Source of the DNA: Escherichia phage ESSI2_ev015 | Strand: one strand, 5' to 3' | Length of the DNA stretch: 30,584 nucleotides | Sequence record: NC_049395.1 | Shown here: one piece after another, positions 1-30,584 of the stretch | Layout: every line of letters begins with the position of its first letter | Position numbering within the stretch: the stretch's first letter is position 1 | Notes under the pieces: generated by a model | Database searches by the model: none | What the model saw: only the letters and a program-made list of their open reading frames with translations | What the model was told of the DNA's origin: nothing | Made by a program: the position numbers and the translations under genes

Positions 1-15
1 TAGACACGCGTAAGA

Positions 16-48
16 TCGTCGGCAGCGTCAGATGTGTATAAGAGACAG
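16..48 (+). other. Illumina Nextera/Tn5 read-1 adapter with 19-bp mosaic end (library artefact at contig start)
   Basis: Exact string TCGTCGGCAGCGTCAGATGTGTATAAGAGACAG read directly at 16-48; known synthetic adapter sequence. Bases 1-48 should not be treated as biological. Confidence 0.85.
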
Positions 49-200
49 GTAGCGCCGTTTTTGTCTGCGAAAGATTTATTTTGTCGGTGCATCGCTGCGC
101 CAGCGCAGCGCCATGCGCACGATCTTTTATGTGTGTTGCGTTGGGTTAATTTGTTGCCTGAAGTGCTGAGGGCGCGTTCTGCTGCGTATGAGGATGGGTA

Positions 201-224
201 TAAAAAAGCCCGCATTATGCGGGC
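201..224 (-). terminator. Rho-independent terminator ending the late (tail) operon
   Basis: Perfect 7-bp stem GCCCGCA/TGCGGGC with 3-nt loop at 208-224, followed on the - strand by a U-run (plus AAAAAA 202-207); lies just downstream of the stop of the 567-aa gene. Confidence 0.6.
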
Positions 225-236
225 GTATGGTCATGG

Positions 237-1940
237 TCAGGCAATTATATTCTGGTACTTGCTCCGGGTCTGCCCGGCTTTCGTCGCCGTCTGTGTAAAC
301 TCGGCGGCATTGGTTGGAGTCCCAACGGTGGGGTGTGAATGGTTCGCGCATTGCTGCGCCAGTTCTGCCAGTAAATCAATAGTGTCCAGCATCATGGTCA
401 GGGCGTTGATACTCTCGCTGCCAATATGGACAGTTGCCCCCATGACCTGCTGACCGCCAGCGGCCACTGATTTACGCAGTGCGGCAATCTTCTCTGTCAG
501 GCTTTCGCCAACCTCCACGGCTACAGCACCGCCCACTTTAGTGGACTGCTGTCCTGCTATGTCCGTTTCTTCGTTTCCTTCAATACTGGCCAGCCTGTTT
601 CCTTTCACCGCCTGGCTATAATCACCGGCGCTTACCTGCTGGATGGCTCCGGCCAGCAGTGTGGCGGTTCCCAGTACCGTGGTTTTATCCGTGGCTTTCA
701 CCGTGGTTTCACGGCTGACCAGTTCGCGCTGTTCCGTATCGGCTTTTACGGTTCGCGCCATCGATGTTTCGCTGATGGTCTGATCGGTCTGCCTTACCCA
801 GTCGCCCGCCTGAGTCACCCTCTGGGATACTTCTTCCCGCTGCTGCTGCAACTGTTCACCGGGTTTAACGTCCGGCAGACTGGTGCCATCCGGTAGCGTC
901 TGCCTGATAAAAGGTTTATCCGGTCTGCCTCCCGTGAATGCAACCTCAACCAGCGTCCCTTCTGGCGGAAACTGAAACATACCTGAATCATTCCCGGCCA
1001 TTGGTACCGGCAGCGGCACCGCTGAATAAACAGGCGTCTGATTGTCCGGGTTTCCGTCTGCGTCAAGCAGCTGCACGTCCACGGCGTAACGTGGCCGAAA
1101 GGGATCGGCAAAGTTACCGCTTTTTACCGGCTCTGAATGCGCCACGACTCTGGCCATCTTTGGCAAATGAAGCCCGGATGCCAGTTCCGGGTAATGGCTT
1201 TCAATCTGCCGTTGCGCCGGTGTTTTCTGCAAAGGTTTACCCGTTGCGCGGTTTCTCGGCGTCCATGTGATCGCCATCGTGTCATTAGTCAGGTGAACTT
1301 TAGTCACGCGTTCACCGTTCATCTCCACCCCTGGCCGCATAGTCTGGATCACTGGTAATGTCACAGAGTTACCGCCAGCAGCCCCCTGGCTGAACTCTGA
1401 CGGGATTTCTACGTGACGACCGGCAAACAATGACTTTTCTGCGCCGCCGACGTAAAGCGAACCATCAGGCAACTGGTACCAGATGTAATCCAGGATACTG
1501 AACGCCCTGCCCAGATTGTTCAGCAACTGATAACCAGTACCGTTATGGGTAAAATGTGGGATGGGGGTATCGCTGTACTGTGCATCAGGCACACTGACCG
1601 TGATCCCGCTGTTTTCTTCCAACCAGCCCGCAATTTCACGCAAAGTCGGGTGTTGAAACGAACATGGCCACATCCTTTCAAACACACCTACCAGCTCACG
1701 AATGAACAGACGCTGAAAACCGTTTTCTGCGGGCTGCGATCGCTCCACATACCCCGTAAACCAGCGCAAAAGCAGATCGGTATACCCCACATCCAGCCGC
1801 ACCAGTTTTCCGGTGTAATCGGTTGTTGTCTCTGCGGTGATGAAGCCCCGGCCGCAGCTGTTCAGCTCCAGTACCAGGCTGGCATCCACCAGGTGAACTT
1901 CATCCGTTGAAAGGTAAAGGCGTTTTACTGGTTTCATCAT
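237..1940 (-). CDS. Putative baseplate hub/central spike fusion (gpD+gpV-like, VgrG-like)
   Basis: 567 aa, last gene of late operon. Residues ~310-345 (MFQFPPEGTLVEVAFTGGRPDKPFI) resemble the gpV/gp5 OB-fold spike motif; helical C-terminal region ends in HSHPTVGTPTN (His-containing tip). Start ATG overlaps stop of upstream gene by 1 nt. Assignment by motif and position, not by search. Confidence 0.45.
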   Translation of the reverse strand: MMKPVKRLYLSTDEVHLVDASLVLELNSCGRGFITAETTTDYTGKLVRLDVGYTDLLLRWFTGYVERSQPAENGFQRLFIRELVGVFERMWPCSFQHPTLREIAGWLEENSGITVSVPDAQYSDTPIPHFTHNGTGYQLLNNLGRAFSILDYIWYQLPDGSLYVGGAEKSLFAGRHVEIPSEFSQGAAGGNSVTLPVIQTMRPGVEMNGERVTKVHLTNDTMAITWTPRNRATGKPLQKTPAQRQIESHYPELASGLHLPKMARVVAHSEPVKSGNFADPFRPRYAVDVQLLDADGNPDNQTPVYSAVPLPVPMAGNDSGMFQFPPEGTLVEVAFTGGRPDKPFIRQTLPDGTSLPDVKPGEQLQQQREEVSQRVTQAGDWVRQTDQTISETSMARTVKADTEQRELVSRETTVKATDKTTVLGTATLLAGAIQQVSAGDYSQAVKGNRLASIEGNEETDIAGQQSTKVGGAVAVEVGESLTEKIAALRKSVAAGGQQVMGATVHIGSESINALTMMLDTIDLLAELAQQCANHSHPTVGTPTNAAEFTQTATKAGQTRSKYQNIIA

Positions 1941-2485
1941 TAACCCAAAGCATCATTGACGGGCTTCAGCACTTTGCGTTCAAACCACGTCAGTTTTTCT
2001 TCATCTTCTCCGGCAGACTGGCCACCGGACTGTCCCACACTACCGGCAGTCTGTTTTTTTGCGGTCGTCTTACCTGTTGCCCTGGCCTCTCGCTTTTCCT
2101 GCACGCTGATATGTTCCGCCAGTGTGAATGTCACCAGCCAGGCCATTTTCCCGTCCTGCTGGGGTGCATCCAGCATTCCGCTGAACGTTGCTTCACGAAA
2201 ATTAACAGCACGGGCAACTTCATGCGCCACTCGGTACTTCTGACGATTACCACTGGCATCGGTAGCACTGGCCAGTTCAAAAATACGCTTCAGTATTTCA
2301 GGCTGTTTAAAAGGTATTTCACCGCTGATCCGCAGTTCCTTTCCCTTTGCTCCCTGCTCTGATTTTGTTGTGGCACTGGTCTGGCCGGACTGATCTTTAT
2401 CCTGAAATTGCTGTGAAACAGTCACCCGCATGTTTTTCAGCTGGATGGCTTCGCCATTAAGCGCCAGTGTCGGGATCGAAGTCAT
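1940..2485 (-). CDS. Uncharacterized late-operon protein (181 aa)
   Basis: ATG with AAGGGA Shine-Dalgarno upstream; overlaps upstream ORF by 29 nt and downstream gene by 1 nt (translationally coupled). No motif I can assign. Confidence 0.5.
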   Translation of the reverse strand: MTSIPTLALNGEAIQLKNMRVTVSQQFQDKDQSGQTSATTKSEQGAKGKELRISGEIPFKQPEILKRIFELASATDASGNRQKYRVAHEVARAVNFREATFSGMLDAPQQDGKMAWLVTFTLAEHISVQEKREARATGKTTAKKQTAGSVGQSGGQSAGEDEEKLTWFERKVLKPVNDALG

Positions 2486-3182
2486 GAATCATTCCCTTTA
2501 TTCCATCAAGATTATCGCCAACCAGCATCATGGCAGCTGTGTAAACGGCAGACTGCTGCGGAATGTCCTTCACCAGTTCCAGTAACGTGGTACCGGTGTC
2601 TCCGCTGGCAGTAAAAACCCACGCTCTGGCACTCTTCCCCTGTAAATCATTCAGGCCGCTGGCCACATCACTGATAAGCTGGTCACGCAGCTGCGTGAAC
2701 TCGCCCAGCTGTTTTTTCAGCCCTTCGATATCAAACCCGGCACCCGCCGCCTTTTGTGCCTGGCTGATTGCCGCAGCAGATAAAGCTGCCCTGCTGGTTG
2801 GTACAGACAGCGGAATGGACGCAGGTAACGCAGCGGCGGTTTTCGCAGGGATCTGCATCTTTTCAATAGCCAGCGCTGCGGCGGATTGCGCCAGCCGTTT
2901 GACCTGCATGAATGCCGGGGCGGGGAAAATCCCGACCAGGTTATTCAGGCTGGCCATAAAGTTTTCCTGCGTCTGTCCGGTGACCATCATAATCACCACA
3001 TCCGCATTCCCCCCTGTTCCGGCCAGGCGTTCAGCAAGATAGCGAACGGCATTAACCGGGCTGAGATATGCCCCGTTCGCTGTCTGCTGTCCCAGCCCAT
3101 AAATCCACGGATGCGCAGGGACGATCGAACAGTTCAGCGCAGCAACAGAATCCGTGAAGGCCAGACGTGCTTCACGCCACAT
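2457..3182 (-). CDS. Uncharacterized late-operon protein (~241 aa)
   Basis: Track ORF 2457-3218; internal ATG at 3182 (MWREARL...) preferred because it has a GGAGG Shine-Dalgarno and overlaps the tail-fibre-assembly stop by only ~11 nt. No recognisable motif. Confidence 0.45.
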   Translation of the reverse strand: MWREARLAFTDSVAALNCSIVPAHPWIYGLGQQTANGAYLSPVNAVRYLAERLAGTGGNADVVIMMVTGQTQENFMASLNNLVGIFPAPAFMQVKRLAQSAAALAIEKMQIPAKTAAALPASIPLSVPTSRAALSAAAISQAQKAAGAGFDIEGLKKQLGEFTQLRDQLISDVASGLNDLQGKSARAWVFTASGDTGTTLLELVKDIPQQSAVYTAAMMLVGDNLDGIKGMIHDFDPDTGA

Positions 3183-3759
3183 TTCCGGGCACCTCCGGCC
3201 ACACAATTTCCGGCGCATCTTCCGGTTGAATACGGTTCAGTAAAACGCGGTATTTTTTCCATGCGGTAAGCAGCAGTGCTTCTTCTTCGGTCGCCATGTC
3301 TAAATCAACGGCATCCTGCAATGTGGCAATAGCGTCATTGGCCTGTTTAAGCAGTCTTTTCTTTTCGGCGTCTGCCTCGCTGACTAATGCAATTCGCATG
3401 GCCTCCGCATCATCCACCCACGCCTTACCATTCCATTTTTGCCAGGCATTAGCCGGTGCTAACGTGGTTGTCCCTTCCGGGTAAGCGCCTGGCTCGGTGA
3501 TCACCAGTTCATTACCGTTTTCTGTATCAAACACCACCTCACCACGATGATCCTCACGGGAAATCCATCTTTGCTTCTCTGAATCAAAAATTGCCACAAA
3601 CCCCGCTTTGTTTACCGGTGGTTTTATTGTGGTGCAGTTGGCTGGCAGTCCGGTATGCGCAGGTATAAAAGCGTCACCCGAACCAATAAATTCATTCGTG
3701 TCTGAACGCAGGTTATAAACAGTAACTGTTTGATCGGTTTCACTCATTTTAAAAGTCAT
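3172..3759 (-). CDS. Tail fibre assembly chaperone (Tfa/gpG-like)
   Basis: 195 aa directly after the tail fibre gene with TAATG stop/start overlap; size, position and C-terminal region typical of tail fibre assembly proteins. Confidence 0.65.
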   Translation of the reverse strand: MTFKMSETDQTVTVYNLRSDTNEFIGSGDAFIPAHTGLPANCTTIKPPVNKAGFVAIFDSEKQRWISREDHRGEVVFDTENGNELVITEPGAYPEGTTTLAPANAWQKWNGKAWVDDAEAMRIALVSEADAEKKRLLKQANDAIATLQDAVDLDMATEEEALLLTAWKKYRVLLNRIQPEDAPEIVWPEVPGNVA

Positions 3760-5333
3760 TATGCGAGTCTCACTATGTAGTTAAATGCAATGTTCTTAAC
3801 GGTCGTTTCTGCGTTGCCCGACGCGGCAATGGTTATTACATGACTGTGTTCACCTATTGCTACAGTATGAGAATGAGCACCAATACCTACGGTATGATTG
3901 TGTGCGCCAATACCTACTGTATGAGCATGGTTGCCAGCCGACCCCGTATTACCAGTTGTTACGTTATCGCCGCCCTGACCTCTATTGATATCCCCGTTTT
4001 GAGTGGCCTGCCCCTTAACATATGTATGTGTATGCGCACCAGTCGTATTCGTTGTTTTGGTTCCGTAGTCAAATGTACTGGTGGTTTTAGTACCGTAATC
4101 AAATGATGATGTTGCTTTTGTCCCCAAATCCGTACTGGATGCACTGGCGGTGTGGGCATGGGATTTATTGCCATCATCTTCATAGGAGAGAACTGCGCGG
4201 CCGTCTGGTTTCCCTTTGATTGTCTGGCGGCGCATGTCAGTAATAACACCCGATGGATACGCAGCAGCTAGCAAAGGATATGCCGCCGTATTAAAAGACT
4301 GCCCCTGCATAATTGCCCATCCAGTAGGTGGGATATCTGTTGGCCATGGAAGCGGCACACCAACCGGCAGAACGTCACTGCGACTTAAAACGGCCAGTTC
4401 ACCCAGATCCAGACTTTTTCTTGCTTTTACCTTATCGTTAACATCAGCAAGGTTTGCATCCTTACGCAAAAAATCGCTGCTGGCCTGCTGTTCTCCCAGG
4501 CTACCTTTTGGCCGTAAATCCGTGATGTTGCCATCCACATCAATGCTGGCCACAGCAAACACATAATGCTGAACTCCGTTCTGAACGTAATCAGCAAGGT
4601 TTGCAGCCACCGTGATTTTGCTCTGCACATTCCAGACACTGATCAGCGTCCCTGTCCAGCACACATCCAGCCAGACTTTTACCGGCTTTGTCGTCACCGT
4701 AATATTCTGATTCGCAGCCAGTGACGCACGAAGTCCAGCCACATACCCCGTGCCTTTCGTGACAAAAAACTGATTGCCGGTTTTGGCTACCAGATACCCG
4801 TTACCAAAAAACGCCGCCGCGCCATAAATATCTATATTTTCCAGGCGCTGGCGCTCATCCATTCCGGCCATACGCGCAGTAAAATCAATCTGCCAGGTTT
4901 CAGCGGGTGTATTAATCCCGGTTTCCGTTTGTGCGCCGTTGTACTCCATCAGAAACGAGCGGGTCAGCACGTTCCCCTGTTGCCCTTCTTTTGTTTTCAG
5001 TTTCTGCTGTGATGGTGCATGGACAATCATTGCCAGCGTACCGCTGGCCTTATTTAGCAGACCGATCCAGTTAAAGCTGAAATCACCCACATCTGCGCCC
5101 AGTACTACGGAATAGACCACCCCGTTTTCATTCACCACACCCGTGCGGGTAACAGACTGCCGGTGAACAATCTGTGCTGTCGGGGGCAACGCTTCATTGC
5201 GGTCAACAGGTGTATCCGGGTTTAAATTCGGCACACTGGCAAAAACAAATTCGTCCAGTAGTACCGGTTCACCCGTTGCACCCTGCTGTGCTTTCCAGTT
5301 TTCAAACGCCAGTGTGATGGCTGTCTGTGACAT
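3759..5333 (-). CDS. Tail fibre protein
   Basis: 524 aa; C-terminal tandem peptide repeats ([15 protein letters not shown] x3; [14 protein letters not shown] x3) rich in His/Gly/Thr, typical of phage tail fibre distal regions; follows baseplate genes. Confidence 0.75.
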
Positions 5334-5343
5334 AAAAACCTCC

Positions 5344-5931
5344 TTACAAACTCGCGCTGAATGTTGCGCTGCGGGCTTCCGTCCCTGCTAACGTCGCCGG
5401 GTAAACCACATATTCCCCCTGATCCCACCCAGCCCTGATAACCAGGCTTTCAGACGTGATCACCTCAAACTGATAACGGCGGCATGTTCGCCCGTACTGG
5501 CGGATTATCTGGATCAGCAACTGCGTGTTGTCTGCAATCTGGCTGTCTGTAACCCGAACCAGAATCACATCCCAGTCGATACCCGGTTGCCGTTCTAACA
5601 GCTCCACATAACCAATCCCCAGCCGTTCAAAGATATTGATAAACCCCTCTACTGAACCGGCATCCCGCGCATTCACAAAGGCAAAAGCCACGCGTTTGCG
5701 GAACAGGGTCAACGGTTCACCATCAAAGCGGGTGATATCCCGGTCATAAGCCAGCAGGTTCAGTAATGCCGGTGTACACGTCAGCGGATCAAACTGATTC
5801 ATTGGCCAGGTAACCCAGCCGTAAACCTCAGCCCAGAACCGCCGCGCCGTTTTCAGCAATTTCCCCGGTTCGCCTTTATTCATCCAGGAAGGCAAGACCA
5901 TCCCGGCCAGCTTTTTCATGAACTCATTCAT
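5344..5931 (-). CDS. Baseplate/tail protein (gpI / Mu gp48-like)
   Basis: Track ORF begins with TTG at 5937; nearest ATG at 5931 (MNEFMKK...) chosen; sits between the J-like gene and the tail fibre. Family assignment by position only. Confidence 0.45.
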
Positions 5932-7108
5932 TCTCAATATTCACCGTCAGTGATTTCAGACGCGGCACGCTCAGTTCGCTGGTAATGTCTCCCAACGAAA
6001 ATGTCAGTGATTCCGTCTGCGCAAAGGTTTTATGAATTTCCCGCCCCAGTTGCGAAAAGGAAAACCGCGAATATGGCCATGTCTTTCTGACGTCATAATC
6101 AGCATTTTCACGAAAGGCACAGCGGATCATGTTTTCAATGCCGCCCTTCAGCGTTTTCACTTCTTCATCACTGAAGTTGTTCAGATTTTTGACATAAACC
6201 GTGACGACCAGATCGTGAAGCGTTTCCGGCATGGGATAGCACTGCATATCATCACCATGCCCGTGGTGTCCCTGCGTGTTGATATAGTCATTCACCGCAT
6301 CCACGAACGGCGCTGATGCCACACCACTGTCCAGTAATAAAAAGGCGTTGGCTGTTCCTGGCCCCCTCGGTGCTTCATGCTCAAAGAAAATCCGATCGAT
6401 ACTCAACCCGGCAACACTGGCGATCATTGAGCGATAAACCGCATCAGTGTGGTAATTCCCCACCAGATTGAACTGATTGCGGCAACGCTCGCGCAGTTCA
6501 TCATCACTTTCCTCGTCAGCCCCCGGCACGGTCAGCCAGTTTTCCTCACTGGCTACATGGCTGATACCGCTGACCGCCACCGGCAGAATGCGGTAATATC
6601 CGGGCGCAAGGTTATACGCGCCCCCGGTGCCGGTGGCTTTCACTGGCAGTAATGCGCTGGCCGCACCGGAAGCGATCACCACATCCTCAGTGGTGGCCAG
6701 CTCATACACTCGCCCGTTAATGCGTTCTGTCTGGATAATCGTCCCGGCTTTGACCGTCACAACGGCCTTTGCATCTTCTTTGAAGAAGCGGATCATCCCC
6801 TGTGCAGCGCTCGCCGGTTTTGCCGTGACGTTCACCGCCCAGGCCAGCAGACGCAACATGCTCCCGCTGGCTGTGGCCACAAACATATTGGCCAGCACGG
6901 TTAACACCAGAACGTCTTTAAGCCACATCACCGGGGCGGTCACAATGGCGGTGATTAATCGCCAGAACGGTGACATTCGGGATGTATTGGTGATAATTCC
7001 CTCATCTGCTGCAATCGCATTGAAGCGTTCCCGCACTTCGGCTTCCGTTACCGGCATACCGCTATCTTTCACCACTTCTTCAAAATCAACCTGCGGTTTT
7101 TCCGTCAT
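5924..7108 (-). CDS. Baseplate J-like protein (gpJ / Mu gp47-like)
   Basis: Track start is GTG; ATG at 7108 (MTEKPQVDFEEV...) has AGGTGGA Shine-Dalgarno and an ATGA overlap with the upstream stop. ~394 aa, position and size fit baseplate wedge J. Confidence 0.55.
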   Translation of the reverse strand: MTEKPQVDFEEVVKDSGMPVTEAEVRERFNAIAADEGIITNTSRMSPFWRLITAIVTAPVMWLKDVLVLTVLANMFVATASGSMLRLLAWAVNVTAKPASAAQGMIRFFKEDAKAVVTVKAGTIIQTERINGRVYELATTEDVVIASGAASALLPVKATGTGGAYNLAPGYYRILPVAVSGISHVASEENWLTVPGADEESDDELRERCRNQFNLVGNYHTDAVYRSMIASVAGLSIDRIFFEHEAPRGPGTANAFLLLDSGVASAPFVDAVNDYINTQGHHGHGDDMQCYPMPETLHDLVVTVYVKNLNNFSDEEVKTLKGGIENMIRCAFRENADYDVRKTWPYSRFSFSQLGREIHKTFAQTESLTFSLGDITSELSVPRLKSLTVNIENE

Positions 7109-7434
7109 AAATCCACCTGCGCAGAGATCCCGCCAAAATCGTATGTACTCGCGGTTACCCACAGCCGCTTCTGACTTTCTTCACTGATTTCCACCGTACC
7201 CGGCACAATGCGTTCATCATCTTCAATCAGTAATTCCATGCGGGTAAAAATATCCGCTCTCATTGTCGGGCTACGTTCGGCAATTAATTCCGTCGCTAAC
7301 CCACTTTCAATAATGGAATGAATAATGTCCTGCCCGATACTTTTTCGGTTATTACATAATTCAGGTTCATTACCGGTATTCAGAACAAAGTCACCGCCCT
7401 GAATCAGCAAATCGATATAAAGAACATCACTCAT
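7105..7434 (-). CDS. Small baseplate protein (gpW / gp25 / Mu gp46-like)
   Basis: ~109 aa; ATG at 7434 overlaps tape-measure stop (ATGA) with AGGAG upstream; immediately precedes the J-like gene as in P2 W-J. Confidence 0.45.
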   Translation of the reverse strand: MSDVLYIDLLIQGGDFVLNTGNEPELCNNRKSIGQDIIHSIIESGLATELIAERSPTMRADIFTRMELLIEDDERIVPGTVEISEESQKRLWVTASTYDFGGISAQVDL

Positions 7435-9398
7435 GCGCCAAGCTCCTGCCATTCCATAAGCTGGGATGGAGAAAGTGCTTCTTTGGTATGGAAATGCACT
7501 TCACCAATTTTCCGGCTGTTATCGGTTACGGATTTACTGTTGCTGCTGATTGTTTTGCTGATACCACCTTTATCCACACCTTTTAAATCACCACCCGTTG
7601 ACAGTGTATTTCCGGTTAATGGCTGCGTGGTTTCACTGGCCAGTGAAATATCCACGCCGGGAATTTTATTCAGTTTCTGAACAATCCAGTTCCACGACTT
7701 AAGAAATCCCCCTTTGATTGACTTCCAGACATTATCAAACAGCGACATAATGCCGGTGGCCATTCCCTTTAGCGCCTCAGACGGTGAAAATCCTGTCAGC
7801 AAAGAAATAAAGCTGTTCCATCCTTCACTGATATATTGCCAGGCTGAAGCAAAGATCCCCGCCAGCCATTTCACCACGGCGGCACATGTCTGGAAGGCTT
7901 CGGTATTCACCACCGCTGTTTTTATCGTGTCCCAGTGCTTAACCAGCAGATAACAACCGGCAACCAGCAGTGCAATGGCACCAATCACAAGCAGGATCGG
8001 CCAGCTCATCAGGTTGATACCAATTCCGGCCATTATTGCGGCCATGCGTACCGCCAGTAACGCACCGCGCAAGAACTTCAGCGTGGTATTCCAGGCGATT
8101 ACCGCTATTTGTGCCAGCCAGACAGTGGCCGTGTAGATTTTAGTAACCGCCGTTAACGCCACCCAGACCCCGCGCAATCCCATCATGATGAATCTGGATA
8201 CCCCCATCACGATATTGGCCACCGCACCCACGGCGGCAAAGCTCAGTAATGCCATCGACGCATAACCAATCACACGGGCAATGTTAGGAAATAACTGCAT
8301 CCAGCGGGCAAAGGTCTGCCCCATATCAGCCAGGCGATTCAGAACCGGATACAGCACCGGGATCAACGTCAGTCCGATCACGGTTTGAATGGCTTTCAGA
8401 ATTTGCACAAAGCGATCCCACGGCTTAACCATTTTTTGTGCCATTTCCTGGGTACGCTTCAGGCCGTCCGCGCCGCCCAGTTCGGTGATGTTCCGCTGAA
8501 GTAACGCGACATTGCCGTAAAGATGTTTAACCACTGCCGAACTGTCACCAAAGGCTGCATCCAGCTCCGCCTGGGCTTTCAGGTTCCCTTCAAGGCTTTT
8601 GCCATATTTGCCCTGCAACTTGATCAGCATTTCAGGCATGGACAGCATTTTGCCGGTAGAGTCAGTAAAGGACAGCCCCAGCTTTTTAGCGCCATCAATC
8701 GCACCGGTCATAAACCCTTCATAGGCGCTGCTGGCTTCCGTTCCCAGCGTCCGCTGAAGTTGCCCCAGCACGGCCAGCTGTTCATCCAGCCCCACGCCGT
8801 AGTTAGTCCCGACACCGCGCGCACCTTCCATCAAATCCTTGATAGTGGCCATTTCTGTGCCAAAGGTTTTGCGCATATAAACCATCTTGCCCGCCAGCTG
8901 TTCGGCAAATTCAACCTTACCCAGTCTGGCCGCATCGGCGGAAAAGTTACCGAACATCTGCCCCATAAATTCCGCCGTGTCCGCCGCAGTGGACTTGAGC
9001 GCAAACGCCAGGGTATTGGCGACTTTCGTCACCTTCGGCAGCTCATTACCCGTCAGTCCGGCAATGGAAGCGTTAATATTTTCCGTGGATCTAACGAACT
9101 CCACCGCGCTTGCGCCATAGGTTGTACTGAAACGCAGGGCATCACGCTGAACTGTCTTAAGCGCGGAATCATCGATCCCTTTTGCGGCGGCATCATTCAG
9201 CGCGTCATACATTTCAATTGCCGGTGATAACGCGCCTTTGATCGCCATCCCGACACCGGCCAGCGCCACCGCGCCGCCGCCAATCTGCATAAAGGCCGCT
9301 TTTGATTTTTCCGCAAAGCCGGTGACGTTACCCTGCGCCTGTTTTAACGGGCGGGATAATTTATCAATCAGGCTTAATGTAAAATCTAATTGTTTCAT
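7431..9398 (-). CDS. Tail tape measure protein
   Basis: 655 aa, Ala/Gly-rich helical N-terminal half plus hydrophobic segments (e.g. LLSFAAVGAVANIVMGV); lies directly downstream of the frameshifting chaperone pair. Confidence 0.8.
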   Translation of the reverse strand: MKQLDFTLSLIDKLSRPLKQAQGNVTGFAEKSKAAFMQIGGGAVALAGVGMAIKGALSPAIEMYDALNDAAAKGIDDSALKTVQRDALRFSTTYGASAVEFVRSTENINASIAGLTGNELPKVTKVANTLAFALKSTAADTAEFMGQMFGNFSADAARLGKVEFAEQLAGKMVYMRKTFGTEMATIKDLMEGARGVGTNYGVGLDEQLAVLGQLQRTLGTEASSAYEGFMTGAIDGAKKLGLSFTDSTGKMLSMPEMLIKLQGKYGKSLEGNLKAQAELDAAFGDSSAVVKHLYGNVALLQRNITELGGADGLKRTQEMAQKMVKPWDRFVQILKAIQTVIGLTLIPVLYPVLNRLADMGQTFARWMQLFPNIARVIGYASMALLSFAAVGAVANIVMGVSRFIMMGLRGVWVALTAVTKIYTATVWLAQIAVIAWNTTLKFLRGALLAVRMAAIMAGIGINLMSWPILLVIGAIALLVAGCYLLVKHWDTIKTAVVNTEAFQTCAAVVKWLAGIFASAWQYISEGWNSFISLLTGFSPSEALKGMATGIMSLFDNVWKSIKGGFLKSWNWIVQKLNKIPGVDISLASETTQPLTGNTLSTGGDLKGVDKGGISKTISSNSKSVTDNSRKIGEVHFHTKEALSPSQLMEWQELGA

Positions 9399-9843
9399 TC
9401 AGTGCCTTTAAATGCTTTTGCCACACCATTGGCCACGGCGATCCCCGTATATTCCCAGTGCCGATTATCCAGCCATATAGCGGCTGCAATATCGTCAACA
9501 GAGTCCTGACCATGCGGTAAATAATGACGGCGTAGAATTAAATATTGTTCGAGTCCATTTCTTTCAATTTCATGGACTCGCTTTGTCAGTTTTTTACTTC
9601 AATTTCCAGTTCTGGCGCATAAATATCATTTACTTTGCCAACCAGTTGAAGTGCAGCACCCGGACGCTTTAATACTTCGGCCAGTGCTTCTTTACTTTCC
9701 GTTGCCACAATTCGCGTCAGATAGTTATGTGCAGGGGCAACTTTATTATCCATTGCCATTTCATTAATAAATTTGTTGTAGGCGGTCTGATTTGGCTCAA
9801 AAACAATATCAACACCACAAACACACAGTTTAATTTGTTCCAT
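9395..9843 (-). CDS. Tail assembly chaperone, -1 frameshift extended form (P2 gpE+E'-like)
   Basis: Slippery A_AAA_AAC at 9589-9595 (- strand) at the end of the short ORF; the -1 frame is open for 64 further codons (LTKRVHEIERNGLEQYLILRRHYLPHGQDS...KAFKGTE) and stops at a TGA overlapping the tape-measure ATG. Read codon by codon. Confidence 0.6.
9586..9843 (-). CDS. Tail assembly chaperone, short form (P2 gpE-like)
   Basis: 85 aa (track start is GTG at 9846; ATG at 9843); ends at a slippery heptamer immediately upstream of the tape measure gene. Confidence 0.65.
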   Translation of the reverse strand: MEQIKLCVCGVDIVFEPNQTAYNKFINEMAMDNKVAPAHNYLTRIVATESKEALAEVLKRPGAALQLVGKVNDIYAPELEIEVKN

Positions 9844-10129
9844 CACTCATACTCTCTCTTAAATTAATTTCGTCCACTAACTGATTATGACGCGCAGCAC
9901 ACTGGCCATAAATTTCAAGATAAATCGTCATTAATTCTGCTGCGTCTTTACCCGTGGCACCATTCAGGCGCGGCAGCTGCGTGGCGCATTTAGTTTTCAG
10001 GTTTTCCTGATAACGCACGTTCGGTACCGGCTGCGGCGCTGTTGTACATGCTGACAAACTCATCAGACAGGCAACGATTAGTAAAAACGGGCTTAAGTAT
10101 TTCCGTGCGTATCTCACGCGGTGCCACAT
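9830..10129 (-). CDS. Outer-membrane spanin lipoprotein (Rz1/LysC-like)
   Basis: 99 aa in a different frame, starting inside the Rz-like gene and running past its end; N-terminal signal peptide with lipobox LSAC (…FLLIVACLMSLSAC). Confidence 0.55.
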   Translation of the reverse strand: MWHRVRYARKYLSPFLLIVACLMSLSACTTAPQPVPNVRYQENLKTKCATQLPRLNGATGKDAAELMTIYLEIYGQCAARHNQLVDEINLRESMSDGTN

Positions 10130-10328
10130 TTTTTAACGCCTCCAGTTTATCTTCCAGCGCTCTGGCCGAATCACTGGCAATGCCCTGCATTACTTTTCGC
10201 GATTCATTACCGGCCACCTGCGCCGCTGTATTGATTGCCAGCTCTAAGCTGTCACGCCGCCAGTCAGCGGTCAGCCAGCCCCAGACAAACGCCAGCGCCA
10301 CCACAACCAACCACTGCCCGCTGCTCAT
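9990..10328 (-). CDS. Inner-membrane spanin (Rz/LysB-like)
   Basis: 112 aa, N-terminal transmembrane helix (WLVVVALAFVWGWL) then charged helical region; ATGA overlap with endolysin stop. Confidence 0.6.
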   Translation of the reverse strand: MSSGQWLVVVALAFVWGWLTADWRRDSLELAINTAAQVAGNESRKVMQGIASDSARALEDKLEALKNVAPREIRTEILKPVFTNRCLSDEFVSMYNSAAAGTERALSGKPEN

Positions 10329-10669
10329 CAGCGCACCCCGTTATGTTCCAGACTGAAATGATTGCCATCCGGTCTGGATTTGAAGCGCCCGCCCCAGGAA
10401 CCACCCAGTGATTCCCAGTATTCCCCCAGTGGCAGATAATCTTCTGTGCGGGTTTTATATTCGCCCTTCACGAACAGATTAAAATCCACAGCCAGACGCA
10501 GAGTGTGCAGACTGTTAGAAATACCGCTGCCTTTCTTCGCATTCAGCGCAGCCTGTTCTGGTGTGCGGTACGCTTCACCAAACGTCAGCCACATGCCATT
10601 TGCATTGGCATACTGAATTAACAACGCAATCATTGATGTAAACCGTTGCTGTTTTTCACTCAGGGTCAT
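10328..10669 (-). CDS. Endolysin, M15/VanY-like zinc peptidase
   Basis: ATG at 10669 (MTLSEKQQ...) with GGGAG Shine-Dalgarno; H...D...H arrangement (SLHTLRLAVDF ... DGNHFSLE) typical of small M15 peptidase endolysins. Track ORF upstream extension has no start signal. Confidence 0.65.
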   Translation of the reverse strand: MTLSEKQQRFTSMIALLIQYANANGMWLTFGEAYRTPEQAALNAKKGSGISNSLHTLRLAVDFNLFVKGEYKTRTEDYLPLGEYWESLGGSWGGRFKSRPDGNHFSLEHNGVR

Positions 10670-10958
10670 TTGTTTTGCTCCCGTTCTGTTTTCCCGCTGC
10701 GCGTCTGCGCAGCCACACTTCCACCGCCTGATAACCGGCAATCCCCAGCGCCGCCCCCAGCCCCTGAATGGCCAGCGGGCTGGCATCCGGGATCTGAATC
10801 AGCACCGCCCCTGCCACCACTGAAACCAGACTGCCCAGGATCACGCGACCGGCAAACAGGCGCGGCGTGATGGGGTCATTACTGGTCAGCACATTGCCGA
10901 TGGCAATCAGTGCGCCAATGATCAGCAGTGAATAAAGGCTCTTTTCATGCTCCTGCAT
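10656..10958 (-). CDS. Holin
   Basis: 100 aa with two to three predicted transmembrane segments and a charged C-terminus; immediately upstream of and overlapping the endolysin. Confidence 0.6.
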   Translation of the reverse strand: MQEHEKSLYSLLIIGALIAIGNVLTSNDPITPRLFAGRVILGSLVSVVAGAVLIQIPDASPLAIQGLGAALGIAGYQAVEVWLRRRAAGKQNGSKTNDPE

Positions 10959-10967
10959 CCCTGCCCC

Positions 10968-11423
10968 TTATCCGATCAGGTTTTCTGTGGCTTCCGCTTC
11001 CAGATACGGCACACCGTTGATGTTGACGAATTTCGGACTGGTCACGAAATATTTGATTTTGTGCGTGGTCACACCGCCACCTTTCGGATCAATATCCAGC
11101 AGGTTGCTGACCTGCAATTTATTGCCGAACGTCTCCACCTTCATTTCTTCACTACTGGCTTTGGCATAGAAAAGAAAATCAAGTGGGGGAAGTCCGCGCC
11201 ATGAACCCGCTGCGCGGGCTTTGGCTGTCAGCACCTGAAGTGTTTTTGAACTGACTTCAATTTCCCCTTCGGCGGCAACATCGCCGTCCACATACCCGTC
11301 AGGGACACCACGCGTCTGGGCGGCAGCGCTGTTATCCGTAATATCGAGCGTGATTTTCTCGATATGGATTAGATCGCCGTCCATATAGGTGTCAAACGAC
11401 ATACCCGAAATACGTTTGGTCAT
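10968..11423 (-). CDS. Tail tube protein (putative)
   Basis: 151 aa directly downstream of the sheath-like gene with ATGA overlap; size and position fit the tube of a contractile tail. Family not verified. Confidence 0.5.
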   Translation of the reverse strand: MTKRISGMSFDTYMDGDLIHIEKITLDITDNSAAAQTRGVPDGYVDGDVAAEGEIEVSSKTLQVLTAKARAAGSWRGLPPLDFLFYAKASSEEMKVETFGNKLQVSNLLDIDPKGGGVTTHKIKYFVTSPKFVNINGVPYLEAEATENLIG

Positions 11424-12547
11424 GCTGTGGCCTCCAGACTCGCATCCAGTAACAGACTGATGGTGATTTGCAGCGGCACTTCCCAGGTGCGCACCACAAT
11501 GTAAATATCCACCGCCTTTTTGTTTTTCCAGACAATGGTCACATCACCATCCTGCGGCGGCTTCACCTCTCCCGGAAATGACACACCGTTAATGCTGGCC
11601 GCAGTGGACATTTCACGCAGTGGACGGGCAAACAGTGTCTGATGTGCGGCGATACTTCCCGGCGTGCTGTTCAGCGAGCGATCCGCGATTTTGCTGATAG
11701 CCAGCAGACGAACACGGCGGGCAGCTTTATCCGCAACGCGCAGTGTTTCAATCGACTGGTAATCACCGCCCTCAACATCCAGCGTGCGGCCATCAGCCCA
11801 GTAAAAACCGTCATAATCCGGGTACCACATCGGCACACTGAAACGCTGTGCTTCAAGCGCCTGAAGTGTGGCCAGTTCCAGCACTTCTCCGGTACCATCA
11901 ACCGGCATTTCATCACTGCCCAGATTCATCAGAGCACCGGTTTTAACCCGCGCCGGACTGTCAGCAATGGTTACAGCGCGGCTACACAGGCGACCAGCCA
12001 GCACGCCCGGTTCATTTCCCCACAGGCGGGGAACCAGCTGCACCGCCTTTTCTGCAATACCATCCTGAAGGGTGGCCATGCGTACCAGATAATCCGCCTG
12101 TGCTTCTTCATCCTGCATTCCCTGTGCGGCCAGGATGAACCACACCCAGCGGCCATACTTTGAAATCAGGGTGGATCGTAACGTCACGGCCTGATTTACC
12201 TGCGCTTTAGCGGTCACATCGTCAGACAGCACCACGCCTTCCACAGAGCACACCACCTGCGCGGCCAGAACCGCTTTCACCCAGGCATCTGCCTCCGCAT
12301 CAGCTGGCAGGACGTGAATGAACCCCCACCAGTTCTGGCCAGCGTTCGCCAGCGCAGCCAGAACATCATTTTTCAGCGGGCTGGCTTCCTCGCCCAGCAG
12401 TGAATCAAAATCACTCTGGACATTCACCGCCAGCGTTTTCCCAACATTTTTGGTACCCGTACCGATAAACAGCAGTGTGCGTTCCACCTCATTGGTTTCA
12501 CCCAACAGCTGATTTACCTGGTTTACGGTCACAATTGGCCAGGTCAT
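11420..12547 (-). CDS. Tail sheath protein (putative)
   Basis: 375 aa, sheath-like size, between tail completion genes and tube; ATGA coupling at both ends. Confidence 0.5.
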   Translation of the reverse strand: MTWPIVTVNQVNQLLGETNEVERTLLFIGTGTKNVGKTLAVNVQSDFDSLLGEEASPLKNDVLAALANAGQNWWGFIHVLPADAEADAWVKAVLAAQVVCSVEGVVLSDDVTAKAQVNQAVTLRSTLISKYGRWVWFILAAQGMQDEEAQADYLVRMATLQDGIAEKAVQLVPRLWGNEPGVLAGRLCSRAVTIADSPARVKTGALMNLGSDEMPVDGTGEVLELATLQALEAQRFSVPMWYPDYDGFYWADGRTLDVEGGDYQSIETLRVADKAARRVRLLAISKIADRSLNSTPGSIAAHQTLFARPLREMSTAASINGVSFPGEVKPPQDGDVTIVWKNKKAVDIYIVVRTWEVPLQITISLLLDASLEATA

Positions 12548-13251
12548 GCTTTCCCCTTAATATCCTGCGCTTTAACGTCCCAGCCAAAGCCGATGGCCTG
12601 AAGCTGACGCGCCAGCGCCTTGTCAAATTCATCATCATTCATGCCCAGAAACACACGGGCAGGAAGATCCACTGTCCAGCTGGTTTTCACGGCTTTACCG
12701 CTGAGTTTTCGAATCAGCAGCCCCGCCTGGCTGTATGGCATCGTTTTGGTGATTTCGCCCAGTGTGGGCTTTTTCCATCGCTTACCGGTTTTCACCCGGT
12801 ACCCCAGCGCCCGTAATTTTTTGGCCTGGGCAGGTGTCGCCATTTTCCCGGCCTCCGCCTTCCGTGGCTGATTACTGCGGCTGACTTTCACGCGCATTCC
12901 GTTTTGTTGCGTGTAACCCACTGTTCCGGCTGGTACCGGCGTTTCCCCGTTCCGGTATCCGCCGCCCTGCAAATAGATCCGCACAGCCTGAATTTCTGGC
13001 ATTTCACGGATATGCAGCAGCTTTGGCAGGTTGCGCAGCATCTTCCCTTTGCGTTTTGTCTTACGTCCCGGCCACTTCTGGCCATCCGGGGATTCCTGAT
13101 TGCGCACATGCCGTTTTGCCGCAGCAATCACGCCATATTTGGCCAGACGCCAGATCAGACGCTGCCGTTTTCTCGGCGGCAGCTCCATGCTGGCCAGAGC
13201 CTTGCGCAATTCGGCCAGCTGTTTTTTATTCAGCTCGCCACCGGCAATCAT
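12544..13251 (-). CDS. Virion morphogenesis / tail completion protein (gpS-like) with basic C-terminal extension
   Basis: 235 aa, strongly basic Lys/Arg-rich C-terminal half; position between head completion and sheath. Confidence 0.45.
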   Translation of the reverse strand: MIAGGELNKKQLAELRKALASMELPPRKRQRLIWRLAKYGVIAAAKRHVRNQESPDGQKWPGRKTKRKGKMLRNLPKLLHIREMPEIQAVRIYLQGGGYRNGETPVPAGTVGYTQQNGMRVKVSRSNQPRKAEAGKMATPAQAKKLRALGYRVKTGKRWKKPTLGEITKTMPYSQAGLLIRKLSGKAVKTSWTVDLPARVFLGMNDDEFDKALARQLQAIGFGWDVKAQDIKGKA

Positions 13252-13754
13252 TCGCCATCCCCCACCGGCGCACCGGCCTCATCCACGCTGTAAATACTGG
13301 CGGTCAGTGCCGTCCAGATTTCAGGCTCAACCAGTGACCAGCGCTCACCCCGCCACGGAATAGCCCCGTTTTCGTCCTGCCTGATCACCAGTTCTTCCAC
13401 CATCGGAACAGTCAGCACCACTGTGGCCACTTCCTCATCCTCCACCGACACATCCCAGTCCGGTTCGGATTCACTCAGCCCCACTTCATCCAGTAGTTCC
13501 CTGTCAGCATCATCCAGCCACGCCGCCAGTAAGGACATAAGCAACTGCGGCGGGCACAGGCGATACGGGAAACGCTCCCAGCTCAGAACCGCGTCATATC
13601 GGATCACCGCCTGGCGATATTGTCCCAGCCCGTAATCTTTCGCCGCAGGAATGAACTTCATCTCATCCAGTACACTGTCAAATGACTGCATCGCGCGGGG
13701 CGGGACGTTCTCTTTAAAAAATGCGGTCAGGCTCTGGATCTGTGTCTGGCTCAT
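13248..13754 (-). CDS. Putative tail completion / head-tail joining protein (gpR-like)
   Basis: 168 aa, acidic; ATGA overlap with L stop; position between L and the S-like gene. Confidence 0.35.
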   Translation of the reverse strand: MSQTQIQSLTAFFKENVPPRAMQSFDSVLDEMKFIPAAKDYGLGQYRQAVIRYDAVLSWERFPYRLCPPQLLMSLLAAWLDDADRELLDEVGLSESEPDWDVSVEDEEVATVVLTVPMVEELVIRQDENGAIPWRGERWSLVEPEIWTALTASIYSVDEAGAPVGDGE

Positions 13755-14254
13755 ACTTTTTTCACCGTTGCCCGTTTCAGCCCTTTCATACGGCGGATCA
13801 CCACCGATGCTTCAGCCAGTAACCCCGCACGGGTTTCCATGCTTTCCTGTCCCGGATGGGTATCGCGCCGCCCGATGGTGGCGAACTCCCCCAGCAGATC
13901 CGCTTTCGCCCTGGCAAAAACGGCCTTCATGTACTGGGCGCACAGGCTGTTCAGTCCGCCCATTTTTACGCCCGGTACCTCTGCCGCCAGCGTGTGGCCT
14001 TTCGCTATCCAACTGGCCTCCACGTTTTCCAGCTCCGCATTCACCTCCGCCACCGCTGCAAGCAACGCCTGGCTGATGGTGTCAGCGTCAATATCTGGCG
14101 GTAGTGACCGCTGTGCCTGAAAATCCTTCAGATTCAGGTCTGGCCAGAATCCGTTATTGGTCAGCGGTTCATCCTGATAATCCAGCGGCTTTCCGCTAAA
14201 CATAAATCCCCCGAAAAAGGCGGACTGGCCGGTTTCCACGGCGCAGTTACACAC
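13751..14254 (-). CDS. L: Head completion/stabilization protein (gpL-like)
   Basis: Follows M as in P2. Track start is GTG (14254); an ATG with GGGGGA Shine-Dalgarno lies at ~14203 (MFSGKPL...), so the start is uncertain. Confidence 0.5.
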   Translation of the reverse strand: MCNCAVETGQSAFFGGFMFSGKPLDYQDEPLTNNGFWPDLNLKDFQAQRSLPPDIDADTISQALLAAVAEVNAELENVEASWIAKGHTLAAEVPGVKMGGLNSLCAQYMKAVFARAKADLLGEFATIGRRDTHPGQESMETRAGLLAEASVVIRRMKGLKRATVKKV

Positions 14255-14299
14255 AATGTGTTCTGCCCTCCACCGCGTCCGCCTGGCTTGCGGTAGTCT

Positions 14300-14497
14300 T
14301 TAAAGCTGAACTGGGGTCAGTTCACCCTCATCAAACCAGGCATCTACAGCCCGGCCATCAGCAGCCAGATAGTGGATCAGGTATTGATTGGTGCAGTTGG
14401 TATACTCTGCACGGGCTTTCACATGCCCTTCTTCACCACTGATAGTAACTGCCACTACCTGCCCCAATTCATGTTTGAATTTGATACGTGTTGCCAT
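14300..14497 (-). CDS. Small hypothetical protein (65 aa) inserted between M and L
   Basis: ATG 2 nt after the M stop, GGAG Shine-Dalgarno inside the end of M; sequence MATRIKFKHELGQVVAVTISGEEGHVKARAEY...AWFDEGELTPVQL. No P2 counterpart at this position as I recall the P2 map. Confidence 0.5.
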   Translation of the reverse strand: MATRIKFKHELGQVVAVTISGEEGHVKARAEYTNCTNQYLIHYLAADGRAVDAWFDEGELTPVQL

Positions 14498-14499
14498 TT

Positions 14500-15204
14500 T
14501 TAAACTCCGTTTTCGAGGCGTCGAATACGGGCGGCAATCGTCTGCCGTGTAGTCTTTACGCCAATTTTTAAGTAGTGCTTTTCTGCGATGGCCAGCAGTT
14601 GATCGGCCTTTTTCAGTGTTTCAATATCATCCACGCCCGCCGCCGTTTTCTGACCATCGTCATTGCGTAGTAACTCCAGACCGGCAAACTTGAACCATTT
14701 GGCCGTCACTTGCTCATGCAGTCGCCAGGTGTTTGCCACCCGCTCAAACGTGCGGGTGAAATAAGGCTCCACACTTTCCCCGCGCCCTGCGGTTTCCTGC
14801 GCCCATGCCAGCATCGTATCCGCCACGAAAGTGGGAAAATTGCTGCGTAACCGATCCGGGGTTGCCTGCTGCTGGCTGATAGCAATGTCAGCCCAGTCCA
14901 GCGCCTTATCCAGATCGCCCACGTCAAACAGCCAGATAACACACCAGGCGAAAACCGGATTTGCATACACCAGGCCACTCTCCAGATAGGCTTCCACAGT
15001 GGGAACCCAGCGCGGCAACAGCACATCGCGTTTATACTCGACGCGATCGGCGATGGTAGGCAGACTTCGAACGTGTTCCACATCCGTTTCCAGCGCCCTG
15101 ATCAGCAGGTGCATACTTTCCGTGGTTTCCAGTGCCTGGCTGCGCTTCAGCTTTTGTTCCATTGCAATACGCTGGCTGTGACGCTGCGCGGGGGAAAGTG
15201 CCAT
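14500..15204 (-). CDS. M: Terminase small (endonuclease) subunit, gpM-like
   Basis: 234 aa directly downstream of the capsid gene in the P2 order O-N-M-L; ATG confirmed. Confidence 0.7.
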   Translation of the reverse strand: MALSPAQRHSQRIAMEQKLKRSQALETTESMHLLIRALETDVEHVRSLPTIADRVEYKRDVLLPRWVPTVEAYLESGLVYANPVFAWCVIWLFDVGDLDKALDWADIAISQQQATPDRLRSNFPTFVADTMLAWAQETAGRGESVEPYFTRTFERVANTWRLHEQVTAKWFKFAGLELLRNDDGQKTAAGVDDIETLKKADQLLAIAEKHYLKIGVKTTRQTIAARIRRLENGV

Positions 15205-15207
15205 TTA

Positions 15208-16230
15208 TCAGCCCTCCACCGGTTCGGAGACTTTGCCGATTGTCACAGCGGATTCATCAATGGCCGCATACAGCTCCGGCACTTCCACCGCGTAACCTTC
15301 ATTGCGCAGGTATTTGTTTTCGAACTGCTTACGATCTTCAACAAACTCCGCCTTACGCATACGGGTATTGCGCTGGGTGTAGATGTGCAGATTAGAAAGC
15401 GGCGTCACTACCATGCGTTTACCCGGCATAAACGGCGGGATAATGGCCTGACGGCCAGCAATGGTGCTTCCCAGCATTTGCGCAGCAATTTTTTCAGTCG
15501 GACGGTCTGCTGCCTGATACAGTCGATACTGTTCAGCAGCGACCAGATCGGCACCGACCAGGACAACCAGACGCGGGTCATTGCGGAACTGCGCCGGGAT
15601 TTTGGCGTTAATCAGATCGGACGCCATTGCATCCAGTGACTTGTAATCCCCGGCCTCATCGAGCACCACGGGATCGGTCATAATCTGATTGCCACCCAGC
15701 AGCGTTTTCATTCGCTCATGCCAGCCGACGTTCACATCTTCGCCGTTCGGGTTAGCTTCGGGATCAGTGGTTTTTGCGCGGCTTTTACCGTTAAAACCAA
15801 TACGCAGCATATCCAGTGCAAAAGCCTGCGTGGTGAATGCCTGGACAAGGTTGAAAAACTCGTTTTCATCCTTACCCGCATTTGCCCAGACAGAAAGCAG
15901 ATCCCAGCGCAACGCGGCGCAGCTGTCTGTCTCAACCAGCGAATAGTCATTACCGTCAACACCCACACGACGAATAAAACGGCCATTTTCGCTGCGGCCG
16001 GTATGCAGCACGGAGGAACCGACAGAGATCACCTGGCCACTCAACTGGTCAACATCCAGACAGGTGATCATGTTCAGGAACTCGACGGACTCCAGCAACG
16101 CAAGACGCAGCGCATTTTCCTGCGGGTCATTCAGGGAAAAATAACGACTGGTATCACGTGCGCCAAAATGCTGCGCCATTCCCGCCGAATATTTATCCAG
16201 TAAATCCCGCGCACGATTATTAAGGTGCAT
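15208..16230 (-). CDS. N: Major capsid protein, gpN-like
   Basis: Track start is TTG; ATG at 16230 (MHLNNRARDLL...) with GAGGGAG Shine-Dalgarno; ~340 aa P2-type capsid between scaffold and small terminase. Confidence 0.8.
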   Translation of the reverse strand: MHLNNRARDLLDKYSAGMAQHFGARDTSRYFSLNDPQENALRLALLESVEFLNMITCLDVDQLSGQVISVGSSVLHTGRSENGRFIRRVGVDGNDYSLVETDSCAALRWDLLSVWANAGKDENEFFNLVQAFTTQAFALDMLRIGFNGKSRAKTTDPEANPNGEDVNVGWHERMKTLLGGNQIMTDPVVLDEAGDYKSLDAMASDLINAKIPAQFRNDPRLVVLVGADLVAAEQYRLYQAADRPTEKIAAQMLGSTIAGRQAIIPPFMPGKRMVVTPLSNLHIYTQRNTRMRKAEFVEDRKQFENKYLRNEGYAVEVPELYAAIDESAVTIGKVSEPVEG

Positions 16231-16293
16231 AAAACTCCCTCGCAATTAAGCGATATATAAAATTTATTCTGGGCTAATCAGCGTTAAAGCGAA

Positions 16294-17094
16294 TTACAGA
16301 AAATTATATTTCCCTGCTTTTTCTGAAATTTTACGCCCCGGTGAACGGGTATTCTTATTACCCAGATCGTTAAAGCGGGTTACGATTTCTTTCGCATTAT
16401 CACGAATGGTCGCAAACTCTTCCGTGTCCACAACTTCAACAATAGTATCCACATCTTCCTGAACAGTGCTCAGTTGTGTTTCAATTGCCCCCACTCGCGC
16501 TTCCAGATCGTTAACAGCATTCGCAAGCGCCTGCAATTTATCATCACCCTGCTGCGTATCATCCTGCTGACCTTCGCTTTCAAACTTTGGCTTAATGCCA
16601 AATAAATGGTGCCAGGTTTTTTTCATCAGTTCTTCCTGCTTAATTTTTCCGTCACGGGAAATTACGCAACTGTAATATCCCTGTTTTGATAGTCTGCGCC
16701 GACTAAAGCGCAACCGTGTAGTGCCCACACTGGCGGGATTGTCCGTTACGGCCAGTCCGCCCAGATACGTTCGCTCACCTCCGCGCCAGTTAAGTTCTGG
16801 CTCAACAGAGAAATAAAGCAACTGCCCTTCATCATTGGCATACAACAGGCGCTTGTTAGGACACAGGCTCACATATAATCGTGCCAGCCCATCTTCCCCG
16901 TCCTGCCACATCGCCTTTAGCACTTCGCCAAAATTACCGGCATATCGTTCATGTTCAGGCCAGATTAGTGCGGCGTAATGGGTGACATCATAGGTTTCCC
17001 CCATGTCAATAATCCATTGCCGTTCCATGACCCTGCCATCAACCGTATCGCCTTCTGTGGCAACACACAGCCAGTCAGTTTTTAAATGCGACAT
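16294..17094 (-). CDS. O: Capsid scaffolding protein, gpO-like
   Basis: 266 aa, first gene of the - strand late operon, divergent from P/Q; AGGGGGG Shine-Dalgarno before ATG. Confidence 0.7.
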   Translation of the reverse strand: MSHLKTDWLCVATEGDTVDGRVMERQWIIDMGETYDVTHYAALIWPEHERYAGNFGEVLKAMWQDGEDGLARLYVSLCPNKRLLYANDEGQLLYFSVEPELNWRGGERTYLGGLAVTDNPASVGTTRLRFSRRRLSKQGYYSCVISRDGKIKQEELMKKTWHHLFGIKPKFESEGQQDDTQQGDDKLQALANAVNDLEARVGAIETQLSTVQEDVDTIVEVVDTEEFATIRDNAKEIVTRFNDLGNKNTRSPGRKISEKAGKYNFL

Positions 17095-17256
17095 ATCCCC
17101 CCTGATTTATTCACTGACCCTGCGAACTCAATTATTGCCAAATAAAACTGCCGCTGCATTACGCTTTATTCTGAACAGTTCGGTTATAACGCTTTACCGA
17201 ACAGAGACGAATTAACACCACCGTTTTTTCATTACAGCCACGGCATAATTATCCGC
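17095..17256. promoter_or_regulatory. Divergent late promoter region (P-Q rightward, O-N-M-L leftward) with dyad element
   Basis: 162-bp intergenic region between divergent operons; imperfect dyad cagTTCGG-N13-CCGAAcag at 17176-17204, roughly 50-60 bp upstream of the P start. Confidence 0.4.
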
Positions 17257-19032
17257 ATGGCTAAATACTCTGAAGAATTAAAAGGCGTTGTTCGCGCACT
17301 TTATCTGCGCCGCTATACGCCAAAGGAAATCGCATCTGAATTAAATCTGCCGAATGCGCGGATCGTTTACTACTGGGCGGAGAAATACAGCTGGGCGGAT
17401 TTGCTCAGTTTTGAAAGCACAGAGGAAGCAATTGAACGCCGTTACCAGCTGCTGGCCAGCCGCGATAACAAAACCGATCTCGACCTGAAAGAAATGGACA
17501 TGCTCATTGCTCATGCCACGAAACTGCGTGCGCAGAGTAATAAACACAAAGAGAAAATGGCCAGCGGTCAGAATTCAGGGCAAGCAGCTGTGCGGGACAA
17601 GAATGACGACGAACCGCGCAGCAAACGGAAATACAAGAAAAACGATATTTCCTCGCTGACGCAGGAGGACTTTGACGCATGGGCTGAGGAACATCTTTTT
17701 GAATATCAGAAACACCTGCGCAATAACATTGGCCAGCTTGTCAGGAATATCCTGAAAAGCCGCCAGATCGGTGCAACCTGGTATTTTGCGTTTGAAGCGT
17801 TTGAAAACGCGGTGATGACCGGCGATCCGCAAATCTTTCTGTCAGCATCAAAGGCTCAGGCTGAAGTGTTCCGGTCTTACATCGTGAATATTGCAGAGCA
17901 GTATTTCGGTATTACGCTGACCGGCAACCCGATCCGCTTAAGCAACGGCGCAGAACTGCGTTTTCTCTCCACCAACAAAAACACCGCCCAGTCCTACAGT
18001 GGCCACCTGTACTGTGACGAATATTTCTGGGTGCCAAACTTTGCAAAACTTAACGAAGTGGCCAGCGCAATGGCCACACATGACAAGTGGCGCACCACCT
18101 ATTTTTCAACGCCATCGGCAAAAACGCACCAGGCGTACCCGTTCTGGACGGGCGATGAGTGGAAACAGGGCAGTAAAAAACGTGCGGCCATTAAATTTCC
18201 GTCCTTTAACGAAATGCGTGACGGCGGGCGACTCTGCCCGGATGGGCAATGGCGCTACGTCATTACGATGGAAGATGCCATTGCAGGCGGTTTCAACCTG
18301 GCAAACATCGAAAAGCTTCGCAACCGCTACAACGACGCCACTTTTAACATGCTCTATATGTGCGTGTTCGTTGACAGCAAAGATTCCGTTTTCAGCTTTT
18401 CCGACCTGGAAGCCTGCGGCGTTGAAGTCGACACCTGGCAGGATCACAACCCTGATGCAGCCCGTCCATTCGGTGACAGGGCAGTGTGGGGCGGCTTTGA
18501 CCCGGCTCGCAGCGGGGATTTGTCCTGTTTTGTCATCATCGCCCCGCCGATGCTCGCCGTGGAGAAGTTCCGCGTTCTGAAGGTGATTTACTGGAAAGGC
18601 ATGAACTTCCGGTACCAGGCAAAACAGATCGAGCAGTTGTTCAAAAAATATAACTTCACTTATCTGGGGGTGGACGTTACCGGCATTGGCCAGGGTGTTT
18701 TTGACAACATTCAGCATTTTGCCATGCGTGTGGCCGTCCCTATTCGTTACGACCTGAACACCAAAAATAAGCTGGTACTGAAAGCGGTGGATGTGGTGGA
18801 AAGCCAGCGTATTGAGTGGGATAAAAACCTGAAAGAGATCGCGGCCAGCTTTATGTCTGTGCGCCGAACCACCACACAAAGCGGCAACGCCATGACGTTT
18901 GTCGCTGACCGCAGCCAGGATACCGGCCACGCAGAGGCATTCTGGGCGATTACCCACGGTCTGCATAACGAACCCCTTAACTATGAAAACAAACCGAAAT
19001 CCCGCTGGGGTGTAAGGAAAGAGGCAGCATGA
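17257..19032 (+). CDS. P: Terminase large (ATPase) subunit, gpP-like
   Basis: 591 aa (P2 gpP is about this size), followed by portal with ATGA overlap; divergent from O as in P2. Confidence 0.85.
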   Translation: MAKYSEELKGVVRALYLRRYTPKEIASELNLPNARIVYYWAEKYSWADLLSFESTEEAIERRYQLLASRDNKTDLDLKEMDMLIAHATKLRAQSNKHKEKMASGQNSGQAAVRDKNDDEPRSKRKYKKNDISSLTQEDFDAWAEEHLFEYQKHLRNNIGQLVRNILKSRQIGATWYFAFEAFENAVMTGDPQIFLSASKAQAEVFRSYIVNIAEQYFGITLTGNPIRLSNGAELRFLSTNKNTAQSYSGHLYCDEYFWVPNFAKLNEVASAMATHDKWRTTYFSTPSAKTHQAYPFWTGDEWKQGSKKRAAIKFPSFNEMRDGGRLCPDGQWRYVITMEDAIAGGFNLANIEKLRNRYNDATFNMLYMCVFVDSKDSVFSFSDLEACGVEVDTWQDHNPDAARPFGDRAVWGGFDPARSGDLSCFVIIAPPMLAVEKFRVLKVIYWKGMNFRYQAKQIEQLFKKYNFTYLGVDVTGIGQGVFDNIQHFAMRVAVPIRYDLNTKNKLVLKAVDVVESQRIEWDKNLKEIAASFMSVRRTTTQSGNAMTFVADRSQDTGHAEAFWAITHGLHNEPLNYENKPKSRWGVRKEAA

Positions 19033-20090
19033 GTAAAAAGAAACGCTTTGTTAAGCGCGACCAGCGCGGCGACAAATCAAAAAAGATGAGCATTATCACA
19101 TTCGGCAAACCTGAACCGGTTCTGACTACCGGCACAGATTACCGTGATATCTGGTACGACAATGCCGCCGATCACTTCACCCAGCCGATTGACCGGCTGG
19201 CACTCGCACAACTGATTAATCTTAACGGTCAGCACGGCGGCATCATTCACGCCCGTAAAAACATGATTGTTTCAGACTACCAGGGGGGCGGGCTTATTCA
19301 CGACCAGCTGGAAGCGGCAGCGTTTGACTATATAACCTTTGGGGATATTGCGATTGCCAAAATTCGTAACGGCTGGGGCGATGTGATCGCACTTGAACCC
19401 TTGCCCGGTCTGTATATTCGCCGCCGCAAAGTCAGAGATAACGCGCTGGATAAGCCCGGCGACTACGTGGTGTTACAGGAAGGGGAACCACAGGTATGGC
19501 CAGAAGAAGATATTATCTTCATCAAAATGTATGACCCGCAACAGCATATCTACGGACTGCCGGACTACATCGGCGGTGTGCATTCCGCGTTACTTAACAG
19601 TGAAGCGGTCATTTTCCGACGCCGCTATTACCACAACGGTGCGCACACTGGCGGTATTCTTTATACCCGCGATCCCAGCATGACGGACGAAATGGAGGAA
19701 GAAATTGAACAGCAGCTGCGTGACAGCAAAGGGATCGGTAACTTCTCCACCATCCTTGTAAACATTCCTGGTGGAGACGGTGACGCCATCAAATTCATTG
19801 AAATGGGGGATATTTCCGCGAAGGATGAATTTGCCAACATCAAAAACATCAGCGCCCAGGACATTCTGAACGCGCACCGTTTCCCTGCTGGCCTCGCCGG
19901 TATTGTTCCGCAGAACACTGCCGGACTGGGGGATGTTGAAAAGGCTGAACGCATTTACAAGAAAAGCGAAATAGCCCCCATCCAGCGCCGTTTCATGCTG
20001 GCCGTTAACAACGATCCCGAAATACCGGAAAGGCTACACCTTAACTTTGATTTAAGTTACACAGAATCAACGGATAAGGGTGCGGCATGA
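19029..20090 (+). CDS. Q: Portal protein, gpQ-like
   Basis: 353 aa immediately after P with AAGGAAAGAGG Shine-Dalgarno; size and position match the P2 portal. Confidence 0.8.
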   Translation: MSKKKRFVKRDQRGDKSKKMSIITFGKPEPVLTTGTDYRDIWYDNAADHFTQPIDRLALAQLINLNGQHGGIIHARKNMIVSDYQGGGLIHDQLEAAAFDYITFGDIAIAKIRNGWGDVIALEPLPGLYIRRRKVRDNALDKPGDYVVLQEGEPQVWPEEDIIFIKMYDPQQHIYGLPDYIGGVHSALLNSEAVIFRRRYYHNGAHTGGILYTRDPSMTDEMEEEIEQQLRDSKGIGNFSTILVNIPGGDGDAIKFIEMGDISAKDEFANIKNISAQDILNAHRFPAGLAGIVPQNTAGLGDVEKAERIYKKSEIAPIQRRFMLAVNNDPEIPERLHLNFDLSYTESTDKGAA

Positions 20091-20140
20091 GGCGAAACAG
20101 GCTAAAATCCAGGCATCATTTAACAGCTGGAGCATGGAAT

Positions 20141-20410
20141 ATGCGAGTTCTGAAAATCGAATGCCCGGAATGCGGCTCAAAGGCTGTTATTCGTAAAACG
20201 AACAGGAAGCACCGGCAGATTGCGGATATTTACTGCGCCTGTTCAGATGTTGAGTGTGGCCATACGTTTGTTATGAATCTGACGTTCTCCCACACTCTCA
20301 GCCCCAGCGCTAAAACGGGTGATGCGATGGTGCAAAAAATACTGAATGCACTTTCACCCGATCAGCGCCAGATGGCATTAGACCTATTGAAAGCGACTCC
20401 CGCCGCCTGA
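20141..20410 (+). CDS. ogr: Ogr/Delta-family zinc-finger late transcription activator
   Basis: C-P-E-C ... 22 residues ... C-A-C-S-D-V-E-C-G-H-T-F matches the Ogr/Delta C2C2 arrangement. Start placed at ATG 20141 (MRVLKIECPECG, GGAG Shine-Dalgarno); an upstream in-frame ATG at 20087 overlapping the Q stop is an alternative. Confidence 0.6.
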   Translation: MRVLKIECPECGSKAVIRKTNRKHRQIADIYCACSDVECGHTFVMNLTFSHTLSPSAKTGDAMVQKILNALSPDQRQMALDLLKATPAA

Positions 20411-20414
20411 AATG

Positions 20415-20439
20415 CCCCCATTACTGGGGGTTTTGTTTT
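20415..20439 (+). terminator. Rho-independent terminator after the P-Q-ogr transcript
   Basis: Hairpin CCCCCA-ttac-TGGGGG (6-bp stem) followed by TTTTGTTTT, 5 nt after the ogr stop. Confidence 0.6.
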
Positions 20440-20717
20440 CATACTCATCAAGCTTACTTTCCAGATCTGAAGTCAGTTCGCTCAGCCAGGCAAGTGCTAT
20501 GTCTTTCTCACAGCCGGTGCAATTACTTTTAGCTATAAGCCTTGTAAACAACGCAATCCGCTGCAATGCGATAGTTTCCAAAAACAAATCCTGCACAAGC
20601 ATCCTCCCAAAAACAGAATAACTGTATATAAACACAGTATACATTTAAGCACAAAATGTGAAAGTGCTTTTTCCTGCCATCTACTGACAAATGAATGCCT
20701 TTCACATACTTACACCA

Positions 20718-22739
20718 CTACAACCACCCCGGCCACAGCTCCTGTAATGGCTCGTTTTGAGTCTCTTTAAGCCGCCCGTTGCGGTATATCAGTGCGCCCT
20801 GACCAAATATCAAACCACTACCCCGCAGGAGAATGGCTATTTCTTCATCAGAACCATCAAAACCCCGACTGCGTAATTCCAGTTTTAACCGTCTGCGGGT
20901 TCCCCCCTCCGTACAGTTATTGACAGAACTCCAAGGGGCGGCGTTGCCGCCAGAAAACCCCGCCTCCGCTGGCGCTTCGGCCAACTTCGCAACCTTTTGC
21001 CACTTAACCAGACGGGTGCAAACTTCTGAATCAGGAACCAAAGGAGAATAAACACCCTGTACGCGCTGCACGTCCTCCGCGTATTCGTTGCCTTGTTCCG
21101 TAATTTCATAGGCCAGACGAACAACCAGATCTCGGCGGGCAACCAGTGCACCTCCCTGCGCCTGGGTATATGCAGCCCAGTCCCCGACATCAGCAGCGGC
21201 CAGAACCGCATCCATTCTGCGATCTGTCAGTACCTGATCCCGCAAACGACGCAGCTCACGCCAGACGGTTACCGGCGCACCACCAATCTGCTGAAACTGG
21301 CGAATACGCCAGCGTGAAGCCCACGCGGAAACGGACTTAGCCATATCACGCAGGTTTTCGCCGGTTTCTTCGTCCTGCTCACCATCCAGCGCAAAACCAT
21401 CAATATTTTTTGAAATGTATTTCGCGATGTAGCCCGTGGCCGAACCTTTGGCGGGATCGATAGCTTCAACATGAAAACGCGCCTTCAGCGCCTTTTCAGA
21501 TTGCAGTTCTTCAGAATCGGTAATTCTGGCGTGATAGCAAAGAATATCGCGTACCGTGTCCACGTCCTGCGGACGCATAAAAAGCAACATATGCCAGTGC
21601 GGTGTCCCGTCATGGTGAGGCTCAACAACCCGAAACCCAAAGACATGAATACCCGCACGCGAGATCGCTGCGCGTGCTTTTGCCCATACGCCGCATAAAT
21701 AGCGCTGGGTATCCTGCGGCGTACATCCATCCCATTGCGATACAAAGCCACCTTTGCTGTGTACTGCGTGGAAACGTGATGGCGCAGTGATGGTGTAAAA
21801 CTCACCGGCCAGCCCTTCTTCATTGGCCATATCTTCAAACCCCCGCATTCTTACCATTAGTTCACATCGACGGATCGCCGGATTTGCAACGCTGCGGTGC
21901 ACCATGCTGTCCAGTGCAATGCGCAGCCCCTCATCATTCAGCAGATCAAACTTTTTAAAGAACTCCAGATTCCGCTTTTTCTGGTCTATCCATTCGCCCA
22001 GTGTTTTGCGGGATACATAAGCGCTGGCCGCTTTTTGTACCTGTCCCACCGCGATGGCCATATGTTCGCGCTGTGTATCACGCGCACGTTTAAGACGCAG
22101 GTACCACCATTCTGGCGCCATCATGCGCAGTATCCCTGATTCCGCCTTACGCATTTCCAGTTGGCCTTCATTGGCTTCGTGTTCAGCCCAGTACGGCGGC
22201 TGGTTATTCAGCATCAGGCAACACGCACAAAGATGGCGGTATGATTCCAGGGTGCGGCGGTGCAGCTCTCTGGCGTCGTCAGTGCCGGAATCAAACTGTT
22301 CGGTGAAGTCATAAAGTGACTGGGAAATCCAGCCAGATACCTGGCCAGCCAGTTTTTTAAGATCAGGACGGTCCAGTGACGGCAAGCGCTCCAGCGACTT
22401 ACCAAAAGGAAGATCAGCAGCGTCAGCGGCCAGCGAGTAACGCGCAGCCACTTTGCGCAGACGTGGCAATACACTCCCGCCGATAGTCTGGCGCAGGAAT
22501 GTATTGGCACGGCGACGCCCGTCACGACCAGCAAACAGCTTTTCGTAACGACGGCCAAAATACCCGGCTAACCAGTCGGGTATCTCATGAAGGTACTGTG
22601 AGCGCCATTCGTAATCCTGCGGGTTAACCGCCCACAGGCGGCGCTCGGTGATCGTGGCGTCTGTAGGCGTACCCGGTGCGAACGTTTCACGCCGCCAGGT
22701 ATCGACGGCGTGATGTTGGCCATTGGCGACAGGAGTCAT
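20718..22739 (-). CDS. A: Replication initiation endonuclease, gpA-like (rolling-circle, HUH-type)
   Basis: 673 aa; contains H-W-H-M-L-L-F (histidine-hydrophobic-histidine) motif; last large gene of the early operon as in P2/186. Confidence 0.8.
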   Translation of the reverse strand: MTPVANGQHHAVDTWRRETFAPGTPTDATITERRLWAVNPQDYEWRSQYLHEIPDWLAGYFGRRYEKLFAGRDGRRRANTFLRQTIGGSVLPRLRKVAARYSLAADAADLPFGKSLERLPSLDRPDLKKLAGQVSGWISQSLYDFTEQFDSGTDDARELHRRTLESYRHLCACCLMLNNQPPYWAEHEANEGQLEMRKAESGILRMMAPEWWYLRLKRARDTQREHMAIAVGQVQKAASAYVSRKTLGEWIDQKKRNLEFFKKFDLLNDEGLRIALDSMVHRSVANPAIRRCELMVRMRGFEDMANEEGLAGEFYTITAPSRFHAVHSKGGFVSQWDGCTPQDTQRYLCGVWAKARAAISRAGIHVFGFRVVEPHHDGTPHWHMLLFMRPQDVDTVRDILCYHARITDSEELQSEKALKARFHVEAIDPAKGSATGYIAKYISKNIDGFALDGEQDEETGENLRDMAKSVSAWASRWRIRQFQQIGGAPVTVWRELRRLRDQVLTDRRMDAVLAAADVGDWAAYTQAQGGALVARRDLVVRLAYEITEQGNEYAEDVQRVQGVYSPLVPDSEVCTRLVKWQKVAKLAEAPAEAGFSGGNAAPWSSVNNCTEGGTRRRLKLELRSRGFDGSDEEIAILLRGSGLIFGQGALIYRNGRLKETQNEPLQELWPGWL

Positions 22740-23596
22740 GCGCAGGCCATCGCTATAGAATCAATCGGCGACTTCAGAATTAACTCTGCGGCAACTTTCT
22801 GGCTTGCAGCTGCGGCACCAACACTACGCGGGGCATTAATGCGAACGGCTTCAAATCCGGCGTACAGGTAATGCACCATTTCCAGATCGGCATTAGAGGC
22901 CACAACCGGCACACCTTTTCTGGCCAGACGGCGCAACTTACGCGCCAGCCTCCCCTGATCCATGTGCGAAAAACCGCGCTCATGGTAAGCGGTGAAATTG
23001 TCGCTTTCAGTCAGATAAGGCGGATCACAGTAAACAACGTCATTCCCGTCCCGAACCAAATCGAGCGTTTCTGAATAGTGGGCAGTAATGAACGTTGCGC
23101 GTTTTGCTTTTTCAGCAAAGGCGCGGATTTCATCAGCGGGGAAATAAGGCTTTTTGTACTTACCGAACGGGACGTTGAACTGGCCTCGACGGTTATACCG
23201 GCACAGACCATTGAAGCAGTGCCGGTTCAGGTACAGGAAACGCGCAGCAGCTTCTACAGATTCCGAACCAAAGGATTTACCTGACTGGTTGAAAGCATCC
23301 CGCACAGCATAATAGAAAACTGCGCGGCTTTCTTCATCACCTAACGAACCGGCAGTAAACAGACTTTCCAGCTCATTGAGCAGCGCATCAGTGTGATACG
23401 CCATCGCCTTATAAAGATTAACCAGATCAGGATTCACATCTGCGATCAGATACTCGTCATAATCCGTATTCATCATGACGGCGCAGGAACCTGCGAACGG
23501 CTCAACCAGGCGTTTACCTTCTGGAAGGTGCGGACGCAGCTTAGGCATAAGGCGGGCTTTGCTACCCACCCATTTAAGCGGAGTTTTAACGGCCAT
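22736..23596 (-). CDS. dam: DNA adenine methyltransferase (Dam-like, GATC-type)
   Basis: Track start is TTG; ATG at 23596 with GGAGGT Shine-Dalgarno. DPPY catalytic motif and a long block ([33 protein letters not shown]) closely matching my recollection of E. coli Dam. Confidence 0.8.
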
Positions 23597-23915
23597 AATG
23601 ACCTCCGCCAACTAACGACTCTGTTACACCGTTTGAAATGATGTATTCCAGCACTTCAAGCGGTGACAGCGAACGGATAGATAAAACCACCCAATTTTCG
23701 GTATCAGCGATGATTTCATTCACCGGCAACACATGGGTGATAACTGCCGCCCACTCTCGCCCGGTGTATTTCCCGTGCTTCCACTCGCACAATGAAAGAA
23801 CATCACCGGTTTTATACCCGCGATCATTTTTACGCAGTTCGGCCTTTTTCTGGCCAGCCACCACAGCATCAAGGTATTTCGGCGCAATTTTTACCGCATG
23901 GATTTTGATTATCAT
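23586..23915 (-). CDS. ASCH/DUF3850-like small protein
   Basis: ~109 aa from ATG 23915 ([32 protein letters not shown]...), ATGA overlap with exonuclease stop; resembles ASCH/PUA-like fold proteins. Family from memory. Confidence 0.45.
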
Positions 23916-24508
23916 TTTGCACCGCCTTGCGCTAAAGCTTTGATGACACCTAATGTCATTTTGCAATCAGCTAAAGCACGGTGTGCCTTCCCCTCGATCA
24001 CAACTCCTTCATGCGCGGCGGCATCAACTAACTTATGCCATTTATAACCGTGATATTTCCCCGGCTCGCCACGATATTCTGCATATAGTTTCATTGCGCA
24101 AACAGAATGAGCAGCAAGCATCCATGGCGCACCTTCAGAAGGTCTTCCATTCAATGCGTAGGTCTGACGAATTAACCGGAGATCATAATCGGCGTTATAG
24201 ATAACAAAGCCAAAACGTCTAATAAGTTCTTCCACTGCGCCGCATATATCTGTCCACGCAGGAGCATAGGCAACCATTTCATTTGTGATCCCATGAATGG
24301 CAATTGCTTCATCAGGAATAGGCTTAGTAGGTTTAACAAGCGTGTTAAGCAGAATAAATCCATGGCTATCAATGATGCATATTTCTACTATTTCTGCATC
24401 ATCACCCAGCCCCGTGGTTTCGGTATCAATAAATAGGCGATTATCGTCAAGCCACTGTTGTGCTAACAGGCTGATAGAATACTTCAATTGCTTAGTATTC
24501 AATTCCAT
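23912..24508 (-). CDS. 3'-5' exonuclease, DEDD/DnaQ-like
   Basis: Track start is TTG; ATG at 24508 with AAGGAGGT Shine-Dalgarno; Exo I motif FIDTETTGL near the N-terminus. Confidence 0.7.
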
Positions 24509-24732
24509 GCTGCACCTCCTTTGCTGCAAATCGCCGCTGCTTCTTCGCGGATCAACTCAACGATTTCCGTTGCGCTTAAACCTTCATTGGCCGCATGAGT
24601 GGCCAACTTATCCAGACGGGTGGAACACAGATCAGCAGCTGCGGCTTTACCTTCCTGCGTGGCTTTGGTGAGCATGGCCAGCAGGTCGGTGCCTGATTTT
24701 GTTGCGGGTAAATCCTGACGTGTCATGTGCAT
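24499..24732 (-). CDS. Hypothetical early protein (77 aa)
   Basis: ATG with AAGGAAA Shine-Dalgarno; Ala-rich helical; overlaps the exonuclease start by ~10 nt. Confidence 0.45.
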   Translation of the reverse strand: MHMTRQDLPATKSGTDLLAMLTKATQEGKAAAADLCSTRLDKLATHAANEGLSATEIVELIREEAAAICSKGGAAWN

Positions 24733-24799
24733 TTTGGTTTCCTTAAGGCAAAAGAATCCCCGGCCACTTGAACCGTGGCCAAAAAATTCAGGCTGTTAA

Positions 24800-25201
24800 T
24801 TAGTGAAAAGTGGGTTGTACTGTGGCGGCTGAGTAGTTCGGTGCCGGAATCAGGTGAAGCTCATAGGTTGTCCGCCACCACTCCTGGATCAGCGCTTTTA
24901 TCTCGCCAACACCCAGCGCCCCGGCTGTATAGAAAATTGCACGAATCCCCGCCAGCGCTTCTATCTGGGCTTCTTTGCTTTCCGCTTCGCGATACACGCA
25001 GCACCAGAAAGCGGCATTGATCGCCAGCCAGTGACGCGGATTTGTCATGTGTTCAGTGTCATTGAAGAAGAACGGATGCAAAGCGATGCGGCCATTTTTA
25101 CTGGTACTTTTCGCTGCAAACGCTACAGCGTAGTTATGCGGGACACCCCACACAGCCAGTTCAGCCCCCAACGATTTACCCTCAACGGAAATAATGGTCA
25201 T
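24800..25201 (-). CDS. Hypothetical early protein (133 aa)
   Basis: ATG with AGGGGAA Shine-Dalgarno; start overlaps the stop of the upstream ORF by 1 nt. Confidence 0.45.
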   Translation of the reverse strand: MTIISVEGKSLGAELAVWGVPHNYAVAFAAKSTSKNGRIALHPFFFNDTEHMTNPRHWLAINAAFWCCVYREAESKEAQIEALAGIRAIFYTAGALGVGEIKALIQEWWRTTYELHLIPAPNYSAATVQPTFH

Positions 25202-25629
25202 TAGTGATTCCCCTGTTGCTGGAACTTATGGACGATATGAGGCGCGATCACCATCTGCACCCCGCTACTGCTATAAATTGGATGTGCCTTTTTGATCGGG
25301 CGGTTCGCGGTGCGCTTTGAAAAATCGCTGTCACGTAAACTGCCGAAACCTTCAAACGTTAACCGCGCCCGTGAAATGCCCTGGCGCAGTTGAATCATGT
25401 CCCGATAGCCCAGGCGTTCATAAAGCTCCCGCCAGCAGCACTTGCTTAAGTGGGCTTTAAATGCCCCGGTACCAGATGTAACCGCAGCAGCATGAAGCAC
25501 TACACCCCGCCACTCTGGTGTTAAGTTGTCCCACCATTCAGCGGCCTCACTGCTTTCGCTGAAGTATTTGCGGCGGATCTGTTTTAAATGCTCCAGCCCG
25601 CGCTTTTGCTGTTCCTGGCTAATCGCCAT
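25201..25629 (-). CDS. Hypothetical early protein (~142 aa; track shows a 207-aa GTG-initiated version)
   Basis: First ATG of the track ORF is at 25629 (MAISQEQQKRG...) with AGGGGG Shine-Dalgarno; the 65-codon N-terminal extension starts at GTG and overlaps a better-supported small ORF in another frame. Confidence 0.4.
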   Translation of the reverse strand: MAISQEQQKRGLEHLKQIRRKYFSESSEAAEWWDNLTPEWRGVVLHAAAVTSGTGAFKAHLSKCCWRELYERLGYRDMIQLRQGISRARLTFEGFGSLRDSDFSKRTANRPIKKAHPIYSSSGVQMVIAPHIVHKFQQQGNH

Positions 25630-25637
25630 AACGCCCC

Positions 25638-25811
25638 CTATAACCCCATCAGACGACGCCACCACGGGCGGCGCGGCTGCTGGCCATTGAATTTGTACAT
25701 GTGGCCAGGGTTCCAGCGCTGACCGTTCGGCAGTTCTATCCAGCCCGTTGAACCACTCGGCAACTGCATGGCTGGTGATTCTTTTTTCAGGTAAGTCACA
25801 AACGCTTTCAT
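25638..25811 (-). CDS. Small ORF (57 aa) immediately downstream of cII, absent from the ORF track
   Basis: ATG ~10 nt after the cII stop with GAGGGAA Shine-Dalgarno; MKAFVTYLKKESPAMQLPSGSTGWIELPNGQRWNPGHMYKFNGQQPRRPWWRRLMGL; its TAG stop is 9 nt before the next ATG. Below the track's 60-aa cutoff. Confidence 0.4.
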   Translation of the reverse strand: MKAFVTYLKKESPAMQLPSGSTGWIELPNGQRWNPGHMYKFNGQQPRRPWWRRLMGL

Positions 25812-25820
25812 GGTGTTCCC

Positions 25821-26324
25821 TCACATCAGGCCGGTGGCATTGGTTGTGACCAAATCCACCGCAGCGGCCAGAACCGGCGCAGAGTGAATACGGCTTTCAA
25901 CGGTATAAGCCAGAACGGATAAGCTACGGATTGCATCGCGGGCGCGATCCAGAATTTGAGTACGGCGGGCGGCGGTCATATGGCCAGTTGATACGGCTTC
26001 CCCAGCAATCGCGCCTACACACGCAGTGGCGCTAAGCGCACACAACTGCATGTTGGCTTCAGTGGCATTGTTCACCGGCACGGATGGAAGGCAGTTAATC
26101 TGACCTAACATCCCATCAAGTAAACGCGCATCCTCGGTGTAATCCGTGATAGCCAAAAGCTCATCACAGGTTAAGCGGTGCGGTTGTGCTGGGTTCAGTT
26201 TGTTGCGCAGGATCTGCGACTTCATACCAACGGCTGCGGCCACATCTTCAAGATTGTGCTCAGTTGCAAATGCTCGGCAAGCCGCATCAAAGTGCGCATG
26301 TTTAGAGGTCTGGTAATCAAACAT
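25821..26324 (-). CDS. cII: CII-like lysogeny establishment regulator (186 CII-like)
   Basis: 167 aa (186 CII is about this size as I recall), second gene of the early lytic operon after the Apl/Cox-like gene; AGGGAGAGG Shine-Dalgarno. Confidence 0.55.
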   Translation of the reverse strand: MFDYQTSKHAHFDAACRAFATEHNLEDVAAAVGMKSQILRNKLNPAQPHRLTCDELLAITDYTEDARLLDGMLGQINCLPSVPVNNATEANMQLCALSATACVGAIAGEAVSTGHMTAARRTQILDRARDAIRSLSVLAYTVESRIHSAPVLAAAVDLVTTNATGLM

Positions 26325-26354
26325 TGTTTGCCTCTCCCTAATCCGTAGGATGGA

Positions 26355-26576
26355 TTACGCGTTAAGCGAAATATTGCATTCGCTTAACGCTTCAACGGTC
26401 AGAGCGGCCATGTTTATTTCCACACGGCCTTTAGGCATTTCTCCTTTGCCACGAATAGGCAGACGGCCATCCCGGATCATGTCACGGGCTGTGCTTTCAG
26501 CTGTATTCGTTAATTTGCACCACTCTTTAAGTGGTAGATAAGGGGCTGGGATGGTGATTGTAATGTTAGGACGCAT
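26355..26576 (-). CDS. Apl/Cox-like small HTH protein (excision/switch regulator)
   Basis: 73 aa, first gene of the early operon, divergent from the repressor; helix-turn-helix-like segment KEWCKLTNTAESTARDMIRDGRLP. Confidence 0.5.
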   Translation of the reverse strand: MRPNITITIPAPYLPLKEWCKLTNTAESTARDMIRDGRLPIRGKGEMPKGRVEINMAALTVEALSECNISLNA

Positions 26577-26710
26577 AAGGCAAACTCCCGTATTCGGTTG
26601 AATGCAGCAACATTCAACAACATTCGATTTAAACTACAACACGGAGAGACTCTACTTCGACTTAATCGAGAAATCAACAGTATTTCGATTTAATCGAGAG
26701 AGCTAGCGAT
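26577..26710. promoter_or_regulatory. Immunity switch region (divergent early/lysogenic promoters and operators)
   Basis: 134-bp intergenic region between divergent apl-like and cI-like genes; three copies of TTCGAYTTAA (26623, 26656, 26684), two extended to 16-bp repeats TTCGA(C/T)TTAATCGAGA with near-palindromic core; tandem 10-bp repeat CAACATTC(A/G)A at 26608-26627. Confidence 0.5.
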
Positions 26711-27298
26711 ATGAGCAAATTCCCTTTTGAGCAGATAGGGCACAGCAGCGACGTGCTTGATCGAGTAGTAGAGGCTTACGGCTTCACTTCAAAGCTACAG
26801 CTTGCGGAACATTTCGATATGGCCTCAAGTAGCCTTTCCGCAAGGTTTAAACGAGGAATATTCCCGGCTGATATGGTGGTTCGCTGCGTAGCAGAAACCG
26901 GGGCGTCTCTTGAGTGGCTATCTACTGGCCAGGGGAAGAAATTCGATGATGATCAGTTAGACATCATGAAATTTCCCCGTAAAAAATTAGTTGATGGCCA
27001 GCTCTATGACTCTGGTTACGCAATGTTCGATAAAGTTTTTTTCAGGGCAGGAGCGCCACTCCCCGCAGCACCTTTCTGCGTACTAGATGAAAAAGCGCAG
27101 TACATCCTAGACCAGAAATTTTCCGAGGTTTTTGATGGCGAATGGCTGGTAAATATCGAAGGAAAAACCAGTATCAGAACGCTGACACGCATCCCGGTAA
27201 AAAAGGTACGCGTCAGTGGTGTTGGCATGGCTTTTGACTGTGGGCTGGAAGATATCGAAATTATCGGCCGCGTGGTCATGACGATAACAAACGCATAA
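26711..27298 (+). CDS. cI: CI-like immunity repressor
   Basis: 195 aa (186 CI is ~192 aa as I recall), immediately upstream of and overlapping int (TAATG); divergent from the early operon. Confidence 0.6.
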   Translation: MSKFPFEQIGHSSDVLDRVVEAYGFTSKLQLAEHFDMASSSLSARFKRGIFPADMVVRCVAETGASLEWLSTGQGKKFDDDQLDIMKFPRKKLVDGQLYDSGYAMFDKVFFRAGAPLPAAPFCVLDEKAQYILDQKFSEVFDGEWLVNIEGKTSIRTLTRIPVKKVRVSGVGMAFDCGLEDIEIIGRVVMTITNA

Positions 27299-28359
27299 TG
27301 GGCATCAGAAAACAGCCGGACGGGAAATGGTTGCTGGACTTTTACCCGGAAGGAAAACCCCAGGGAAAAGCCAGCAAGCGCATCCGCAAGACGTTCTCCA
27401 CCAAAGGCGAGGCGCTAGCCTACCAAAATCACATTATGGAAAACGTCCATGTAAAGCCCTGGCTTGACGGTAAAGAGGATCGGAGAAAGCTACGCGACTT
27501 AGTAAACCAATGGTTCGATGAACATGGTGTGACGCTTGACGATGGCGAAAAACGTAAAGGCGCAATGGAATTTGCGTGTCAAAGCATGGGTGATCCGCTG
27601 GCGCATGAATTTGACGCCACGATGTTTTCGCTTTATCGCAAAAAACGTTTATCCGGTGAAATATCCAGAACAGCGCGTGTAAAACAAGTCGCTCCCAGAA
27701 CCATGAATTTAGAACTGGCCTATTTTCGTGCCGTGTTTAATGAGCTTAAGCGCTTAGGACATTGGAAATCTGAAAACCCCCTGTCTAACGTTCGCCCCTT
27801 TAAATCTGAGGAAGCTGAACTGGCTTATTTGGAACATGATGAAATCGAACGATTGTTATCCGAATGTTCGAAAAGTCGAAACGCCAGCACTTACTGGGTT
27901 GCATGTTTATGCCTGATAACCGGCGCTCGCTGGGATGAAGCGGAATCATTAACGACTAAGCAAATCAGAAACCTAAAAGTCAGCTTTTTTAAAACTAAAG
28001 GGAACAGGAACAGAACTGTTCCAATCAGCCAGGACTTTTATGACGCATTGCCGAAACCAGAAAAACCAGGGCGTTTTTTTACACCCTGCTATTCGGCCTT
28101 TCGCAAAGCCGTAGAGCGTGCGGAACTCGACTTACCTGATGGCCAATTGTCACATGTGCTACGACACACTTTCGCCAGTCACTTTATGATGAACGGCGGG
28201 AACATTCTGGTTTTAAAAGAGATACTGGGACACACTGACATTAAAATGACCATGCGTTACGCGCATTTCGCTCCAAGCCATTTGCAGGAAGCCATAACGC
28301 TAAACCCTTTGGGACAAAATGCCCCTTTTCTGTCCCCTCAGGACTCAAACATCCAATAA
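27298..28359 (+). CDS. int: Tyrosine-type integrase
   Basis: 353 aa; C-terminal catalytic region HVLRHTFASHFMMNGGNILVLKEILGHTDIKMTMRYAHF (R...H-x-x-R...Y signature); adjacent to the att core. Confidence 0.9.
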   Translation: MGIRKQPDGKWLLDFYPEGKPQGKASKRIRKTFSTKGEALAYQNHIMENVHVKPWLDGKEDRRKLRDLVNQWFDEHGVTLDDGEKRKGAMEFACQSMGDPLAHEFDATMFSLYRKKRLSGEISRTARVKQVAPRTMNLELAYFRAVFNELKRLGHWKSENPLSNVRPFKSEEAELAYLEHDEIERLLSECSKSRNASTYWVACLCLITGARWDEAESLTTKQIRNLKVSFFKTKGNRNRTVPISQDFYDALPKPEKPGRFFTPCYSAFRKAVERAELDLPDGQLSHVLRHTFASHFMMNGGNILVLKEILGHTDIKMTMRYAHFAPSHLQEAITLNPLGQNAPFLSPQDSNIQ

Positions 28360-28432
28360 CATTCAATAATATTCGTTGTGTAACTTTCTGATTTATCTGT
28401 AAGTTATTGTTTTTAAATGATGGTGCATCGTT

Positions 28433-28477
28433 CTCATAATCGCTTGGTCGCTGGTTCAAGTCCAGCAGGGGCCACCA
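28433..28477 (+). tRNA. 3' 45-nt fragment of a tRNA-Ile (CAU anticodon, ileX/ileY-like) = prophage att core copy
   Basis: CTCATAATCGCTTGGTCGCTGGTTCAAGTCCAGCAGGGGCCACCA: anticodon loop, T-arm (GGTTCAAGTCC) and acceptor 3' strand with CCA, but no 5' half upstream; matches my recollection of E. coli tRNA-Ile2. 74 bp downstream of the int stop. Confidence 0.6.
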
Positions 28478-28506
28478 AATTTTAGCTTTAAAATCATATA
28501 ATTAAA

Positions 28507-28531
28507 CCACTTCTAACGGAGTGGTTTTTTT
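28507..28531 (+). terminator. Rho-independent terminator downstream of the tRNA fragment
   Basis: Hairpin CCACTTC-taac-GGAGTGG followed by TTTTTTT. Confidence 0.55.
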
Positions 28532-28695
28532 GTTTATAGTGGTCAGTGTCCCCTTTTTGTCCCCTCACTTTCACCCACACTCATCTATACCTCAGTTGTT
28601 AGCACTTCACCGAACCATGACGATTGAACGCTTTGCGCTTTTTTTACATACTGTTTCAATCTCATTTGCCAATAATTTTTAGTCAGGATGACAAT

Positions 28696-29322
28696 ATGAC
28701 TTCGTACAATGAACTGAAAGAATGTATCCGCCTTGAAGTCATTGGCCATGACAAATCCTTTTCATGGCGTAAAGCGTTACTTCGTACCCGACGCAACCAG
28801 AAGAAGCACTTCCTGTTCTGGTGGCGTATTGCTTCATGGCTCTATGCCCAGAATAGTAAGTTCAAAAAGCGCATTGCCCGCAGGATTGAAAACCGCCTCA
28901 AGTACCGGCACAGCGTTGATATTTCGCTGTCATGCAAAATCGGCAAGGGTTTAAACATTGCTCATCTAAACGGCATTGTGATTACTGACAATTGCGTGAT
29001 TGGTGATTTCGCCGACCTGAAGCAAGGCATCACCATAGGGTTACGCACCGACAGTGCCGACGCGATGATAGTCATTGGTGATCGTGTTGATATTGGCTGT
29101 AACTCGTCCATTCTGGGCGGCAAGGTTACGATCGGAAACAATGTCACCATTGGTGCGCATTCGCTAGTGCTTCAGAACATCCCCAGCGACACCGTTTATA
29201 AAAACAAGATCACGCCAGTGTATACATCCAAACTACCGCAGACGGAATATCAGGAAAAGCAGCCTTTTGTCACTGGCAATGCGACAAAAGAAGCGTCCCG
29301 TTCCGCAGAAGCAGTGCTGTAA
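28696..29322 (+). CDS. Hexapeptide-repeat acetyltransferase, serine acetyltransferase (CysE/WcaB)-like
   Basis: Track start is TTG; ATG at 28696 with AGGATGA upstream. Left-handed beta-helix hexapeptide repeats (IGKGLNIAHLNGIVITDNCVIGDFADLKQGITIG...) preceded by a WRIASWLY-type helix as in the CysE family; low-GC region. Confidence 0.65.
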   Translation: MTSYNELKECIRLEVIGHDKSFSWRKALLRTRRNQKKHFLFWWRIASWLYAQNSKFKKRIARRIENRLKYRHSVDISLSCKIGKGLNIAHLNGIVITDNCVIGDFADLKQGITIGLRTDSADAMIVIGDRVDIGCNSSILGGKVTIGNNVTIGAHSLVLQNIPSDTVYKNKITPVYTSKLPQTEYQEKQPFVTGNATKEASRSAEAVL

Positions 29323-29531
29323 TTTCGCTGAACAAATTTCAGTTGTGAAGATTTCATAAATTTACGTGCAGCCCGCGCCAGTTCTTACAAGCGGGCTTAT
29401 CTCTATAATCTCTGGCTTACCACGATCCACACCGCCTAAAATCTAAAGTTGATATGCAGCCTATGAGGATAGATAATCAGTTTGTGGCTTGTTTTACGTT
29501 ATAACTAAATCTTATTAAAAGAGGTATTTAA

Positions 29532-29846
29532 ATGAACTTAAACAATAACCCTACAGTAAGCCAACTCTCACAACTAATCTCTGTTTGCGACGATAACGCA
29601 GGTCATCATATTCTTTGGGTATCTAAATCTGGCGATGTAGCAGTTACACAAATAAATGATTTGTCTCCAATTGGCTTTGAAGAAAACACCCCATCAATGG
29701 CAATGCGTTATGAAACTTTCCAACGTGGAAATGACTATGTTGGAAAAAATGCAGCAGAAGATGCAACTCACATGGAAAGACTACTTAGAGATTTGCTAAA
29801 CGAATGGCCATTATATAACGGCAATCGTGTACGGTACATTGGCTAA
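29532..29846 (+). CDS. Hypothetical protein (104 aa), first gene of an AT-rich two-gene cassette
   Basis: ATG with AAGAGG Shine-Dalgarno; AT-rich codon usage distinct from the prophage; no recognisable motif. Confidence 0.5.
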   Translation: MNLNNNPTVSQLSQLISVCDDNAGHHILWVSKSGDVAVTQINDLSPIGFEENTPSMAMRYETFQRGNDYVGKNAAEDATHMERLLRDLLNEWPLYNGNRVRYIG

Positions 29847-29861
29847 TAAAAAAGGTGGGGT

Positions 29862-30230
29862 ATGGCAACCAATTGTTATGTAAGAGTTTTAGATAATAAC
29901 ACTAAACGTGTCTATGATGTTGGGCCATTTATTAATAGCGGTAATGAGGCCTTCTCTGGAGCAGATAGCGCCATAAATTGGATTTACAAACAAATTGGCT
30001 TAGTCAAAATACAATATCCAGAATCAACTTTAATAAAGCATAAATGGGATTATGTTAAAGATGATTTTTATGGCCCTACTGCTGATGTAAAAGTTGAAAT
30101 ATCAAACTTTATTTTTGAGATTTTTAAACTGCTACCTGCTGACACTCAAAATGTAATTAATGAACAAATTACAGATAATTTGCCCACATGGTACAAAGAT
30201 GAAAAAGAAAGTCATATTGATGAAAATTGA
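29862..30230 (+). CDS. Hypothetical protein (122 aa), second gene of the AT-rich cassette
   Basis: ATG 15 nt after the upstream stop with AAGGTGG Shine-Dalgarno; no recognisable motif. Confidence 0.5.
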   Translation: MATNCYVRVLDNNTKRVYDVGPFINSGNEAFSGADSAINWIYKQIGLVKIQYPESTLIKHKWDYVKDDFYGPTADVKVEISNFIFEIFKLLPADTQNVINEQITDNLPTWYKDEKESHIDEN

Positions 30231-30300
30231 TTACCTATTGGCGCACTTAAAGTGTAGGTATGCTAATTTCACTTTCTGAATTTAATCTAATCCCCCTAAA

Positions 30301-30331
30301 ACCCGCACCACAACTGGCATTGCGGGTTTTT
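30301..30331 (+). terminator. Possible terminator after the two-gene cassette
   Basis: Stem ACCCGCA/TGCGGGT with a long 13-nt loop followed by TTTTT, ~70 nt after the stop at 30230; loop length is atypical. Confidence 0.3.
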
Positions 30332-30584
30332 CCTCCTACACATTGCCTTCGACATTTGATCTTCTCCACTCCACAAAAAATACAATTTATTATTGTATTT
30401 CAATTGCTTGCCTTTCCACTTAGATCCTTTACAGATCCTCTAAACTGAAAAATGCTGAAATTCTTTTCAATCTTTTCAGTTCCTGTTCTTTGGCAAGCAG
30501 CCAACCGTGGCGCGGTCTGGCGGTGCTGTTTGTAGAAAAATAAAACTGAAAAAATTTCCAGATCCAGAAACCGCAGGCGGGTGC

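Follow-up and report, generated by a model that had tools for sequence, protein, structure and literature searches.

The first 48 bases of the window, by which we mean the whole 30,584-nucleotide stretch of Escherichia phage ESSI2_ev015 (NC_049395.1) analysed here, are synthetic Illumina Nextera DNA: a P5 tail and the i5 index 517 come first, and the primer site of read 1 and the mosaic end of Tn5 follow. What follows them is very probably a near-complete cos-to-cos genome, lacking about 3 nt (GGT) and with a single attP in a tRNA-Ile; together with the Nextera artefact, this is the best joint explanation of the window. The window represents the excised or virion form of an ESSI2-like temperate phage of the P2 family and not a truncated prophage. 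The adapter at its start is an ordinary artefact, with no new biology attached to it.

Synthetic DNA at the left end of the window

The window opens with tagacacgcgtaaga TCGTCGGCAGCGTCAGATGTGTATAAGAGACAG gtagcgcc..., and TCGTCGGCAGCGTCAGATGTGTATAAGAGACAG (window 16-48) matches exactly the 33-nt Nextera read-1 adapter and mosaic end, just as the earlier note had proposed. The 33-nt match is unique in the window when either strand is searched with up to 3 mismatches, and it was obtained with none of 100 shuffles (0/100). Its 19-nt mosaic end (30-48) is also an exact and unique match, with none expected by chance. The wider claim of the earlier note, that the first ~48 nt are an untrimmed library artefact, likewise stands and gains from the bases upstream of the adapter, which hold the index 517 at 8-15 and the tail of P5 at 4-7. 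A published table gives the Nextera i5 primer 517 as ...GAGATCTACAC-GCGTAAGA-TCGTCGGCAGCGTC (PMC8225968), and the 3' 48 nt of this primer, mosaic end included, are identical to bases 1-48 at 46 of the 48 positions, the mismatches being bases 2 and 3. Compared with the Illumina Nextera or Nextera XT i5 primer 517 plus mosaic end, window 4-48 agrees at every base with the primer's 3' end followed by the mosaic end, and the sole departure from the primer concerns two of bases 1-3, which read TAG in place of the TCT expected from P5. These differences are probably read-end errors. Adapter screening, which the earlier note had suggested for the assembly, was positive in the window at 1-48 only, and no other P5, P7, read-2 or mosaic-end piece lies elsewhere in the window. 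A match to a TruSeq 13-mer with 2 mismatches, at 12178, was dismissed as chance. An internal chimera was rejected because the adapter is terminal and the window contains no other adapter piece. The adapter has the orientation of a read-2 read-through and lies at the very end of the sequence, a position seen in many contaminated GenBank records. The coordinates of the adapter parts and of the phage features discussed below are collected in Table 1.

Table 1. Coordinates of adapter-derived and phage features in the window
Feature	Position	Strand	Basis or remark
P5 flow-cell remnant	1..7	+	4-7 (ACAC) are the last four P5 bases
Nextera i5 index 517 (GCGTAAGA), 8 nt	8..15	+	Primer list (PMC8225968); same string in unrelated records
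Nextera read-1 sequencing-primer site (TCGTCGGCAGCGTC)	16..29	+	Exact adapter match
Tn5 mosaic end, 19 bp (AGATGTGTATAAGAGACAG)	30..48	+	Unique exact match
Spurious ORF, 139 aa	34..453	+	GTG start inside the mosaic end; no Pfam family
First genuine phage bases, GTAG	49..52	+	Last 4 nt of the 15-nt GCGGGTGCGGTGTAG, putative cohesive end
Tyrosine integrase (Int_N, Phage_integrase)	27298..28359	+	Pfam; attP core 73 nt downstream
attP core	28433..28477	+	Same sequence as the 3' 45 nt of tRNA-Ile, which begin at the anticodon loop CTCATAA (CUCAUAA; CAU anticodon) and run to CCA
Right contig end, GCGGGTGC	30577..30584	+	First 8 nt of the putative cos stretch; natively followed by GGT, then base 49

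Comparison with native DNA also sets the first 48 bases apart from the phage. A search of 5,426 complete E. coli genomes finds them in none, and the adapter string is matched at 100% identity by 26 phage records from unrelated hosts, which include Vibrio, Acinetobacter, Bacillus, Paenibacillus and Listeria, as well as many coliphages. Three of the 26 (Vibrio JSF5, Vibrio JSF6 and Acinetobacter TAC1) share the prefix ACAC+GCGTAAGA with the window. The boundary between bases 48 and 49 is exact: the alignments of all E. coli chromosome homologues, and that of Cronobacter phage ESSI-2, begin at base 49. The string that spans the junction of adapter and genome has no match in viral, genome or metagenome contig collections. 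It could be argued that a real Tn5/IS50 end has inserted into the phage at bases 30-48, as the 19-bp sequence derives from Tn5 ends. The mosaic end, however, is an engineered hybrid of the outside and inside ends of Tn5 and not a natural sequence. Upstream of it in the window come the P5 tail, a kit index and the synthetic primer site of read 1, neither a transposase nor a second inverted end is found in the window, and the 5,426 E. coli genomes yield 0 matches. With bases 1-29 being primer sequence, a single mosaic end and no transposon body, we reject a natural Tn5/IS50 insertion outright.

The ends of the window abut in the phage genome

The earlier note concluded from the adapter that the left prophage junction, the second att copy and the intact tRNA lie outside the window. 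This amounts to an integrated prophage that lost its left part, attL included, where the contig broke at the adapter. It is true that the tRNA-Ile 3' fragment beside the integrase resembles a prophage junction and that the window is without an intact tRNA. However, the order of the phage DNA is not that of a prophage. L003, a P2-family prophage located between mntR and mntS in E. coli MFDS1019527, is collinear with the window as a circular permutation: window 49-27273 aligns with L003 6144-32382, and window 28595-29446 and 30423-30584 align with L003 5082-6140, directly to the left of L003 6144, the last base of the window mapping in L003 3 nt before window base 49. The junction reads ...ACCGCAGGCGGGTGC GGT GTAGCGCCGTTTTTG... 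in this prophage, and E. coli EH09-18-41 reads the same; across the join, prophages L003 and L001 both have ...GCAGGCGGGTGC-GGT-GTAGCGCC.... Moreover, the join is seen in an independent library. In the Logan contig L090 (SRR31487342), window 28452-30584, present at 2133/2133 identity, leads through GGT into window 49-4940, and there is no adapter in this contig at the junction of the window ends. The earlier note had named 1-48 found contiguous with the genome in independent libraries as the outcome that would speak against an artefact; the opposite is seen here, as this library joins the right end to base 49 without the adapter. This contig also encodes a protein identical to the 567-aa product of window 237-1940, and the phage in this independent library is essentially that of the window.

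The DNA to the left of base 49 is, therefore, the window's own right end, with only GGT (~3 nt) missing. As its order is that of the prophage circularly permuted, the window is an excised or virion form of the phage. A truncated prophage is also contradicted by what follows the tRNA fragment on its right, namely phage cargo, which runs straight into base 49 in prophages and in the independent assembly. Both window ends are phage DNA, with no host gene at either of them, and the integrated copies that have the identical integrase turn into host DNA directly after 28477. We thus find a prophage broken at the adapter hardly credible.

The tRNA-Ile fragment, flanked in the window by the integrase and phage cargo genes, is an attP by virtue of this position. 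The window has one copy of the tRNA-derived core, where an integrated prophage would present two direct att copies. Neither ARAGORN nor Rfam (gathering thresholds) calls a tRNA or any other RNA in the window, the tRNA-Ile piece being a fragment of no more than 45 nt. An exact-protein look-up places the identical integrase on 23 contigs of public assemblies, some of which carry integrated copies. The integrated copies match the window up to ...GGGGCCACCA and continue as bacterial DNA, the divergence falling directly after CCA, into host DNA or another island. In a Kluyvera intermedia prophage homology ends at window 28480, and the short-read contigs of lysogens break within the tRNA-Ile core. 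Bases 28433-28477 are the single attP core, and the window would be expected to contain neither an intact tRNA nor another att copy. Since the integrated copies diverge after GGGGCCACCA, the intact tRNA of a lysogen would adjoin window 28433 and would not lie to the left of base 1. The earlier note was thus right that the second att copy and the tRNA are absent from the window, but not in its reason, because the window ends abut and attP is single; the adapter is not the cause. Set against the tRNA-targeting attP of tyrosine integrases of P2/P4 type, the core of the window corresponds to the 3' 45 nt of tRNA-Ile, lies directly downstream of int and occurs once. It is separate from the adapter and concerns us here only for having been mistaken for a prophage junction. 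At high DNA identity the integrase region is present in no complete E. coli genome of the collection, and the closest integrase among species-representative genomes is that of Kluyvera intermedia (92% aa). On some contigs with the identical integrase, the same tRNA also carries, beside the phage, either a CP4-type island or a second P2-like prophage. One integrated-copy contig has a neighbourhood that, by its Pfam content, seems to resemble the ileX region on the E. coli map.

Adapters, contig ends and a putative cos site

Both ends of the reference sequence of Cronobacter phage ESSI-2 (HQ110083) are the 15-mer GCGGGTGCGGTGTAG, and the native sequence at the putative cos reads GCAG-GCGGGTGCGGTGTAG-CGCC. 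It is at this place that related assemblies end or carry adapters. ESSI2_ev129 (LR597640.1) starts with AC-AGAGTAGA (index 504) and the adapter, followed by GTAGCGCC, the junction being the same as that of the window, and at its other end ...GCAGGCG is followed by the adapter in reverse complement. In ESSI2_ev040 (LR597638.1) the adapter is internal (29624-29665) and sits between ...GGGTGC and GTGTAGCGCC. The right end of ESSI2_ev239 (LR597637.1; 29127-29203) consists of ...GCAGGCGGGGGC, the read-2 adapter, an i7 index, P7 and poly-A, and its left end (1-115) is extended by a 115-nt chimeric copy of its own 5096-5210, which at the same place argues for a dead end there also. In all, four phages that were assembled separately contribute seven contig ends or adapter junctions to a single stretch of 15-19 nt in genomes of ~30 kb, which argues for a physical DNA end, and the adapters found there carry at least two different i5 indexes (504 and 517). 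In line with a cos-packaged genome, the contig ends fall on the termini of the group's reference phage (ESSI-2) and recur across independent assemblies. The window most likely breaks at the cos terminus of DNA packaged in linear form.

An alternative is that the contamination is real and its position arbitrary, a circular or circularly permuted genome having been opened at random where an adapter tip was attached. Tn5 needs duplex on both sides, and a junction at a true end would be unexpected; in addition, internal adapters exist in other records, such as those of Peduovirus P22H1 (1297-1329) and Acinetobacter phage TAC1. A random opening, however, sits badly with seven ends or junctions of four assemblies in one stretch of 15-19 nt, with the involvement of at least two i5 indexes (504, 517), with the ESSI-2 reference having its termini in the same stretch, and with the left end of ev239 being extended by its own 5096-5210 at the same place. 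We consider an arbitrary position quite unlikely and favour a cos terminus.

How the adapter would have reached the assembly, and why it would have survived at this spot, can be pictured as follows. With a short insert, read 2 would run through into the i5 side, which would give the observed order and orientation of the adapter, and the adapter would be left unclipped or only partly clipped before assembly. Where a contig comes to a dead end, adapter-bearing reads would be the sole extension available and the assembler would keep the adapter, whereas away from dead ends the genomic path would outcompete the rare adapter-bearing k-mers. The adapter would then be retained because the contig stops at a true dead end, where the adapter-bearing read is the only extension. 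This dead end is most likely the cos terminus of the linear packaged DNA of an ESSI2-like P2-family temperate phage. Both the route, by read-through and incomplete clipping, and the part played by the cos ends in the survival of the adapter at this spot are what we infer from these patterns, whereas the analysis shows directly what the adapter is, where it stops (48|49), that the window ends abut and that the att site has the attP form. The published pipeline used for the relatives trimmed read 2 from TGTAGATCTCGG... on and no earlier, and passed the reads to SPAdes for assembly (PMC6969025); clipping only from TGTAGATCTCGG would leave the reverse complement of the i5 index and the read-1 adapter in read-through reads. 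The same paper names a TruSeq kit, and the clipping sequences that it lists are those of Nextera (PMC6969025). The adapter residues in the phage records of that paper are Nextera, despite the TruSeq kit named there.

The exact positions of the junctions allow a more tentative reading. The ESSI-2 repeat, extended by 1 base on the left and 3 on the right, gives the 19-mer GGCGGGTGCGGTGTAGCGC, and the cosL of P2 is GGCGAGGCGGGGAAAGCAC; both are G+C-rich, both start with GGCG, and they agree at 11/19 positions by hand count. A point against the cos reading is that Tn5 is unable to tag a free DNA end, so that the junctions fall within the putative cohesive stretch, away from its edge. Junctions inside the putative overhang would best be accounted for if Tn5 had acted on cos ends that were annealed and nicked, a plausible reading that has to assume annealed cos ends during tagmentation. 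All seven ends or junctions lie inside GGCGGGTGCGGTGTAGCGC, and two recurrent positions, one where right ends follow GCGGGTGC and one where a left junction precedes GTGTAGC, fit insertion of Tn5 9 bp from the nicks of an annealed, 19-nt, P2-like 5' overhang; the window's own junction is 2 nt off the position predicted by this offset. It is possible, although we lean slightly against it, that the adapters left in these assemblies in this way mark where the cohesive ends of the phage group lie. We also infer a drop in coverage at the putative cos, together with the length and polarity of its overhang. The map position is a further point against: in P2, cos adjoins the portal gene Q, whereas the putative site here lies, as in ESSI-2, between cargo genes and the tail-spike-like gene and tail module.

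Just inside the left end, window 93-119 contains a G+C-rich repeat with a period of ~11 nt (CGCAGCGCCA-like, 2.3 copies), which is expanded in the MFDS1019527 prophage (L003 6190-6230). It might bind terminase, as a cosB-like element would, or simply be prone to slippage. As for other records, Nextera adapters are still held by the deposited ev129, ev040 and ev239 sequences and by their RefSeq copies (NC_049392 to NC_049394). The adapter is also present in Lambda_4C10, ev207, ev099, Lambda_ev066, ev017 and Lambda_ev203, from the same project; in Peduovirus P22H1, also of this project, the adapter at 1297-1329 falls within an annotated terminase CDS.

Affiliation of the phage and use of the record

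The phage belongs to the Peduoviridae, the P2 family, and is close to Quadragintavirus. An annotated prophage collinear with the window at 84-96% identity has gpM, the P2-family capsid, the GPO scaffold, terminase, portal, ogr and the replication endonuclease; it is through this prophage that the head, terminase, tail and replication genes of the P2 family are recognized in the window. Escherichia phages ESSI2_ev129 and ESSI2_ev040 have been placed in the Peduoviridae, genus Quadragintavirus (Mathieu et al., 2020; PMC6969025). Identity with ESSI2_ev040 is 98% over window 241-26327, and with ESSI2_ev129 it is 97.9% over window 13-3000, a figure that includes adapter bases 13-48. The window shares with ev129 and ev040 the gene order and adapters left at the same genomic spot, but differs from them in the i5 index (517 vs 504) and in the immunity, integrase and cargo region. 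The att sites also differ, being an attP in tRNA-Ile in the window and lying between mntR and mntS in close E. coli prophages. The phage is a mosaic, as its repressor, integrase and cargo region (window 26330-30230) is unlike that of ESSI2_ev040.

Three cargo genes lie between attP and cos (window 28624-30230). One codes for a hexapeptide-repeat acetyltransferase, annotated as a serine acetyltransferase in relatives, and the other two ORFs (104 and 122 aa) belong to no Pfam family. Relatives carry different cargo at this position, either an AAA ATPase or an acyltransferase. At the other side, the gene nearest the left end (window 237-1940, minus strand) codes for 567 aa with only weak matches to Phage_base_V and the Gp5_C repeat, and is followed by a strong terminator-like hairpin at 208-224. 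Its product is annotated as hypothetical in all relatives and may be the central tail spike.

For the use of this sequence, it follows that bases 1-48 are to be trimmed and that the ORF starting at base 34 is not to be annotated. The window is to be treated as a near-complete virion-form genome with one attP, and this status alters the reading of findings on junctions, att sites and tRNA fragments in it. ESSI2_ev129, ev040, ev239 and other phages share the contamination in their deposited and RefSeq records, and curators may wish to correct it. If leftover adapters do map cohesive ends, adapter-capped ends in Nextera assemblies of phages could serve as a free marker of the cos terminus.

Follow-up and report, generated by a model that had tools for sequence, protein, structure and literature searches.

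The window, a stretch of 30,584 nucleotides from Escherichia phage ESSI2_ev015 (NC_049395.1), was scanned against the Pfam and PHROG families over all sizeable ORFs. Judged by its sequence, it is the complete genome of a temperate P2/HP1-type myophage (Peduoviridae, Quadragintavirus). Genes for the large terminase and the portal protein were found on the plus strand (17257–20090). The late genes of the minus strand encode, in order, a scaffold protein, a P2-type capsid protein, the small terminase, a head completion protein, and gpR-like and gpS-like proteins, followed by the sheath (DUF2586), the tube (HP1 Orf24), a holin, an M15 endolysin, and Rz/Rz1. Next come a tail chaperone, the tape measure, a DUF2590 protein in the position of gpW, Baseplate_J and Tail_P2_I proteins, a tail fibre with a collar domain (3759–5333), a fibre chaperone/assembly protein (3172–3759), a 253-aa protein, a 181-aa protein, and the protein considered here. 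The remaining genes identified by the family scans were those of an Ogr/Delta activator, a GPA replication protein, a Dam methylase, CII, CI, and an integrase.

An ORF of 567 codons and a stop codon, starting with ATG, occupies positions 237–1940 on the minus strand. This ATG and the TAA of the 181-aa gene before it overlap (ttaATGATG), which points to translational coupling of the two genes. The strong intrinsic terminator of the late operon lies at 208–224 on the same strand and consists of a 7-bp GC-rich hairpin and a T-run (GCCCGCATAATGCGGGC then TTTTTT); the hairpin starts 13 nt past the stop codon, and the gene is therefore the last one of the late operon. The ORF list, the ATG/TAA overlap, and the terminator thus bear out an earlier note, made from the letters of the window, which had described a last late gene of 567 aa.

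The adjoining upstream gene (1940–2485, minus strand) encodes the 181-aa HP1_ORF34 “baseplate complex protein” (PF25759, E = 7.5e-55). Its place matches that of gpU before gpD in P2, where the gene order is T-U-D, and the hub domain described below follows it much as D follows U. In hhalign, a five-sequence profile of this protein gave no match to P2 gpU, and a profile search of the PDB gave no match to any solved structure; homology to gpU was not demonstrable in this way, and the role name from Pfam was kept. Further upstream, the 253-aa protein (2457–3218, minus strand) is HP1 orf33-like (PHROG 1677); it had no match in Pfam or in the PDB, and no hub-like feature was evident in its sequence.

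Residues 2–567 of the 567-aa protein matched the whole profile (1–544 of 544) of PHROG 2258, “baseplate protein”, with E = 2.3e-276. Homologues formed 1219 clusters and occurred in 73 phage records, mostly of HP1-like Peduoviridae. Escherichia phage ESSI2_ev129 (Peduoviridae, Quadragintavirus) has a version of the protein that is 99.1% identical and is annotated there only as “putative phage gene”. HP1 orf35 (UniProt P51739) shows 40% identity from end to end, and the two phages share the order orf33-34-35, with the orf35 homologue placed after those of orf33 and orf34. The ORF at 237–1940 is a real gene, the orthologue of HP1 orf35, in a phage that differs from HP1 in its genus (Quadragintavirus) and its enterobacterial host. 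Other members of the family (PHROG 2258) are K139 orf39, Kappa kp45, and the proteins of HP2, phiO18P, and F108; all have the layout hub–OB-fold–helix–HxH in common with the protein of ESSI2_ev015. PDB sequence searches revealed no experimental structure for any member of the HP1 orf35 family. The fusion of gpD and gpV homologues in HP1 has been recorded on the basis of HHpred in footnote d of Table S1 of a 2023 paper (PMC10612066). The HP1-type hub–spike fusion is thus already known, and the protein of ESSI2_ev015 is one more, unexceptional example of it; the evidence below makes it very likely that its product is such a fused hub–spike(–tip) protein, as in the HP1 orf35 type.

The N-terminal domain, residues 1–228 (1257–1940, minus strand), was predicted by AlphaFold2 with a pLDDT of about 97 as a compact hub domain similar to gp27, gpD, and Mu gp44 in Foldseek comparisons. 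The model contains a beta-barrel (residues 1–82), an alpha/beta subdomain (83–170), and strands at 192–227. Residues 1–250 modeled alone from an 86-sequence alignment gave a pLDDT of 94 and a pTM of 0.87. A Foldseek search with the N-terminal part, the check suggested in the earlier note, returned gp27/gpD-type hubs or VgrG-type hub–spikes as all of the top 39 matches in the PDB (E from 3e-12 to 4e-5, query-normalised TM-scores 0.47–0.67). Among them were AlgoCIS (7aef_q, 3e-12), the phiTE hub (9cuy_X, 1e-10), Mu gp44 (1wru, 3e-9), T4 gp27 (1k28_D, 1.5e-5), and the pyocin R2 hub (6u5h_A, 3.6e-5), as well as Pvc8, VgrG, and proteins of the Streptomyces CIS, MuSo2, P1, E217, Pa193, and Milano. 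Matches in BFVD carried the names “Phage protein D”, “43 kDa tail protein”, and “Late control GPD”. Targets consisting of a hub only were aligned over the same length with the N-terminal domain or with the full-length protein as a query (294 vs. 290 columns for 8eon_E), so that the hub corresponds to the N-terminal domain alone. In the AlphaFold2 model, residues 1–228 are a gp27-type hub fold.

At the sequence level, no Pfam model, Phage_GPD (PF05954) included, was matched by residues 1–250 or by any of the 86 members of the N-domain family, searches of PDB sequences with phmmer and with the family profile gave repeat-protein noise only, and hhalign of the N-domain profile against the single sequence of P2 gpD gave a probability of 0.9%. 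An exhaustive search with residues 1–250 yielded 255 representative clusters; among the best 150 of them, 91 were standalone proteins of 200–262 aa and 18 were long fused forms. The prevalence of standalone forms among these best representatives indicates that residues 1–228 are an independent evolutionary unit. The hub, with its 228 residues, falls clearly short of the 285–366 residues in the resolved chains of solved hubs. The first 300 or so residues had previously been left unassigned, as either a hub or an added enzymatic domain: the predicted fold speaks for the hub and against the enzyme, and the size has to be corrected to a 228-residue domain and a linker of about 30 residues.

The OB-fold of the gp5/gpV type, expected from the sequence to lie mid-protein, was recovered at residues 259–350 (891–1166, minus strand) in the model and by profile and Foldseek comparisons. 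Phage_base_V (PF04717) matched residues 309–345 with 22.8 bits, slightly below its cut-off of 23.8, and a close homologue, P0110, carries PF04717 in a precomputed table. The AlphaFold2 model has a five-strand barrel at residues 261–348; the pLDDT of the OB-fold is moderate in the full-length model. The family profile aligned with VgrG1 proteins over the OB-fold and beta-helix segment (E about 1.5e-4 to 3e-4), and the C-terminal part of the model was matched by Mu gp45 (9ki1_V, 2e-4) and the R2 pyocin spike PA0616 (4s37, 5e-3) in Foldseek. A BLASTP comparison with P2 gpV gave no match.

The OB-fold is followed by a triple-stranded beta-helix needle with gp5_C-type repeats, residues ~361–507 (420–860, minus strand), recognized by phmmer and Pfam. 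Residues 413–508 aligned with the beta-helix of T4 gp5 (481–576; phmmer, E = 5e-7), Gp5_C was matched with 22.3 bits, above its cut-off of 20.4, and Gp5_trimer_C was matched as well. The pLDDT of the beta-helix was low (38–60), as expected for the prediction of an intertwined trimer from a monomer.

This similarity raises the question of whether the protein is a tail-associated lysin similar to T4 gp5, its N-terminal part being an added peptidoglycan-degrading enzyme. The beta-helix is indeed closest in sequence to T4 gp5, the “tail-associated lysozyme”, and weak matches were obtained with PHROG 694 and 430, “baseplate hub and tail lysozyme”. However, these matches, together with those to gp5, are confined to the beta-helix (residues 379–553), the N-terminal domain is modeled as a gp27-type hub, and hub, linker, OB-fold, helix, and tip account for all of the residues. 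No lysozyme, peptidase, or other enzymatic family matched any part of the protein in Pfam and NCBIfam, including the region between the OB-fold and the beta-helix, where T4 gp5 has its lysozyme domain. A lysin is thus highly improbable. In T4, the corresponding parts are three separate proteins, gp27, gp5, and gp5.4: the fold of gp27 matches the N-terminal domain and the beta-helix of gp5 is similar in sequence, whereas gp5 carries a lysozyme domain, absent from the protein of ESSI2_ev015, and the PAAR-like tip is a protein of its own.

The last 60 residues, 508–567 (240–419, minus strand), form a module that is conserved in fused and standalone spikes and was modeled with a pLDDT of 86–94. 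The His-containing C-terminal tip that had been placed after a helical region is found here: in the model, a helix (513–533) leads to the loop H534-S-H536-P-T-V-G-T-P, from which a return helix (545–566) runs back. The first helix shows in its sequence a clean heptad of hydrophobic residues at the a and d positions (I511, L514, L518, I521, A525, A528, A532). The motif H534-S535-H536 (333–341, minus strand; HSH in translation) is a putative iron-binding histidine cage, and HxH was present within the last 70 residues in 130 of the 135 long homologues. The Fe ion at the apex of P2 gpV is caged by three HxH motifs (H197/H199), and a C-terminal HxH is a published marker of a built-in apex, that is, of spikes that need no PAAR or gp5.4 tip. 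The HxH-P-G-rich consensus of the family, “SHTHPxTGxP”, resembles LHTHKHPGDSGG of P2 gpV. The HxH of the HP1 orf35 family may thus be an Fe-binding apex, by analogy with gpV; the model places it between two confidently predicted alpha-helices, in contrast to the all-beta apex of P2 gpV.

HxH iron sites are also known in tail fibres, where they keep the register, and the gene lies downstream of those for the fibre and its assembly protein; the protein could on these grounds be regarded as a receptor-binding tail fibre or tailspike, with an HxH of the fibre type rather than a piercing tip. But a separate fibre (3759–5333) and its chaperone (3172–3759) are present, and every fold match is with a hub or spike protein of the axis, which leaves a fibre extremely unlikely. 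The C-terminal module probably functions as a tip within the hub–spike chain.

The full-length AlphaFold2 model had a pLDDT of 79, high in the hub, low in the beta-helix, and high again in the last 60 residues. Foldseek aligned it with VgrG and with the spikes Afp8 and Pvc8 and those of AlgoCIS and the Streptomyces CIS (E from 4e-18 to 1e-13), over about 550–690 columns in the full-length alignments, which included 9jg9, 8gra, 4mtk, and 9mlp. Long chains of solved structures from outside type VI secretion were also matched: NF5 (539 columns), cyanophage A-1(L) (467 columns), and diffocin (336 columns, a coverage of hub length only). Neither Phage_GPD, nor Phage_base_V, nor PAAR was matched by any other sizeable ORF of the window in Pfam, and the PHROG scan likewise showed no further gene there for a hub, a spike, or a PAAR protein. 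The hub fold, the spike, the HxH motif, and the lack of a PAAR-like ORF suggest that hub, spike, and tip are joined in one chain. The VgrG-like fusion of hub and spike proposed in the earlier note, which had found no separate genes for the two, is thereby upheld; neither outcome that would have refuted it, an N-terminal half of a non-hub family or a separate hub gene in the operon, was observed in these scans and models.

VgrG proteins are the best full-length structural matches, and TIGR01646 and TIGR03361 were weakly matched in NCBIfam; a bona fide VgrG of a type VI secretion system, captured by the phage, might explain both. These scores are far below the thresholds (16.4 bits vs. a cut-off of 121.8, and 15.2 vs. 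186.4, respectively), the identity to VgrG proteins is 12–15%, the hub is about 100 residues shorter than that of VgrG, and an HxH tip stands in place of the blunt PAAR-binding end. Moreover, the gene is part of a phage late operon with HP1 synteny and has none of the neighbors of a type VI system (Hcp, TssBC, PAAR). Capture of a VgrG is accordingly hardly credible. The protein is VgrG-like in function and architecture, outside the VgrG family.

VgrG of type VI systems has hub, OB-fold, and beta-helix in one chain, as does the protein of ESSI2_ev015. Compared with VgrG and the extracellular contractile injection system spikes of the Afp8/Pvc8/Alg8 type, identity is 10–15% and the hub comprises 228 residues instead of about 370; these spikes have a blunt end and a separate PAAR cap, whereas the phage protein has the C-terminal HxH module. 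P2 gpD (387 aa) and gpV (211 aa), Mu gp44 and gp45, and pyocin R2 PA0628 and PA0616 consist of the same parts in the same axial order, but their hubs and spikes are encoded by separate genes—in P2, in two operons. The hub of ESSI2_ev015 is about 60–160 residues shorter than those of P2, Mu, and R2, and no similarity of the protein to gpD or gpV was detected in sequence. Vibrio phage XM1, a candidate relative of solved structure, was rejected: its hub (gp13) and spike (gp14) are separate proteins, and the phage does not belong to the HP1-like group.

The fusion junction, residues 229–258 (1167–1256, minus strand; pLDDT 57–87), was delimited by alignment of fused and standalone forms. Standalone hubs stop just past a conserved “MxVxW” (at about residue 225), while fused forms run on through a linker of variable length (about 228–240) into the conserved RRQIExxFPELAxGxHLPK, the segment with which standalone spikes begin. 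In Salinivibrio phage SMHB1 and Pseudoalteromonas phage ACA2, the homologue of ORF34 is followed by two genes that overlap. In SMHB1, PP_00048 (228 aa) matches residues 5–226 (E = 7e-37) and PP_00049 matches residues 243–567 without most of the beta-helix; the spike of ACA2 matches residues 239–566 (BLASTP). The split genes, SMHB1 PP_00048/PP_00049 and ACA2 gp48/gp49, are direct homologues of the two halves, with matches at E = 7e-37, 6e-36, and 8e-24. The split ACA proteins have been labelled “cell puncturing device mounting domain” and “tail spike”. The occurrence of the two halves as separate adjacent genes in SMHB1 and ACA2 indicates that the ESSI2_ev015 protein is a clean end-to-end fusion.

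That the 567-aa ORF is an artefact, adjacent hub and spike genes having been joined by a sequencing or assembly frameshift, has next to no likelihood and is in effect already refuted by sequence conservation: relatives do carry two overlapping genes at this place and a library adapter at the contig end betrays a raw assembly, yet a fused length of 558–568 aa recurs in many assemblies made independently from Escherichia, Salmonella, Citrobacter, Enterobacter, and Cronobacter, the fused form is also found in HP1, HP2, K139, phiO18P, and F108, the linker preserves the reading frame and is conserved among members of the clade, and no Met codon for a separate spike start is available at residues 228–261.

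With hub, spike, and tip fused in one polypeptide, a single gene would provide the whole central spike complex: a P2 gpD-like hub, a gpV-like spike, and a tip. By analogy with P2, Mu, T4, and type VI systems, three copies would assemble. Their N-terminal domains (1–228) would form a ring that caps tail tube and tape measure at their distal end, and this ring would nucleate the wedges, whose DUF2590/gpW-like, gpJ-like, and gpI-like proteins are products of upstream genes. The OB-folds (259–350) would sit beneath the hub, and below them the chains would intertwine as a gp5-type beta-helix needle (~361–507). The needle may end in a trimeric coiled coil, with the three pairs of H534 and H536 forming an Fe cage at the turn; such a histidine cage would make a separate PAAR or gp5.4 tip unnecessary. 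Contraction of the sheath would drive the needle across the outer membrane. Hub and spike, being linked covalently, would have to leave the end of the tube as one unit, as VgrG leaves Hcp, and their release would free the channel through which tape measure and DNA pass.

We consider it possible, although tentatively, that, of all complete spike complexes known from contractile tails, this is the most condensed, with a predicted hub of 228 residues (vs. 285–390 in solved ones), a spike, and a helical-hairpin HxH tip. If so, the tip would be a trimer of alpha-helical hairpins, that is, a six-helix bundle with an Fe-binding HxH cage at the hairpin turn, and this predicted helical geometry would represent a new structural variant of the apex, common to fused and split HP1-like spikes. 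The compactness of the modeled hub and the predicted helical HxH tip appear not to have been described before; the HP1-type fusion as such does not overturn the current understanding.

The assignment completes the parts list of the HP1-like baseplate, with hub, spike, and probably tip all in one gene. It suggests that in HP1-like phages a single chain can unite the layout of VgrG (hub joined to spike) with that of P2 (spike joined to tip). Close relatives with fused and split forms make up a natural system for asking whether the covalent linkage matters for assembly or for the release of the spike after contraction, and the HP1-like group is also suited to the question of the minimum size of a hub. 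In a neighbor-joining tree of the hub domain, 14 of the 18 fused forms, including that of ESSI2_ev015, made up one clade; three other fused lineages were scattered among standalone forms. This distribution weakly suggests more than one event of fusion or fission.

A function is also assigned here to a protein that has no informative GenBank label in this phage group. The labels in use are “putative phage gene”, “hypothetical protein”, or, wrongly, “head completion protein”.

The hub and spike, encoded by a single 567-aa gene in ESSI2_ev015 (237-1940, minus strand), were found as two separate, overlapping genes in Salinivibrio phage SMHB1 (5983-7391 in its locus, L002) and Pseudoalteromonas phage ACA2 (5950-7580 in its locus, L003). 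The SMHB1 spike (243 aa) lacked most of the beta-helix but retained the OB-fold and the helix-HxH-helix end. Two fused hub-spike homologues from the representative protein search, P0137 and P0138, carried a C-terminal Cys/His-rich segment (...CPFTGKPHVDGSTTVFAG) in place of the helix-HxH-helix module. This segment may be a built-in PAAR-like tip; if so, it would represent a second route of tip fusion onto the same scaffold.

Two conserved genes of the baseplate region, both on the minus strand, were located upstream of the fused gene: an HP1 orf34-like gene (1940-2485, 181 aa) and an HP1 orf33-like gene (2457-3218, 253 aa). No fold was assignable from sequence to either protein. Homologues of these genes in SMHB1 and Yersinia phage vB_YenM_324 were wrongly labelled "adenine glycosylase"; the orf35 homologue of Salmonella phage SW5 carried the label "head completion protein". 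The 253-aa ORF overlapped the fibre-assembly gene by 47 nt if its first ATG was used, and its counterpart in ESSI2_ev129 was annotated as shorter (241 aa).

A DUF2590 protein of 115 aa (7105-7452, minus strand) was encoded directly after the tape measure, in the position occupied in P2 by gpW (sheath initiator or wedge protein). Pfam linked this protein to neither gpW nor gp25; a divergent gp25-like protein is therefore probable.

The lysis cassette (9830-10958, minus strand) comprised genes encoding a holin (10656-10958), an M15-peptidase endolysin (10328-10786), and Rz/Rz1-like spanins (9990-10328 and 9830-10129). It was flanked on one side by the tail tube gene and on the other by the genes for the tail chaperone and tape measure, and therefore lies inside the tail module, whereas in P2 the lysis cassette precedes this module.

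Downstream of the integrase, G+C content fell to 0.42-0.43 (28000-30584), compared with about 0.52 elsewhere. This stretch, which contained a 232-aa ORF (28624-29322, plus strand) with a sub-threshold hexapeptide-transferase match, probably represents either cargo (a moron or lysogenic-conversion genes) or DNA of the host flanking the prophage.

An Illumina Nextera/Tn5 adapter, TCGTCGGCAGCGTCAGATGTGTATAAGAGACAG, was present at the extreme start of the window (16-48); its exact mosaic end occupied 30-48, and the number of matches expected by chance was 0. It is a library artefact on the contig end, not phage DNA, and the plus-strand ORF at 34-453, which begins within the adapter, is spurious.

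Follow-up and report, generated by a model that had tools for sequence, protein, structure and literature searches.

The tandem repeats near the distal end of the tail fibre gene of Escherichia phage ESSI2_ev015 very probably encode the up-going and down-going halves of a trimeric tip needle of the phage T4 gp37 / lambda Stf type. The repeats lie within a 30,584 nucleotide stretch of sequence record NC_049395.1 (the window), and this reading is directly supported in that the region is homologous to the T4 protein, the histidines of the HxH motifs are invariant, the segment separating the repeat blocks is hypervariable, the arms change copy number together, and a chaperone gene lies next to the fibre gene.

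In the proposed structure the chain would leave the collar in an outward direction through a first HxH motif, three 10-residue GTK units and a second HxH motif, would turn at the far end in a short variable loop linking the ascending and descending arms, and would return through four 9-residue HxH units to a final strand that rejoins the collar. In the trimer each HxH motif would occur three times, once per chain, and its six histidines would surround a metal ion (iron in T4) lying on the three-fold axis; six such predicted sites would rivet a six-stranded antiparallel needle in which each ascending GTK unit pairs with one descending 9-residue spacing. The needle would then be a rigid and conserved scaffold, and the loop would be the part that contacts the receptor and varies between phages; folding of the fibre would be expected to require the Tfa-type chaperone.

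Fibre gene, repeat blocks and homology to the T4 gp37 tip

The fibre gene is part of a tail module ordered along the minus strand with the tape measure gene first and the gp5/V-like spike gene last (Table 1); no tRNA genes were found in the window. The fibre begins with a Phage_tail_fib domain (Pfam PF12571, aa 3-158, E=3.3e-32), continues as a shaft and ends in the T4-gp37-like tip, and the gene for a Tfa-type chaperone follows directly downstream. The fibre plus tfa stretch is 98% identical in nucleotide sequence to Escherichia phage ESSI2_ev040, including the tail fibre annotated there, and 86-94% identical to ESSI2_ev239, ESSI2_ev129 and several E. coli prophages. ESSI2_ev040 is classified in the Peduoviridae, genus Quadragintavirus, and has a genome of 30,597 bp. 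An 88-residue open reading frame on the plus strand (3840..4106) is an antisense reading of the repeat region, and its status as a gene is unsupported.

Table 1. Features of the tail module and of the fibre tip, in window coordinates
Position	Strand	Feature	Basis
237-1940	minus	gp5/V-like spike	
1940-2485	minus	HP1 ORF34-like baseplate protein	
2457-3218	minus	protein of unknown function	
3172..3759	minus	tail fibre assembly chaperone, Tfa/gp38 type, 195 aa	Caudo_TAP PF02413, E=5e-36; phrog_105, E=4e-84
3759..5333	minus	tail fibre gene, 524 aa	ORF list, Pfam, PHROG tail-fibre families, ev040 annotation
3762..4373	minus	region homologous to the crystallised T4 gp37 receptor-binding tip (collar, needle, tip), aa 321-524	phmmer
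3762..3827	minus	C-terminal strand, aa 503-524, predicted to return to the collar	last 14 residues equal the T4 gp37 C-terminus
3828..3935	minus	four 9-aa G-x-H-x-H-T-V-x-I units, predicted descending arm, aa 467-502	HxH motifs 3 to 6
3936..4025	minus	hypervariable tip loop, aa 437-466, putative receptor-contact segment	nucleotide divergence; T4 position
4026..4034	minus	HxH motif 2, H434-T-H436, predicted last metal site before the tip	position equals T4 H929/H931
4041..4130	minus	three 10-aa D-Y-G-T-K-T-T-x-x-F (GTK) units, predicted ascending arm, aa 402-431	repeat search
4152..4160	minus	HxH motif 1, H392-A-H394, predicted base of the ascending arm	ungapped alignment with T4 gp37 H883/H885
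4227..4361	minus	Collar domain core, aa 325-369	Pfam PF07484, 33.1 bits against a cut-off of 24, E=5.4e-08
5344-5937	minus	P2 gpI-like	
5924-7162	minus	Baseplate J	
7105-7452	minus	DUF2590	
7431-9398	minus	Tape measure protein	

The repeats are far beyond chance and occupy the C-terminal quarter of the 524-residue minus-strand frame. The four His-rich units (3909-3935, 3882-3908, 3855-3881 and 3828-3854) have a 27-nt period, for which Tandem Repeats Finder reports 2.6 copies with 75% matches and a score of 79, and a separate repeat search detects three copies at spacing 27 as well as a spacing of 30. The latter is the period of the three GTK units (4101-4130, 4071-4100 and 4041-4070). With one HxH motif on either side of the GTK block, the fibre has six HxH motifs in all, two of them on the ascending arm and four on the descending arm, and the repeat-bearing module as a whole extends over 3828-4160. 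The similarity among the units resides in the protein: nucleotide identity is 56-74% among the HxH units and 53-70% among the GTK units, exact direct repeats reach 11 nt (GTAGGTATTGG), as compared to at most 10 nt in mononucleotide (composition-preserving) shuffles, and nucleotide identity between units does not exceed their amino acid identity. The repeats are thus old and kept by selection at the protein level. The Pfam family PF03335 (Phage tail fibre repeat) scores below threshold in the window fibre (16.4 bits against a cut-off of 20, E=0.0099, aa 387-400); a precomputed match to this family is present in some homologues.

These observations bear out the original prediction in placing the repeats at the distal, C-terminal end of a tail fibre, and correct it in detail. 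Its range of 3840-4110 identifies the right region but cuts off part of the last HxH unit and of the first GTK unit. The three His-rich copies of 14 residues that it described are real repeats but consist in fact of four consecutive 9-residue units, and its count of three GTK copies is correct although the unit is 10 residues long with a period of 30 nt rather than the ~27 bp proposed. Its description of the DNA repeats as nearly identical does not hold, given units that are only 53-74% identical.

The assignment of the region rests on a close relationship to T4 gp37. A phmmer search of the PDB with fibre residues 321-524 matches residues 28-242 of chain A of 2XGF with E=1.4e-65, fibre residues 321-524 are a close homologue of T4 gp37 residues 785-1026, and tblastn gives 54.8% identity to T4 gene 37. 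The match to 2XGF is nearly residue for residue in the collar, HxH motif 1, two of the GTK units, the final HxH units and the closing strand, and the numbering derived from it agrees with the residue identities published for T4. Since the numbering reproduces the T4 residues, H434 and H436 can be placed at T4 H929 and H931, and residues 437-466 at the T4 tip. By homology the fibre tip therefore belongs to a known and structurally solved module. In T4 gp37 the collar domain D10 consists of residues 811-881 together with 1010-1026 (PMC6957217), and the needle is elongated, six-stranded and antiparallel (PMC7291167); along the needle lie seven HxH motifs, each with its own iron atom on the axis of the trimer (PMC6957217, PMC11705849), in sites described as octahedral (PMC11705849). 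H929 and H931 are iron-binding and essential, and residues of about 933-953 at the tip contact LPS and OmpC as judged by mutagenesis (PMC6957217). Trimer formation, metal binding and receptor contact in the ESSI2_ev015 fibre would follow from this T4 structure and genetics.

Metal coordination, suggested in the original prediction from HxH repeats in other fibres, is the best-supported reading of the motifs, since residues 321-524 are a close homologue of a protein in which seven such motifs bind iron; it is also consistent with the conservation pattern, in which none of the 12 histidines in the six HxH motifs varies across an alignment of 36 homologues with a mean column identity of only 39%. 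On this analogy the trimer should hold six metal ions. An AlphaFold2 monomer model of the C-terminal 214 residues, computed with a 36-sequence alignment, has a mean pLDDT of 57.5 and a pTM of 0.21 and is uninformative as to the fold; a low pLDDT is to be expected because a monomer cannot represent an intertwined, metal-bound trimer.

Tip loop variation and the exchanged cassette

Comparison of the fibre gene with its close relatives reveals a steep and local drop in nucleotide identity. The N-terminal region and shaft (aa 1-320) are 96-98% identical to those of the relatives (84% in one relative, L006), the GTK block falls to 80-83% (58% in the relative with a T4-type needle), the tip (aa 437-466) to 31-37%, and the descending HxH block returns to 76-81%. 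From residue 503 the C-terminal strand is 97-100% identical in four of the six relatives with different tips (92% and 74% in the other two), and the whole Tfa gene is 94-98% identical. Mismatches in the repeat blocks are mostly at third codon positions. The divergent patch begins at about nt 1173-1219 of the gene and extends to nt 1506, where it stops abruptly just past the last HxH unit, and it is embedded in a gene that is otherwise 97-100% identical. The diversity is not confined to these relatives: 115 homologues of the commonest architecture, which is that of the window fibre, have 77 distinct tips of 30-46 residues. Since the loop aligns with the receptor-contact residues of T4 (about 932-953), receptor specificity most likely resides in this hypervariable segment between the repeat blocks rather than in the repeats.

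The unit exchanged between phages is, on this pattern, the needle together with its tip, roughly window positions 3828-4160, with crossovers in the conserved collar/HxH1 block on one side and in the C-terminal strand on the other. Transfer of a whole cassette keeps both arms matched automatically. Changes of tip are not accompanied by corresponding changes in the Tfa gene, so the chaperone likely recognises conserved parts of the module.

The mosaic pattern could also be read to mean that the repeat motifs (the "His boxes") serve chiefly as short homologies for swapping of tips, their structural role being secondary. Clear mosaicism of the region, a divergent patch within an otherwise 97-100% identical gene, and the view that T4 itself gained the module from a lambda-like phage are all in keeping with such a guide to recombination. 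The breakpoints, however, do not lie close to the tip, and the repeat blocks, which show ~80% identity to their counterparts in the relatives, are transferred along with it. Moreover, invariance of the histidines and the mirror-symmetric arrangement of the two arms described below are constraints at the level of the protein that DNA homology leaves unexplained. A recombination role is compatible with the structural role as its by-product, and as the primary function of the repeats it is unlikely.

Paired repeat numbers in the two arms

The copy number of the repeats is the same as in the window fibre in six of seven close relatives, the seventh (E. coli prophage EC101) having a wholly different needle cassette of the T4 type. 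To compare more distant proteins, each was reduced to the spacings between its successive HxH motifs. The input comprised 268 sequences (266 proteins, the window fibre and the T4 reference), of which 43 lacked an anchor motif or were truncated, could not be parsed and were counted neither way. Mirror-symmetric spacing patterns with n = 2-6 fit 218 of the 224 parsed homologues. In the first pattern a spacing of (12+10n) is followed by the tip and then by n spacings of 9; in the second an extra mirrored pair of spacings flanks the tip (14...14, in one case 12...12). The number of layers per arm is two in 77 proteins, three in 121, four in 16, five in two and six in two.

When n of the ascending arm is tabulated against n of the descending arm the table is diagonal, the sole departure among 219 being a His-to-Tyr substitution that interrupts the spaced run. 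Permuted pairing of the arms gives a mean of 96 matches and a maximum of 117, a comparison that is not to be read as a probability because the homologues share ancestry. Five size classes without an off-diagonal member nevertheless require several independent concerted changes. One such change can be seen directly: L008 and L010, a syntenic pair of genes that come from different samples, are 91% identical in nucleotide sequence and carry the same tip peptide, and differ by exactly one 60-nt indel, corresponding to two GTK units, and one 54-nt indel, corresponding to two HxH units.

The simplest reading is that each ascending GTK unit packs against one descending 9-residue interval, a layer-by-layer pairing suggested by covariation in a repeat arrangement that differs from that of the crystallised T4 protein. 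With the arms so paired, altering one of them without the other would break the register of the needle. By extension, it may tentatively be proposed that the needle is a quantised, stackable ruler of two to six paired layers, with or without an extra mirrored 14-residue layer, although this is a good deal less secure than the needle assignment itself. Addition or removal of a layer would then always involve two matched indels about 150-200 nt apart, and on this view needle length may be tuned to the depth of the receptor under O-antigen or capsule. Of the association that the original prediction drew between the repeats and fibre length or receptor specificity, the first part stands, in that needle length does differ (from 2 to 6 layers), while the second is better assigned to the loop.

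Whether the repeats are a contingency locus, in which replication slippage switches fibre length or specificity within a phage population, is decided largely by the same data. The repeats are tandem and in frame, with periods of 27 and 30 nt, and homologues with more or fewer units exist. T4 host-range mutants with duplications in this part of gene 37 were reportedly described by Tetart et al. in 1996, and "His boxes" are said to lie at the duplication junctions. Yet units with so little nucleotide identity and no exact repeat appreciably longer than in shuffled sequence argue against slippage, even the units of long-needle variants peaking at 87% identity; copy number is unchanged among nearly all the close relatives; and among the 219 homologues there is no unpaired change of one block, apart from the substitution noted above, so that a single slip appears not to survive selection. 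Coupling of the two blocks thus explains the absence of simple slippage variants, and a contingency locus is very improbable. The ready slippage envisaged in the original prediction is accordingly not supported. Copy number, whose comparison across relatives it had called for, is the same in most close relatives and varies among the 224 homologues, with both blocks changing in concert; and of the findings named there as contrary to it, an invariant copy number and a standard conserved fold, the second was obtained, since the region belongs to a standard, conserved and structurally solved domain. In prophage EC101 an identical 15-residue stretch is present on both arms with only 28 of 45 nucleotides identical, and there is a possibility that low DNA identity between near-identical peptide units is itself selected, suppressing deleterious slippage.

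A published hypothesis for HxH-bearing fibres, the "Ferrojan horse", would make the fibre-bound iron a ligand for siderophore receptors of the host (PMC11705849), and six predicted metal sites per trimer would supply such bait. By homology to T4, however, the metal would lie buried within the needle along its three-fold axis, and the T4 receptor contacts are made by the tip loop with LPS and OmpC; in addition the HxH positions are invariant while the residues linked to specificity vary. This role is not supported and is very improbable. Diversification of the tip, repeats included, by a diversity-generating retroelement or by an invertible segment of the Mu G / P1 C type can be ruled out for this window for practical purposes, despite the extreme variability of only a short segment between otherwise near-identical genes, since the tips vary in length and at all base types with adenines not singled out, the 30.6-kb window holds no second copy of the 336-nt needle plus tip cassette (the best other match is 16 nt), the region 1500-7000 contains no inverted repeats >23 nt, and the ORF list contains no alternative fibre end or second tfa gene in opposite orientation downstream.

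A tip needle with paired arms settles the annotation of the fibre, whose end is a tip of the T4-gp37/lambda-Stf type bearing six predicted metal sites. It also identifies the loop at 3936-4025, of about 30 residues, as the place to seek host specificity, and the cassette at about 3828-4160 as the natural unit of exchange, with Tfa unchanged. These assignments should be of use for prediction of host range or for fibre engineering in P2/HP1-like coliphages, and leave general knowledge of such fibres unchanged. A wider reach could come from the coupled copy number of the two blocks, as a simple rule for obtaining needle length from sequence. If the mirror rule is previously undescribed, both needle length and metal content would be readable from sequence alone, and the rule would provide a design principle for engineering fibres of chosen length.

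Comparison with known fibres

The fibre of ESSI2_ev040 is the closest relative, with C-terminal 204 residues that are identical to those of the window fibre and a shared gene order, and differs by a divergence of a few per cent in the N-terminal two thirds of the gene. The fibres of ESSI2_ev239, ESSI2_ev129 and four E. coli prophages carry tip loops that differ from that of the window fibre, one of them on a needle of the T4 type. Beyond these the module is abundant, with 1118 matching proteins at E<=1e-10 in one database, 783 matching cluster representatives in a second one clustered at 50% identity, and 309 phage records that include T4 gene 37 and lambdoid side tail fibres. The arrangement of the window fibre, with three GTK and four HxH units, is common but has not been crystallised.

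The T4 gp37 structure (2XGF; Bartual et al. 2010) shares with the window fibre the order of collar, HxH motif, GTK units, HxH motif, tip loop and HxH motifs spaced by nine residues, as well as an identical C-terminal strand, ~55% identity over 204 residues and a chaperone gene directly downstream. T4 gp37 differs in having seven HxH motifs, two GTK units and one extra HxH per arm at a spacing of 14 residues (spacings of 32, 14, 37, 14, 9, 9), as compared to six motifs, three GTK units and no extra pair in the window fibre (42, 35, 9, 9, 9). The tip loops of the two are unrelated in sequence, and the module that stands at the end of a 1026-residue fibre in T4 is carried here by a 524-residue fibre of a small P2/HP1-like temperate phage. 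The end of T4 gene 37 together with gene 38 is held to come from a lambda-like temperate phage (PMC3157838), and presence of the module with a Tfa gene on a temperate P2/HP1-like phage is therefore to be expected.

Lambda and lambdoid phages share both the C-terminal tip module of Stf and the Tfa-type chaperone, and a resemblance of the lambda Stf C-terminus to the tip of T4 gp37 has been predicted (PMC7291167). In the lambdoid phages HK629 and 4W identity is 53% across the full 204 residues. The difference from lambda Stf lies in the N-terminal attachment and shaft, the window fibre having instead a PF12571 N-terminus fitted to the baseplate of a contractile tail. Among other Collar-domain fibres, the T4 short tail fibre gp12 has the collar in common (structure 9CUY matches the collar region with E=4.6e-05) and also an HxH-bound metal ion on its trimer axis; however, the collar alone aligns, and gp12 is without the long needle of repeated HxH and GTK layers that the ESSI2_ev015 fibre is predicted to share with T4 gp37 and lambda Stf.

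Matched layer numbers of the two needle arms

A mirror rule emerged when the homologous fibre proteins P0001-P0266 were considered together with the needle cassette of the window (3828-4160): in 218 of the 224 homologues counted, the 10-aa GTK units of the ascending arm are matched in number (n = 2-6) by the 9-aa spacings between HxH motifs of the descending arm. Some homologues have an additional spacing of 14 residues, and this too is mirrored on either side of the tip. The successive HxH spacings of T4 gp37 are 32, 14, 37, 14, 9 and 9 residues.

Two fibre genes found in separate metagenomic runs (L008:732-1796 and L010:1501-2451) are syntenic and 91% identical and encode a common tip peptide. 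The differences between them are exactly two in-frame indels, one of 60 nt corresponding to two GTK units and one of 54 nt corresponding to two HxH units. Together the two indels have the appearance of a concerted alteration in the length of the needle. In the prophage fibre of E. coli EC101 (L007:1088-2695) an identical 15-aa peptide, GAHTHSVSGTAASAG, is present on both the ascending and the descending arm; however, the two DNA copies encoding it are identical at only 28 of 45 positions, serine codons AGT versus TCG being among the differences. This points to symmetry of the arms at the protein level without repetition at the DNA level, and the low DNA identity might reflect selection against recombinogenic repeats.

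An 88-aa ORF on the plus strand (3840-4106), antisense to the window repeats, is unsupported as a gene; it is open only through the composition of the repeats.

Mosaicism of the fibre gene

The closest phage relative, ESSI2_ev040, has a complete genome of 30,597 bp, about equal in length to the 30,584-nt window. The fibre gene of the window (3759-5333) is 100% identical to its counterpart in this phage from nt ~780 of the gene through to nt ~100 of the adjoining chaperone gene tfa, whereas the first 780 nt are only 93-98% identical; this step in identity implies that part of the gene was recently exchanged. The collar region preceding the needle (gene nt 961-1167, aa 321-389, window ~4167-4373) forms a divergent patch of its own, with 81-86% nucleotide identity, in three relatives (L003, L005 and L006). 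This patch is set apart from the needle cassette by a conserved block, aa 390-401, that is 100% identical in L003 and L005 and 89% identical in L006, so that the collar and the needle-plus-tip seem to be exchanged independently.

Neighbouring genes and extent of the window

Genes near the fibre and tfa genes in the window and in two relatives
Feature	Length	Location	Strand	Position or matches
ORF	253 aa	window 2457-3218	(-)	directly past tfa, before HP1 ORF34-like baseplate gene
'Baseplate protein'	567 aa	window 237-1940	(-)	weak: phage V/VgrG OB domain, gp5 C-terminal repeats
Acyltransferase (Acyl_transf_3 + SGNH domains)	657 aa	L008:2410-3296, L010:3065-3951	opposite tfa	directly downstream of tfa

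The 253-aa ORF is annotated in relatives in a shorter version of 241 aa; a Pfam search with it gave no match, and its sole match is phrog_1677, of unknown function. L008 and L010, in both of which the acyltransferase gene adjoins tfa, are long-needle relatives. The acyltransferase may be an O-antigen-modifying conversion gene lying beside the receptor-binding genes.

No tRNA genes were found in the whole 30,584-nt window, which may constitute the entire genome of a small P2/HP1-like phage. The 567-aa product is probably a tail spike, because of its weak OB-domain and gp5-repeat matches. In comparison with P2 the gene order is unusual, in that the gene for this product is located past the fibre genes, at the extreme edge of the window.

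Follow-up and report, generated by a model that had tools for sequence, protein, structure and literature searches.

The locus raises the question of what occupies the interval between the tail assembly chaperone gene and the tape-measure gene in Escherichia phage ESSI2_ev015. The window (the whole stretch of DNA analysed; 30,584 nt, NC_049395.1) is an HP1-like member of Peduoviridae, and the region is ~95% identical to Escherichia phage ESSI2_ev040 (genus Quadragintavirus). All genes here lie on the minus strand, a point on which the sequence-only reading was silent. Sheath and tube genes are found upstream at 12547..10968, and a four-gene lysis cassette separates them from the 0-frame chaperone ORF (9586..9843), which starts at the ATG at 9843 (alternative GTG start at 9846) and encodes 85 aa followed by TGA. 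The tape-measure gene (7431..9398, 655 aa) matches PhageMin_Tail (PF10145, E 2.6e-22) and carries the annotation tail tape measure protein in both ESSI2_ev040 and E. coli genomes; its product is the presumed client of the chaperone. Between the two lie 187 nt that apparently hold no ORF.

The chaperone ORF ends in GTA AAA AAC TGA (9597..9586), which places the heptamer A_AAA_AAC (9589..9595) in X_XXY_YYZ phase on the codons GTA AAA AAC, with the 0-frame TGA (9586..9588) adjoining it. A -1-frame TGA at 9599..9601, upstream of the heptamer, restricts the window for a productive shift to 10 nt: the -1 frame is open ahead of the 0-frame stop only over AGTAAAAAAC, that is, the heptamer plus 3 nt, and a productive shift is therefore possible at the heptamer alone. 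From C9589, where its first codon is CTG, the -1 frame continues for 64 sense codons (LTKRVHEIERNGLEQ...AFKGTE, 9398..9589) to a TGA at 9395..9397 that overlaps the tape-measure ATG (9398..9396) as ATGA. The sequence-only reading had described an 85-aa ORF ending at this heptamer, a 64-codon -1 frame running into the tape-measure start and an ORF-free gap of ~190 bp, and direct reading of the minus strand confirms each of these, the gap being 187 nt long and filled by a coding -1 frame. We propose, with a probability of about 0.86 judged from sequence evidence, that a programmed -1 ribosomal frameshift at A_AAA_AAC yields a predicted chaperone–DUF6890 fusion of 149 aa.

The heptamer would not be telling by its mere presence. 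AAAAAAC occurs in 10 copies on the minus strand of the window, so that the site owes its significance to coding signal and conservation, not to the heptamer alone. An open frame of this length is uncommon: at least 64 open -1-frame codons follow only 0.7% of positions inside the window's genes. The -1 frame is truly coding, as judged by a domain match, codon periodicity and a confident fold. Its extension matches Pfam DUF6890 (PF21830, E 1.8e-23, 82.4 bits against a cut-off of 23.6, fusion residues 104-147) and phrog_7050. Among relatives, variable columns fall 25/22/56 on the three -1-frame codon positions, and synonymous/nonsynonymous differences number 781/458 in the -1 frame and 119/1139 and 90/1191 in the other two; downstream, the 0 and +1 frames are interrupted on average by 2.8 and 5.9 stops per 63 codons. 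AlphaFold2, applied to the chaperone and extension parts separately, predicts three helices for the extension (pLDDT 94.9). A search of this model against the PDB and BFVD gave no significant fold match, and a sequence-profile search of the PDB gave no match.

The 0-frame product is matched by Pfam Phage_TAC_10 (PF10963, E 6e-37, 126 bits against a cut-off of 25.7, residues 4-85) and by phrog_1214. Its AlphaFold2 model (pLDDT 92.7) has 3fgx_A as the best PDB match by Foldseek (TM 0.74, probability 1.00, E 7e-3), and 3FGX has been grouped with 2OB9 (HK97 gp13 tail assembly chaperone fold; PMC9603447); 2OB9 itself is absent from the Foldseek matches. As modelled, the N-terminal product has the tail-assembly-chaperone fold of HK97 gp13, YqbN and Rbstp2171. 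By its domains, the pair of chaperone and extension is of the HP1 orf26 type (Phage_TAC_10 plus DUF6890): both Pfam models score above their gathering thresholds, motif and stop are in place, and the extension reaches the tape-measure start.

The junction was compared among 151 loci drawn from five gammaproteobacterial orders (the window, 16 further annotated loci, and 80 enterobacterial-type and 54 Vibrio-type loci from IMG/VR). The motif GTAAAAAA[C/A] is invariant in 151/151, down to 34% protein identity. It takes the form GTAAAAAAC in the window, 10/16 annotated loci and 80/80 enterobacterial-type loci, and the form GTAAAAAAA in the remaining 6/16 annotated loci (Vibrio, Salinivibrio and Pseudoalteromonas) and 54/54 Vibrio-type loci. 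A 0-frame stop (TGA, TAA or TAG) adjoins the heptamer in 150/151 loci, the lone exception being the Pseudoalteromonas phage ACA1, with its stop 18 nt downstream of the heptamer; the 10-nt overlap of frames is kept in 77 of the 80 close relatives. In 15 diverse phages the synonymous sites here are frozen, Val always being GTA and Lys always AAA, while other conserved residues with several codons use 2-5 synonymous codons each. An alignment of sequences that share 34-84% identity with the window's fusion shows no variation at V83 and K84. Searched by tblastn, the fusion is recovered as two pieces, one per frame, with at least 80% coverage in 57 of 74 phage records, including HP1, HP2, phiO18P, F108 and Vibrio and Pseudoalteromonas phages. 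The GenBank record of ACA1 annotates the homologous gene as a 'projected programmed frameshift analogous to P2'. No in-frame fusion of the two parts was found among the best 120 matches to the fusion query (81-99 aa, chaperone domain alone) or among the 120 listed of 165 DUF6890 matches (45-93 aa, PF21830 alone).

The sequence-only reading had suggested a search for a downstream stem-loop or pseudoknot, and the stem-loop part of this suggestion was borne out. An RNA hairpin is predicted at 9550..9580, with a 5' arm CGAGUCCAU (9580..9572), a 3' arm AUGGACUCG (9558..9550) and a 13-nt loop, separated from the heptamer by a spacer of 8 nt (9588..9581). It comprises 8-9 bp (MFE -14.0 kcal/mol, z = -6.27), none of 200 dinucleotide shuffles was as good, and it is one of five distinct perfect hairpins of at least 9 bp in the 30.6-kb window. 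Its core of 8 bp persists in 34 distinct sequences, in which 92.5% of cells are paired, against at most 38% when the partners are slid. Compensatory changes are seen at pair 25-41 (GC 17, AU 16, GU 1) and pair 21-45 (GC 33, AU 1), and a compensatory pair in one relative (L054) couples a Val-to-Ile with a Leu-to-Phe change; these changes represent few independent events in the enterobacterial hairpin, whose arms also encode the conserved residues RVH and NGLE. Vibrio, Salinivibrio and Pseudoalteromonas relatives have non-homologous hairpins 2-8 nt downstream, HP1 and F108 have one ~22 nt downstream, and no convincing hairpin was found in phiO18P, YenM_324, ACA1 and L049. Beyond this local hairpin there is no structural signal: the surrounding 121 nt show no unusual folding (z = -0.68), and a 60-nt segment has an MFE that is average for this genome. 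For a pseudoknot, inspection by eye gave just a weak 4-bp possibility, pairing the loop AGAA with a downstream UUCU. Rfam returned no family match on the whole window, and no Shine-Dalgarno-like stimulator is visible by eye upstream, in GCGCCAGAACUGGAAAUUGAAGU. The programmed -1 frameshift claimed by the sequence-only reading is thus strongly supported by comparison, because a coding extension lacking a start of its own is joined through an invariant motif and frame relation, with frozen synonymous sites, a stop abutting the heptamer and a covarying hairpin.

Of the alternatives, transcriptional slippage fares best, although we consider it unlikely. RNA polymerase would add one A within the A6 run (A7 in Vibrio-type loci), and ribosomes would translate the product with no shift of their own. 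What is conserved is a homopolymeric run of A, A7 relatives exist and one extra A yields exactly the same downstream frame, but six As are a short run for an enzyme whose efficient slippage in bacteria is documented on ~9 or more A/T. The covarying hairpin 7-8 nt downstream has the geometry typical of a ribosomal stimulator and no obvious role in transcriptional slippage, and the stop that almost always adjoins the A run is easier to tie to ribosome pausing than to slippage. E. coli genes are depleted of AAAAAAA in each of the three phases, which slippage may explain (PMC4066793), and since E. coli ribosomes perform poorly on A_AAA_AAC there is space for such a mechanism; yet IS1, with an identical A6C motif, is listed among the proven cases of -1 ribosomal frameshifting (PMC4066793).

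Less probable still is an independent gene, in which a small DUF6890 protein would be made from a non-canonical start or by termination-reinitiation at the CUGA junction. At that junction (AAC UGA in the window) a CUG overlaps the stop, much like the ATGA of coupled genes, and NCBI annotates 'DUF6890 family protein' as a CDS of its own in E. coli as well as in many further genomes. These calls argue against a genuine start, however, since they are inconsistent: PGAP begins them at ATA (27 aa), TTG (46 aa) or CTG (64 aa) in near-identical loci, and DUF6890 database lengths scatter over 45-93 aa among the 120 listed of 165. The extension ORF contains no ATG, and its junction codon differs by lineage (CTG in the window; CTA in ESSI-2, YenM_324, HP1 and F108; ATA in Vibrio, Salinivibrio and Pseudoalteromonas types), so that no start is conserved. 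Neither a promoter nor a terminator was found on the minus strand of the 187-nt gap, and an independent gene leaves the frozen GTA AAA codons unexplained. The last alternative, a one-base error or mutation in the A run that split one ORF or made a pseudogene, has a negligible probability: homopolymer runs are error-prone and the IMG/VR relative L049 carries an extra base just past the junction that truncates its extension, but a stretch of the complete E. coli EH09-18-41 chromosome matches this region at 100% identity, the two-frame layout recurs in 150 other independently sequenced loci, among them the isolated viable phages HP1, HP2, phiO18P, F108 and ESSI-2, and no homologue with both parts in one frame was found among the matches listed, so that independent genomes with the identical arrangement exclude a sequencing error and refute, for practical purposes, the single-base indel that the sequence-only reading had named as its refutation.

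Under the programmed -1 frameshift, we infer the ribosomal nature of the shift, its efficiency, the roles of stop and hairpin and the function in assembly as follows. Most ribosomes would stop at the UGA at 9588..9586 and release the 85-aa protein, and a small fraction would slip back by one base on A_AAA_AAC (9595..9589), read 64 codons in the -1 frame and end at the UGA overlapping the tape-measure start. The slip is probably favoured by the stop adjoining the heptamer and by the 8-9-bp hairpin 8 nt downstream. By analogy with lambda gpG and gpGT, the N-terminal domain common to both products would bind the tape-measure protein, and the extra domain of the rare fusion would bring in the tail tube protein. 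Reporter assays in E. coli measured -1 frameshifting on A_AAA_AAC at 0.16% without a stimulator, 0.19% with the IS911 stimulator and 0.74% with the IS3 pseudoknot (PMC4066793 Table S3), far below A_AAA_AAG or A_AAA_AAA (PMC4066793), and re-pairing from AAC to AAA is, according to the authors, poorly tolerated by bacterial ribosomes (PMC4066793). Since this heptamer shifts poorly in E. coli, at <1% in the reporter assays, low efficiency is expected, and the fusion yield may lie well below the roughly 1:30 of lambda.

The adjoining of stop and heptamer in 150/151 loci, although the stop itself varies among TGA, TAA and TAG, tentatively suggests a composite HP1-type recoding signal that would not work without the 0-frame stop directly behind A_AAA_AA[C/A]; we hold this to be possible, not probable. 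Slow termination would then allow a one-base backward slip of the P-site tRNA (Asn or Lys), assisted by a lineage-specific hairpin 7-8 nt downstream. If so, a heptamer that is intrinsically poor in bacteria would deliver a physiologically tuned product ratio. On this composite reading, moreover, the entire Pfam family DUF6890 would exist solely as a frameshift-encoded domain, never as a free protein, and would be the tube-recruiting counterpart of the T domain of lambda.

A frameshifted tail chaperone is a well-known phage device, present here in an unannotated HP1-type version that does not consist of P2 E/E' genes; it is what would be expected of a long-tailed phage, and so changes no concept. 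Literature searches returned no experimental report of a fusion product from this phage or any HP1-type phage and no paper on DUF6890; among the papers covered, none was found on an HP1-type chaperone frameshift either. The practical consequence concerns annotation. Genes listed across Gammaproteobacteria as 'DUF6890 family protein', with stand-alone products of 45-93 aa, appear, from their sequence context, to be mis-annotated frameshift extensions of the Phage_TAC_10 chaperone; in four of four E. coli genomes inspected (of 38 matching), DUF6890 had been given an arbitrary ATA, TTG or CTG start. They would be better annotated as a joined CDS with the chaperone, which would give this domain of unknown function a testable role. 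The HP1-type loci also offer a natural series for the study of a weak heptamer, with C or A at its last position, three stop codons and hairpins that are lineage-specific or were not found.

Among known systems, the P2 E/E' pair was the one to which the sequence-only reading had assigned the locus, and that label holds for the arrangement, as an analogy only, and falls for the genes. The E / E+E' system of phage P2 was reportedly treated by Christie et al. 2002 (PMID 12426340). P2 (NC_001895), also of Peduoviridae, has its pair ahead of the tape-measure gene T, with products of similar size (91 and 142 aa in P2, 85 and 149 aa in the window) and a -1 extension that ends overlapping the tape-measure gene start. 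P2 E+E', however, consists of Phage_TAC_7 (PF10109) and Phage_P2_GpE (PF06528), whereas the window has PF10963 and PF21830 only; the P2 heptamer T_TTT_TTG (19678-19684) lies 18 nt before the E stop, whereas A_AAA_AAC adjoins the stop of the window's chaperone ORF; and P2 lacks lysis genes between tube and chaperone, where the window has its lysis cassette. BLASTP of the window proteins against P2 E/E' gave no alignment, and hhalign gave a probability of 0.4% for a 13-sequence fusion profile against P2 E+E' and 0.3% for a DUF6890 profile against a 17-sequence GpE' profile, all shallow profiles with which a very remote homology would be compatible. Membership in the P2 E/E' family was thus rejected, with Pfam, BLASTP, hhalign and the slip site all against it. 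HP1-like and P2-like Peduoviridae thus have chaperone pairs without detectable sequence relation, with different heptamers that are differently placed relative to the stop. Of the 80 P2-type loci returned from IMG/VR, almost all share 99-100% identity with P2.

The paradigm of the conserved tail-chaperone frameshift in long-tailed dsDNA phages is lambda G/GT (PMC5009743), studied by Levin 1993 and Xu, Hendrix and Duda 2004, 2013 and 2014 (summarised in PMC5009743). As in that class, the window has an overlapping ORF pair just ahead of the tape-measure gene, a predicted -1 shift on a heptamer close to where the first ORF ends, an extension without its own start and a low expected efficiency. 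For a member of the class, one would expect two products made in a fixed low ratio, both required for tail assembly and both absent from the virion. The predicted fold of the window's chaperone resembles solved tail assembly chaperones (3FGX), with no sequence similarity to lambda. The slippery heptamer of lambda is G_GGA_AAG; unlike it, the window has A_AAA_AAC, a stop adjoining the heptamer and a conserved downstream hairpin, within a myovirus tail module with a lysis cassette between the tube and chaperone genes. The heptamer itself is shared with IS1 insA-insB', listed as a proven low-level -1 frameshift in E. coli with no established stimulator (PMC4066793), but there the genes are unrelated, the product is a transposase fusion, and only the window's site is followed by a stop and a hairpin. 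The closest counterparts are the HP1-type relatives (HP1, HP2, F108, phiO18P, ESSI-2 and Vibrio and Pseudoalteromonas phages), in which both parts are homologous at 34-84% identity and the motif, frame relation and gene neighbourhood are the same. In other subgroups among them the heptamer ends in A and the hairpins differ or were not found, whereas the enterobacterial subgroup of the window is distinguished by a final C in the heptamer, a TGA stop, an ATGA that couples the extension to the tape-measure gene and a hairpin of its own with an 8-nt spacer.

The sequence-only reading had proposed a programmed −1 frameshift in the tail assembly chaperone, and all of its figures proved correct when the reverse complement was read. 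On the minus strand, the 85-aa chaperone ORF runs from an ATG at 9843 (with an alternative GTG one codon 5′, at 9846) to 9586 and ends in ...GAA ATT GAA GTA AAA AAC TGA, with the slippery heptamer A_AAA_AAC at 9595..9589 in the X_XXY_YYZ phase. The −1 frame is open from C9589 for 64 sense codons (9589..9398; CTG ACA AAG CGA ... GGC ACT GAA TGA) and ends at a TGA (9397..9395, minus) that overlaps the ATG (9398..9396) of the 655-aa tape-measure ORF (9398..7431, minus; Pfam PhageMin_Tail). The predicted fusion of chaperone and extension is 149 aa long. Upstream, the −1 frame is closed by a TGA at 9601..9599 (minus), so the two frames overlap by just 10 nt (AGTAAAAAAC) and the heptamer is therefore the sole place for a productive shift. 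AAAAAAC itself is common (10 copies on the minus strand of the window), and at least 64 open −1 codons follow just 0.7% of positions inside the window's genes.

The −1 frame is genuinely coding and lacks a start of its own. Both Pfam DUF6890 (PF21830, E 1.8e-23) and phrog_7050 match the 64-residue extension, whose AlphaFold2 model is a confident three-helix domain (pLDDT 94.9) with no significant fold match in PDB or BFVD. Across 79 IMG/VR relatives, variable columns at codon positions 1/2/3 of this frame number 25/22/56, and codon differences are 781 synonymous versus 458 nonsynonymous, against 119/1139 and 90/1191 in the two other frames; there are zero stops in the −1 frame, against means of 2.8 and 5.9 in the others. 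A search for ATG in the extension ORF found none, and lineages differ in the junction codon (CTG, CTA or ATA), so that no reinitiation codon is conserved. RefSeq PGAP nevertheless annotates the extension as a stand-alone 'DUF6890 family protein', with starts that vary among near-identical E. coli loci: ATA in L002, which is identical to the window (1973–2056, 27 aa), TTG in NT1F10 (L003; 1915–2055, 46 aa) and CTG exactly at the junction in SC477 (L004; 1862–2056, 64 aa). In a 5.8-billion-protein collection, the best 120 of 165 DUF6890 matches are 45–93 aa long with PF21830 as the sole domain and without the chaperone domain, the 120 best matches to the fusion query are all chaperone-only (81–99 aa), and no protein among the matches listed carries both in one frame. 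Judged from these sequences, DUF6890 looks like a frameshift-only domain, and its stand-alone entries like a systematic mis-annotation of the frameshift product.

Conservation of the recoding site was followed through the relatives. With the fusion as query, tblastn returned two pieces, one per frame, at a coverage of at least 80% in 57 of 74 phage records, including HP1, HP2, F108, phiO18P and ESSI-2 as well as Yersinia, Salmonella, Vibrio, Salinivibrio and Pseudoalteromonas phages. In the 16 annotated loci, the −1 frame continues for 56–64 codons up to the tape-measure start, and the chaperone 3′ end is GTA AAA AAC or GTA AAA AAA followed directly by TGA, TAA or TAG; the sole variant is ACA1, in which the same GTAAAAAAA lies 18 nt 5′ of the stop. 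The same layout is found in 80/80 enterobacterial-type and 54/54 Vibrio-type IMG/VR loci. A single case in 151 loci is broken: the GC-rich, Aeromonas-like locus L049 (IMG/VR UViG 2551306561_000001, 1238–1330) keeps GTAAAAAACTGA, and one additional base right after the junction ends its extension after 26 codons, a sign of prophage decay or of a sequencing error. Val83 and Lys84 are two of just eight invariant columns in an alignment of proteins that are 34–84% identical to the window's fusion. The codons of these two residues are GTA and AAA, each in 15/15, compared with 2–5 synonymous codons for each of the other conserved residues with more than one codon available. The fixed GTA AAA codons thus indicate a constraint on the slippery run at the nucleotide level.

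A downstream stem-loop, for which a search had been suggested, is present at 9580..9550 and shows compensatory changes. Its 5′ arm CGAGUCCAU (9580..9572, minus) lies 8 nt 3′ of the heptamer and can pair perfectly with the 3′ arm AUGGACUCG (9558..9550, minus) across a 13-nt loop (MFE −14.0 kcal/mol; z = −6.27 versus dinucleotide shuffles). Only five distinct perfect hairpins of at least 9 bp (loop 3–15 nt) occur in the whole window, one of them at 12107–12147 within the sheath gene (11420–12547). In 34 distinct enterobacterial sequences, 92.5% of cells in the 8-bp core are paired versus at most 38% with slid partners, and one pair is G-C in 17, A-U in 16 and G-U in 1; in the relative L054, a second pair changes from G-C to A-U, with Val-to-Ile on one arm and Leu-to-Phe on the other. 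Because independent events are few and the arms encode conserved residues, this covariation is moderate evidence rather than proof. An Rfam search gave no matching family. Vibrio-type relatives (L180–L233) carry an unrelated 9–14 bp stem (GCUUGUCGC...GCGACAGGC) 7 nt 3′ of the slip site, replaced in a subclade by a GUUACG/CGUAAC stem at the same place. Hairpins begin 2–6 nt downstream in PV94, SMHB1 and PY3, a 13-bp stem lies ~22 nt downstream in HP1 (L009) and F108 (L011), and no convincing downstream hairpin was found in phiO18P, YenM_324, ACA1 or L049. A nearby hairpin is thus recurrent but not universal, and the stimulator seems to have been reinvented in each lineage. Together, these comparisons indicate that HP1-like phages of Gammaproteobacteria share a conserved composite site of heptamer, abutting stop and, with this qualification, hairpin.

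The coding −1 frame without a start and the conserved slip site support the frameshift interpretation of the sequence-only reading, and −1 ribosomal frameshifting on A_AAA_AAC, predicted to give ...EIEVKN-LTKR..., is the best-supported mechanism. The six A's could also allow transcriptional slippage, which we consider unlikely. A sequencing error is ruled out by the breadth of conserved loci and by the 100% identity of region 9300–9950 to part of the finished E. coli EH09-18-41 chromosome. For ribosomal frameshifting, A_AAA_AAC is a proven shift site in IS1 in E. coli (PMC4066793). Reported shifting on this heptamer was 0.16% without a stimulator, 0.19% with that of IS911 and 0.74% with that of IS3, whereas the same three conditions gave 0.4/0.8/25% for A_AAA_AAA and 0.3/4.3/39% for A_AAA_AAG (PMC4066793, Table S3); according to the authors, AAC-to-AAA re-pairing is poorly accepted by bacterial ribosomes (PMC4066793). 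Given these weak reporter values, a low fusion yield is expected, in the spirit of the 30:1 G:GT ratio of lambda (PMC5009743) but possibly lower still. The near-universal abutting stop suggests that slow termination there may promote a P-site slip. By analogy with lambda, where the ratio of the two products matters, the shared N-terminal domain would bind the tape measure and the extension would recruit the tube protein.

The 85-aa protein matches Pfam Phage_TAC_10 over its full length (E 6e-37), and its AlphaFold2 model (beta-hairpin plus four helices, pLDDT 92.7) has a single strong PDB match, 3fgx_A (TM 0.74, probability 1.00); 3FGX has been grouped with the HK97 gp13 tail assembly chaperone (PMC9603447). 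From the sheath gene onwards, the order is tube (Pfam Phage_HP1_Orf24), holin, M15 endolysin, a pair of overlapping spanin genes and the 85-aa ORF, then a gap, the tape measure, DUF2590 and baseplate J. By this order, the tail module is of HP1 type, not the P2 FI-FII-E-E′-T module. A complete lysis cassette (9830–10958, minus) lies between the tube gene (10968–11423) and the chaperone, as in HP1, and consists of the holin (10656–10958), M15 endolysin (10328–10786, longest ORF), LysB-like ORF (9990–10328) and LysC/Rz1-like ORF (9830–10129), all on the minus strand; the last overlaps the LysB-like ORF in another frame, and its stop overlaps the start region of the chaperone. At the other end of the tape measure, the DUF2590 ORF (7105–7452, longest ORF) shares 22 nt with its 3′ end (7431–7452), and a later annotated start in ESSI2_ev040 reduces the overlap to 4 nt; the arrangement is ordinary translational coupling, not a further recoding site.

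Region 9300–9950 shares 95% identity with Escherichia phage ESSI2_ev040 (Peduoviridae, Quadragintavirus), whose genome is 30,597 bp versus 30,584 bp for the window. Unlike the abortive-infection protein and serine acetyltransferase of ESSI2_ev040, the cargo beside the integrase (28624–30230) comprises a hexapeptide-repeat transferase-like ORF (28624–29322; Pfam Hexapep match slightly under the cut-off) and two ORFs that match no Pfam family (29532–29846 and 29862–30230). A terminator-like hairpin (AAACCCGCA...TGCGGGTTTTT, 30298–30335) follows the cargo genes, and an AT-rich palindrome (ACAAT...ATTGT, 30378–30400) is close to the right end. Between the Cox-like gene and the CI-type repressor (26711–27298), a perfect 12–13 bp inverted repeat (CGCGTTAAGCGAA / TTCGCTTAACGCT-like, 8-nt loop) at 26359–26392 could be an operator, terminator or RNA element of the immunity switch.

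In function and position, the site is the conserved tail-assembly-chaperone frameshift of long-tailed phages, an ordinary, expected feature. The 'E/E′-type' label holds as an analogy of position and function and fails as a sequence family: P2 E+E′ matches Phage_TAC_7 and Phage_P2_GpE, the window's pair Phage_TAC_10 and DUF6890; BLASTP against P2 E+E′ gave no alignment, and profile–profile comparisons with E/E′ gave probabilities of 0.4% and 0.3%. P2 shifts at T_TTT_TTG, 18 nt 5′ of the E stop, whereas A_AAA_AAC abuts the stop in the window. The GenBank record of phage ACA1 already contains a projected frameshift 'analogous to P2', and the other records examined either lack such an annotation or list the extension as a gene in its own right. 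The window's frameshift is a previously unannotated instance, and sequence comparison places its gene pair in its true family, the HP1 orf26 type.

Follow-up and report, generated by a model that had tools for sequence, protein, structure and literature searches.

P2-like phages normally run the small terminase gene M into the head completion gene L, and the locus described here raises the question of why one of them carries a 65-codon reading frame between these two genes and what its product could do. The frame lies in the window, by which we mean the whole stretch of 30,584 nt analysed, from Escherichia phage ESSI2_ev015 (NC_049395.1). Part of the answer is already known: the ORF is annotated as hypothetical in GenBank and falls in existing PHROGs, and passenger genes at late-operon junctions are familiar. 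New here are the anatomy of the cassette that carries it, the alternative alleles at the M-L junction, the size of the protein family and its predicted HspQ-like fold.

A close relative, Escherichia phage ESSI2_ev040 (Peduoviridae, Quadragintavirus), is about 98.7% identical over 99% of the window's first 25 kb; a literature search on this phage found nothing. Its record names the ORF product 'L33' (HYP20_gp20), a label copied from ORF L33 of the Stx2e phage phiP27, and annotators should not read it as ribosomal protein L33. The phiP27 protein shares 61% identity with the 65-aa ORF over 54 residues. Unlike the latter, it is 115 aa long with an N-terminal extension, and its gene is found between lysis genes and HNH/terS, whereas the 65-aa ORF sits inside a P2-type head operon.

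Position, coding evidence and probable expression of the ORF

The minus strand of the window carries a P2-type head block comprising scaffold O, capsid N (PF05125), M and L, followed after L by R, an S-like gene and a DUF2586 sheath gene. The features at the junction are as follows.

14500..15204, minus strand: small terminase subunit gpM, the upstream flank (Pfam PF05944, E 8e-39)
14505..14508, minus strand: Shine-Dalgarno GGAG, 7 nt before the ATG of the ORF (read from the sequence)
14300..14497, minus strand: 65-aa accessory ORF ('L33'-like; PHROG 8618/1935 family), from the ORF list, PHROG match and fold model
13751..14254, minus strand: head completion / head-tail adaptor gpL, the downstream flank (Pfam PF05926, E 7e-39)

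The product of the ORF is MATRIKFKHELGQVVAVTISGEEGHVKARAEYTNCTNQYLIHYLAADGRAVDAWFDEGELTPVQL. The preliminary description had placed it, with a Shine-Dalgarno sequence of its own, 2 nt past the M stop and 45 nt ahead of L, and the coordinates agree. The stop codon TAA of M (14502-14500) is followed by the spacer AA (14499-14498) and by the ATG of the ORF (14497-14495); the ORF ends at TAA (14302-14300), with 45 nt left up to the GTG start of L at 14254. The Gly-Val codons just before the M stop contain the GGAG motif, and the resulting GGAGTT-stop-ATG arrangement is common to the window and to ev239-type phages. In the 16 phages bearing such a gene in this slot, the ORF starts mostly within a few nucleotides of the M stop.

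The start of L is itself ambiguous, between GTG at 14254 (167 aa; GenBank record of ev040 and ORF logic) and an ATG equivalent to 14203 (150 aa), which PGAP uses in related prophages and which would widen the ORF-L gap to 96 nt. Third-position variation among relatives favours the GTG start, which also reproduces the P2 gpL numbering N33/P38/D39; because it gives this P2 register, we retain the gap of 45 nt. It was also correctly anticipated that M of P2-like phages normally runs into L: P2, Cronobacter phage ESSI-2 and the closest relatives have no ORF in the gap, which measures 99 non-coding nucleotides in P2, 96 nt in ESSI-2 (no ORF on the coding strand) and 45 nt in the closest relatives.

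The 65-aa ORF is a real gene under purifying selection. A Nei-Gojobori comparison of 87 pairs among 16 homologs from the same M-L slot gave a median dN/dS of 0.14 and a maximum of 0.44; synonymous divergence was close to saturation. For the ORFs of 43 and 54 aa on the opposite strand there is no comparable coding support, and an Rfam search of the ORF gave no match.

The late expression at high level foreseen for the insert would follow by analogy from the P2 paradigm, in which the annotation treats O through S (O-N-M-L-...-S) as one late operon. On the minus strand, a consensus scan, which atypical signals could escape, found neither a sigma-70-like promoter nor an intrinsic terminator next to the ORF; lacking its own signals, it is therefore most likely transcribed with O-N-M-L. 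Given the 2-nt spacing and the Shine-Dalgarno sequence within M, the simplest model would have the ORF transcribed as part of the late operon and its translation coupled to that of M. In the divergent P/O late-promoter region, between the terminase large subunit gene P (17257, plus strand) and scaffold O (17094, minus strand), we also observed a perfect inverted repeat, GTTCGGT-N11-ACCGAAC (window positions 17178-17202). It does not fit the P2 activator site TGT-N12-ACA and is a candidate binding site for the late activator of this lineage.

The same scan bears on the description of the insert as moron-like, which stands in part. Like the classical morons of lambdoid and HK97-type phages and the variable loci of P2-like phages (old/tin, Z/fun), it is an extra gene of patchy distribution and deviant base composition at a precise, recurrent junction. 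It falls short of a classical moron, since the scan found neither a promoter of sigma-70 type nor an intrinsic terminator beside it; in contrast to those genes, it appears as a coupled cistron inside a late operon. The M-L site is absent from the hot spots of P2-like phages covered by Rousset et al. 2022 (PMC9122126), where the anti-phage hot spots of P2 are the cos-proximal gpA-Q region and Z/fun.

The M-L junction as a swap site

We took the best 80 IMG/VR loci matching the gpL profile, 78 of which contain both M and L. M leads into L with no insert in 69 of these 78, while eight carry a gene of the ORF family in the slot (L063, L082, L088, L105 and L125-L128) and one (L050) has an unrelated ORF of 82 aa. 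Nineteen loci encode a gpL 94-99% identical to that of the window, and 17 of them are empty, mostly with exactly 45 nt from the M stop to the L start. The idea of an insert in an otherwise conserved operon is thus well borne out, since the ORF is absent from those 69 relatives as well as from P2 and ESSI-2 and is replaced in ESSI2_ev129 and L050. It is not kept at the same position in all related phages and does not behave as an essential head or neck gene of the P2 type.

Aligning the junction across relatives, as had been suggested, gave a mostly empty slot with a single pair of boundaries for all alleles, whether empty, carrying the ORF or carrying the His-rich frame described below (alignment A3). 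Two features can be drawn from it.

14303..14520, minus strand: variable cassette, compared with ORF-less relatives (DNA alignment A3)
14255..14299, minus strand: conserved spacer of 45 nt upstream of L (alignment A3 and relatives)

The cassette comprises an M tail reading RLENGV* instead of KLTQE*, the 2-nt spacer AA and the body of the ORF, so that 218 nt in the window replace the 15 nt (KLTQE*) of empty phages, the net increase being 203 nt. To the left, the alleles have a common sequence as far as ...CGTAT(C/T)CGA (Ala-Arg-Ile-Arg of M). To the right, the boundary lies at TAAAGACTACC and sequence is shared from TAAAGACTACCGCAAGCC onward, the M stop of empty phages taking the place of the ORF stop codon in the window. 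The 45-nt spacer has the same position and a near-identical sequence in ORF-less, ORF-bearing and His-rich-bearing relatives. Judged from these alignments, it is the right-hand homology arm of the exchange, and the 3' end of M is the left-hand arm. A site-specific insertion was considered and is disfavoured: with M tails that differ from allele to allele, homologous exchange by way of the flanking arms is the better fit. No direct repeats were found at the boundaries beyond the TAAA at both stops.

As these comparisons show, the 65-aa ORF is carried as a cassette that is dispensable and occupies a fixed swap site, and we regard it as very probable that it is a real accessory gene of this cassette. 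Conserved structural operons of P2-like phages thus still take in tiny passenger genes. The site itself has fixed boundaries and at least two unrelated alleles, with a ribosome-binding site that travels within the end of the upstream gene.

The second allele is an unrelated ORF of 78-82 aa, observed in the M-L slot of ESSI2_ev129 (gp20; L002:2102-2338, minus strand), in L050:2705-2953 and in L131:1217-1453, the last being E. coli EH09-18-41, the closest complete E. coli prophage. It consists almost wholly of His-rich repeats (MKESHLQGSHTHTVGAHSHSLGGAHTHTVGAHSHSLGG...) that match the Pfam 'Phage tail fibre repeat' PF03335, and it is annotated 'tail fiber protein' or 'phage tail protein'. The first of these labels rests solely on the repeat-level match, and it is odd to find fibre-type His repeats as a separate mini-protein within a head operon.

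Two further loci show variants of the slot. In a Citrobacter sp. FP75 prophage, an ORF of 80 aa (L023:4669-4911, plus strand), strongly hydrophobic and apparently a multi-pass membrane protein, directly follows M and precedes a homolog of the 65-aa ORF; the site can therefore gather more than one cassette. In UViG 2627853744_000001 (L105:2743-2995), the homolog is interrupted by an in-frame TAG after its eighth codon (MEFKYGLG*), and only a TTG-initiated remnant of 55 aa stays open. This copy is probably decaying, in line with dispensability.

Composition and identity both point to a horizontal history. The ORF has a GC content of 0.485 and a GC3 of 0.439, against GC3 values of 0.575-0.657 for N, M, L and R, and this deviation from its flanks suggests a foreign origin. 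In L063, M and L are 90% and 95% identical to those of the window, but the ORF core only 73%; in L082 and L088, M (83-85%) and L (83-84%) are more divergent, but the ORF is 90% identical. The identity of the ORF is decoupled from that of its flanks. Of 5426 complete E. coli genomes, 19 have a gpL with at least 95% identity, and none carries an ORF allele of at least 80% nucleotide identity. The E. coli matches at 75-78% come from Evevirus-type prophages in which the M-L slot holds a homolog of 63 aa, and a further 16 are on plasmids, of about 48 kb among those listed.

Outside the M-L slot, homologs are found in phiP27, OS31, Bcep176, Bordetella and Yersinia phages, Morganella prophages and E. 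coli phage-plasmids. Among loci from GTDB representative genomes, six of 34 are P2-like M-L slots; in the others, as in phiP27, OS31 and a Morganella prophage, the gene typically comes after the lysis cassette and before HNH/terS/terL. The commonest neighbours in these non-P2 settings are HNH endonuclease, terS and terL downstream, spanin and endolysin upstream. In three Pseudovibrio loci the neighbours match RecT and ExoVIII PHROGs, and in Bcep176 and the Bordetella phage the gene lies among small genes of the early region. No recurrent partner gene accompanies the family members examined. Longer versions were observed in plasmid pECO-b75 (136 aa, L130:3915-4325), which carries phage lysis genes, and in the related Yersinia phage vB_YpM_41 (237 aa, L005:3162-3875), with a weak N-terminal match to Caudo_TAP (tail-fibre assembly). 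The longer versions in vB_YpM_41 and in E. coli plasmids sit just upstream of ParB/Srx-like genes.

The protein family and its predicted fold

The homology and structure searches that had been proposed for the product place it in the PHROG 8618 family (E 3.3e-37; ORF residues 5-64 on profile positions 1-60 of 61) and model it as an SH3-like barrel resembling HspQ. It also matches PHROGs 1935 (E 2.8e-20) and 16275 (E 2.2e-7), all three being groups of uncharacterised phage proteins. In a collection of 5.8 billion proteins, 53 close homologs were retrieved, all hypothetical and without Pfam domains. The family alignment A1 has 11 invariant residues. The core residues F7, S20, E22, G24, R29, Y39, Y43, G48 and W54, each at least 90% conserved (alignment A4 of 145 sequences; 202-sequence domain alignment), are all present in the window protein. 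An exhaustive profile search retrieved about 1150 clusters at 50% identity (E <=1e-3), 351 of them at E <=1e-10. Most of their members are stand-alone proteins of 57-150 aa, and the distant ones come from Alpha-, Beta- and Gammaproteobacteria and a few other MAGs. This is a large family of 60-aa phage barrels that has no Pfam entry.

Searches in other resources brought little. The ORF gave only DUF4223 in Pfam (E 0.01, below its cut-off), a chance match to a sulfotransferase in NCBIfam (E 0.02) and no match to PADLOC models. Sequence searches of the PDB returned best E values of 0.013 (A1 profile) and 0.43 (A4 profile), short or insignificant. Pfam searches of fused and long members revealed no recurrent partner domain, only single occurrences of Lcl_C, Caudo_TAP and Tudor-knot, and a literature search found no paper on the family. 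Four large repeat proteins of 974-2643 aa (P0063, P0066, P0100 and P0113) match only profile positions ~20-45, 9-13 times each, through a Y-x-x-H-Y-x-A-A-D-G-R hairpin that resembles the beta3-beta4 hairpin of the barrel; we treated this as hairpin-repeat similarity and did not retain them as homologs. In Morganella morganii MMsCG, an open frame of 742 aa (L026:2901-5129) without any Pfam match ends in the C-terminal 40 residues of the domain; a fusion, a frameshift or faulty assembly could each account for it.

The ORF product has a mass of 7.3 kDa and a pI of 5.4, and the family as a whole is acidic (median pI 4.96; 94% below 7), which argues for protein binding rather than DNA binding. Its AlphaFold2 model (alignment A1; pLDDT 85.9, pTM 0.68) shows strands at residues 14-17, 23-30, 38-44, 50-56 and 60-62, and the product is predicted to form a five-stranded, SH3-like small beta-barrel. 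By two methods, the best structural match of this model is the HspQ / YccV-like domain (PF08755; PDB 5ycq), on whose SH3-like barrel the predicted one can be superposed. Both proteins are small acidic SH3-like barrels, with the same strand order in a full-length profile-profile alignment.

The A1 profile was uninformative against single HspQ or YodC sequences, and deeper profiles were used instead, the hhalign query being the 202-sequence domain alignment of the family. Against HspQ, whose profile is shallow (Neff 1.9), hhalign gave a local probability of 74% (P 2.8e-5, 59 columns) and, in global mode, a probability of 46%, compared with 0.1% for a reversed control. PF08755 recognises E. coli HspQ at 1.2e-20, and it matched neither the ORF (E <=0.1) nor any of 145 diverse members (E <=0.01). 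The phage protein differs from HspQ by the absence of the beta2-beta3 insertion, where the hhalign alignment shows a gap of ~15 residues, and of the ~30-residue C-terminal extension beyond the barrel. Its gene is phage-borne and sporadic, whereas hspQ is a core heat-shock gene. A remote relationship to the YccV-like proteins, rather than membership, is plausible from these profiles.

The preliminary description had loosely likened the sequence to small DUF2158-type proteins, a resemblance that did not hold. PF09926, which matches YodC at 1.6e-7, matched neither the ORF nor the 145 members, and hhalign against a 121-sequence YodC profile gave a probability of 1.5% over 21 columns, so that we rejected this kinship. 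DUF2158/YodC proteins are also about 60 aa long and broadly SH3-like, with only the generic fold class in common with the ORF product; a DUF2158 phage protein ranks 32nd in the BFVD fold search (TM 0.69).

Possible roles of the product

As a whole, the explanation that we propose, and consider reasonably probable, is that of an exchangeable accessory cassette at the M-L junction, expressed late and coupled to M, whose product is most likely a protein-binding modulator. In ESSI-2/ev040-type P2-like phages, this small cassette would be swapped in and out by recombination between related phages, bringing with it replacement last codons of M that would supply the ribosome-binding site of the ORF. 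The late head promoter would then drive the ORF together with O-N-M-L, and ribosomes arriving from M would translate it. The barrel of its product, dispensable for virion building, would bind proteins while free in the cytoplasm and, late in infection, modulate a protein of the host or of the phage. Taken by itself, the assignment of the product as a non-structural binder or modulator is, on balance, the one that we lean to.

The closest analogy, and it is an analogy only, would be the YccV-like barrel of HspQ, PDIP38 and ClpF on AAA+ proteases. Barrels of this type dock on these proteases and retune them, HspQ acting on Lon and ClpS, PDIP38 on CLPX and ClpF on ClpS1 (PMC7647994, PMC6719616). 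A literature search found no paper on YccV-like proteins in phages. That the product is specifically a protease modulator is, on this analogy, improbable. The same low standing applies to the broader proposal that the family is a minimal phage-borne YccV/HspQ barrel that would dock on a host AAA+ protease or adaptor (Lon, ClpS, ClpX) and retune proteolysis late in infection. Should the HspQ-like resemblance reflect function, these proteins would be phage tools for manipulating host proteolysis, and temperate phages of Proteobacteria would carry widespread stand-alone protease modulators (~1150 clusters). The M-L junction of P2-like phages would then be a micro-hotspot, not described before, where such cassettes enter the late operon.

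Many small phage ORFs of sporadic distribution act in counter-defence or exclusion, and the present one could be such an effector, a late protein neutralising a host defence or blocking competing phages. Its patchy presence among near-identical phages, its horizontal history, the alternative alleles at one hot spot and the wide spread in unrelated temperate phages would all suit this role, and small acidic barrels are typical shapes of binders or inhibitors. The searches nevertheless returned no PADLOC match and no annotated anti-defence homolog in PHROGs or BFVD. Expression from the late operon would come late against early-acting defences and, without a promoter, would be unlikely from the prophage; moreover, the anti-phage hot spots of P2 lie elsewhere (gpA-Q, Z/fun; PMC9122126). 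We consider this role unlikely.

Position would suggest a packaging accessory factor aiding the terminase, for example through cos recognition, terS oligomerisation or docking of the terminase on the prohead. In P2-like phages the ORF directly follows terS (M), to which it is coupled, and in phages and prophages of other types the genes most often found downstream are HNH, terS and terL. Taken alone, such a position is weak evidence, because passenger genes are well known to be tolerated at the lysis-terminase junction. The ORF is missing from near-identical phages that have the same M and L, the family is acidic, and other members lie beside RecT/ExoVIII or among small early genes. In addition, Pfam and PHROG searches (145 members on Pfam) gave no link to any terminase-associated family. 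A packaging function is thus rather unlikely.

The free, non-structural module that we prefer must also be weighed against a minor virion or assembly protein (head decoration, connector accessory or chaperone), non-essential and aiding particle stability. The ORF does lie inside the head/neck block, between terS and the Ad1 adaptor, one distant member is fused to a tail-fibre-assembly-like (Caudo_TAP) N-terminus, and the alternative allele of the slot consists of tail-fibre repeats. It is absent, however, from most relatives with the same capsid, adaptor and tail genes, the family also occurs in siphovirus-type and other prophages outside structural modules, and no structural-protein homolog was found by sequence or fold. 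These observations leave a virion role very doubtful.

A spurious ORF, that is, a non-coding spacer open by chance, could be suggested by its shortness and by the lack of an assigned Pfam or NCBIfam family, but this reading has a negligible probability and is already effectively refuted by the absence of an Rfam match, the ~1150 homologous clusters matching the profile, the confident fold prediction, the low median dN/dS at saturated synonymous divergence, and the conserved Shine-Dalgarno sequence with a start tight against M.

Follow-up and report, generated by a model that had tools for sequence, protein, structure and literature searches.

The closest described counterparts of the genes considered here lie in the early operons of phages 186 and P2. 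Distal to the tR1 terminator, the 186 operon reads Orf79-Orf80-Orf81-Orf83-Orf84-A (U32222), and its GenBank record describes Orf79-Orf84 as 'not essential' and tR1 as anti-terminated, adding that 'translation to end of orf84 appears necessary for translation of A protein'. The P2 early operon reads Orf80-81-82-83-A-Orf91 (AF063097). The window, by which we mean the whole 30,584-nucleotide stretch of Escherichia phage ESSI2_ev015 that was analysed (NC_049395.1), is closely related to Escherichia phage ESSI2_ev040 (Quadragintavirus; NC_049393), which is 99.4-99.9% identical across the block, with the same gene boundaries in RefSeq, and in which the same four genes are already annotated, with labels including 'DNA methyltransferase', 'RNA-binding protein' and 'DNA polymerase exonuclease subunit'. 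The window differs from ev040 in its immunity/integrase module. Another Quadragintavirus, ev129 (NC_049394), has a longer exonuclease allele (52% identical) and an additional C5 methyltransferase between Dam and gene A that is absent from the window.

The initial annotation rightly called this phage 186-like. As in 186, a terminator is followed by a DUF2732 gene and a chain of small overlapping ORFs, the last of which runs over the start of A by an ATGA; the two phages share orthologous exonucleases (72.7%) and the junction motif AAAGGCGGTGCAGCATGA after the exonuclease gene. Where the window has DUF3850 and Dam, 186 has TraR (Orf80), DUF5405 (Orf83) and the PAPS-reductase-like Orf84; the window lacks a TraR gene, and no tM1 terminator, the element inside A that enforces coupling in 186, can be recognised in it. 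P2 resembles the window in its order of terminator, DUF2732, small coupled ORFs and A, but lacks both Dam and the exonuclease, and its DUF3850 gene (Orf91) comes after A, overlapping the A stop, rather than before it.

The gene chain between the terminator and gene A

Table 1. Features of the window from the terminator to the replication gene, in order of transcription.
Feature	Position	Strand	Remarks
tR1-like terminator hairpin	24757..24785	-	11-bp stem, GGGGATTCTTTTGCC after it; just 5' of the chained genes
DUF2732 gene	24499..24732	-	PF10809 at 2.8e-12; first gene of the chain; own SD (AAGGAAACCAAAATG)
DUF2732/exonuclease junction element AAGGAGGTGCAGCATG	24506..24521	-	Exact pattern match; exonuclease SD within last codons of DUF2732
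DEDDh 3'-5' exonuclease (predicted), 198 aa	23912..24508	-	PF00929 at 1e-18, residues 25-187
Exonuclease/DUF3850 junction element AAGGCGGTGCAAAATG(A)	23913..23928	-	ATGA overlap; exact pattern match
DUF3850/ASCH (PUA-like beta-barrel) protein, 109 aa	23586..23915	-	PF12961 and PF04266 matches; P2 Orf91 homolog
DUF3850/Dam junction GGCGGAGGTCATTATG	23594..23609	-	Dam SD within last codons of DUF3850; 11-nt overlap
Orphan Dam-family N6-adenine DNA methyltransferase, 286 aa	22736..23596	-	PF02086 at 1.4e-66
Replication gene A (rolling-circle initiator)	20718..22739	-	PF05840 at 6.7e-105

The window carries the layout of a 186/P2-type operon throughout (Table 1): a terminator, the DUF2732 gene next to it, overlapping ORFs and a last ORF over the start of A. 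The terminator hairpin aligns with the annotated tR1 of 186 and with the putative terminator of P2, each of which precedes a DUF2732 gene, 186 Orf79 and P2 Orf80 belonging to the same family as the DUF2732 protein of the window. The initial annotation described three overlapping genes directly upstream of gene A, and the ORF list and sequence confirm this to the base: on the minus strand the exonuclease and ASCH genes overlap by 4 nt (ATGA), ASCH and Dam by 11 nt, and Dam and gene A by 4 nt (ATGA), and the span 22736-24508 runs exactly from the Dam stop codon through the exonuclease ATG. The Dam ATG lies at 23596, and the protein begins MAVKTPLKW. The chain reaches one gene further 5', since a 10-nt overlap joins DUF2732 to the exonuclease start. 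Overlaps occur at 7 of the 10 co-directional junctions in a 10.5-kb stretch of ev040, so the chaining is real, yet it is the normal state of this operon and no statistical anomaly.

Found by pattern match, the motif A(A/C)GG(A/C)GGTGC-N3-4-ATG recurs in the junctions of the window, 186, P2, SEN8 and ev129; it places an SD within the final codons of the preceding gene. We propose that ribosomes would load at the DUF2732 SD, that each later start codon would be served by an SD of this kind, and that at the final ATGA, ribosomes terminating on Dam would be passed on to gene A, which lacks an SD of its own. If so, whichever gene comes last would therefore also be the translational leader for the replicase. 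No SD-like sequence is present upstream of the gene A ATG at the Dam/A junction (gcgatggcctgcgcATGAct), and from this absence together with the ATGA overlap we infer that translation of gene A in the window depends on translation upstream; a local hairpin around the gene A AUG (z = -2.4) is only suggestive. Transcription presumably reads through the tR1-like terminator. Regardless of its product, the ORF before gene A overlaps the gene A start in 53/78 close and 28/68 species-level loci, and coupling is common to every distal gene of the early operon in the same way. The translational coupling claimed for the three genes is plausible but is not special to them: on the favored reading, their chaining reflects an operon organised from end to end as a single translationally coupled polycistron.

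The three proteins

The initial assignments of the proteins as Dam, ASCH-like and DEDD exonuclease all stand (PF02086, PF12961 with PF04266, and PF00929), and the domain check of catalytic and binding residues that had been proposed found every expected motif intact. The methyltransferase scores 225 bits against PF02086 (cut-off 22) and 272 bits against TIGR00571 (cut-off 114.85), and is 43% identical to E. coli Dam (2g1p). In the 2G1P structure the GATC contacts of E. coli Dam are reportedly K9, N120, L122, R124, P134 and Y138. Aligned to that enzyme, the phage protein keeps K9, N120, L122, R124, N126, P134 and Y138 and the DPPY motif, with two substitutions (Y119 to F and R137 to K); its catalytic D191-P-P-Y194 falls on D181-Y184, and its AdoMet motif FxGxG reads F34-A-G36-S-C38 against F35-V-G37-A-G39, the last Gly being Cys. 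Against the equivalog model for chromosomal E. coli Dam (NF008152) it reaches 262.6 bits, below the cut-off of 441. On these scores the protein is a member of the Dam family, not a host-type ortholog, and it is probably specific for GATC. It shares the D12-class fold, the DPPY motif and the conserved GATC-contacting residues with E. coli Dam, T4 Dam and P1 Dmt and, like the two phage enzymes, is an orphan without a partner endonuclease: no restriction gene adjoining it was found in the ORF list of the window or the annotation of ev040. GATC is not avoided in the phage DNA (129 sites, observed/expected 0.92). We know of no packaging role for Dam in cos-type P2-like phages, unlike P1 with its pac. 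Orphan Dam enzymes are common in phages and are expressed on cell exit (reviews; PMC12707154). Made during lytic growth, such an enzyme would fully methylate newly replicated phage DNA at its 129 GATC sites, which would protect the DNA from enzymes that cut unmethylated GATC and would prevent a hemimethylated state should host Dam be limiting.

The profile scores of the second protein (PF12961, DUF3850, at 6.2e-23 and PF04266 at 3.7e-5), together with a PUA-like beta-barrel fold, place it in the ASCH/DUF3850 family, and at 48% identity it is, by sequence, a homolog of P2 Orf91. Its pocket triad K23, E26 and R28 aligns with K21, T24 and R26 of YqfB and is at least 90% conserved among 68 diverse DUF3850 members, which also have near-invariant residues of their own (H6, K9, D31, R32, D38 and E44). 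The closest known systems are the ASCH proteins YqfB and the EOLA1/TRIP4 clade, and the structural-genomics protein 3IUW, but the window protein belongs to a separate Pfam family, and its similarity to YqfB is marginal (E = 0.16). We considered and rejected a YqfB-clade N4-acetylcytidine amidohydrolase, given Glu26 in place of Thr24 and phmmer E-values to YqfB of 0.16-0.24. A Glu at the middle position of the triad is a mark of the TRIP4/EOLA1 clade. Since DUF3850 carries the K-x-x-E-x-R pocket of that clade, it is most likely a PUA-like/ASCH protein that acts on a modified base, flipped out or free, by binding or hydrolysing it, and we infer a substrate of this kind.

The third protein scores 68.9 bits against PF00929 (cut-off 24) and has a complete DEDDh set, with D28-x-E30 (Exo I), D109 in YNADYD (Exo II) and H176-x4-D181 (Exo III). 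It is 72.7% identical to 186 Orf81 (CP81), of which it is on this evidence an ortholog. The nearest solved structure is ExoX (4fzx, 1.3e-8), followed by Pol III epsilon (2.4e-5). Both ExoX and epsilon (DnaQ) share the full motif set with it, but they have C-terminal partner-tethering domains, whereas the window protein is a single domain taking up residues 25-187 of 198. It falls far below every cut-off of the NCBIfam epsilon/ExoX models (for example NF005937, 50.6 against 202), and neither its profile scores nor its C-terminus, which lacks a partner-binding region, would place it in the DNA polymerase III epsilon or ExoX families, although PHROG 192, which it matches, is named 'DNA polymerase exonuclease subunit'. 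We predict a free-standing 3'-5' DEDDh nuclease.

Gene content of the pre-A slot in relatives

Three sets of loci were compared: 78 close relatives, 79 DUF3850 loci and 75 species-level P2-like prophage loci. Among the close relatives the commonest state is Dam only (56), followed by DUF3850-Dam (11), Exo-DUF3850-Dam (5), neither (5) and Exo-Dam (1). In the DUF3850 loci the usual arrangement is TraR-DUF3850-Dam (53 of 79), with an exonuclease in only 8. Within the closest lineage DUF3850 lies immediately 5' of Dam in 78/79 loci, the exonuclease is accompanied by DUF3850 in 5/6, and one relative with 95% identical flanks lacks exonuclease and DUF3850 precisely, leaving a hybrid junction. This arrangement and the joint gain or loss are compatible with functional linkage, and equally with inheritance plus a fixed gene order.

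At the species level the picture is one of free assortment. Dam is present in 3/8 loci with DUF3850 and 25/67 without it (p = 1), exonuclease and DUF3850 occur together in 0/5 exonuclease loci, and the Exo-DUF3850-Dam triple is found in 0/75; any 3'-5' exonuclease in the slot has a methyltransferase with it in 4/5 loci, against 25/70 (p = 0.07). The slot between DUF2732 and A is filled in many different ways, by combining Dam, Dcm, PAPS-reductase-like, DndB, DUF5405, TraR and DUF3850 genes and two 3'-5' exonuclease families, PF00929 and PF16473. Modification genes in it comprise Dam (28/75), C5-MTase (8/75), PAPS-reductase-like genes (3/75, plus 186 Orf84) and a DndB-like gene in one locus (L071). 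The exonuclease gene itself is sporadic (6/78, 8/79 and 2/75 loci). The initial annotation saw in the three genes a compact module with a joint role, and this did not hold up: each occurs without the others in relatives, as Exo-Dam without ASCH (SEN8, L082), exonuclease with neither ASCH nor Dam (phage 186) and ASCH without Dam (L005, L007 and P2 Orf91), and there is no co-occurrence signal across the 75 species-level loci. DUF3850 also lacks a methyltransferase neighbour in P2 (after gene A), L005, L007, a Yersinia Eganvirus, a Klebsiella phage (flanked there by helicase and primase) and four metagenomic phage contigs. Since the block varies across relatives, the invariance named beforehand as counting against the initial annotation does not apply.

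Cargo of the early operon and its possible roles

We favor a reading in which each of the three is an accessory gene, independent of the others and dispensable by itself, in a variable segment of the distal early-lytic operon of a 186-like Peduoviridae phage (probability about 0.6), an operon that would run from a tR1-like terminator through DUF2732 and variable cargo to gene A. One might instead suppose that the pre-A slot is a cargo hotspot that helps incoming or replicating phage DNA to evade host immunity, the genes being perhaps separate with one purpose, although we consider this unlikely. Dam would mask GATC from restriction, the exonuclease would destroy a defense nucleic acid or signal (retron msDNA, oligonucleotide messengers or primed DNA ends), and DUF3850 would sequester or hydrolyse a modified base or nucleotide that a defense system uses or senses. 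The recurrence of DNA-modification genes in the slot, the recruitment of both exonuclease families to the same place and expression in the early operon would suit such a role, as would the phage enrichment of DUF3850 and its fusion to ParB-CTPase folds, like phage methyltransferases (bioRxiv 10.1101/2025.10.10.680097). Dam and the exonuclease RecE do act on retron msDNA, but as triggers of the defense and not as inhibitors (bioRxiv 10.1101/2020.06.22.160242). Moreover, no member is a recognised anti-defense protein (PADLOC gave only generic MTase and DEDDh matches, and none for DUF3850), the published P2 defense hotspots are located across gene A from the slot (PMC9122126), and, since the usual hosts are already Dam+, GATC masking would be of little added use there.

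Two further ideas strike us as improbable. Among the exonucleases of methyl-directed mismatch repair is ExoX, the nearest solved structure to the exonuclease of the window. One could imagine that Dam writes m6A at GATC, DUF3850 reads the methylation state (unmethylated, hemi- or fully methylated) and the exonuclease degrades or trims the marked DNA, so that the phage would either have its own methyl-directed strand processing or be able to tell its DNA from that of the host. ASCH domains have indeed been predicted to discriminate m6A, with recurrent fusions and operons linking them to N6A-methyltransferases (Iyer et al. 2016; PMC4738411), one DUF3850 protein carries a fused DpnD/PcfM domain, and the position immediately 5' of Dam would fit. 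Against this stand the many methyltransferase-free settings of DUF3850, the prevalence of Dam alone among close relatives and the lack of a species-level association, which speaks against a conserved N6A-MTase partner for an ASCH protein that reads m6A; the m6A-reader role of ASCH was still unconfirmed in 2024 (PMC11037411), and the ASCH proteins characterised by experiment are ac4C amidohydrolases (bioRxiv 10.64898/2026.08.01.741249). It is no easier to credit the exonuclease as an epsilon-like proofreading partner of the host polymerase in gpA-initiated rolling-circle replication, with DUF3850 and Dam aiding replication through, for example, nucleotide pools or rapid remethylation of replicated DNA. 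The PHROG name, the resemblance to epsilon, the position in the replication operon adjoining A, and the placement of DUF3850 between helicase and primase in the Klebsiella phage and beside gpA throughout P2-like phages would agree with it, but 186 Orf81 is annotated 'not essential', the protein is an exonuclease domain without a C-terminal polymerase-binding extension, no NCBIfam epsilon/ExoX model reaches its cut-off, and the gene comes and goes among relatives.

We conclude that the Exo-ASCH-Dam block is unremarkable mosaic cargo of an early operon whose genes are translationally coupled. Its value is modest: non-essential early ORFs have been mapped in P2 and 186 since the 1990s, the block is a further mosaic arrangement of them, and a RefSeq phage already carries the annotation. 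The comparison places the exonuclease as a 186 Orf81 ortholog and the ASCH protein as a P2 Orf91 homolog, shows the 'module' to be no module, and gives a comparative picture of gene exchange in front of the replicase gene. A bolder and rather doubtful reading is that the segment from the tR1-like terminator and DUF2732 to A is an undescribed Peduoviridae cargo hotspot that swaps modification and processing genes in register via a short SD-containing junction, and that DUF3850, with its EOLA1-type K-E-R pocket, is a modified-base reader or hydrolase working with phage methyltransferase and exonuclease in counter-defense or methylated-DNA processing. The genes swapped in the proposed hotspot are Dam, C5-MTase, PAPS-reductase-like, DndB-like, two unrelated 3'-5' exonuclease families and DUF3850. 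If this were true, the long-standing ASCH-m6A prediction would gain its first E. coli system amenable to experiment. Two points could matter more than the block itself. The DUF3850 family is very large (5642 clusters at 50% identity) and enriched in phages, and its ASCH-type pocket is conserved; and the gene before A may control translation of the replicase whatever its product. Both the function of DUF3850 and this pre-A control are directly testable in an inducible coliphage.

Overlapping genes ahead of replication gene A

The chained block described in the initial annotation is real: five minus-strand genes, from DUF2732 to the replication gene A, are joined by overlaps of 10, 4 (ATGA), 11 and 4 (ATGA) nt at the DUF2732/Exo, Exo/DUF3850, DUF3850/Dam and Dam/A junctions, respectively. 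The coordinates proposed there for the three central genes, 22736-24508, prove exact, with the stop codon of Dam at one end and the exonuclease's ATG at the other, and Pfam and PHROG scans upheld the calls of a Dam methylase, an ASCH-like protein and a DEDD exonuclease. Such chaining is not exceptional, because gene overlap is the norm in this part of the genome: of the 10 co-directional junctions in the equivalent stretch of Escherichia phage ESSI2_ev040 (ev040), 7 overlap.

Features of the DUF2732-to-A interval
Feature	Coordinates	Strand	Basis or remark
Terminator-like 11-bp hairpin + GGGGATTCTTTTGCC (T-rich tail)	24757-24785	minus	promoter/terminator scan
DUF2732 gene	24499-24732	minus	first gene of five-gene row
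DUF2732-to-Exo junction, AAGGAGGTGCAGCATG	24506-24521	minus	
Exonuclease (Exo) gene, 198 aa	23912-24508	minus	Pfam + PHROG scans
Exo-to-DUF3850 junction, AAGGCGGTGCAAAATG	23913-23928	minus	
DUF3850/ASCH gene, 109 aa	23586-23915	minus	Pfam + PHROG scans
DUF3850-to-Dam junction, GGCGGAGGTCATTATG	23594-23609	minus	
Dam-family methyltransferase gene, 286 aa	22736-23596	minus	Pfam + PHROG scans
Replication gene A	20718-22739	minus	Pfam + PHROG scans

The 2.5 kb around the block are 99.9% identical to ev040 (Peduoviridae, Quadragintavirus), which carries the same set of four genes under the labels 'DNA methyltransferase', 'RNA-binding protein', 'DNA polymerase exonuclease subunit' and 'DUF2732'. Identity is kept from 18400 to 25658, stands at 90% over cII and is gone beyond 26324, so the window represents a sibling phage with another immunity/integrase module, which has been swapped relative to ev040. 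In the window's segment 25658-28359, apl, cI (195 aa) and int (353 aa, its start overlapping the cI stop) have no nucleotide match to ev040, and at 25201-25824 one 207-aa ORF with a GTG start stands in place of two ev040 genes (a hypothetical gene and DUF2724). Three plus-strand ORFs follow downstream of int (28624-29322, 29532-29846 and 29862-30230), at a place where ev040 carries an abortive-infection family gene; the first, 232 aa from a TTG start, resembles, by eye, a hexapeptide-repeat acyltransferase (…IGDRVDIGCNSSILGGKVTIGNNVTIGAHSLVL…) and, if that identity is right, is possibly lysogenic-conversion cargo. Megablast against 5426 complete E. coli genomes matched the block in only 32, of which 3 cover at least 80% of it. 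Escherichia phage ESSI2_ev129 (ev129) differs from the window by an additional C5-MTase gene behind Dam and by its exonuclease allele, which is 52% identical.

Gene content of the interval in relatives

The initial annotation had also read the three genes as a compact module whose joint role was not obvious, and this part is not supported by comparison across 186-like prophages, where the block is not invariant, its genes occur in many other combinations, and the loci from different species (set iii, below) give no co-occurrence signal. Among 78 IMG/VR loci whose gpA is at least 81% identical (set i), 56 carry DUF2732-Dam-A, 11 DUF3850-Dam, 5 Exo-DUF3850-Dam and 1 Exo-Dam, with 5 scored as neither. 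A predicted membrane ORF of ~70 aa, which has no Pfam match and is missing from the window, lies between Dam and A in 47 of these 78 loci (for example at 5775-5987 in locus L031); other extras are a 189-aa protein where the exonuclease would stand, a PAPS-reductase-like gene following Dam and, in Dam's position, a DndB-like gene. When 79 IMG/VR loci were chosen instead for a DUF3850 relative (set ii), Dam was the next gene after DUF3850 in 78 (TraR-DUF3850-Dam in 53, DUF3850-Dam in 14), and an exonuclease was present in only 8. In a set of 75 loci drawn from different species, in which gpA identity is 43-86% (set iii), we found Dam in 28, a C5-MTase in 8, DUF3850 in 8, DUF5405 in 7, a PAPS-reductase-like gene in 3, and exonucleases of the RNase_T type in 2 and of the Rv2179c type in 3; none of the 75 combined Exo, DUF3850 and Dam. 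In this set Dam accompanies DUF3850 in 3/8 loci and is present in 25/67 without it (Fisher p = 1), DUF3850 occurs in 0/5 loci with any exonuclease vs 8/70 without (p = 1), and any MTase in 4/5 with any exonuclease vs 25/70 without (p = 0.07). Phage SEN8 has TraR-Exo-Dam, and a Yersinia Eganvirus has TraR-Exo-DUF5405-DUF3850 without Dam; a paper on 186-type Yersinia phages is silent on these genes.

What stays constant is the order of the optional genes: DUF2732, TraR, Exo, DUF3850, Dam, then Dcm, PAPS-reductase-like gene or membrane ORF, and A. A search for homologous proteins and four genomic contexts placed DUF3850, beyond P2-like phages, either amid unrelated early genes or with helicase and primase on its two sides, and in none of these places near a methyltransferase. 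These contexts indicate that the DUF3850-Dam adjacency is best explained by fixed gene order and common descent, and an obligate partnership is not needed.

The encoded proteins and a possible cargo hotspot

The exonuclease has the complete DEDDh set (D28, E30, D109, H176, D181), and is 72.7% identical to phage 186 Orf81; N15 gene 41 is a further relative. Among proteins of solved structure, ExoX and Pol III epsilon come closest, and membership as a Pol III epsilon-like subunit was rejected, since the protein is a bare exonuclease domain that falls under every family-specific cut-off. In loci L034 (3991-4581), L050 (4238-4828), L097 and L108, a ~189-aa protein matching no Pfam family above threshold replaces it between DUF2732 and DUF3850; read from the first start after the preceding stop, the L034 and L050 ORFs share an identical opening stretch, and the proteins end in ...GGAK.

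The DUF3850 protein shares 48% identity with P2 Orf91, and comparison with YqfB led us to reject its membership among YqfB-type ac4C amidohydrolases. ASCH domains were predicted to be m6A readers (PMC4738411), still only a prediction in 2024 (PMC11037411), and our co-occurrence data do not support it. Fusion partners in ten long homologs had no Pfam assignment save one: P0161, a metagenomic protein of 366 aa, joins DUF3850 to a C-terminal DpnD/PcfM-like domain (PF14207, 4.6e-13), and the others bear N- or C-terminal extensions without a Pfam match. The DUF3850 protein of Enterococcus phage 53 is annotated 'exonuclease'; no exonuclease domain was found in it, so it is not a Rosetta-stone link between the two families.

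Dam, 43% identical to the E. coli enzyme, retains the DPPY and AdoMet (FAGSC) motifs. Aligned to E. coli Dam it keeps K9, N120, L122, R124, N126, P134 and Y138 and carries the substitutions Y119F and R137K, at positions that we take to be GATC-contacting in structure 2G1P. It passes the NCBIfam cut-off for the Dam subfamily but not that for the host-Dam equivalog, and is an orphan enzyme, as no endonuclease gene adjoins it. Most likely the predicted Dam would methylate, during lytic growth, the 129 GATC sites of the phage. Dam is encoded by many phages, and the expression of orphan methyltransferases on exit is an established means by which phages counter restriction and exert regulation (PMC12707154).

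The main rival to the reading as independent cargo of a coupled operon is that the interval is a hotspot for counter-defence or DNA-modification cargo, and the data are compatible with it. The interval has the look of a cargo hotspot and differs from the P2 defence hotspot published for the gpA-gpQ side (PMC9122126). Dam, C5-MTase, PAPS-reductase-like (including 186 Orf84) and DndB-like genes recur between DUF2732 and A (window 22736-24732; loci L029, L071, L002, L178, L187, L190, L214, L217, L218, L230, L242, L261), the C5-MTase nearly always with Dam (7/8, p = 0.003). So do two unrelated 3'-5' exonuclease families, the second of which (PF16473, Rv2179c-like, 1.4e-68) lies upstream of gpA in L190, L230, L255 and L261, usually as Exo2-Dam-Dcm and in other species; exonucleases were thus recruited to this slot at least twice. 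Against a counter-defence role, PADLOC returned only generic MTase and DEDDh matches. The GATC sites are neither avoided (observed/expected 0.92) nor clustered at regulatory sites, which gives no sign of selection by GATC-specific restriction.

Junction elements and translation of gene A

A Shine-Dalgarno (SD) sequence lies within the upstream gene's last codons at the DUF2732/Exo, Exo/DUF3850 and DUF3850/Dam junctions. The consensus, A(A/C)GG(A/C/T)GGTGC-N3-4-ATG, encodes a C-terminal ...K/Q-G-G-A while serving as SD for the next gene, and recurs in 186, P2, SEN8, ev129 and loci L178, L179, L180, L002 and L011. In L003, which lacks exo and DUF3850 between flanks ~95% identical, the junction combines the left half of the window's DUF2732/Exo junction with the right half of its DUF3850/Dam junction; this hybrid argues that cassettes enter or leave in register at these boundaries, in at least one exo+DUF3850 event. 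At the Dam/A junction the genes overlap by ATGA and an SD is lacking; RNA folding around it placed a small hairpin over the AUG with z = -2.4, too weak a signal to build on.

Re-scanning the ORFs of 186 and P2 gave comparable layouts: tR1, DUF2732 (Orf79), TraR (Orf80), Exo (Orf81), DUF5405 (Orf83), PAPS-reductase-like (Orf84) and A in 186, and terminator, DUF2732, DUF5405, TraR, DUF5405, A and DUF3850 (Orf91) in P2. The window's hairpin at 24757-24785 aligns with tR1 and the P2 early-operon terminator, homologous in position and sequence, and marks the start of the proposed coupled unit; the 186 terminator tM1 is not conserved inside the window's gene A. When 20500-27000 was scanned for sigma-70 promoters and terminators, no above-chance signal appeared inside the block; the scan carries little weight for promoters since it also missed the expected early promoter.

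We infer that the DUF2732-to-A stretch would act as a single translationally coupled unit, in which the last cargo gene, here Dam, would be the leader for A. This model is supported because in 53/78 and 28/68 loci the ORF before A, regardless of its product, extends over the A start, and because the 186 GenBank record, which labels Orf79-84 'not essential' and tR1 anti-terminated, states that 'translation to end of orf84 appears necessary for translation of A protein'. The operon type is well known; the block represents a new combination within it and has been annotated before in the public genome of phage ev040. The block's remaining value lies in the function of DUF3850 and in a testable link of replicase translation to interchangeable cargo.

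Follow-up and report, generated by a model that had tools for sequence, protein, structure and literature searches.

A 57-Residue Fil Homologue Probably Follows cII in Place of a 207-Codon Open Reading Frame in Escherichia Phage ESSI2_ev015

Which gene follows cII in Escherichia phage ESSI2_ev015 is a question to which the open reading frames (ORFs) of the sequence give two conflicting answers. We analyzed one stretch of 30,584 nucleotides (record NC_049395.1), referred to here as the window, which represents a Quadragintavirus-like member of the Peduoviridae. On its minus strand, a 207-codon ORF starts at a GTG that overlaps the cII stop codon. A 57-codon ORF lies across its upstream part in another frame, and an ATG further along the longer ORF could start a protein of 142 residues. 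An earlier note on this DNA had described the 207-aa ORF, the 57-aa ORF with a GAGGGAA Shine-Dalgarno (SD) sequence just after cII, and the 142-aa ORF behind an AGGGGG SD sequence, and the sequence and an ORF listing down to 30 aa bear out all three. The gap between the 57-aa stop and the 142-aa ATG, given there as 9 nt, is in fact 8 nt. As the note had suspected, the small ORF is easily missed; its absence from the ORF track has no other cause than a length below the default limit of 60 aa. The features of this region are as follows.

25821 to 26324, minus strand: gene for a cII-like transcriptional activator, 167 aa (Pfam PF06892, Phage_CP76, E = 1.1e-46; CII in the annotation of relatives)
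25816 to 25822, minus strand: SD sequence GAGGGAA of fil, overlapping the cII stop codon
25638 to 25811, minus strand: fil homologue, 57 aa, a real small gene (PF10893, PHROG, the identical protein WP_000643373.1, third-position variation)
25634 to 25639, minus strand: SD sequence AGGGGG of the 142-aa gene, overlapping the fil stop codon
25201 to 25629, minus strand: 142-aa gene (phrog_33841, 7.9e-40; own AGGGGG site; same frame as the 207-aa ORF)
25201 to 25824, minus strand: 207-aa ORF, whose GTG (25824 to 25822) overlaps the cII stop (GTGA)
25630 to 25824, minus strand: 65-codon upstream extension of the 142-aa frame, a chance open frame, noncoding in that frame

The initiation signals in this region are arranged around the stop codons. 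The cII stop (TGA, 25823 to 25821) lies inside GAGGGAA, which has a calculated anti-SD duplex energy of -6.1 kcal/mol and stands about 5 to 6 nt before the fil ATG at 25811 (upstream context TGAGGGAACACC-ATG). A GAGG/AGGA/GGGG element is kept at this position in 14 of 14 relatives, phage 186 included. The fil ORF ends with TAG (25640 to 25638), and the 8 nt GGGGCGTT separate this stop from the ATG at 25629. The AGGGGG site has a duplex energy of -9.3 kcal/mol, which places it in the top ~1% of window positions, and the GTG at 25824 is preceded by no SD sequence (-1.7 kcal/mol). An SD sequence built around the stop of the upstream gene is typical of translationally coupled genes.

We consider it very probable that cII is followed by a Fil homologue, which would block septation, and then by a separate 142-aa gene, whose product may be a divergent relative of gpB. 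Ribosomes finishing cII would meet the SD sequence built around the cII stop and start the 57-residue Fil at the ATG at 25811; the fil stop would in turn be embedded in the SD sequence of the 142-aa gene, with its start at the ATG at 25629. The 207-aa ORF would then be a mere stop-free off-frame stretch running upstream of that ATG. During lytic growth, the small Fil protein would stop host septation, as its homology with the Fil protein of phage 186 suggests, and it would most likely do so by interfering with the divisome, by analogy with other phage division inhibitors. The 142-aa protein might act in early replication or host takeover.

The assignment to the Fil family comes from several profile searches. 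The 57-aa protein matches Pfam PF10893 (Phage_186_Fil, formerly DUF2724) with 40.1 bits (E = 3e-10), against a curated gathering cut-off of 25 bits; the alignment covers profile positions 1 to 34 of 56 and only the N-terminal 37 residues of the protein. It also matches phrog_7623 at 4.5e-30 and, over residues 4 to 56, the "cell division inhibitor" family phrog_816 at 3.3e-8, and neither it nor the 142-aa protein has a match in NCBIfam. PF10893 is found in 77 of the 77 database clusters homologous to the 57-aa protein, many of which are named "phage filamentation protein Fil family protein." In an alignment of the Fil proteins of the window, ev129, ESSI-2, YenM_324, and 186, the invariant columns are F4, L8, S12-P13, G23-W24-I25, G30, R32-W33, and P35, all of which are present in the window protein. 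A search of PDB sequences with Fil returned a single chance match (E = 0.46), and the AlphaFold model (pLDDT, 60; pTM, 0.23) is too poor to be suitable for a structure search.

The phage 186 record confirms that 186 carries fil and dhr right behind cII, as the earlier note had stated, and it says of fil that "overexpression blocks cell division." The alignment with fil and dhr that the note had proposed held for the first gene and failed for the second. The 186 Fil and window proteins are 39% identical over residues 3 to 35 (33 residues; E = 6e-7; hhalign probability, 90%), whereas Dhr compared with the 142-aa protein yields an hhalign probability of 0.4%. Dhr, which matches phrog_6069 only, was rejected as a relative of the 142-aa protein.

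The window Fil combines a conserved N-terminal core with a short, variable tail that is basic and aromatic. The C terminus is polymorphic (window positions 25638 to 25690 and L001:2140-2244), with forms of 57, 60 to 66, and 75 aa; the 75-aa form differs by an 11-codon indel and a 2-nt indel and reads through the SD sequence and ATG of the next gene. The DUF2724 proteins of ESSI2_ev040 and ESSI2_ev129, which belong to the same genus, have this length, and their first 41 codons are nearly identical to those of the window, but their long C termini overlap the next gene by 11 nt, unlike that of the window Fil. Over the first 25 kb, the window and ESSI2_ev040 (genus Quadragintavirus) share 98.7% identity, but this value drops to about 89% at the fil region, where the tail takes the other form, and this difference in sequence identity indicates a local mosaic patch. 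The window tail PRRPWWRRLMGL has no relation to the C-terminal tail of 186 Fil and differs from one close relative to another, so the function of Fil may have drifted.

This variability bears on the possibility that the 57-aa ORF is a real Fil family gene with another host takeover or regulatory role, its core being a generic binding module and its tail setting the target. We regard such a role as unlikely. It would suit a likeness to 186 Fil that is confined to about 35 residues, as well as tails that are wholly different and are swapped even between near-identical phages, and the phenotype in 186 is one of overexpression alone. Yet the operon position and the SD/stop architecture match those of 186 fil, no family-invariant residue is missing, and the match to the cell division inhibitor PHROG speaks for the role in septation.

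Whether the 207-aa frame is used as well, or instead, was judged from 14 loci for the Fil ORF and from 12 relatives that include the start of the downstream gene. The Fil ORF is intact in 14 of 14 loci. The earlier note had named conservation of the full 207-aa frame in related phages, its first 65 residues included, as the evidence that would count for the long ORF; in 10 of 12 relatives, stops or frame shifts interrupt this N-terminal extension. Apart from the window, only L006 and L012 have an extension that stays open all the way to the GTG; elsewhere, stops or frame changes cut it after 3 to 36 codons, and at 91 to 97% identity two sequences (L004 and L010) carry a stop 25 codons upstream in the 142-aa frame. 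Relatives differ in the spacing of the fil stop and the following ATG (8, 9, 11, or -11 nt), so the relative frame of the two genes is not conserved. A programmed frameshift linking fil to the 142-aa gene was also weighed and is rejected, because spacing and relative frame vary in this way.

The Fil frame is under purifying selection. Among the eight short-form sequences, 13 of 17 variable sites fall on Fil-frame third positions (binomial P = 3e-4), as do 20 of the 25 in the first 41 codons of 12 sequences (binomial P = 2e-6). Relative to the window, changes read in the Fil frame are 21 synonymous and 8 nonsynonymous; the counts for the 207-aa frame are 5 synonymous, 21 nonsynonymous, and 3 to stop. 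The comparison of third-position GC and codon usage that had been proposed for telling the frames apart did not separate them clearly, with log-odds per codon of 0.157 for Fil and 0.065 for the extension, both positive. The extension has no Pfam or PHROG match. When the 207-aa sequence was used as a query, its coverage by the 94 homologous clusters never exceeded 69%, corresponding to the 142-aa C-terminal part and leaving the extension uncovered. Among the 39 representatives that an exhaustive profile search found, the extension was carried solely by one evidently miscalled fragment (P0201). Off-frame stop-free runs of at least 65 codons number 34 within the 33 long ORFs of the window; hence, a run of this length is not unusual.

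These data also weigh on dual coding within the lineage, in which Fil and the 142-aa protein would be joined by a minor, N-terminally extended isoform of the latter that starts at the GTG through GTGA coupling. The GTGA stop-start overlap could permit reinitiation without an SD sequence, and three closely related sequences share the open frame, but it is not kept open in the 91 to 97% identical relatives with the upstream stop, off-frame runs this long are common in the genome, and the extended frame has no selection signature, which makes dual coding highly improbable. A young overprinted isoform in a sublineage is likewise a less likely reading of the 207-aa frame. That the 207-aa ORF is the true single gene, with the 57-aa ORF as a chance overlapping frame, has next to no likelihood and is already refuted by the comparative data: although the window and its two relatives have the frame open, a database fragment is called in the extended form, and the codon log-odds of the extension is slightly positive, the GTG lacks an SD sequence, the extension is broken in most relatives and without a family match or cluster coverage, the substitutions in its frame are nearly all nonsynonymous or to stop, and the curated family match sits in the overlapping frame.

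The preferred model, a separate fil followed by the 142-aa gene, is also the one found in public annotation. The region matches prophages in 23 of 5,426 complete Escherichia coli genomes at 91 to 97% identity, and PGAP calls cII, a Fil family protein, and hypothetical proteins in all 23. In the records of relatives that we inspected, a Fil coding sequence (CDS) of 174 nt is followed by a CDS of 429 nt, which equals the 57-aa plus 142-aa model, and gene callers on metagenome contigs likewise call the 57-aa gene. The "phage filamentation protein Fil family protein" WP_000643373.1, from a prophage of E. coli strain 1919D3, is identical to the window protein in amino acids and neighborhood; with no difference of substance, it is the same protein, already annotated. 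The earlier suggestion of a genuine small gene in the fil/dhr slot and a wrong 207-aa model is supported by PF10893, by PGAP, and by the broken extension. The call is correct but ordinary, as the Fil family and the exact protein are already catalogued in RefSeq.

Other public records treat this locus differently. In Cronobacter phage ESSI-2 (NC_047854.1), a 63-aa ORF lies directly past cII at 25136 to 25327 (L003:1925-2116) and matches PF10893 at 3.5e-12; neither the RefSeq nor the GenBank record carries a CDS over this Fil homologue, which makes it a real case of a missed gene. Overlapping CDS calls further downstream in the ESSI-2 record look doubtful. The fragment P0201, from a near-identical phage, is a miscall of the GTG ORF that consists of the 65-residue extension and the true N terminus. 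In another database entry, P0167, Fil is fused in frame to the N terminus of the 142-aa protein; this entry comes from one lineage in which the fil stop is lost.

The main value of the result lies in annotation hygiene: a 60-aa cut-off hides a conserved host takeover gene and displays a false 207-aa ORF, and the same error exists in public data, with fil absent from the ESSI-2 record and the extended miscall in P0201. The biology adds nothing new, although the 57-aa variant might be a handy minimal form for finding the target of Fil.

The second gene of the preferred model encodes a member of a small unnamed family, phrog_33841. Its 94 homologous clusters are 114 to 158 aa long, and all of them begin at or close to the ATG at 25629. 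The protein has no Pfam match, a profile search of PDB sequences with it gave no match, and a scan of genome contigs with it gave no confirmed locus. AlphaFold models it with a mean pLDDT of 66 and predicts helices across the first 90 residues (pLDDT, ~80) and a disordered C terminus of low confidence. Foldseek found no match to this model with E < 1 in PDB and BFVD.

The gene occupies the same slot as P2 B and 186 dhr, and the slot of P2 B is alike in lying past a small ORF and before a terminator and a DUF2732 gene. P2 gpB binds and loads the host DnaB helicase and is needed for lagging-strand synthesis, as a note in the P2 record also states. BLASTP detected no similarity between the 142-aa protein and P2 gpB (PF26815). 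A profile of the 142-aa family against the single gpB sequence gave an E value of 0.0013 (probability, 18%), and an hhalign profile-profile comparison aligned residues 26 to 108 collinearly with gpB residues 29 to 102 (E = 1.4e-4; probability, 52%), which is below conventional significance. Two families, phrog_14551 and phrog_5349, are matched both by gpB and by remote members of the 142-aa family. The C-terminal half of gpB (residues ~100 to 166) has no counterpart in the 142-aa protein, the alignment ending at gpB residue 102. These profile comparisons make a distant relationship between the 142-aa protein and the N-terminal half of P2 gpB plausible but leave it unproven. The gp07 protein of Yersinia phage vB_YenM_324 (L002:2283-2657), which is labeled "replication protein GpB," is 30% identical to the 142-aa protein and belongs to its family; despite the label, it has no BLASTP alignment with P2 gpB.

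Some clusters share residues 1 to 53 of the 142-aa protein and then run into unrelated phage sequence. BLAST mapping and junction sequences from three different remnant prophages place the break at one position.

25469 to 25470, no strand assigned: recurrent deletion junction within the 142-aa gene

In all three remnants, the deletion begins after TCTGGTA (minus strand), between 25470 and 25469, and divides a GGTACC palindrome into GGTA and CC (junction loci, L016:20199-20235, L017:3159-3173, and L019:~3160). The junction partners differ, being window position 8059, window position 17095, and a tail fiber gene. The first group of remnants comprises E. coli Combat13F7 and one metagenome contig, the second is fused to the start of a scaffold gene, and the third is fused into the tail fiber gene. 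Each remnant keeps DNA that is missing from the others, so the deletions are independent events. Microhomology at the junctions amounts to only 2 to 6 nt, and there is no strong hairpin at 25469/25470. GGTACC occurs 13 times in the window compared with 3.9 expected from shuffles, and none of 100 shuffles reached 13. A KpnI-type cut as the cause of the hotspot is unsupported, as the motif occurs at these 13 places and the partner junctions lie outside such sites.

It is rather doubtful that 25469/25470 is a hotspot of site-specific breakage or illegitimate recombination, for which a strong topoisomerase site or a nuclease target would be candidates. If this were true, full prophages at the mntS locus would be reduced time and again to remnants retaining int, cI, cox, cII, and fil. 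In the relatives whose flanks were inspected (L016, L017, and L019), the prophage adjoins mntS. In Combat13F7, it lies between mntS and mntR, with extra nonphage genes between the remnant and mntR.

Downstream of the 142-aa gene, two further features complete the operon.

24800 to 25201, minus strand: 133-aa gene (phrog_3935, 3.4e-52; hypothetical protein in relatives)
24757 to 24785, minus strand: terminator-like hairpin with a T-run (pattern scan; synteny with the 186 and P2 annotation)

The 142-aa gene stop and the 133-aa gene start overlap (TAATG); the 133-aa product has no Pfam match. The hairpin sits between the 133-aa gene and a DUF2732 gene, and no RNA family in Rfam matches anywhere in the window. 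The early lytic operon of this P2/186-like phage runs in the order cox/apl, cII, fil, 142-aa gene, 133-aa gene, terminator-like hairpin, and DUF2732 gene.

Small early phage proteins that cause filamentation are known from other phages, namely, Kil of lambda, DicB of Qin, and Gp0.4 of T7 (PMC3961180, PMC6206680). Their likeness to Fil is one of functional analogy only, without a sequence relationship; the targets named for these proteins are FtsZ/ZipA and MinC. In phage 186, a fil::lacZ translational fusion serves as a reporter of pR, so the fil start is translationally functional (PMC7708051); our literature search for a mechanism of Fil found nothing beyond this reporter use.

The closest parallel to the window locus is phage 186 itself. 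Its Fil protein (NP_052282) is small, at 75 aa compared with 57 aa in the window, and is encoded by the first gene past cII in the early lytic operon, where fil starts 8 nt past the cII stop and its SD sequence overlaps that stop. The arrangement in which an SD sequence surrounds the stop of the upstream gene, at both the cII/fil border and the border of fil with the next gene, is conserved from phage 186 to the window phage. The 186 fil gene overlaps dhr by 14 nt, whereas the window fil does not overlap the next gene. The order of genes matches beyond fil as well: phage 186 has fil, dhr, tR1, and DUF2732, with the window hairpin at the position of tR1, and P2 has orf78, B, a terminator, and DUF2732, with the window hairpin at the position of the putative terminator past B. 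Within this common order, the 186 Fil and window proteins share the core F..L...SP...GWI...G.RW.P.

Follow-up and report, generated by a model that had tools for sequence, protein, structure and literature searches.

What decides which protein reads which repeat in the short stretch between the two divergent switch genes of Escherichia phage ESSI2_ev015? We addressed this question for the 134-bp spacer (26577-26710) between an apl-like and a cI gene in the window, the whole 30,584-bp stretch of DNA that was analysed. An earlier note on this DNA had placed repeated operator-like motifs in this spacer, and our coordinates for it agree. Judging from the sequence, we consider it likely that the spacer is a 186-type lysis-lysogeny control region with two interleaved sets of sites, one for CI and one for the Apl/Cox-like protein.

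Switch genes of the 186 type flank the spacer

The spacer is bounded by the apl-like start codon (CAT at 26574-26576, minus strand) and by the cI ATG at 26711 on the plus strand.

26355..26576, minus strand: apl/cox-like gene, 73 aa, first gene of the lytic operon (phrog_575 'Cox-like excisionase and repressor', E 2.7e-25)
26711..27298, plus strand: cI, 186-type immunity repressor, 195 aa (PF07022, 4.6e-23; PF16452, 4.2e-33)

By homology, the repressor is a member of the 186 CI family, with a predicted N-terminal helix-turn-helix and a C-terminal oligomerisation domain. It matches the crystal structure of 186 CI (PDB 2FJR, E 5.5e-38 over residues 12-190), is 43% identical to 186 CI, and has a C-terminal domain homologous to 2FKD. 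The family assignment of the Apl-like protein rests on PHROGs; in Pfam, it gives a weak HTH_17 match alone. BLASTP returned no alignment with 186 Apl, suggesting that the protein belongs to a different Apl/Cox subgroup. A CII (CP76) homologue follows the apl-like gene (PF06892, 1.1e-46; phrog_101), and a tyrosine integrase gene follows cI. This combination of CI, Cox/Apl-like, CII and integrase genes indicates a layout of the 186 type and not of the P2 C/Cox type.

The spacer repeats are non-random

The motif TTCGAYTTAA, of which the earlier note had counted three copies along with a near-palindromic core and a tandem repeat, occurs at 26623, 26656 and 26684, all inside the apl-cI spacer, and the other elements are present as well. 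By chance, 0.10 copies of the motif would be expected in the 30,584-bp window, and three or more copies appeared in none of 100 shuffles; the spacer repeats are non-random. The copies at 26656 and 26684 extend to a 19-nt direct repeat (TACTTCGACTTAATCGAGA and TATTTCGATTTAATCGAGA, 17/19 identical) and form 13-bp palindromes (TCGAYTTAATCGA) at a distance of 28 bp. Of the two cores, that at 26685-26697 (TCGATTTAATCGA) is perfectly symmetric over its 13 bp around a central T, and that at 26657-26669 (TCGACTTAATCGA) has one asymmetric position. A third, partial copy at 26624-26636 carries two mismatches to the 13-mer, and a scan of the window for the 13-mer with fewer than three mismatches found nothing beyond the two cores and this partial copy. 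The third copy of TTCGAYTTAA is a match of no more than half-site quality.

The tandem repeat, CAACATTC(A/G)A, consists of CAACATTCAA at 26608-26617 followed directly by CAACATTCGA at 26618-26627. Additionally, the spacer holds an 8-bp inverted repeat (GTTGAATG / CATTCAAC at 26597-26604 / 26611-26618). The first tandem unit doubles as the 3' arm of this inverted repeat, and the third TTCGA copy begins inside the second; the earlier note mentions neither the inverted repeat nor this second overlap.

Two predicted promoters that probably face each other

The divergent layout described earlier holds for the genes; the promoters, though, most likely lie face-to-face, as in 186. In the GenBank annotation of 186, the -35 element of pL lies inside apl and its -10 element five bases past the apl ATG, with pR facing it from the cI side. 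We assigned the two promoters by homology to this annotation and by conservation across loci.

26649..26677, minus strand: predicted lytic promoter pR, toward apl (-35 TTGATT 26677..26672, 17-nt spacer, -10 TAGAGT 26654..26649)
26558..26586, plus strand: predicted lysogenic promoter pL, toward cI (-35 TTGTAA 26558-26563 inside apl, 17-nt spacer, -10 CAAACT 26581-26586)

The comparison drew on 51 related loci (5 genomic, 43 viral-contig and 3 annotated records, with CI 60-98% identical), to which 186 was added; 973 CI homologues were recovered, and promoters were counted in 38 distinct related spacers. On the minus strand of the spacer, pR is the best sigma-70-like candidate (8/12 against consensus), and the form TTGAnn-17-TAnnnT recurs at the homologous position in 33 of the 38. 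Its layout is that of the annotated 186 pR, whose spacer likewise holds a palindrome. For pL (7/12 against consensus), the -35 TTGTAA is present in 38/38 distinct loci and the -10 CAAACT in 35/38, the variants CAAAAT and CAATAT retaining A2 and T6. Measured from the last base of the apl CAT, the pL -35 starts 18 nt before and the -10 starts 5 nt after, offsets identical to those of 186 pL. A generic sigma-70 scan of 26300-26900 at a threshold of 9/12 returned no promoter, because this threshold exceeds the scores of both. Start sites are placed near 26642 for pR and near 26593 for pL, so that the two predicted promoters, which both score weakly against consensus, would start about 50 bp apart and give transcripts overlapping by about 50 nt.

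Palindromes on pR are predicted CI operators

Three sites in the spacer resemble operators for CI.

26655..26671, no strand: O1, predicted CI operator, CTTCGACTTAATCGAGA, 17 bp, with palindromic core 26657-26669
26683..26699, no strand: O2, predicted CI operator, TTTCGATTTAATCGAGA, with perfect 13-bp palindrome 26685-26697
26622..26638, no strand: O3, weak or partial predicted CI site, ATTCGATTTAAACTACA, with a good left half-site and a degenerate right half

The O1 17-mer is exactly the 17-nt stretch between the -35 and -10 elements of pR, which it fills completely, and just upstream of the pR -35 comes O2, its right edge abutting the cI ribosome-binding region. On the predicted pR transcript, O3 spans about +5 to +21; it matches O1/O2 at 13 of 16 positions. 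We built a position weight matrix (PWM) from the operators of the window's CI group and scored the whole window with it: O1 scored best (26.4 bits), followed by O2 (23.8 bits) and O3 (11.4 bits, the third-best locus), and beyond these three sites nothing in the window scored above 11.1 bits. Centre to centre, O1 and O2 are 28 bp apart here and 28-29 bp apart in all operator groups, and O3 and O1 are 33 bp apart here and 31-33 bp apart in related loci.

The earlier note had staked its reading on two points, that the repeats map to promoter elements, as O1 and O2 do, and that they are conserved in phages with the same repressor. Of the distinct spacers in which the CI N-terminal domain has 86% identity or more, 16 of 17 keep the left half of O1 (TTCGAC) and most of O2 (TTTCG(A/C)C), and the flanks drift. 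The exception, L022, has the most distant N-terminal domain (86%), belongs to the 'KRGTF' recognition-helix group and carries asymmetric TTAG-N6-GCAAA sites. When spacers were grouped by CI recognition helix, the half-sites at these positions were TCGA(C/T) in the window's group and TCGTA..TACGA, TTCGCA..TGCGAA, TTTTCA..TGAAAA, TTAGA..TCTAA or the asymmetric TTAG-N6-GCAAA in the others. Since loci with the same CI DNA-binding domain retain them and loci with other CI types have others in their place, the palindromes are very probably CI operators on the lytic promoter. Jointly with the two-system model as a whole, it is likely that the immunity specificity of ESSI2_ev015 would be set by the half-site (T)TCGA(C/T) with a 9-bp half-site spacing.

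Across 13 operator types, the O3 regions fit their own operators better (mean 11.4 versus 10.0 of 16; permutation p about 0.0008). In L034, exceptionally, O3 resembles a foreign operator type, as recombination inside the switch would produce. A simple code from recognition helix to operator was also considered and fails: L005 and L034 have one helix in common and differ in their operators, and the 'KRGTF' group breaks the code as well, which suggests that other CI residues contribute.

Natural swaps separate the two sets of sites

Read from the apl side, the related loci have a constant architecture of hairpin, tandem repeat, O3, pR -10, O1, pR -35 and O2. In L025-L030, the CI helix and the TCGA palindromes are those of the window, the Apl subfamily is another one (TAENLISYGKLPIKPKG versus TARDMIRDGRLPIRGKG), and CCAATAT (CCAATRT) repeats replace CAACATTC. 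Conversely, L020, L021 and L031 have the window-type hairpin, tandem repeat and Apl subfamily together with other CI helices and other palindromes. This double dissociation, together with L011 and L034, which share the same Apl helix-turn-helix and have unrelated palindromes, suggests that the palindromes follow CI and the tandem repeats follow Apl. Such natural 'domain swaps' reveal which repeats go with CI and which with Apl/Cox, and support the earlier proposal that the repeats are likely repressor and Apl/Cox sites. The comparison shows a modular switch, in which the apl-side and cI-side halves appear to recombine near O3.

The tandem repeat recurs beside the attachment site

The 10-bp repeat of the switch has a counterpart just after int.

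26608..26627, plus strand: two 10-bp direct repeats, CAACATTCAA and CAACATTCGA, predicted Apl/Cox units between pL and pR
28346..28375, plus strand: three 10-bp direct repeats, AACATCCA, AACATTCA and AATATTCG, predicted att Apl/Cox array
28432..28477, plus strand: att core, 46 bp, a 3' fragment of a tRNA-Ile gene (anticodon CAU) that matches the truncated tRNA-Ile of 186 attP exactly

An 18-nt double unit (AAYATTCAAYAAYATTCG) has exact matches in the window only at 26609-26626 and 28358-28375, whereas 0.14 matches would be expected at up to three mismatches. A third att-side unit lies at 28348, and all units are spaced 10 bp. The att-side array overlaps the int stop codon and sits upstream of the att core at a distance of 57-84 bp; in 186, the corresponding distance for the five annotated Apl sites is 45-91 bp. 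Aligned locally, the window and the 186 attP region agree at every position of CTCATAATCGCTTGGTCGCTGGTTCAAGTCCAGCAGGGGCCACCA, and ARAGORN found no complete tRNA at the core. As a control, the same search recovered the annotated attP Apl sites of 186 when started from the 186 switch sequence. Furthermore, loci with the other Apl subfamily have three CCAATAT units in the switch and again just after int.

This arrangement resembles that known for Apl. The sites of 186 Apl are 6-bp direct repeats with a spacing of 10-11 bp, located between pR and pL and at attP (PMC7498355), and Apl and other recombination directionality factors bind head-to-tail on direct repeats one helical turn apart, between pR/pL and at att (PMC7498355). 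The switch here has only two clear Apl-type units, whereas 186 Apl reportedly requires three adjacent operators to bind efficiently in vitro. Because the tandem repeat recurs near the att core and changes with the Apl subfamily and not with CI, it is, again as part of the joint model, likely to be an Apl/Cox array; its 10-bp period also backs this assignment, which the earlier note had already favoured.

Alternative readings of the repeats

Could the palindromes be bound by the Apl/Cox-like protein or by CII instead of CI? Apl/Cox proteins of P2-like phages also repress switch promoters, and the Apl-like protein here has a helix-turn-helix. The pair L011 and L034, however, excludes Apl as the palindrome binder, since these loci share the Apl helix-turn-helix and differ in their palindromes, and CII N-termini are near-identical across several operator types. 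Palindromic sites of 17 bp also suit a dimeric repressor like 186 CI, whose FL and FR sites (ATTCAC-N5-GTGAA(T/G)) have the same geometry, whereas recombination directionality factors bind direct repeats (PMC7498355). We therefore regard binding of the palindromes by Apl/Cox or CII as very unlikely. Even less credible is the idea that the spacer repeats are function-less neutral remnants of local duplication. Its sole support is that slippage can generate short repeats, whereas the architecture occupies fixed positions relative to the promoter hexamers in more than 35 distinct spacers while the bases between diverge, and the repeats co-vary with protein type.

A different possibility concerns the tandem CAACATTC(A/G)A units, which may be weak CI half-sites (ATTCRA resembling TTCGA) where DNA wraps onto a CI multimer, like the CI contacts over 186 pL. 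In 186, CI protects about 60 bp past its three operators, over pL, via weak undefined sites (PMC3675496). The tandem units here contain ATTC(A/G)A, the second overlaps O3, and ATTCG is found at the tandem-repeat position in most operator groups. Against this, the 18-nt double unit and the third unit recur 10 bp apart near the att core, a place at which no role of CI is known, and the repeat type switches with the Apl subfamily while CI and the palindromes stay the same (L025-L030 versus the window). We judge the half-site reading improbable and retain the Apl/Cox array as our assignment of the tandem units. The two readings are mutually compatible.

A covarying inverted repeat between the promoters

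Between the two promoters lies one further conserved element.

26597..26618, no strand: inverted repeat GTTGAATG-cagcaa-CATTCAAC, conserved covarying hairpin

The hairpin starts about 4 nt past the predicted pL start and, on the other strand, ends 7 nt before the apl Shine-Dalgarno sequence. Its position is conserved in all loci, and its sequence is variable, with nine 5-bp inner stems (GAATG, GAGCG, GAGTA, GGATA, GGACA, CTGTA, CGATA, CGACA and GAACT). The inner five pairs are Watson-Crick in 128 of 135 cells, each pair shows two-sided changes, and no G-T wobble occurs among them. Overall, 81.9% of cells are paired compared with 64.2% in shuffles (0/500), falling to 30-51% once the partners are slid. 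At the outer pair 21-43, seven G-T and one A-C are seen, too weak a difference to assign a strand. The plus-strand RNA folds at -8.8 kcal/mol (z -3.9), and the first Apl-type unit is made up of the conserved loop (NGSYAA) plus the start of the 3' arm. Rfam, searched with 26200-26900 at E up to 1, returned no match.

Covariation of this kind suggests that the inverted repeat is probably a nucleic-acid hairpin. The stem was compared with CI, Apl and CII across loci and tracks none of them. Stems differ even between loci that share the Apl helix-turn-helix (L011 GAGCG versus L034 GAACT; L007 GGATA versus L043 GGACA), and because they also differ among loci sharing the CI helix or the CII N-terminus, no switch protein explains the hairpin. 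It is conceivable, though we hold it to be rather unlikely, that the hairpin is a functional RNA element of the switch, within the approximately 50-nt stretch transcribed from both pL and pR. The element is possibly needed in both overlapping transcripts, and such a need would account for its lack of wobble pairs.

A palindromic operator for a dimeric protein, such as an inverted Apl unit or a site for another or a host factor, would account for several of the same features. Its 5-bp arms, with centres 11 bp from each other, give it an operator-like geometry, the first Apl-type unit serves as its 3' arm, and the complete lack of wobble in the inner five pairs is what DNA symmetry predicts. On the other hand, there are nine stems and none is tracked by a locus-encoded DNA-binding protein (Apl, the CI helix or CII), the att array has no inverted partner, and the lack of wobble is equally expected of a hairpin that forms in both overlapping convergent transcripts. 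We consider an operator of this kind doubtful, and a nucleic-acid hairpin the probable nature of the inverted repeat.

Should the RNA function hold, complementary hairpins would lie at the 5' end of the cI-int transcript and just upstream of the apl ribosome-binding site. This would place a post-transcriptional layer, such as mRNA stabilisation, translational control or sense-antisense pairing, on the 186-type switch, for which existing accounts invoke protein-DNA binding and transcriptional interference alone. Combined with operators spaced 28/33 bp and with no clear FL/FR sites, it would mean that this clade runs the 186 logic by a partly different mechanism.

Proposed mechanism

The analysis establishes where the sites lie, that they are non-random and conserved and co-vary, and which proteins are encoded; binding, promoter activity, start sites and pR-pL interference we infer as follows. 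CI dimers on O1 and O2, and probably also on the weaker O3, would block RNA polymerase at pR and so maintain lysogeny. With pR shut, interference on the weak, apparently face-to-face pL would be relieved and cI-int expression sustained, as in 186, where repressing the stronger pR relieves interference on pL (PMC3675496). The Apl/Cox-like protein, made from pR, may bind the 10-bp tandem repeat head-to-tail between the promoters and thereby modulate both of them. On the array beside the att core, the same protein may act as an excisionase.

Comparison with 186 and P2

Several features are common to this switch and that of 186. In both, cII-apl is divergent from cI-int, a palindromic operator occupies the pR spacer, flanked to the left and to the right by one further site, and the pL hexamers have the same offsets from the apl ATG. 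Both also have 10-bp Apl-type repeats between the promoters and beside attP, and a tRNA-Ile att core. The 186 GenBank annotation lists three CI sites over pR, seven Apl sites between the promoters and five at attP, and FL and FR about 300 bp off. In contrast, the distances between operator centres are 28 and 33 bp here versus about 21 bp (two helical turns) in 186, and the half-site is TCGA(C/T) instead of the ATTCAC or TCTC types. The clear Apl-type units number 2 + 3 here (switch and att) compared with 7 + 5, and the spacer measures 134 bp versus 129 bp. The covarying hairpin has no counterpart in 186, where no comparable hairpin was found between pL and pR (z -0.1 and -1.5).

A further difference is that mismatch and PWM scans found no clear FL/FR sites here. 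No match to O1 or O2 with up to four mismatches occurs within 1500 bp on either side. The best PWM match outside the spacer is TTACGCGTTAAGCGAAA at 26355-26371 (11.1 bits; shuffled maxima average 12.0), which sits at the apl stop codon, 300 bp from O1, where 186 has FR (ATTCACATAAAGTGAAT). We rejected it as a CI-specific FR-like operator, its sequence being conserved in loci with unrelated operators. This candidate is part of another inverted repeat. Counting against the two-system model are the operator spacing, the lack of convincing distal sites, the small number of Apl-type units in the switch, the weak promoter scores, the weakness of O3 and the failure of the helix code.

The Pe-Pc switch of P2 has face-to-face promoters, as predicted here, and a Cox/Apl protein that serves as switch repressor and as excisionase via direct repeats. 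P2 C, however, is an unrelated repressor of half the size acting on two direct repeats, and P2 has no cII, whereas the repressor here is a 195-aa protein of the 186 type with palindromic operators. The P2 C and 186 CI families are unrelated (PMC3448106).

We class the locus as a new immunity type of the already known 186-type switch family; it is informative and not surprising. Only two features, operator spacing and the hairpin, could point past the known 186 model. In 186, the two-turn spacing of CI operators fits adjacent dimers of the CI 14-mer wheel (PMC3675496), an assembly that wraps and loops DNA; spacings of 28-29 and 31-33 bp with no obvious looping sites offer a natural test of how general this wheel model is. 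If the assignments are right, they define the operator sequence, and hence the immunity specificity, for a widespread clade of 186-like (Peduoviridae) prophages of Enterobacterales. In practice, the benefit is modest and lies in predicting heteroimmunity between prophages and in orthogonal repressor-operator pairs for synthetic biology.

Distribution of the switch type

In the E. coli complete-genome collection we found only one distant full-length relative (GF131, 78% identity), indicating that the window does not derive from a common E. coli prophage. Experimental studies of the switches of Yersinia phage vB_YenM_324 (Peduoviridae, Tresduoquattuorvirus) or of the related Kluyvera, Cronobacter, Enterobacter, Salmonella and E. 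coli GF131 prophages were absent from the literature searched. Operators near-identical to those of the window are found only in L001, L010 and L016. The Yersinia phage and these enterobacterial prophages have the same architecture, with O1 and O2 at 28-29 bp, and have the Apl family in common, their CI proteins being 60-98% identical; most of them carry other operator half-sites, that is, other immunity types.

Inverted repeats around the immunity switch

The control region of this 186-type switch and the 3′ end of the apl/cox-like gene contain the following features.

26597-26618, within the spacer between the apl/cox-like gene and cI: inverted repeat with 8-bp arms, GTTGAATG / CATTCAAC, and a 6-nt loop
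26359-26392, within the final apl codons (ALSECNISLNA): inverted repeat with 12-bp arms, GCGTTAAGCGAA-N8-TTCGCTTAACGC
26355-26371, at the apl stop codon: TTACGCGTTAAGCGAAA, the top match outside the spacer to the CI-operator matrix built from window-group operators (11.1 bits)

The inverted repeat in the spacer is probably an RNA hairpin, situated at the 5′ end of the transcript from the predicted lysogenic promoter pL and/or in the apl leader. Nine different stems occur among the 27 distinct spacers compared from related loci; they covary at the five inner pairs, where wobble pairs are absent. The stem sequence tracks none of the neighboring proteins CI, Apl, or CII.

The repeat at the end of apl folds as RNA at -18.5 kcal/mol (z -4.6) and is kept across all operator types of the loci compared, with some G-C to A-T co-changes. 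At the matching position, coliphage 186 has the pE start site and FR, one of its distal CI operators. The repeat may represent a second 5′ hairpin on a lysogenic transcript; alternatively, it may act as a signal for processing or termination. The matrix match TTACGCGTTAAGCGAAA lies 300 bp from O1, a predicted CI operator at the lytic promoter, and FR holds the same position in 186. However, a role as an FR analogue is doubtful, because its score is not significant against shuffles and its conservation is independent of operator type.

CI specificity and probable recombination among related switches

In three related loci (L002, L022, and L023), CI differs from that of the window mainly by an I-to-T change in 'KRGTF' and at a few helix-2 residues, yet the operators are two inverted copies of an asymmetric 15-mer, TTAGWTTTWTGCAAA, rather than TCGA palindromes. 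CI specificity determinants are therefore located partly outside the recognition helix.

The locus L034 (IMGVR_UViG_2690316252_000002; spacer upstream of cI at 2501) carries a mosaic switch, in which TTAGA-type O1 and O2 are combined with an O3 region, ATTCGCATTTTGCAAAC, matching operators of the TTCGCA type, which belong to a different immunity group. Its hairpin stem also differs from that of L011, despite an identical Apl helix-turn-helix. Together, these features suggest recombination with a breakpoint located between O3 and O1.

Prophage relative and attachment site

Strain GF131 (NZ_CP172134.1, 3577427-3581385) carries the sole full-length relative in a set of 5,426 complete E. coli genomes. 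This relative is probably a decaying prophage, since the annotation lists cII as a truncated pseudogene and an additional ORF lies between cI and int.

28432-28477: 46-bp 3′ fragment of tRNA-Ile (anticodon CAU)

No complete tRNA was found in the window. The fragment and the truncated tRNA of the 186 attP have identical sequences; ESSI2_ev015 therefore shares its attachment site (ileX/ileY-type) with 186. Past the att core, an ORF (28624-29322, 232 aa) encodes a product that looks like a hexapeptide-repeat (acetyltransferase) protein.

Follow-up and report, generated by a model that had tools for sequence, protein, structure and literature searches.

The genome of Escherichia phage ESSI2_ev015 (NC_049395.1) contains, shortly behind its integrase gene, the 3' part of a bacterial tRNA-Ile gene, which raises the question of whether a prophage passes into the chromosome of its host at this point or whether the fragment belongs to the attachment site of a free phage. 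An earlier note, made from the sequence alone, had taken the fragment for the right boundary of a prophage. We analysed the window, i.e., the whole stretch of 30,584 bp, and consider it highly probable, at roughly 0.88, that positions 28311-28567 form the complete attP of a temperate phage and that the window is a whole unintegrated phage genome. The features concerned are listed in Table 1.

Table 1. Features of the attachment region, the switch and the neighbouring cargo of phage ESSI2_ev015
Feature	Position	Strand	Details
Cox/Apl-like excisionase-repressor gene	26358..26576	-	73 aa; opens the early lytic operon
Two AACATTC repeats, 10 nt apart	26609..26625	+	switch between the cox-like gene and cI; candidate Cox/Apl-like operators
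CI-type repressor gene	26711..27298	+	co-transcribed with int; Pfam Phage_CI_repr, Phage_CI_C
int, tyrosine integrase of the 186 family	27298..28359	+	353 aa; Pfam Int_N, Phage_integrase; phrog_1 integrase
P-arm candidate Int arm-type sites	28311..28340	+	direct pair TGCCCCT/TGTCCCCT at 28320-28340
Three direct repeats phased by 10 nt	28348..28377	+	AACATCCAAT AACATTCAAT AATATTCGTT; candidate Cox/Apl-like (recombination directionality factor) sites
IHF consensus match	28381..28393	-	AATCAGAAAGTTA (WATCARNNNNTTR); perfect consensus
att core	28433..28477	+	tRNA-Ile(CAU) positions 32-76, anticodon loop to CCA
Predicted 7-bp crossover (overlap)	28433..28439	+	anticodon loop CTCATAA; by homology with the 186 crossover annotation
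AT-rich segment just 3' of CCA	28478..28503	.	colinear with the second 186 IHF footprint, 20959-20985
Intrinsic terminator, phage-borne	28504..28535	+	hairpin 28504-28527 and T run
P'-arm candidate Int arm-type sites	28547..28567	+	direct pair TGTCCCCT/TGTCCCCT, 10 nt apart
P'-side phage cargo region	28696..30230	+	
Hexapeptide acetyltransferase gene	28696-29322	+	Pfam Hexapep, phrog_2154
Two orphan ORFs	29532-29846, 29862-30230	+	P'-side cargo

Identity of the tRNA fragment

The 45-mer CTCATAATCGCTTGGTCGCTGGTTCAAGTCCAGCAGGGGCCACCA, present as a single copy in the window, is identical at 45 of 45 positions to positions 32-76 of the tRNA-Ile(CAU) gene ileX of E. coli MG1655. It matches ileY at 44 of 45 positions, the sole difference being tRNA position 67 (G vs A), and the identity to the ileY attB extends 3 nt past the core (AAT, to 28480). 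No copy with ≤3 mismatches arose across 100 shuffles, and zero are expected by chance. Alignment upstream of C32 revealed no resemblance to the tRNA 5' half. The earlier note had correctly recognized a match from the anticodon loop to CCA that lacks the 5' half, and had rightly read it as a tRNA-3'-end att core, with int directly upstream in the expected orientation. The terminator that it described behind the fragment is also in place, while the distance from the int stop codon, given as 74 bp, is 73 nt (28360-28432). A scan of 28200-28700 against Rfam (E ≤ 10) returned noise and no tRNA match, but the truncated copy is not scored by Rfam, and this blank is therefore no argument against the match.

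The integrase is 59% identical to that of phage 186 over 338 aa (E 2e-154), and the fragment is the tRNA-type att core of a 186-family tyrosine integrase targeting tRNA-Ile(CAU). An Ile fragment lies downstream of related integrases, on the same strand, at 44 of 80 loci in bacterial genomes and at 42 of 80 loci in IMG/VR. A close copy of this particular int was found by megablast with the cI-int-att block neither in 5,426 complete E. coli genomes nor in 50,697 phage records, in which the tRNA/terminator piece and weak int fragments were all that matched. The int sequence thus appears to be new at high identity in the collections searched, while the type of attP appears to be already known.

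Natural junctions in relatives

The most instructive relative is a deleted element integrated at ileY in E. coli GF131. Its attL consists of an intact tRNA and a P' arm 87% identical to window 28433-28570, including the terminator and the TGTCCCCTTTTTGTCCCC repeats; the phage part beyond the tRNA corresponds to 28478-28570. Its attR carries the int 3' end and a P arm like window 28315-28480, followed by MG1655-type ileY downstream DNA and ypjC. The window joins the left part of such an attR to the right part of such an attL and is therefore, by definition, an attP. A second integrated relative, in Kluyvera intermedia (L007), has an Int 92% identical to that of the window and the same 73-nt spacer and core, which are followed by an ileX-type host terminator; this is a true attR. 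In a small element from IMG/VR (L199), a tRNA with a TGTCCCC-type P' arm stands on one side and a TGCCCCC-type P arm with the core on the other.

These junctions also bear on the place of strand exchange. The 186 record annotates a 'predicted crossover region' at 21023-21029 that reads CTCATAA, and in the window the tRNA homology begins exactly at 28433, where the homologous heptamer starts. In GF131, phage and host differ at tRNA positions 67 and 70, and their variants sort to attL and attR, which places the crossover 5' of position 67; the exact point within the anticodon loop is a prediction. Placement by four T-arm differences in the Kluyvera core was dropped, the origin of that core being ambiguous because the variant core also stands beside a phage-type P' arm in another locus (L094).

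The DNA behind the core

What follows the core in the window is phage DNA. The segment 28433-28535 is 94% identical to the Eganvirus phages BIS20, PHB48 and vB_YenM_06.16-2, and the 57 nt past CCA, including the terminator, are likewise 94% identical to the attP of these 186-type phages, unlike the K-12 DNA 3' of ileY and ileX. Folded as RNA, the terminator reaches -15 kcal/mol (z = -4.2), a value that none of the shuffles attains. This phage hairpin is absent 3' of both ileY and ileX in MG1655, and the homologous hairpin in the 186 record is annotated as the 'predicted terminator of lysogenic operon' (cI-int). Judged by these comparisons, the terminator is the phage's own, part of the P' arm, and not that of the host tRNA gene. 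In the phage it would close the cI-int operon, and after lysogenization it would serve as the terminator of the restored tRNA-Ile gene.

Extent of the window

The window is close in length to the Peduoviridae genome ESSI2_ev040 (30,597 bp), and its end continues into its start (30584 to ~49) in three independent relatives. In a prophage of E. coli MFDS1019527 (L001), the acetyltransferase gene is followed by a match to window 30423-30584 and then directly by the window from ~49 onward, with 96% identity from 49 through the tail genes to which the acetyltransferase is linked in both. In phage ESSI2_ev040, which also has the acetyltransferase, positions 29339-29623 of the record correspond to window 30299-30584 and positions 29630-29700 to window 13-81. 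The GF131 remnant continues from window 30420-30584 into 49-85. Moreover, the record of Cronobacter phage ESSI-2 ends ≤7 nt from the end point of the window. It follows from this contiguity that the tRNA fragment is flanked by phage DNA on its left and on its right and that the window is a unit-length phage genome.

The first 48 bases, missing from the integrated relative L001, are sequencing adapter and not biological. We take them to be an Illumina P5 tail, a Nextera i5 index GCGTAAGA and the Nextera read-1 adapter TCGTCGGCAGCGTCAGATGTGTATAAGAGACAG; the start of the contig is thus an end of the assembly or of the molecule. Between the window's own ends no exact terminal overlap or terminal repeat was found, and circularity is deduced by way of the relatives rather than from such an overlap. 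A search for the 186 cos 19-mer (≤3 mismatches) gave no match.

From 241 to 26327 the window is 98% identical to ESSI2_ev040, and the block from about 26328 to 30298 with cox, cI, int, attP and cargo is swapped relative to that phage. We therefore regard ESSI2_ev015 as a temperate member of the Peduoviridae whose backbone is of the ESSI2_ev040/Quadragintavirus kind and whose cox-cI-int-att module belongs to the 186 family. The literature on the ESSI2_ev phages yielded nothing bearing on the attachment-site question.

Alternative readings of the locus

The strongest competitor, in our view an improbable one, is a junction within a tandem array in a chromosome, where int, the P arm and the core are followed by a P' arm and cargo belonging either to a related element already in residence or to another copy of the same phage. 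Such arrays are common at tRNA-Ile, and int and core that run into the P' arm of another element were seen in Erwinia (L008/L009), in L008 with a homologue of 186 B/ogr 1.2 kb further on, and likewise in the IMG/VR loci L094, L097, L171, L174, L187, L199, L201 and L215. The ends of the window, however, meet at a single phage coordinate, to within a few bases and with no overlap, giving a unit length, and a library adapter stands at its start, whereas a chromosomal contig broken at a repeat should overlap itself or enter host or neighbouring DNA. Furthermore, the P and P' repeats are of a cognate type, unlike those in heterologous arrays.

Still less credible is the attR junction of an integrated prophage, with a displaced host tRNA 3' end and host chromosome to the right. 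The order of int, spacer, tRNA 3' fragment and terminator is also typical of attR, as in L007 and GF131, and the window has no intact tRNA. An attR would nevertheless have host chromosomal DNA directly distal to the core, where the window has phage P' arm and cargo; this right flank is 94% identical to the Eganvirus attP and 87% identical to the GF131 attL through the TGTCCCC repeats, differs from the DNA downstream of MG1655 ileY and ileX, and runs through the acetyltransferase and the last 160-290 nt into the window start and the tail genes, as in L001, ESSI2_ev040 and GF131. At the other end of the element, a second core or an intact tRNA would be expected. Within the window there is no second core copy, and ARAGORN found no intact tRNA anywhere in the 30.6 kb, both of which follow from the attP form.

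A third reading, in which the fragment is the functionless remnant of a decayed tRNA gene or a fortuitous likeness that plays no part in recombination, is hardly worth considering, given the exact 45-mer with zero copies expected by chance, its conserved position past related integrases, with dozens of instances among genomes and viral contigs, the natural attL/attR pairs built on it, and the experimental characterization of the homologous attachment site in phage 186 (PMC7498355).

With attP as the preferred reading, the expectations that the earlier note attached to a prophage boundary fall away. The sequence on the right of the core (terminator, TGTCCCC repeats, acetyltransferase and two ORFs) is phage DNA contiguous with the window start. 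No intact tRNA-Ile is to be sought beyond the contig, which is the whole phage and begins with an adapter, and the absence of a second core copy, proposed as a test, is what an attP predicts.

Candidate binding sites of the integrase

The earlier note had also placed the integrase arm sites in the AT-rich spacer between int and the core, which is probably wrong. In the window, a pair of TGYCCCC repeats with zero mismatches occurs at 28320 and 28547 and nowhere else, i.e., in the 3' end of int and past the terminator. The first pair sits within the last int codons, with an inverted copy GGGACAAAA ahead of it at 28311-28319. A TGYCCCC pair is found about 113 nt ahead of the core in all relatives with an Int 78-92% identical, a conservation that could be partly at the protein level since the P-side repeats lie in coding sequence. 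The P'-arm pair recurs at an equal distance after the core in the GF131 attL, and 17 IMG/VR loci have the Ile core and then TGTCCCCTTTTTGTCCCC at +111 to +114 nt, counted from where the core starts. Both pairs are colinear with the arm sites of 186 in an alignment with 186 and BIS20. The TGYCCCC pairs, outside the AT-rich spacer, are the best candidates for the Int arm sites.

Other Int lineages at the same core are flanked by other repeats, namely TGGCAGC, TGTCGCA and the 186-type TGGCGRT. The N-terminal strand of Int after a conserved Trp reads WLLDFY with TGYCCCC, WQAQVF with TGGCAGC, W(V/L)ADFY with TGTCGCA and WICELY with TGGCGRT. This strand co-varies with the type of flanking repeat, which lends correlative support to the repeats as arm sites and is in line with the discriminating Int residues proposed by Nilsson et al. 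(PMC3448106). A tentative extension, which we think somewhat doubtful, is that the 186-family integrases acting on one tRNA-Ile(CAU) core have split by arm-site specificity into four classes or more (TGGCGRT, TGGCAGC, TGTCGCA and TGYCCCC), each with its own N-terminal strand, and that, since elements of different classes recur in tandem at this tRNA, the split could keep their integration and excision complexes orthogonal. If so, co-resident elements could excise independently despite their identical cores, and the TGYCCCC class would be represented in the window by a free phage, with P-arm sites within an extension of the int reading frame.

Candidate sites in the spacer and the switch

The AT-rich spacer most likely holds Cox/Apl-like repeats and an IHF site rather than Int arm sites. 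The first gene of the early lytic operon encodes a product assigned to PHROG phrog_575 'Cox-like excisionase and repressor' (E 2.7e-25), with a weak match to Pfam HTH_17. The phased pair AACATTCnnnAACATTC (≤2 mismatches) occurs in the window only in the switch (26609-26625) and in the att P arm (28348-28374), with 0.31 expected, and the att copies take the position of the five Apl sites of 186 relative to the core. A dual location of this kind, in att and switch, has been published for both 186 Apl and P2 Cox (PMC7498355). In the Erwinia relatives L009/L097, att and switch share 13 7-mers against a background maximum of 3. Among ten relatives compared, whose immunity modules and switch coordinates vary, the sharing is clear in the window and L009/L097, partial in L095 and absent in L007 and L089, where the assumed switch coordinates may be wrong.

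The perfect IHF consensus in the spacer, one of 5 matches in the window vs 2.1 expected, lies in the stretch that corresponds to the 186 IHF footprint at 21057-21086; by itself, one such match is weak evidence. On the other side of the core, the AT-rich segment colinear with the second footprint matches the IHF consensus only when 1 mismatch is allowed, as judged by eye.

Comparison with phage 186 and other systems

Phage 186 integrates into ileY/ileX (PMC3448106). Its GenBank record gives Int arm-type sites with the consensus YAYCGCCAYTY, of which three lie on the int side and two beyond the core, together with five Apl sites, a pair of IHF footprints and a truncated tRNA-Ile with 36 bp in common with ileY, a figure explained by the same G/A difference at tRNA position 67 as is seen against MG1655 ileY. 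The two phages share the gene order of an apl(cox)-like gene, cI, int and attP, a homologous Int, a tRNA-Ile(CAU) core from the anticodon loop to CCA with the predicted crossover in the loop, and a nearly identical phage-borne terminator after the core. They also agree in the succession of arm repeats, phased excisionase-type repeats, IHF, core, IHF, terminator and arm repeats, and in the duplication of the excisionase-type repeats in the pR-pL switch.

The differences lie in the details of the sites and in their surroundings. The arm repeats of the window are TGYCCCC(T) instead of YAYCGCCAYTY / tgccGCCActt, and no GCCAC-type repeat was found around its core; the phased motif is AACATTC with three att copies instead of five; and the tRNA identity begins at position 32 and not at 31 as in 186. 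The window lacks Orf69 between int and att, and its P-arm repeats consequently overlap a 15-codon C-terminal extension of int. Its attP is followed by cargo and the genome end, whereas that of 186 is followed by B/ogr and tail genes. As regards a 186-type module, the window has the homologous Int, the tRNA-Ile core, at least two direct arm repeats per side, and a Cox/Apl-type gene with candidate phased sites at attP and switch, but not the 186 arm consensus. It shows no genome-wide similarity or synteny with 186 (B/ogr and D-U-T beside attP), as would mark an Eganvirus, and its ogr-like gene sits after the portal gene. These comparisons suggest that the site is functionally a 186-type attP. 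Taken over its entire genome, ESSI2_ev015 does not belong to Eganvirus.

The closest phages by backbone differ at this very site. ESSI2_ev040 (Quadragintavirus) shares the backbone, the arrangement of int, attP and cargo at the right end and the genome end point, but it has TGGCGAC-type repeats and no Ile core. ESSI-2 (Seongnamvirus), with about 77% identity over the structural genes, shares the layout and the end point, but has P2-type TGTCCAC arm repeats around its core, which we take to be the 3' end of the tmRNA gene (ssrA). The window, ESSI2_ev040 and the more distant ESSI-2 thus carry three different att modules on a shared backbone.

Phage P2 itself has an attP with the arm consensus tgTGGaCa, two direct arm repeats on each side and Cox as a dual excisionase and repressor, and P2-type integrases mostly use non-tRNA sites with short cores (PMC3448106). 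The window resembles it in the paired arm repeats per side and the Cox-type dual protein, and its repeat read on the other strand (AGGGGACA) departs from the P2 consensus at one core position. Unlike P2 Int, however, the integrase of the window clusters with that of 186 and targets a tRNA gene. Islands and satellites that target tRNA genes, such as P4 at leuX, carry the 3' part of the tRNA, and their integration regenerates the gene; elements of the P4 type differ from the window in integrase lineage and in the tRNA used.

Proposed course of integration and its meaning

We propose that Int would bind the TGYCCCC pairs on both sides (28320-28340 and 28547-28567) and, with IHF aiding the bending of the DNA, would pair the 45-bp core with the tRNA-Ile(CAU) gene ileY or ileX of the host, with strand exchange in the 7 bp of the anticodon loop. 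The resulting attL would combine the host tRNA 5' half with phage positions 32-76 and the phage terminator, leaving the AUA-decoding tRNA gene intact, and the attR would hold the displaced host 3' fragment beside int. Integration at ileY would create a U6-G67 wobble in the rebuilt tRNA, like the one in the 186-type lysogen 675SK2. For excision, the Cox/Apl-like protein would have to occupy the AACATTC repeats phased by 10 bp. Protein binding at all these sites is inferred from their sequence and position.

The prophage would accordingly read ileY, terminator, acetyltransferase, small ORFs, window end and start, tail, head, replication, cox, cI, int, 3' fragment and host, a gene order kept by the GF131 remnant. 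The integration target (ileY/ileX) as well as the order of genes in a future prophage are thereby predictable, with the acetyltransferase cargo expected directly after the rebuilt tRNA gene once the phage has integrated.

The arrangement is ordinary, well understood and unsurprising to a specialist. In practical terms, the annotation changes from a prophage with a host flank to a whole phage genome in attP form. The locus adds one more example of a cox-cI-int-att block that moves as a cassette between P2-like backbones, and it offers a natural variant for studying how the arm-binding domains of integrases read their sites.

Exchange of the integration module and its cargo

The identity of 98% to the phage ESSI2_ev040, which closely shares the backbone of this phage, ends at window position 26327, and only weak similarity is found again from 30299. 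As judged by this comparison, the intervening block of cox, cI, int, attP and cargo is swapped as a cassette relative to ESSI2_ev040. At the equivalent place, the more distant Cronobacter phage ESSI-2 carries P2-type TGTCCAC arm repeats on either side of an apparent tmRNA (ssrA) 3' end, while ESSI2_ev040 carries TGGCGAC repeats without the Ile core, i.e., the copy of the 3' part of tRNA-Ile(CAU). Three ORFs make up the cargo, which lies between attP and the genome end: one for an acetyltransferase and two AT-rich ones of 104 and 122 aa for which no Pfam or PHROG match was found. The genes at the equivalent slot are one for abortive infection and one for a serine acetyltransferase in ESSI2_ev040, and those for an AAA ATPase and the acetyltransferase in the prophage of E. 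coli MFDS1019527; the slot is variable and of the moron or defence type.

Features of the window and of the compared loci
Feature	Position	Description
P5 tail	within window 1-48	TAGACAC, one mismatch
Nextera read-1 adapter	window 16-48	TCGTCGGCAGCGTCAGATGTGTATAAGAGACAG
Ogr/B/Delta-like zinc-finger ORF	window 20141-20410	CPECG…CSDVECGH; directly after the portal gene
Exchanged block	window 26328-30298	cox-cI-int-attP-cargo
Sigma-70-like promoter match	window 28412-28440	TTTAAA, 17 nt, CATAAT
Cargo	window 28696-30230	three ORFs
Hexapeptide-repeat acetyltransferase	ATG at window 28696	208 aa; phrog_2154
Genome end junction	window 30560-30584 to 49-70	…GCAGGCGGGTGC joined to GGTGTAGCGCC…
Rebuilt ileY, E. 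coli 675SK2	L002 3970-4045	host/phage hybrid
Rebuilt ileY, E. coli GF131	L006 19970-20045	host/phage hybrid
K-12 ileY region	MG1655 2783065-2785011 (L005)	pinH and ypjB/ypjC downstream of ileY
Mixed-arm locus, Erwinia	L008 7180-8500	186 B/ogr homologue 1.2 kb past the core

Genome ends and gene order

The first 48 nt of the contig are non-biological sequence, composed of the adapter parts listed in the table together with GCGTAAGA, a Nextera i5 index (S517/N517). This adapter sequence is not present in the integrated relative from MFDS1019527, and the public ESSI2_ev040 record has the same Nextera read-1 adapter embedded at approximately 29630-29680. The genome end point lies no more than 7 nt from where the ESSI-2 record ends and loosely resembles the cos 19-mer of P2 and 186 (about 10/19 positions by eye); a search for the 186 cos at up to 3 mismatches found no match. 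Phages of this group may have their cos site at the end point, in which case cos would have the att-side cargo on one side and the tail genes on the other, and would not adjoin the portal gene. The gene order differs in that the Ogr/B/Delta homologue adjoins attP in P2 and 186, whereas here it directly follows the portal gene.

In the promoter-like match that overlaps the core, the -10 hexamer is formed by the anticodon-loop sequence. The 1-kb scan yielded 3 sigma-70-like sites against 1.5 expected, and the match is therefore probably due to chance.

Arm motifs and occupancy of the tRNA site

The TGYCCCC-type arm motif of the window is apparently also combined with another core. Seven IMG/VR viral contigs (L185, L193, L198, L209, L211, L227 and L228; 28-44 kb where not truncated) each contain two exact copies of TGTCCCCTTTTTGTCCCC spaced 171 nt apart, and the tRNA-Ile core is absent from the region between them. 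This region is apparently the intact attP of another phage group, with the same arm motif and a different core.

At ten loci (the Erwinia loci L008 and L009, and L094, L097, L171, L174, L187, L199, L201 and L215 from IMG/VR), the Ile core comes after an integrase of one arm-repeat type, but the P' arm beyond the core belongs to another type, e.g., a TGYCCCC P arm is paired with the 186-type GAGTGGCGATGAAATGGCG, or a P arm of the TGGCAGC or TGTCGCA type with TGTCCCC. The mixed-arm loci resemble tandem arrays in which unrelated elements have accumulated at one and the same tRNA.

In both E. coli lysogens with a rebuilt ileY, ARAGORN still recognizes the hybrid gene as a tRNA, labelled Met because of its CAU anticodon. 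The phage-derived G67 in 675SK2 faces U6 as a wobble, where MG1655 ileY has an A-U pair, and the attL copy of GF131 additionally has an A at position 70, facing C3. The invertase pseudogene pinH and ypjB/ypjC lie 3' of ileY in K-12, which suggests that the 'empty' reference site is itself bordered by old mobile-element debris.
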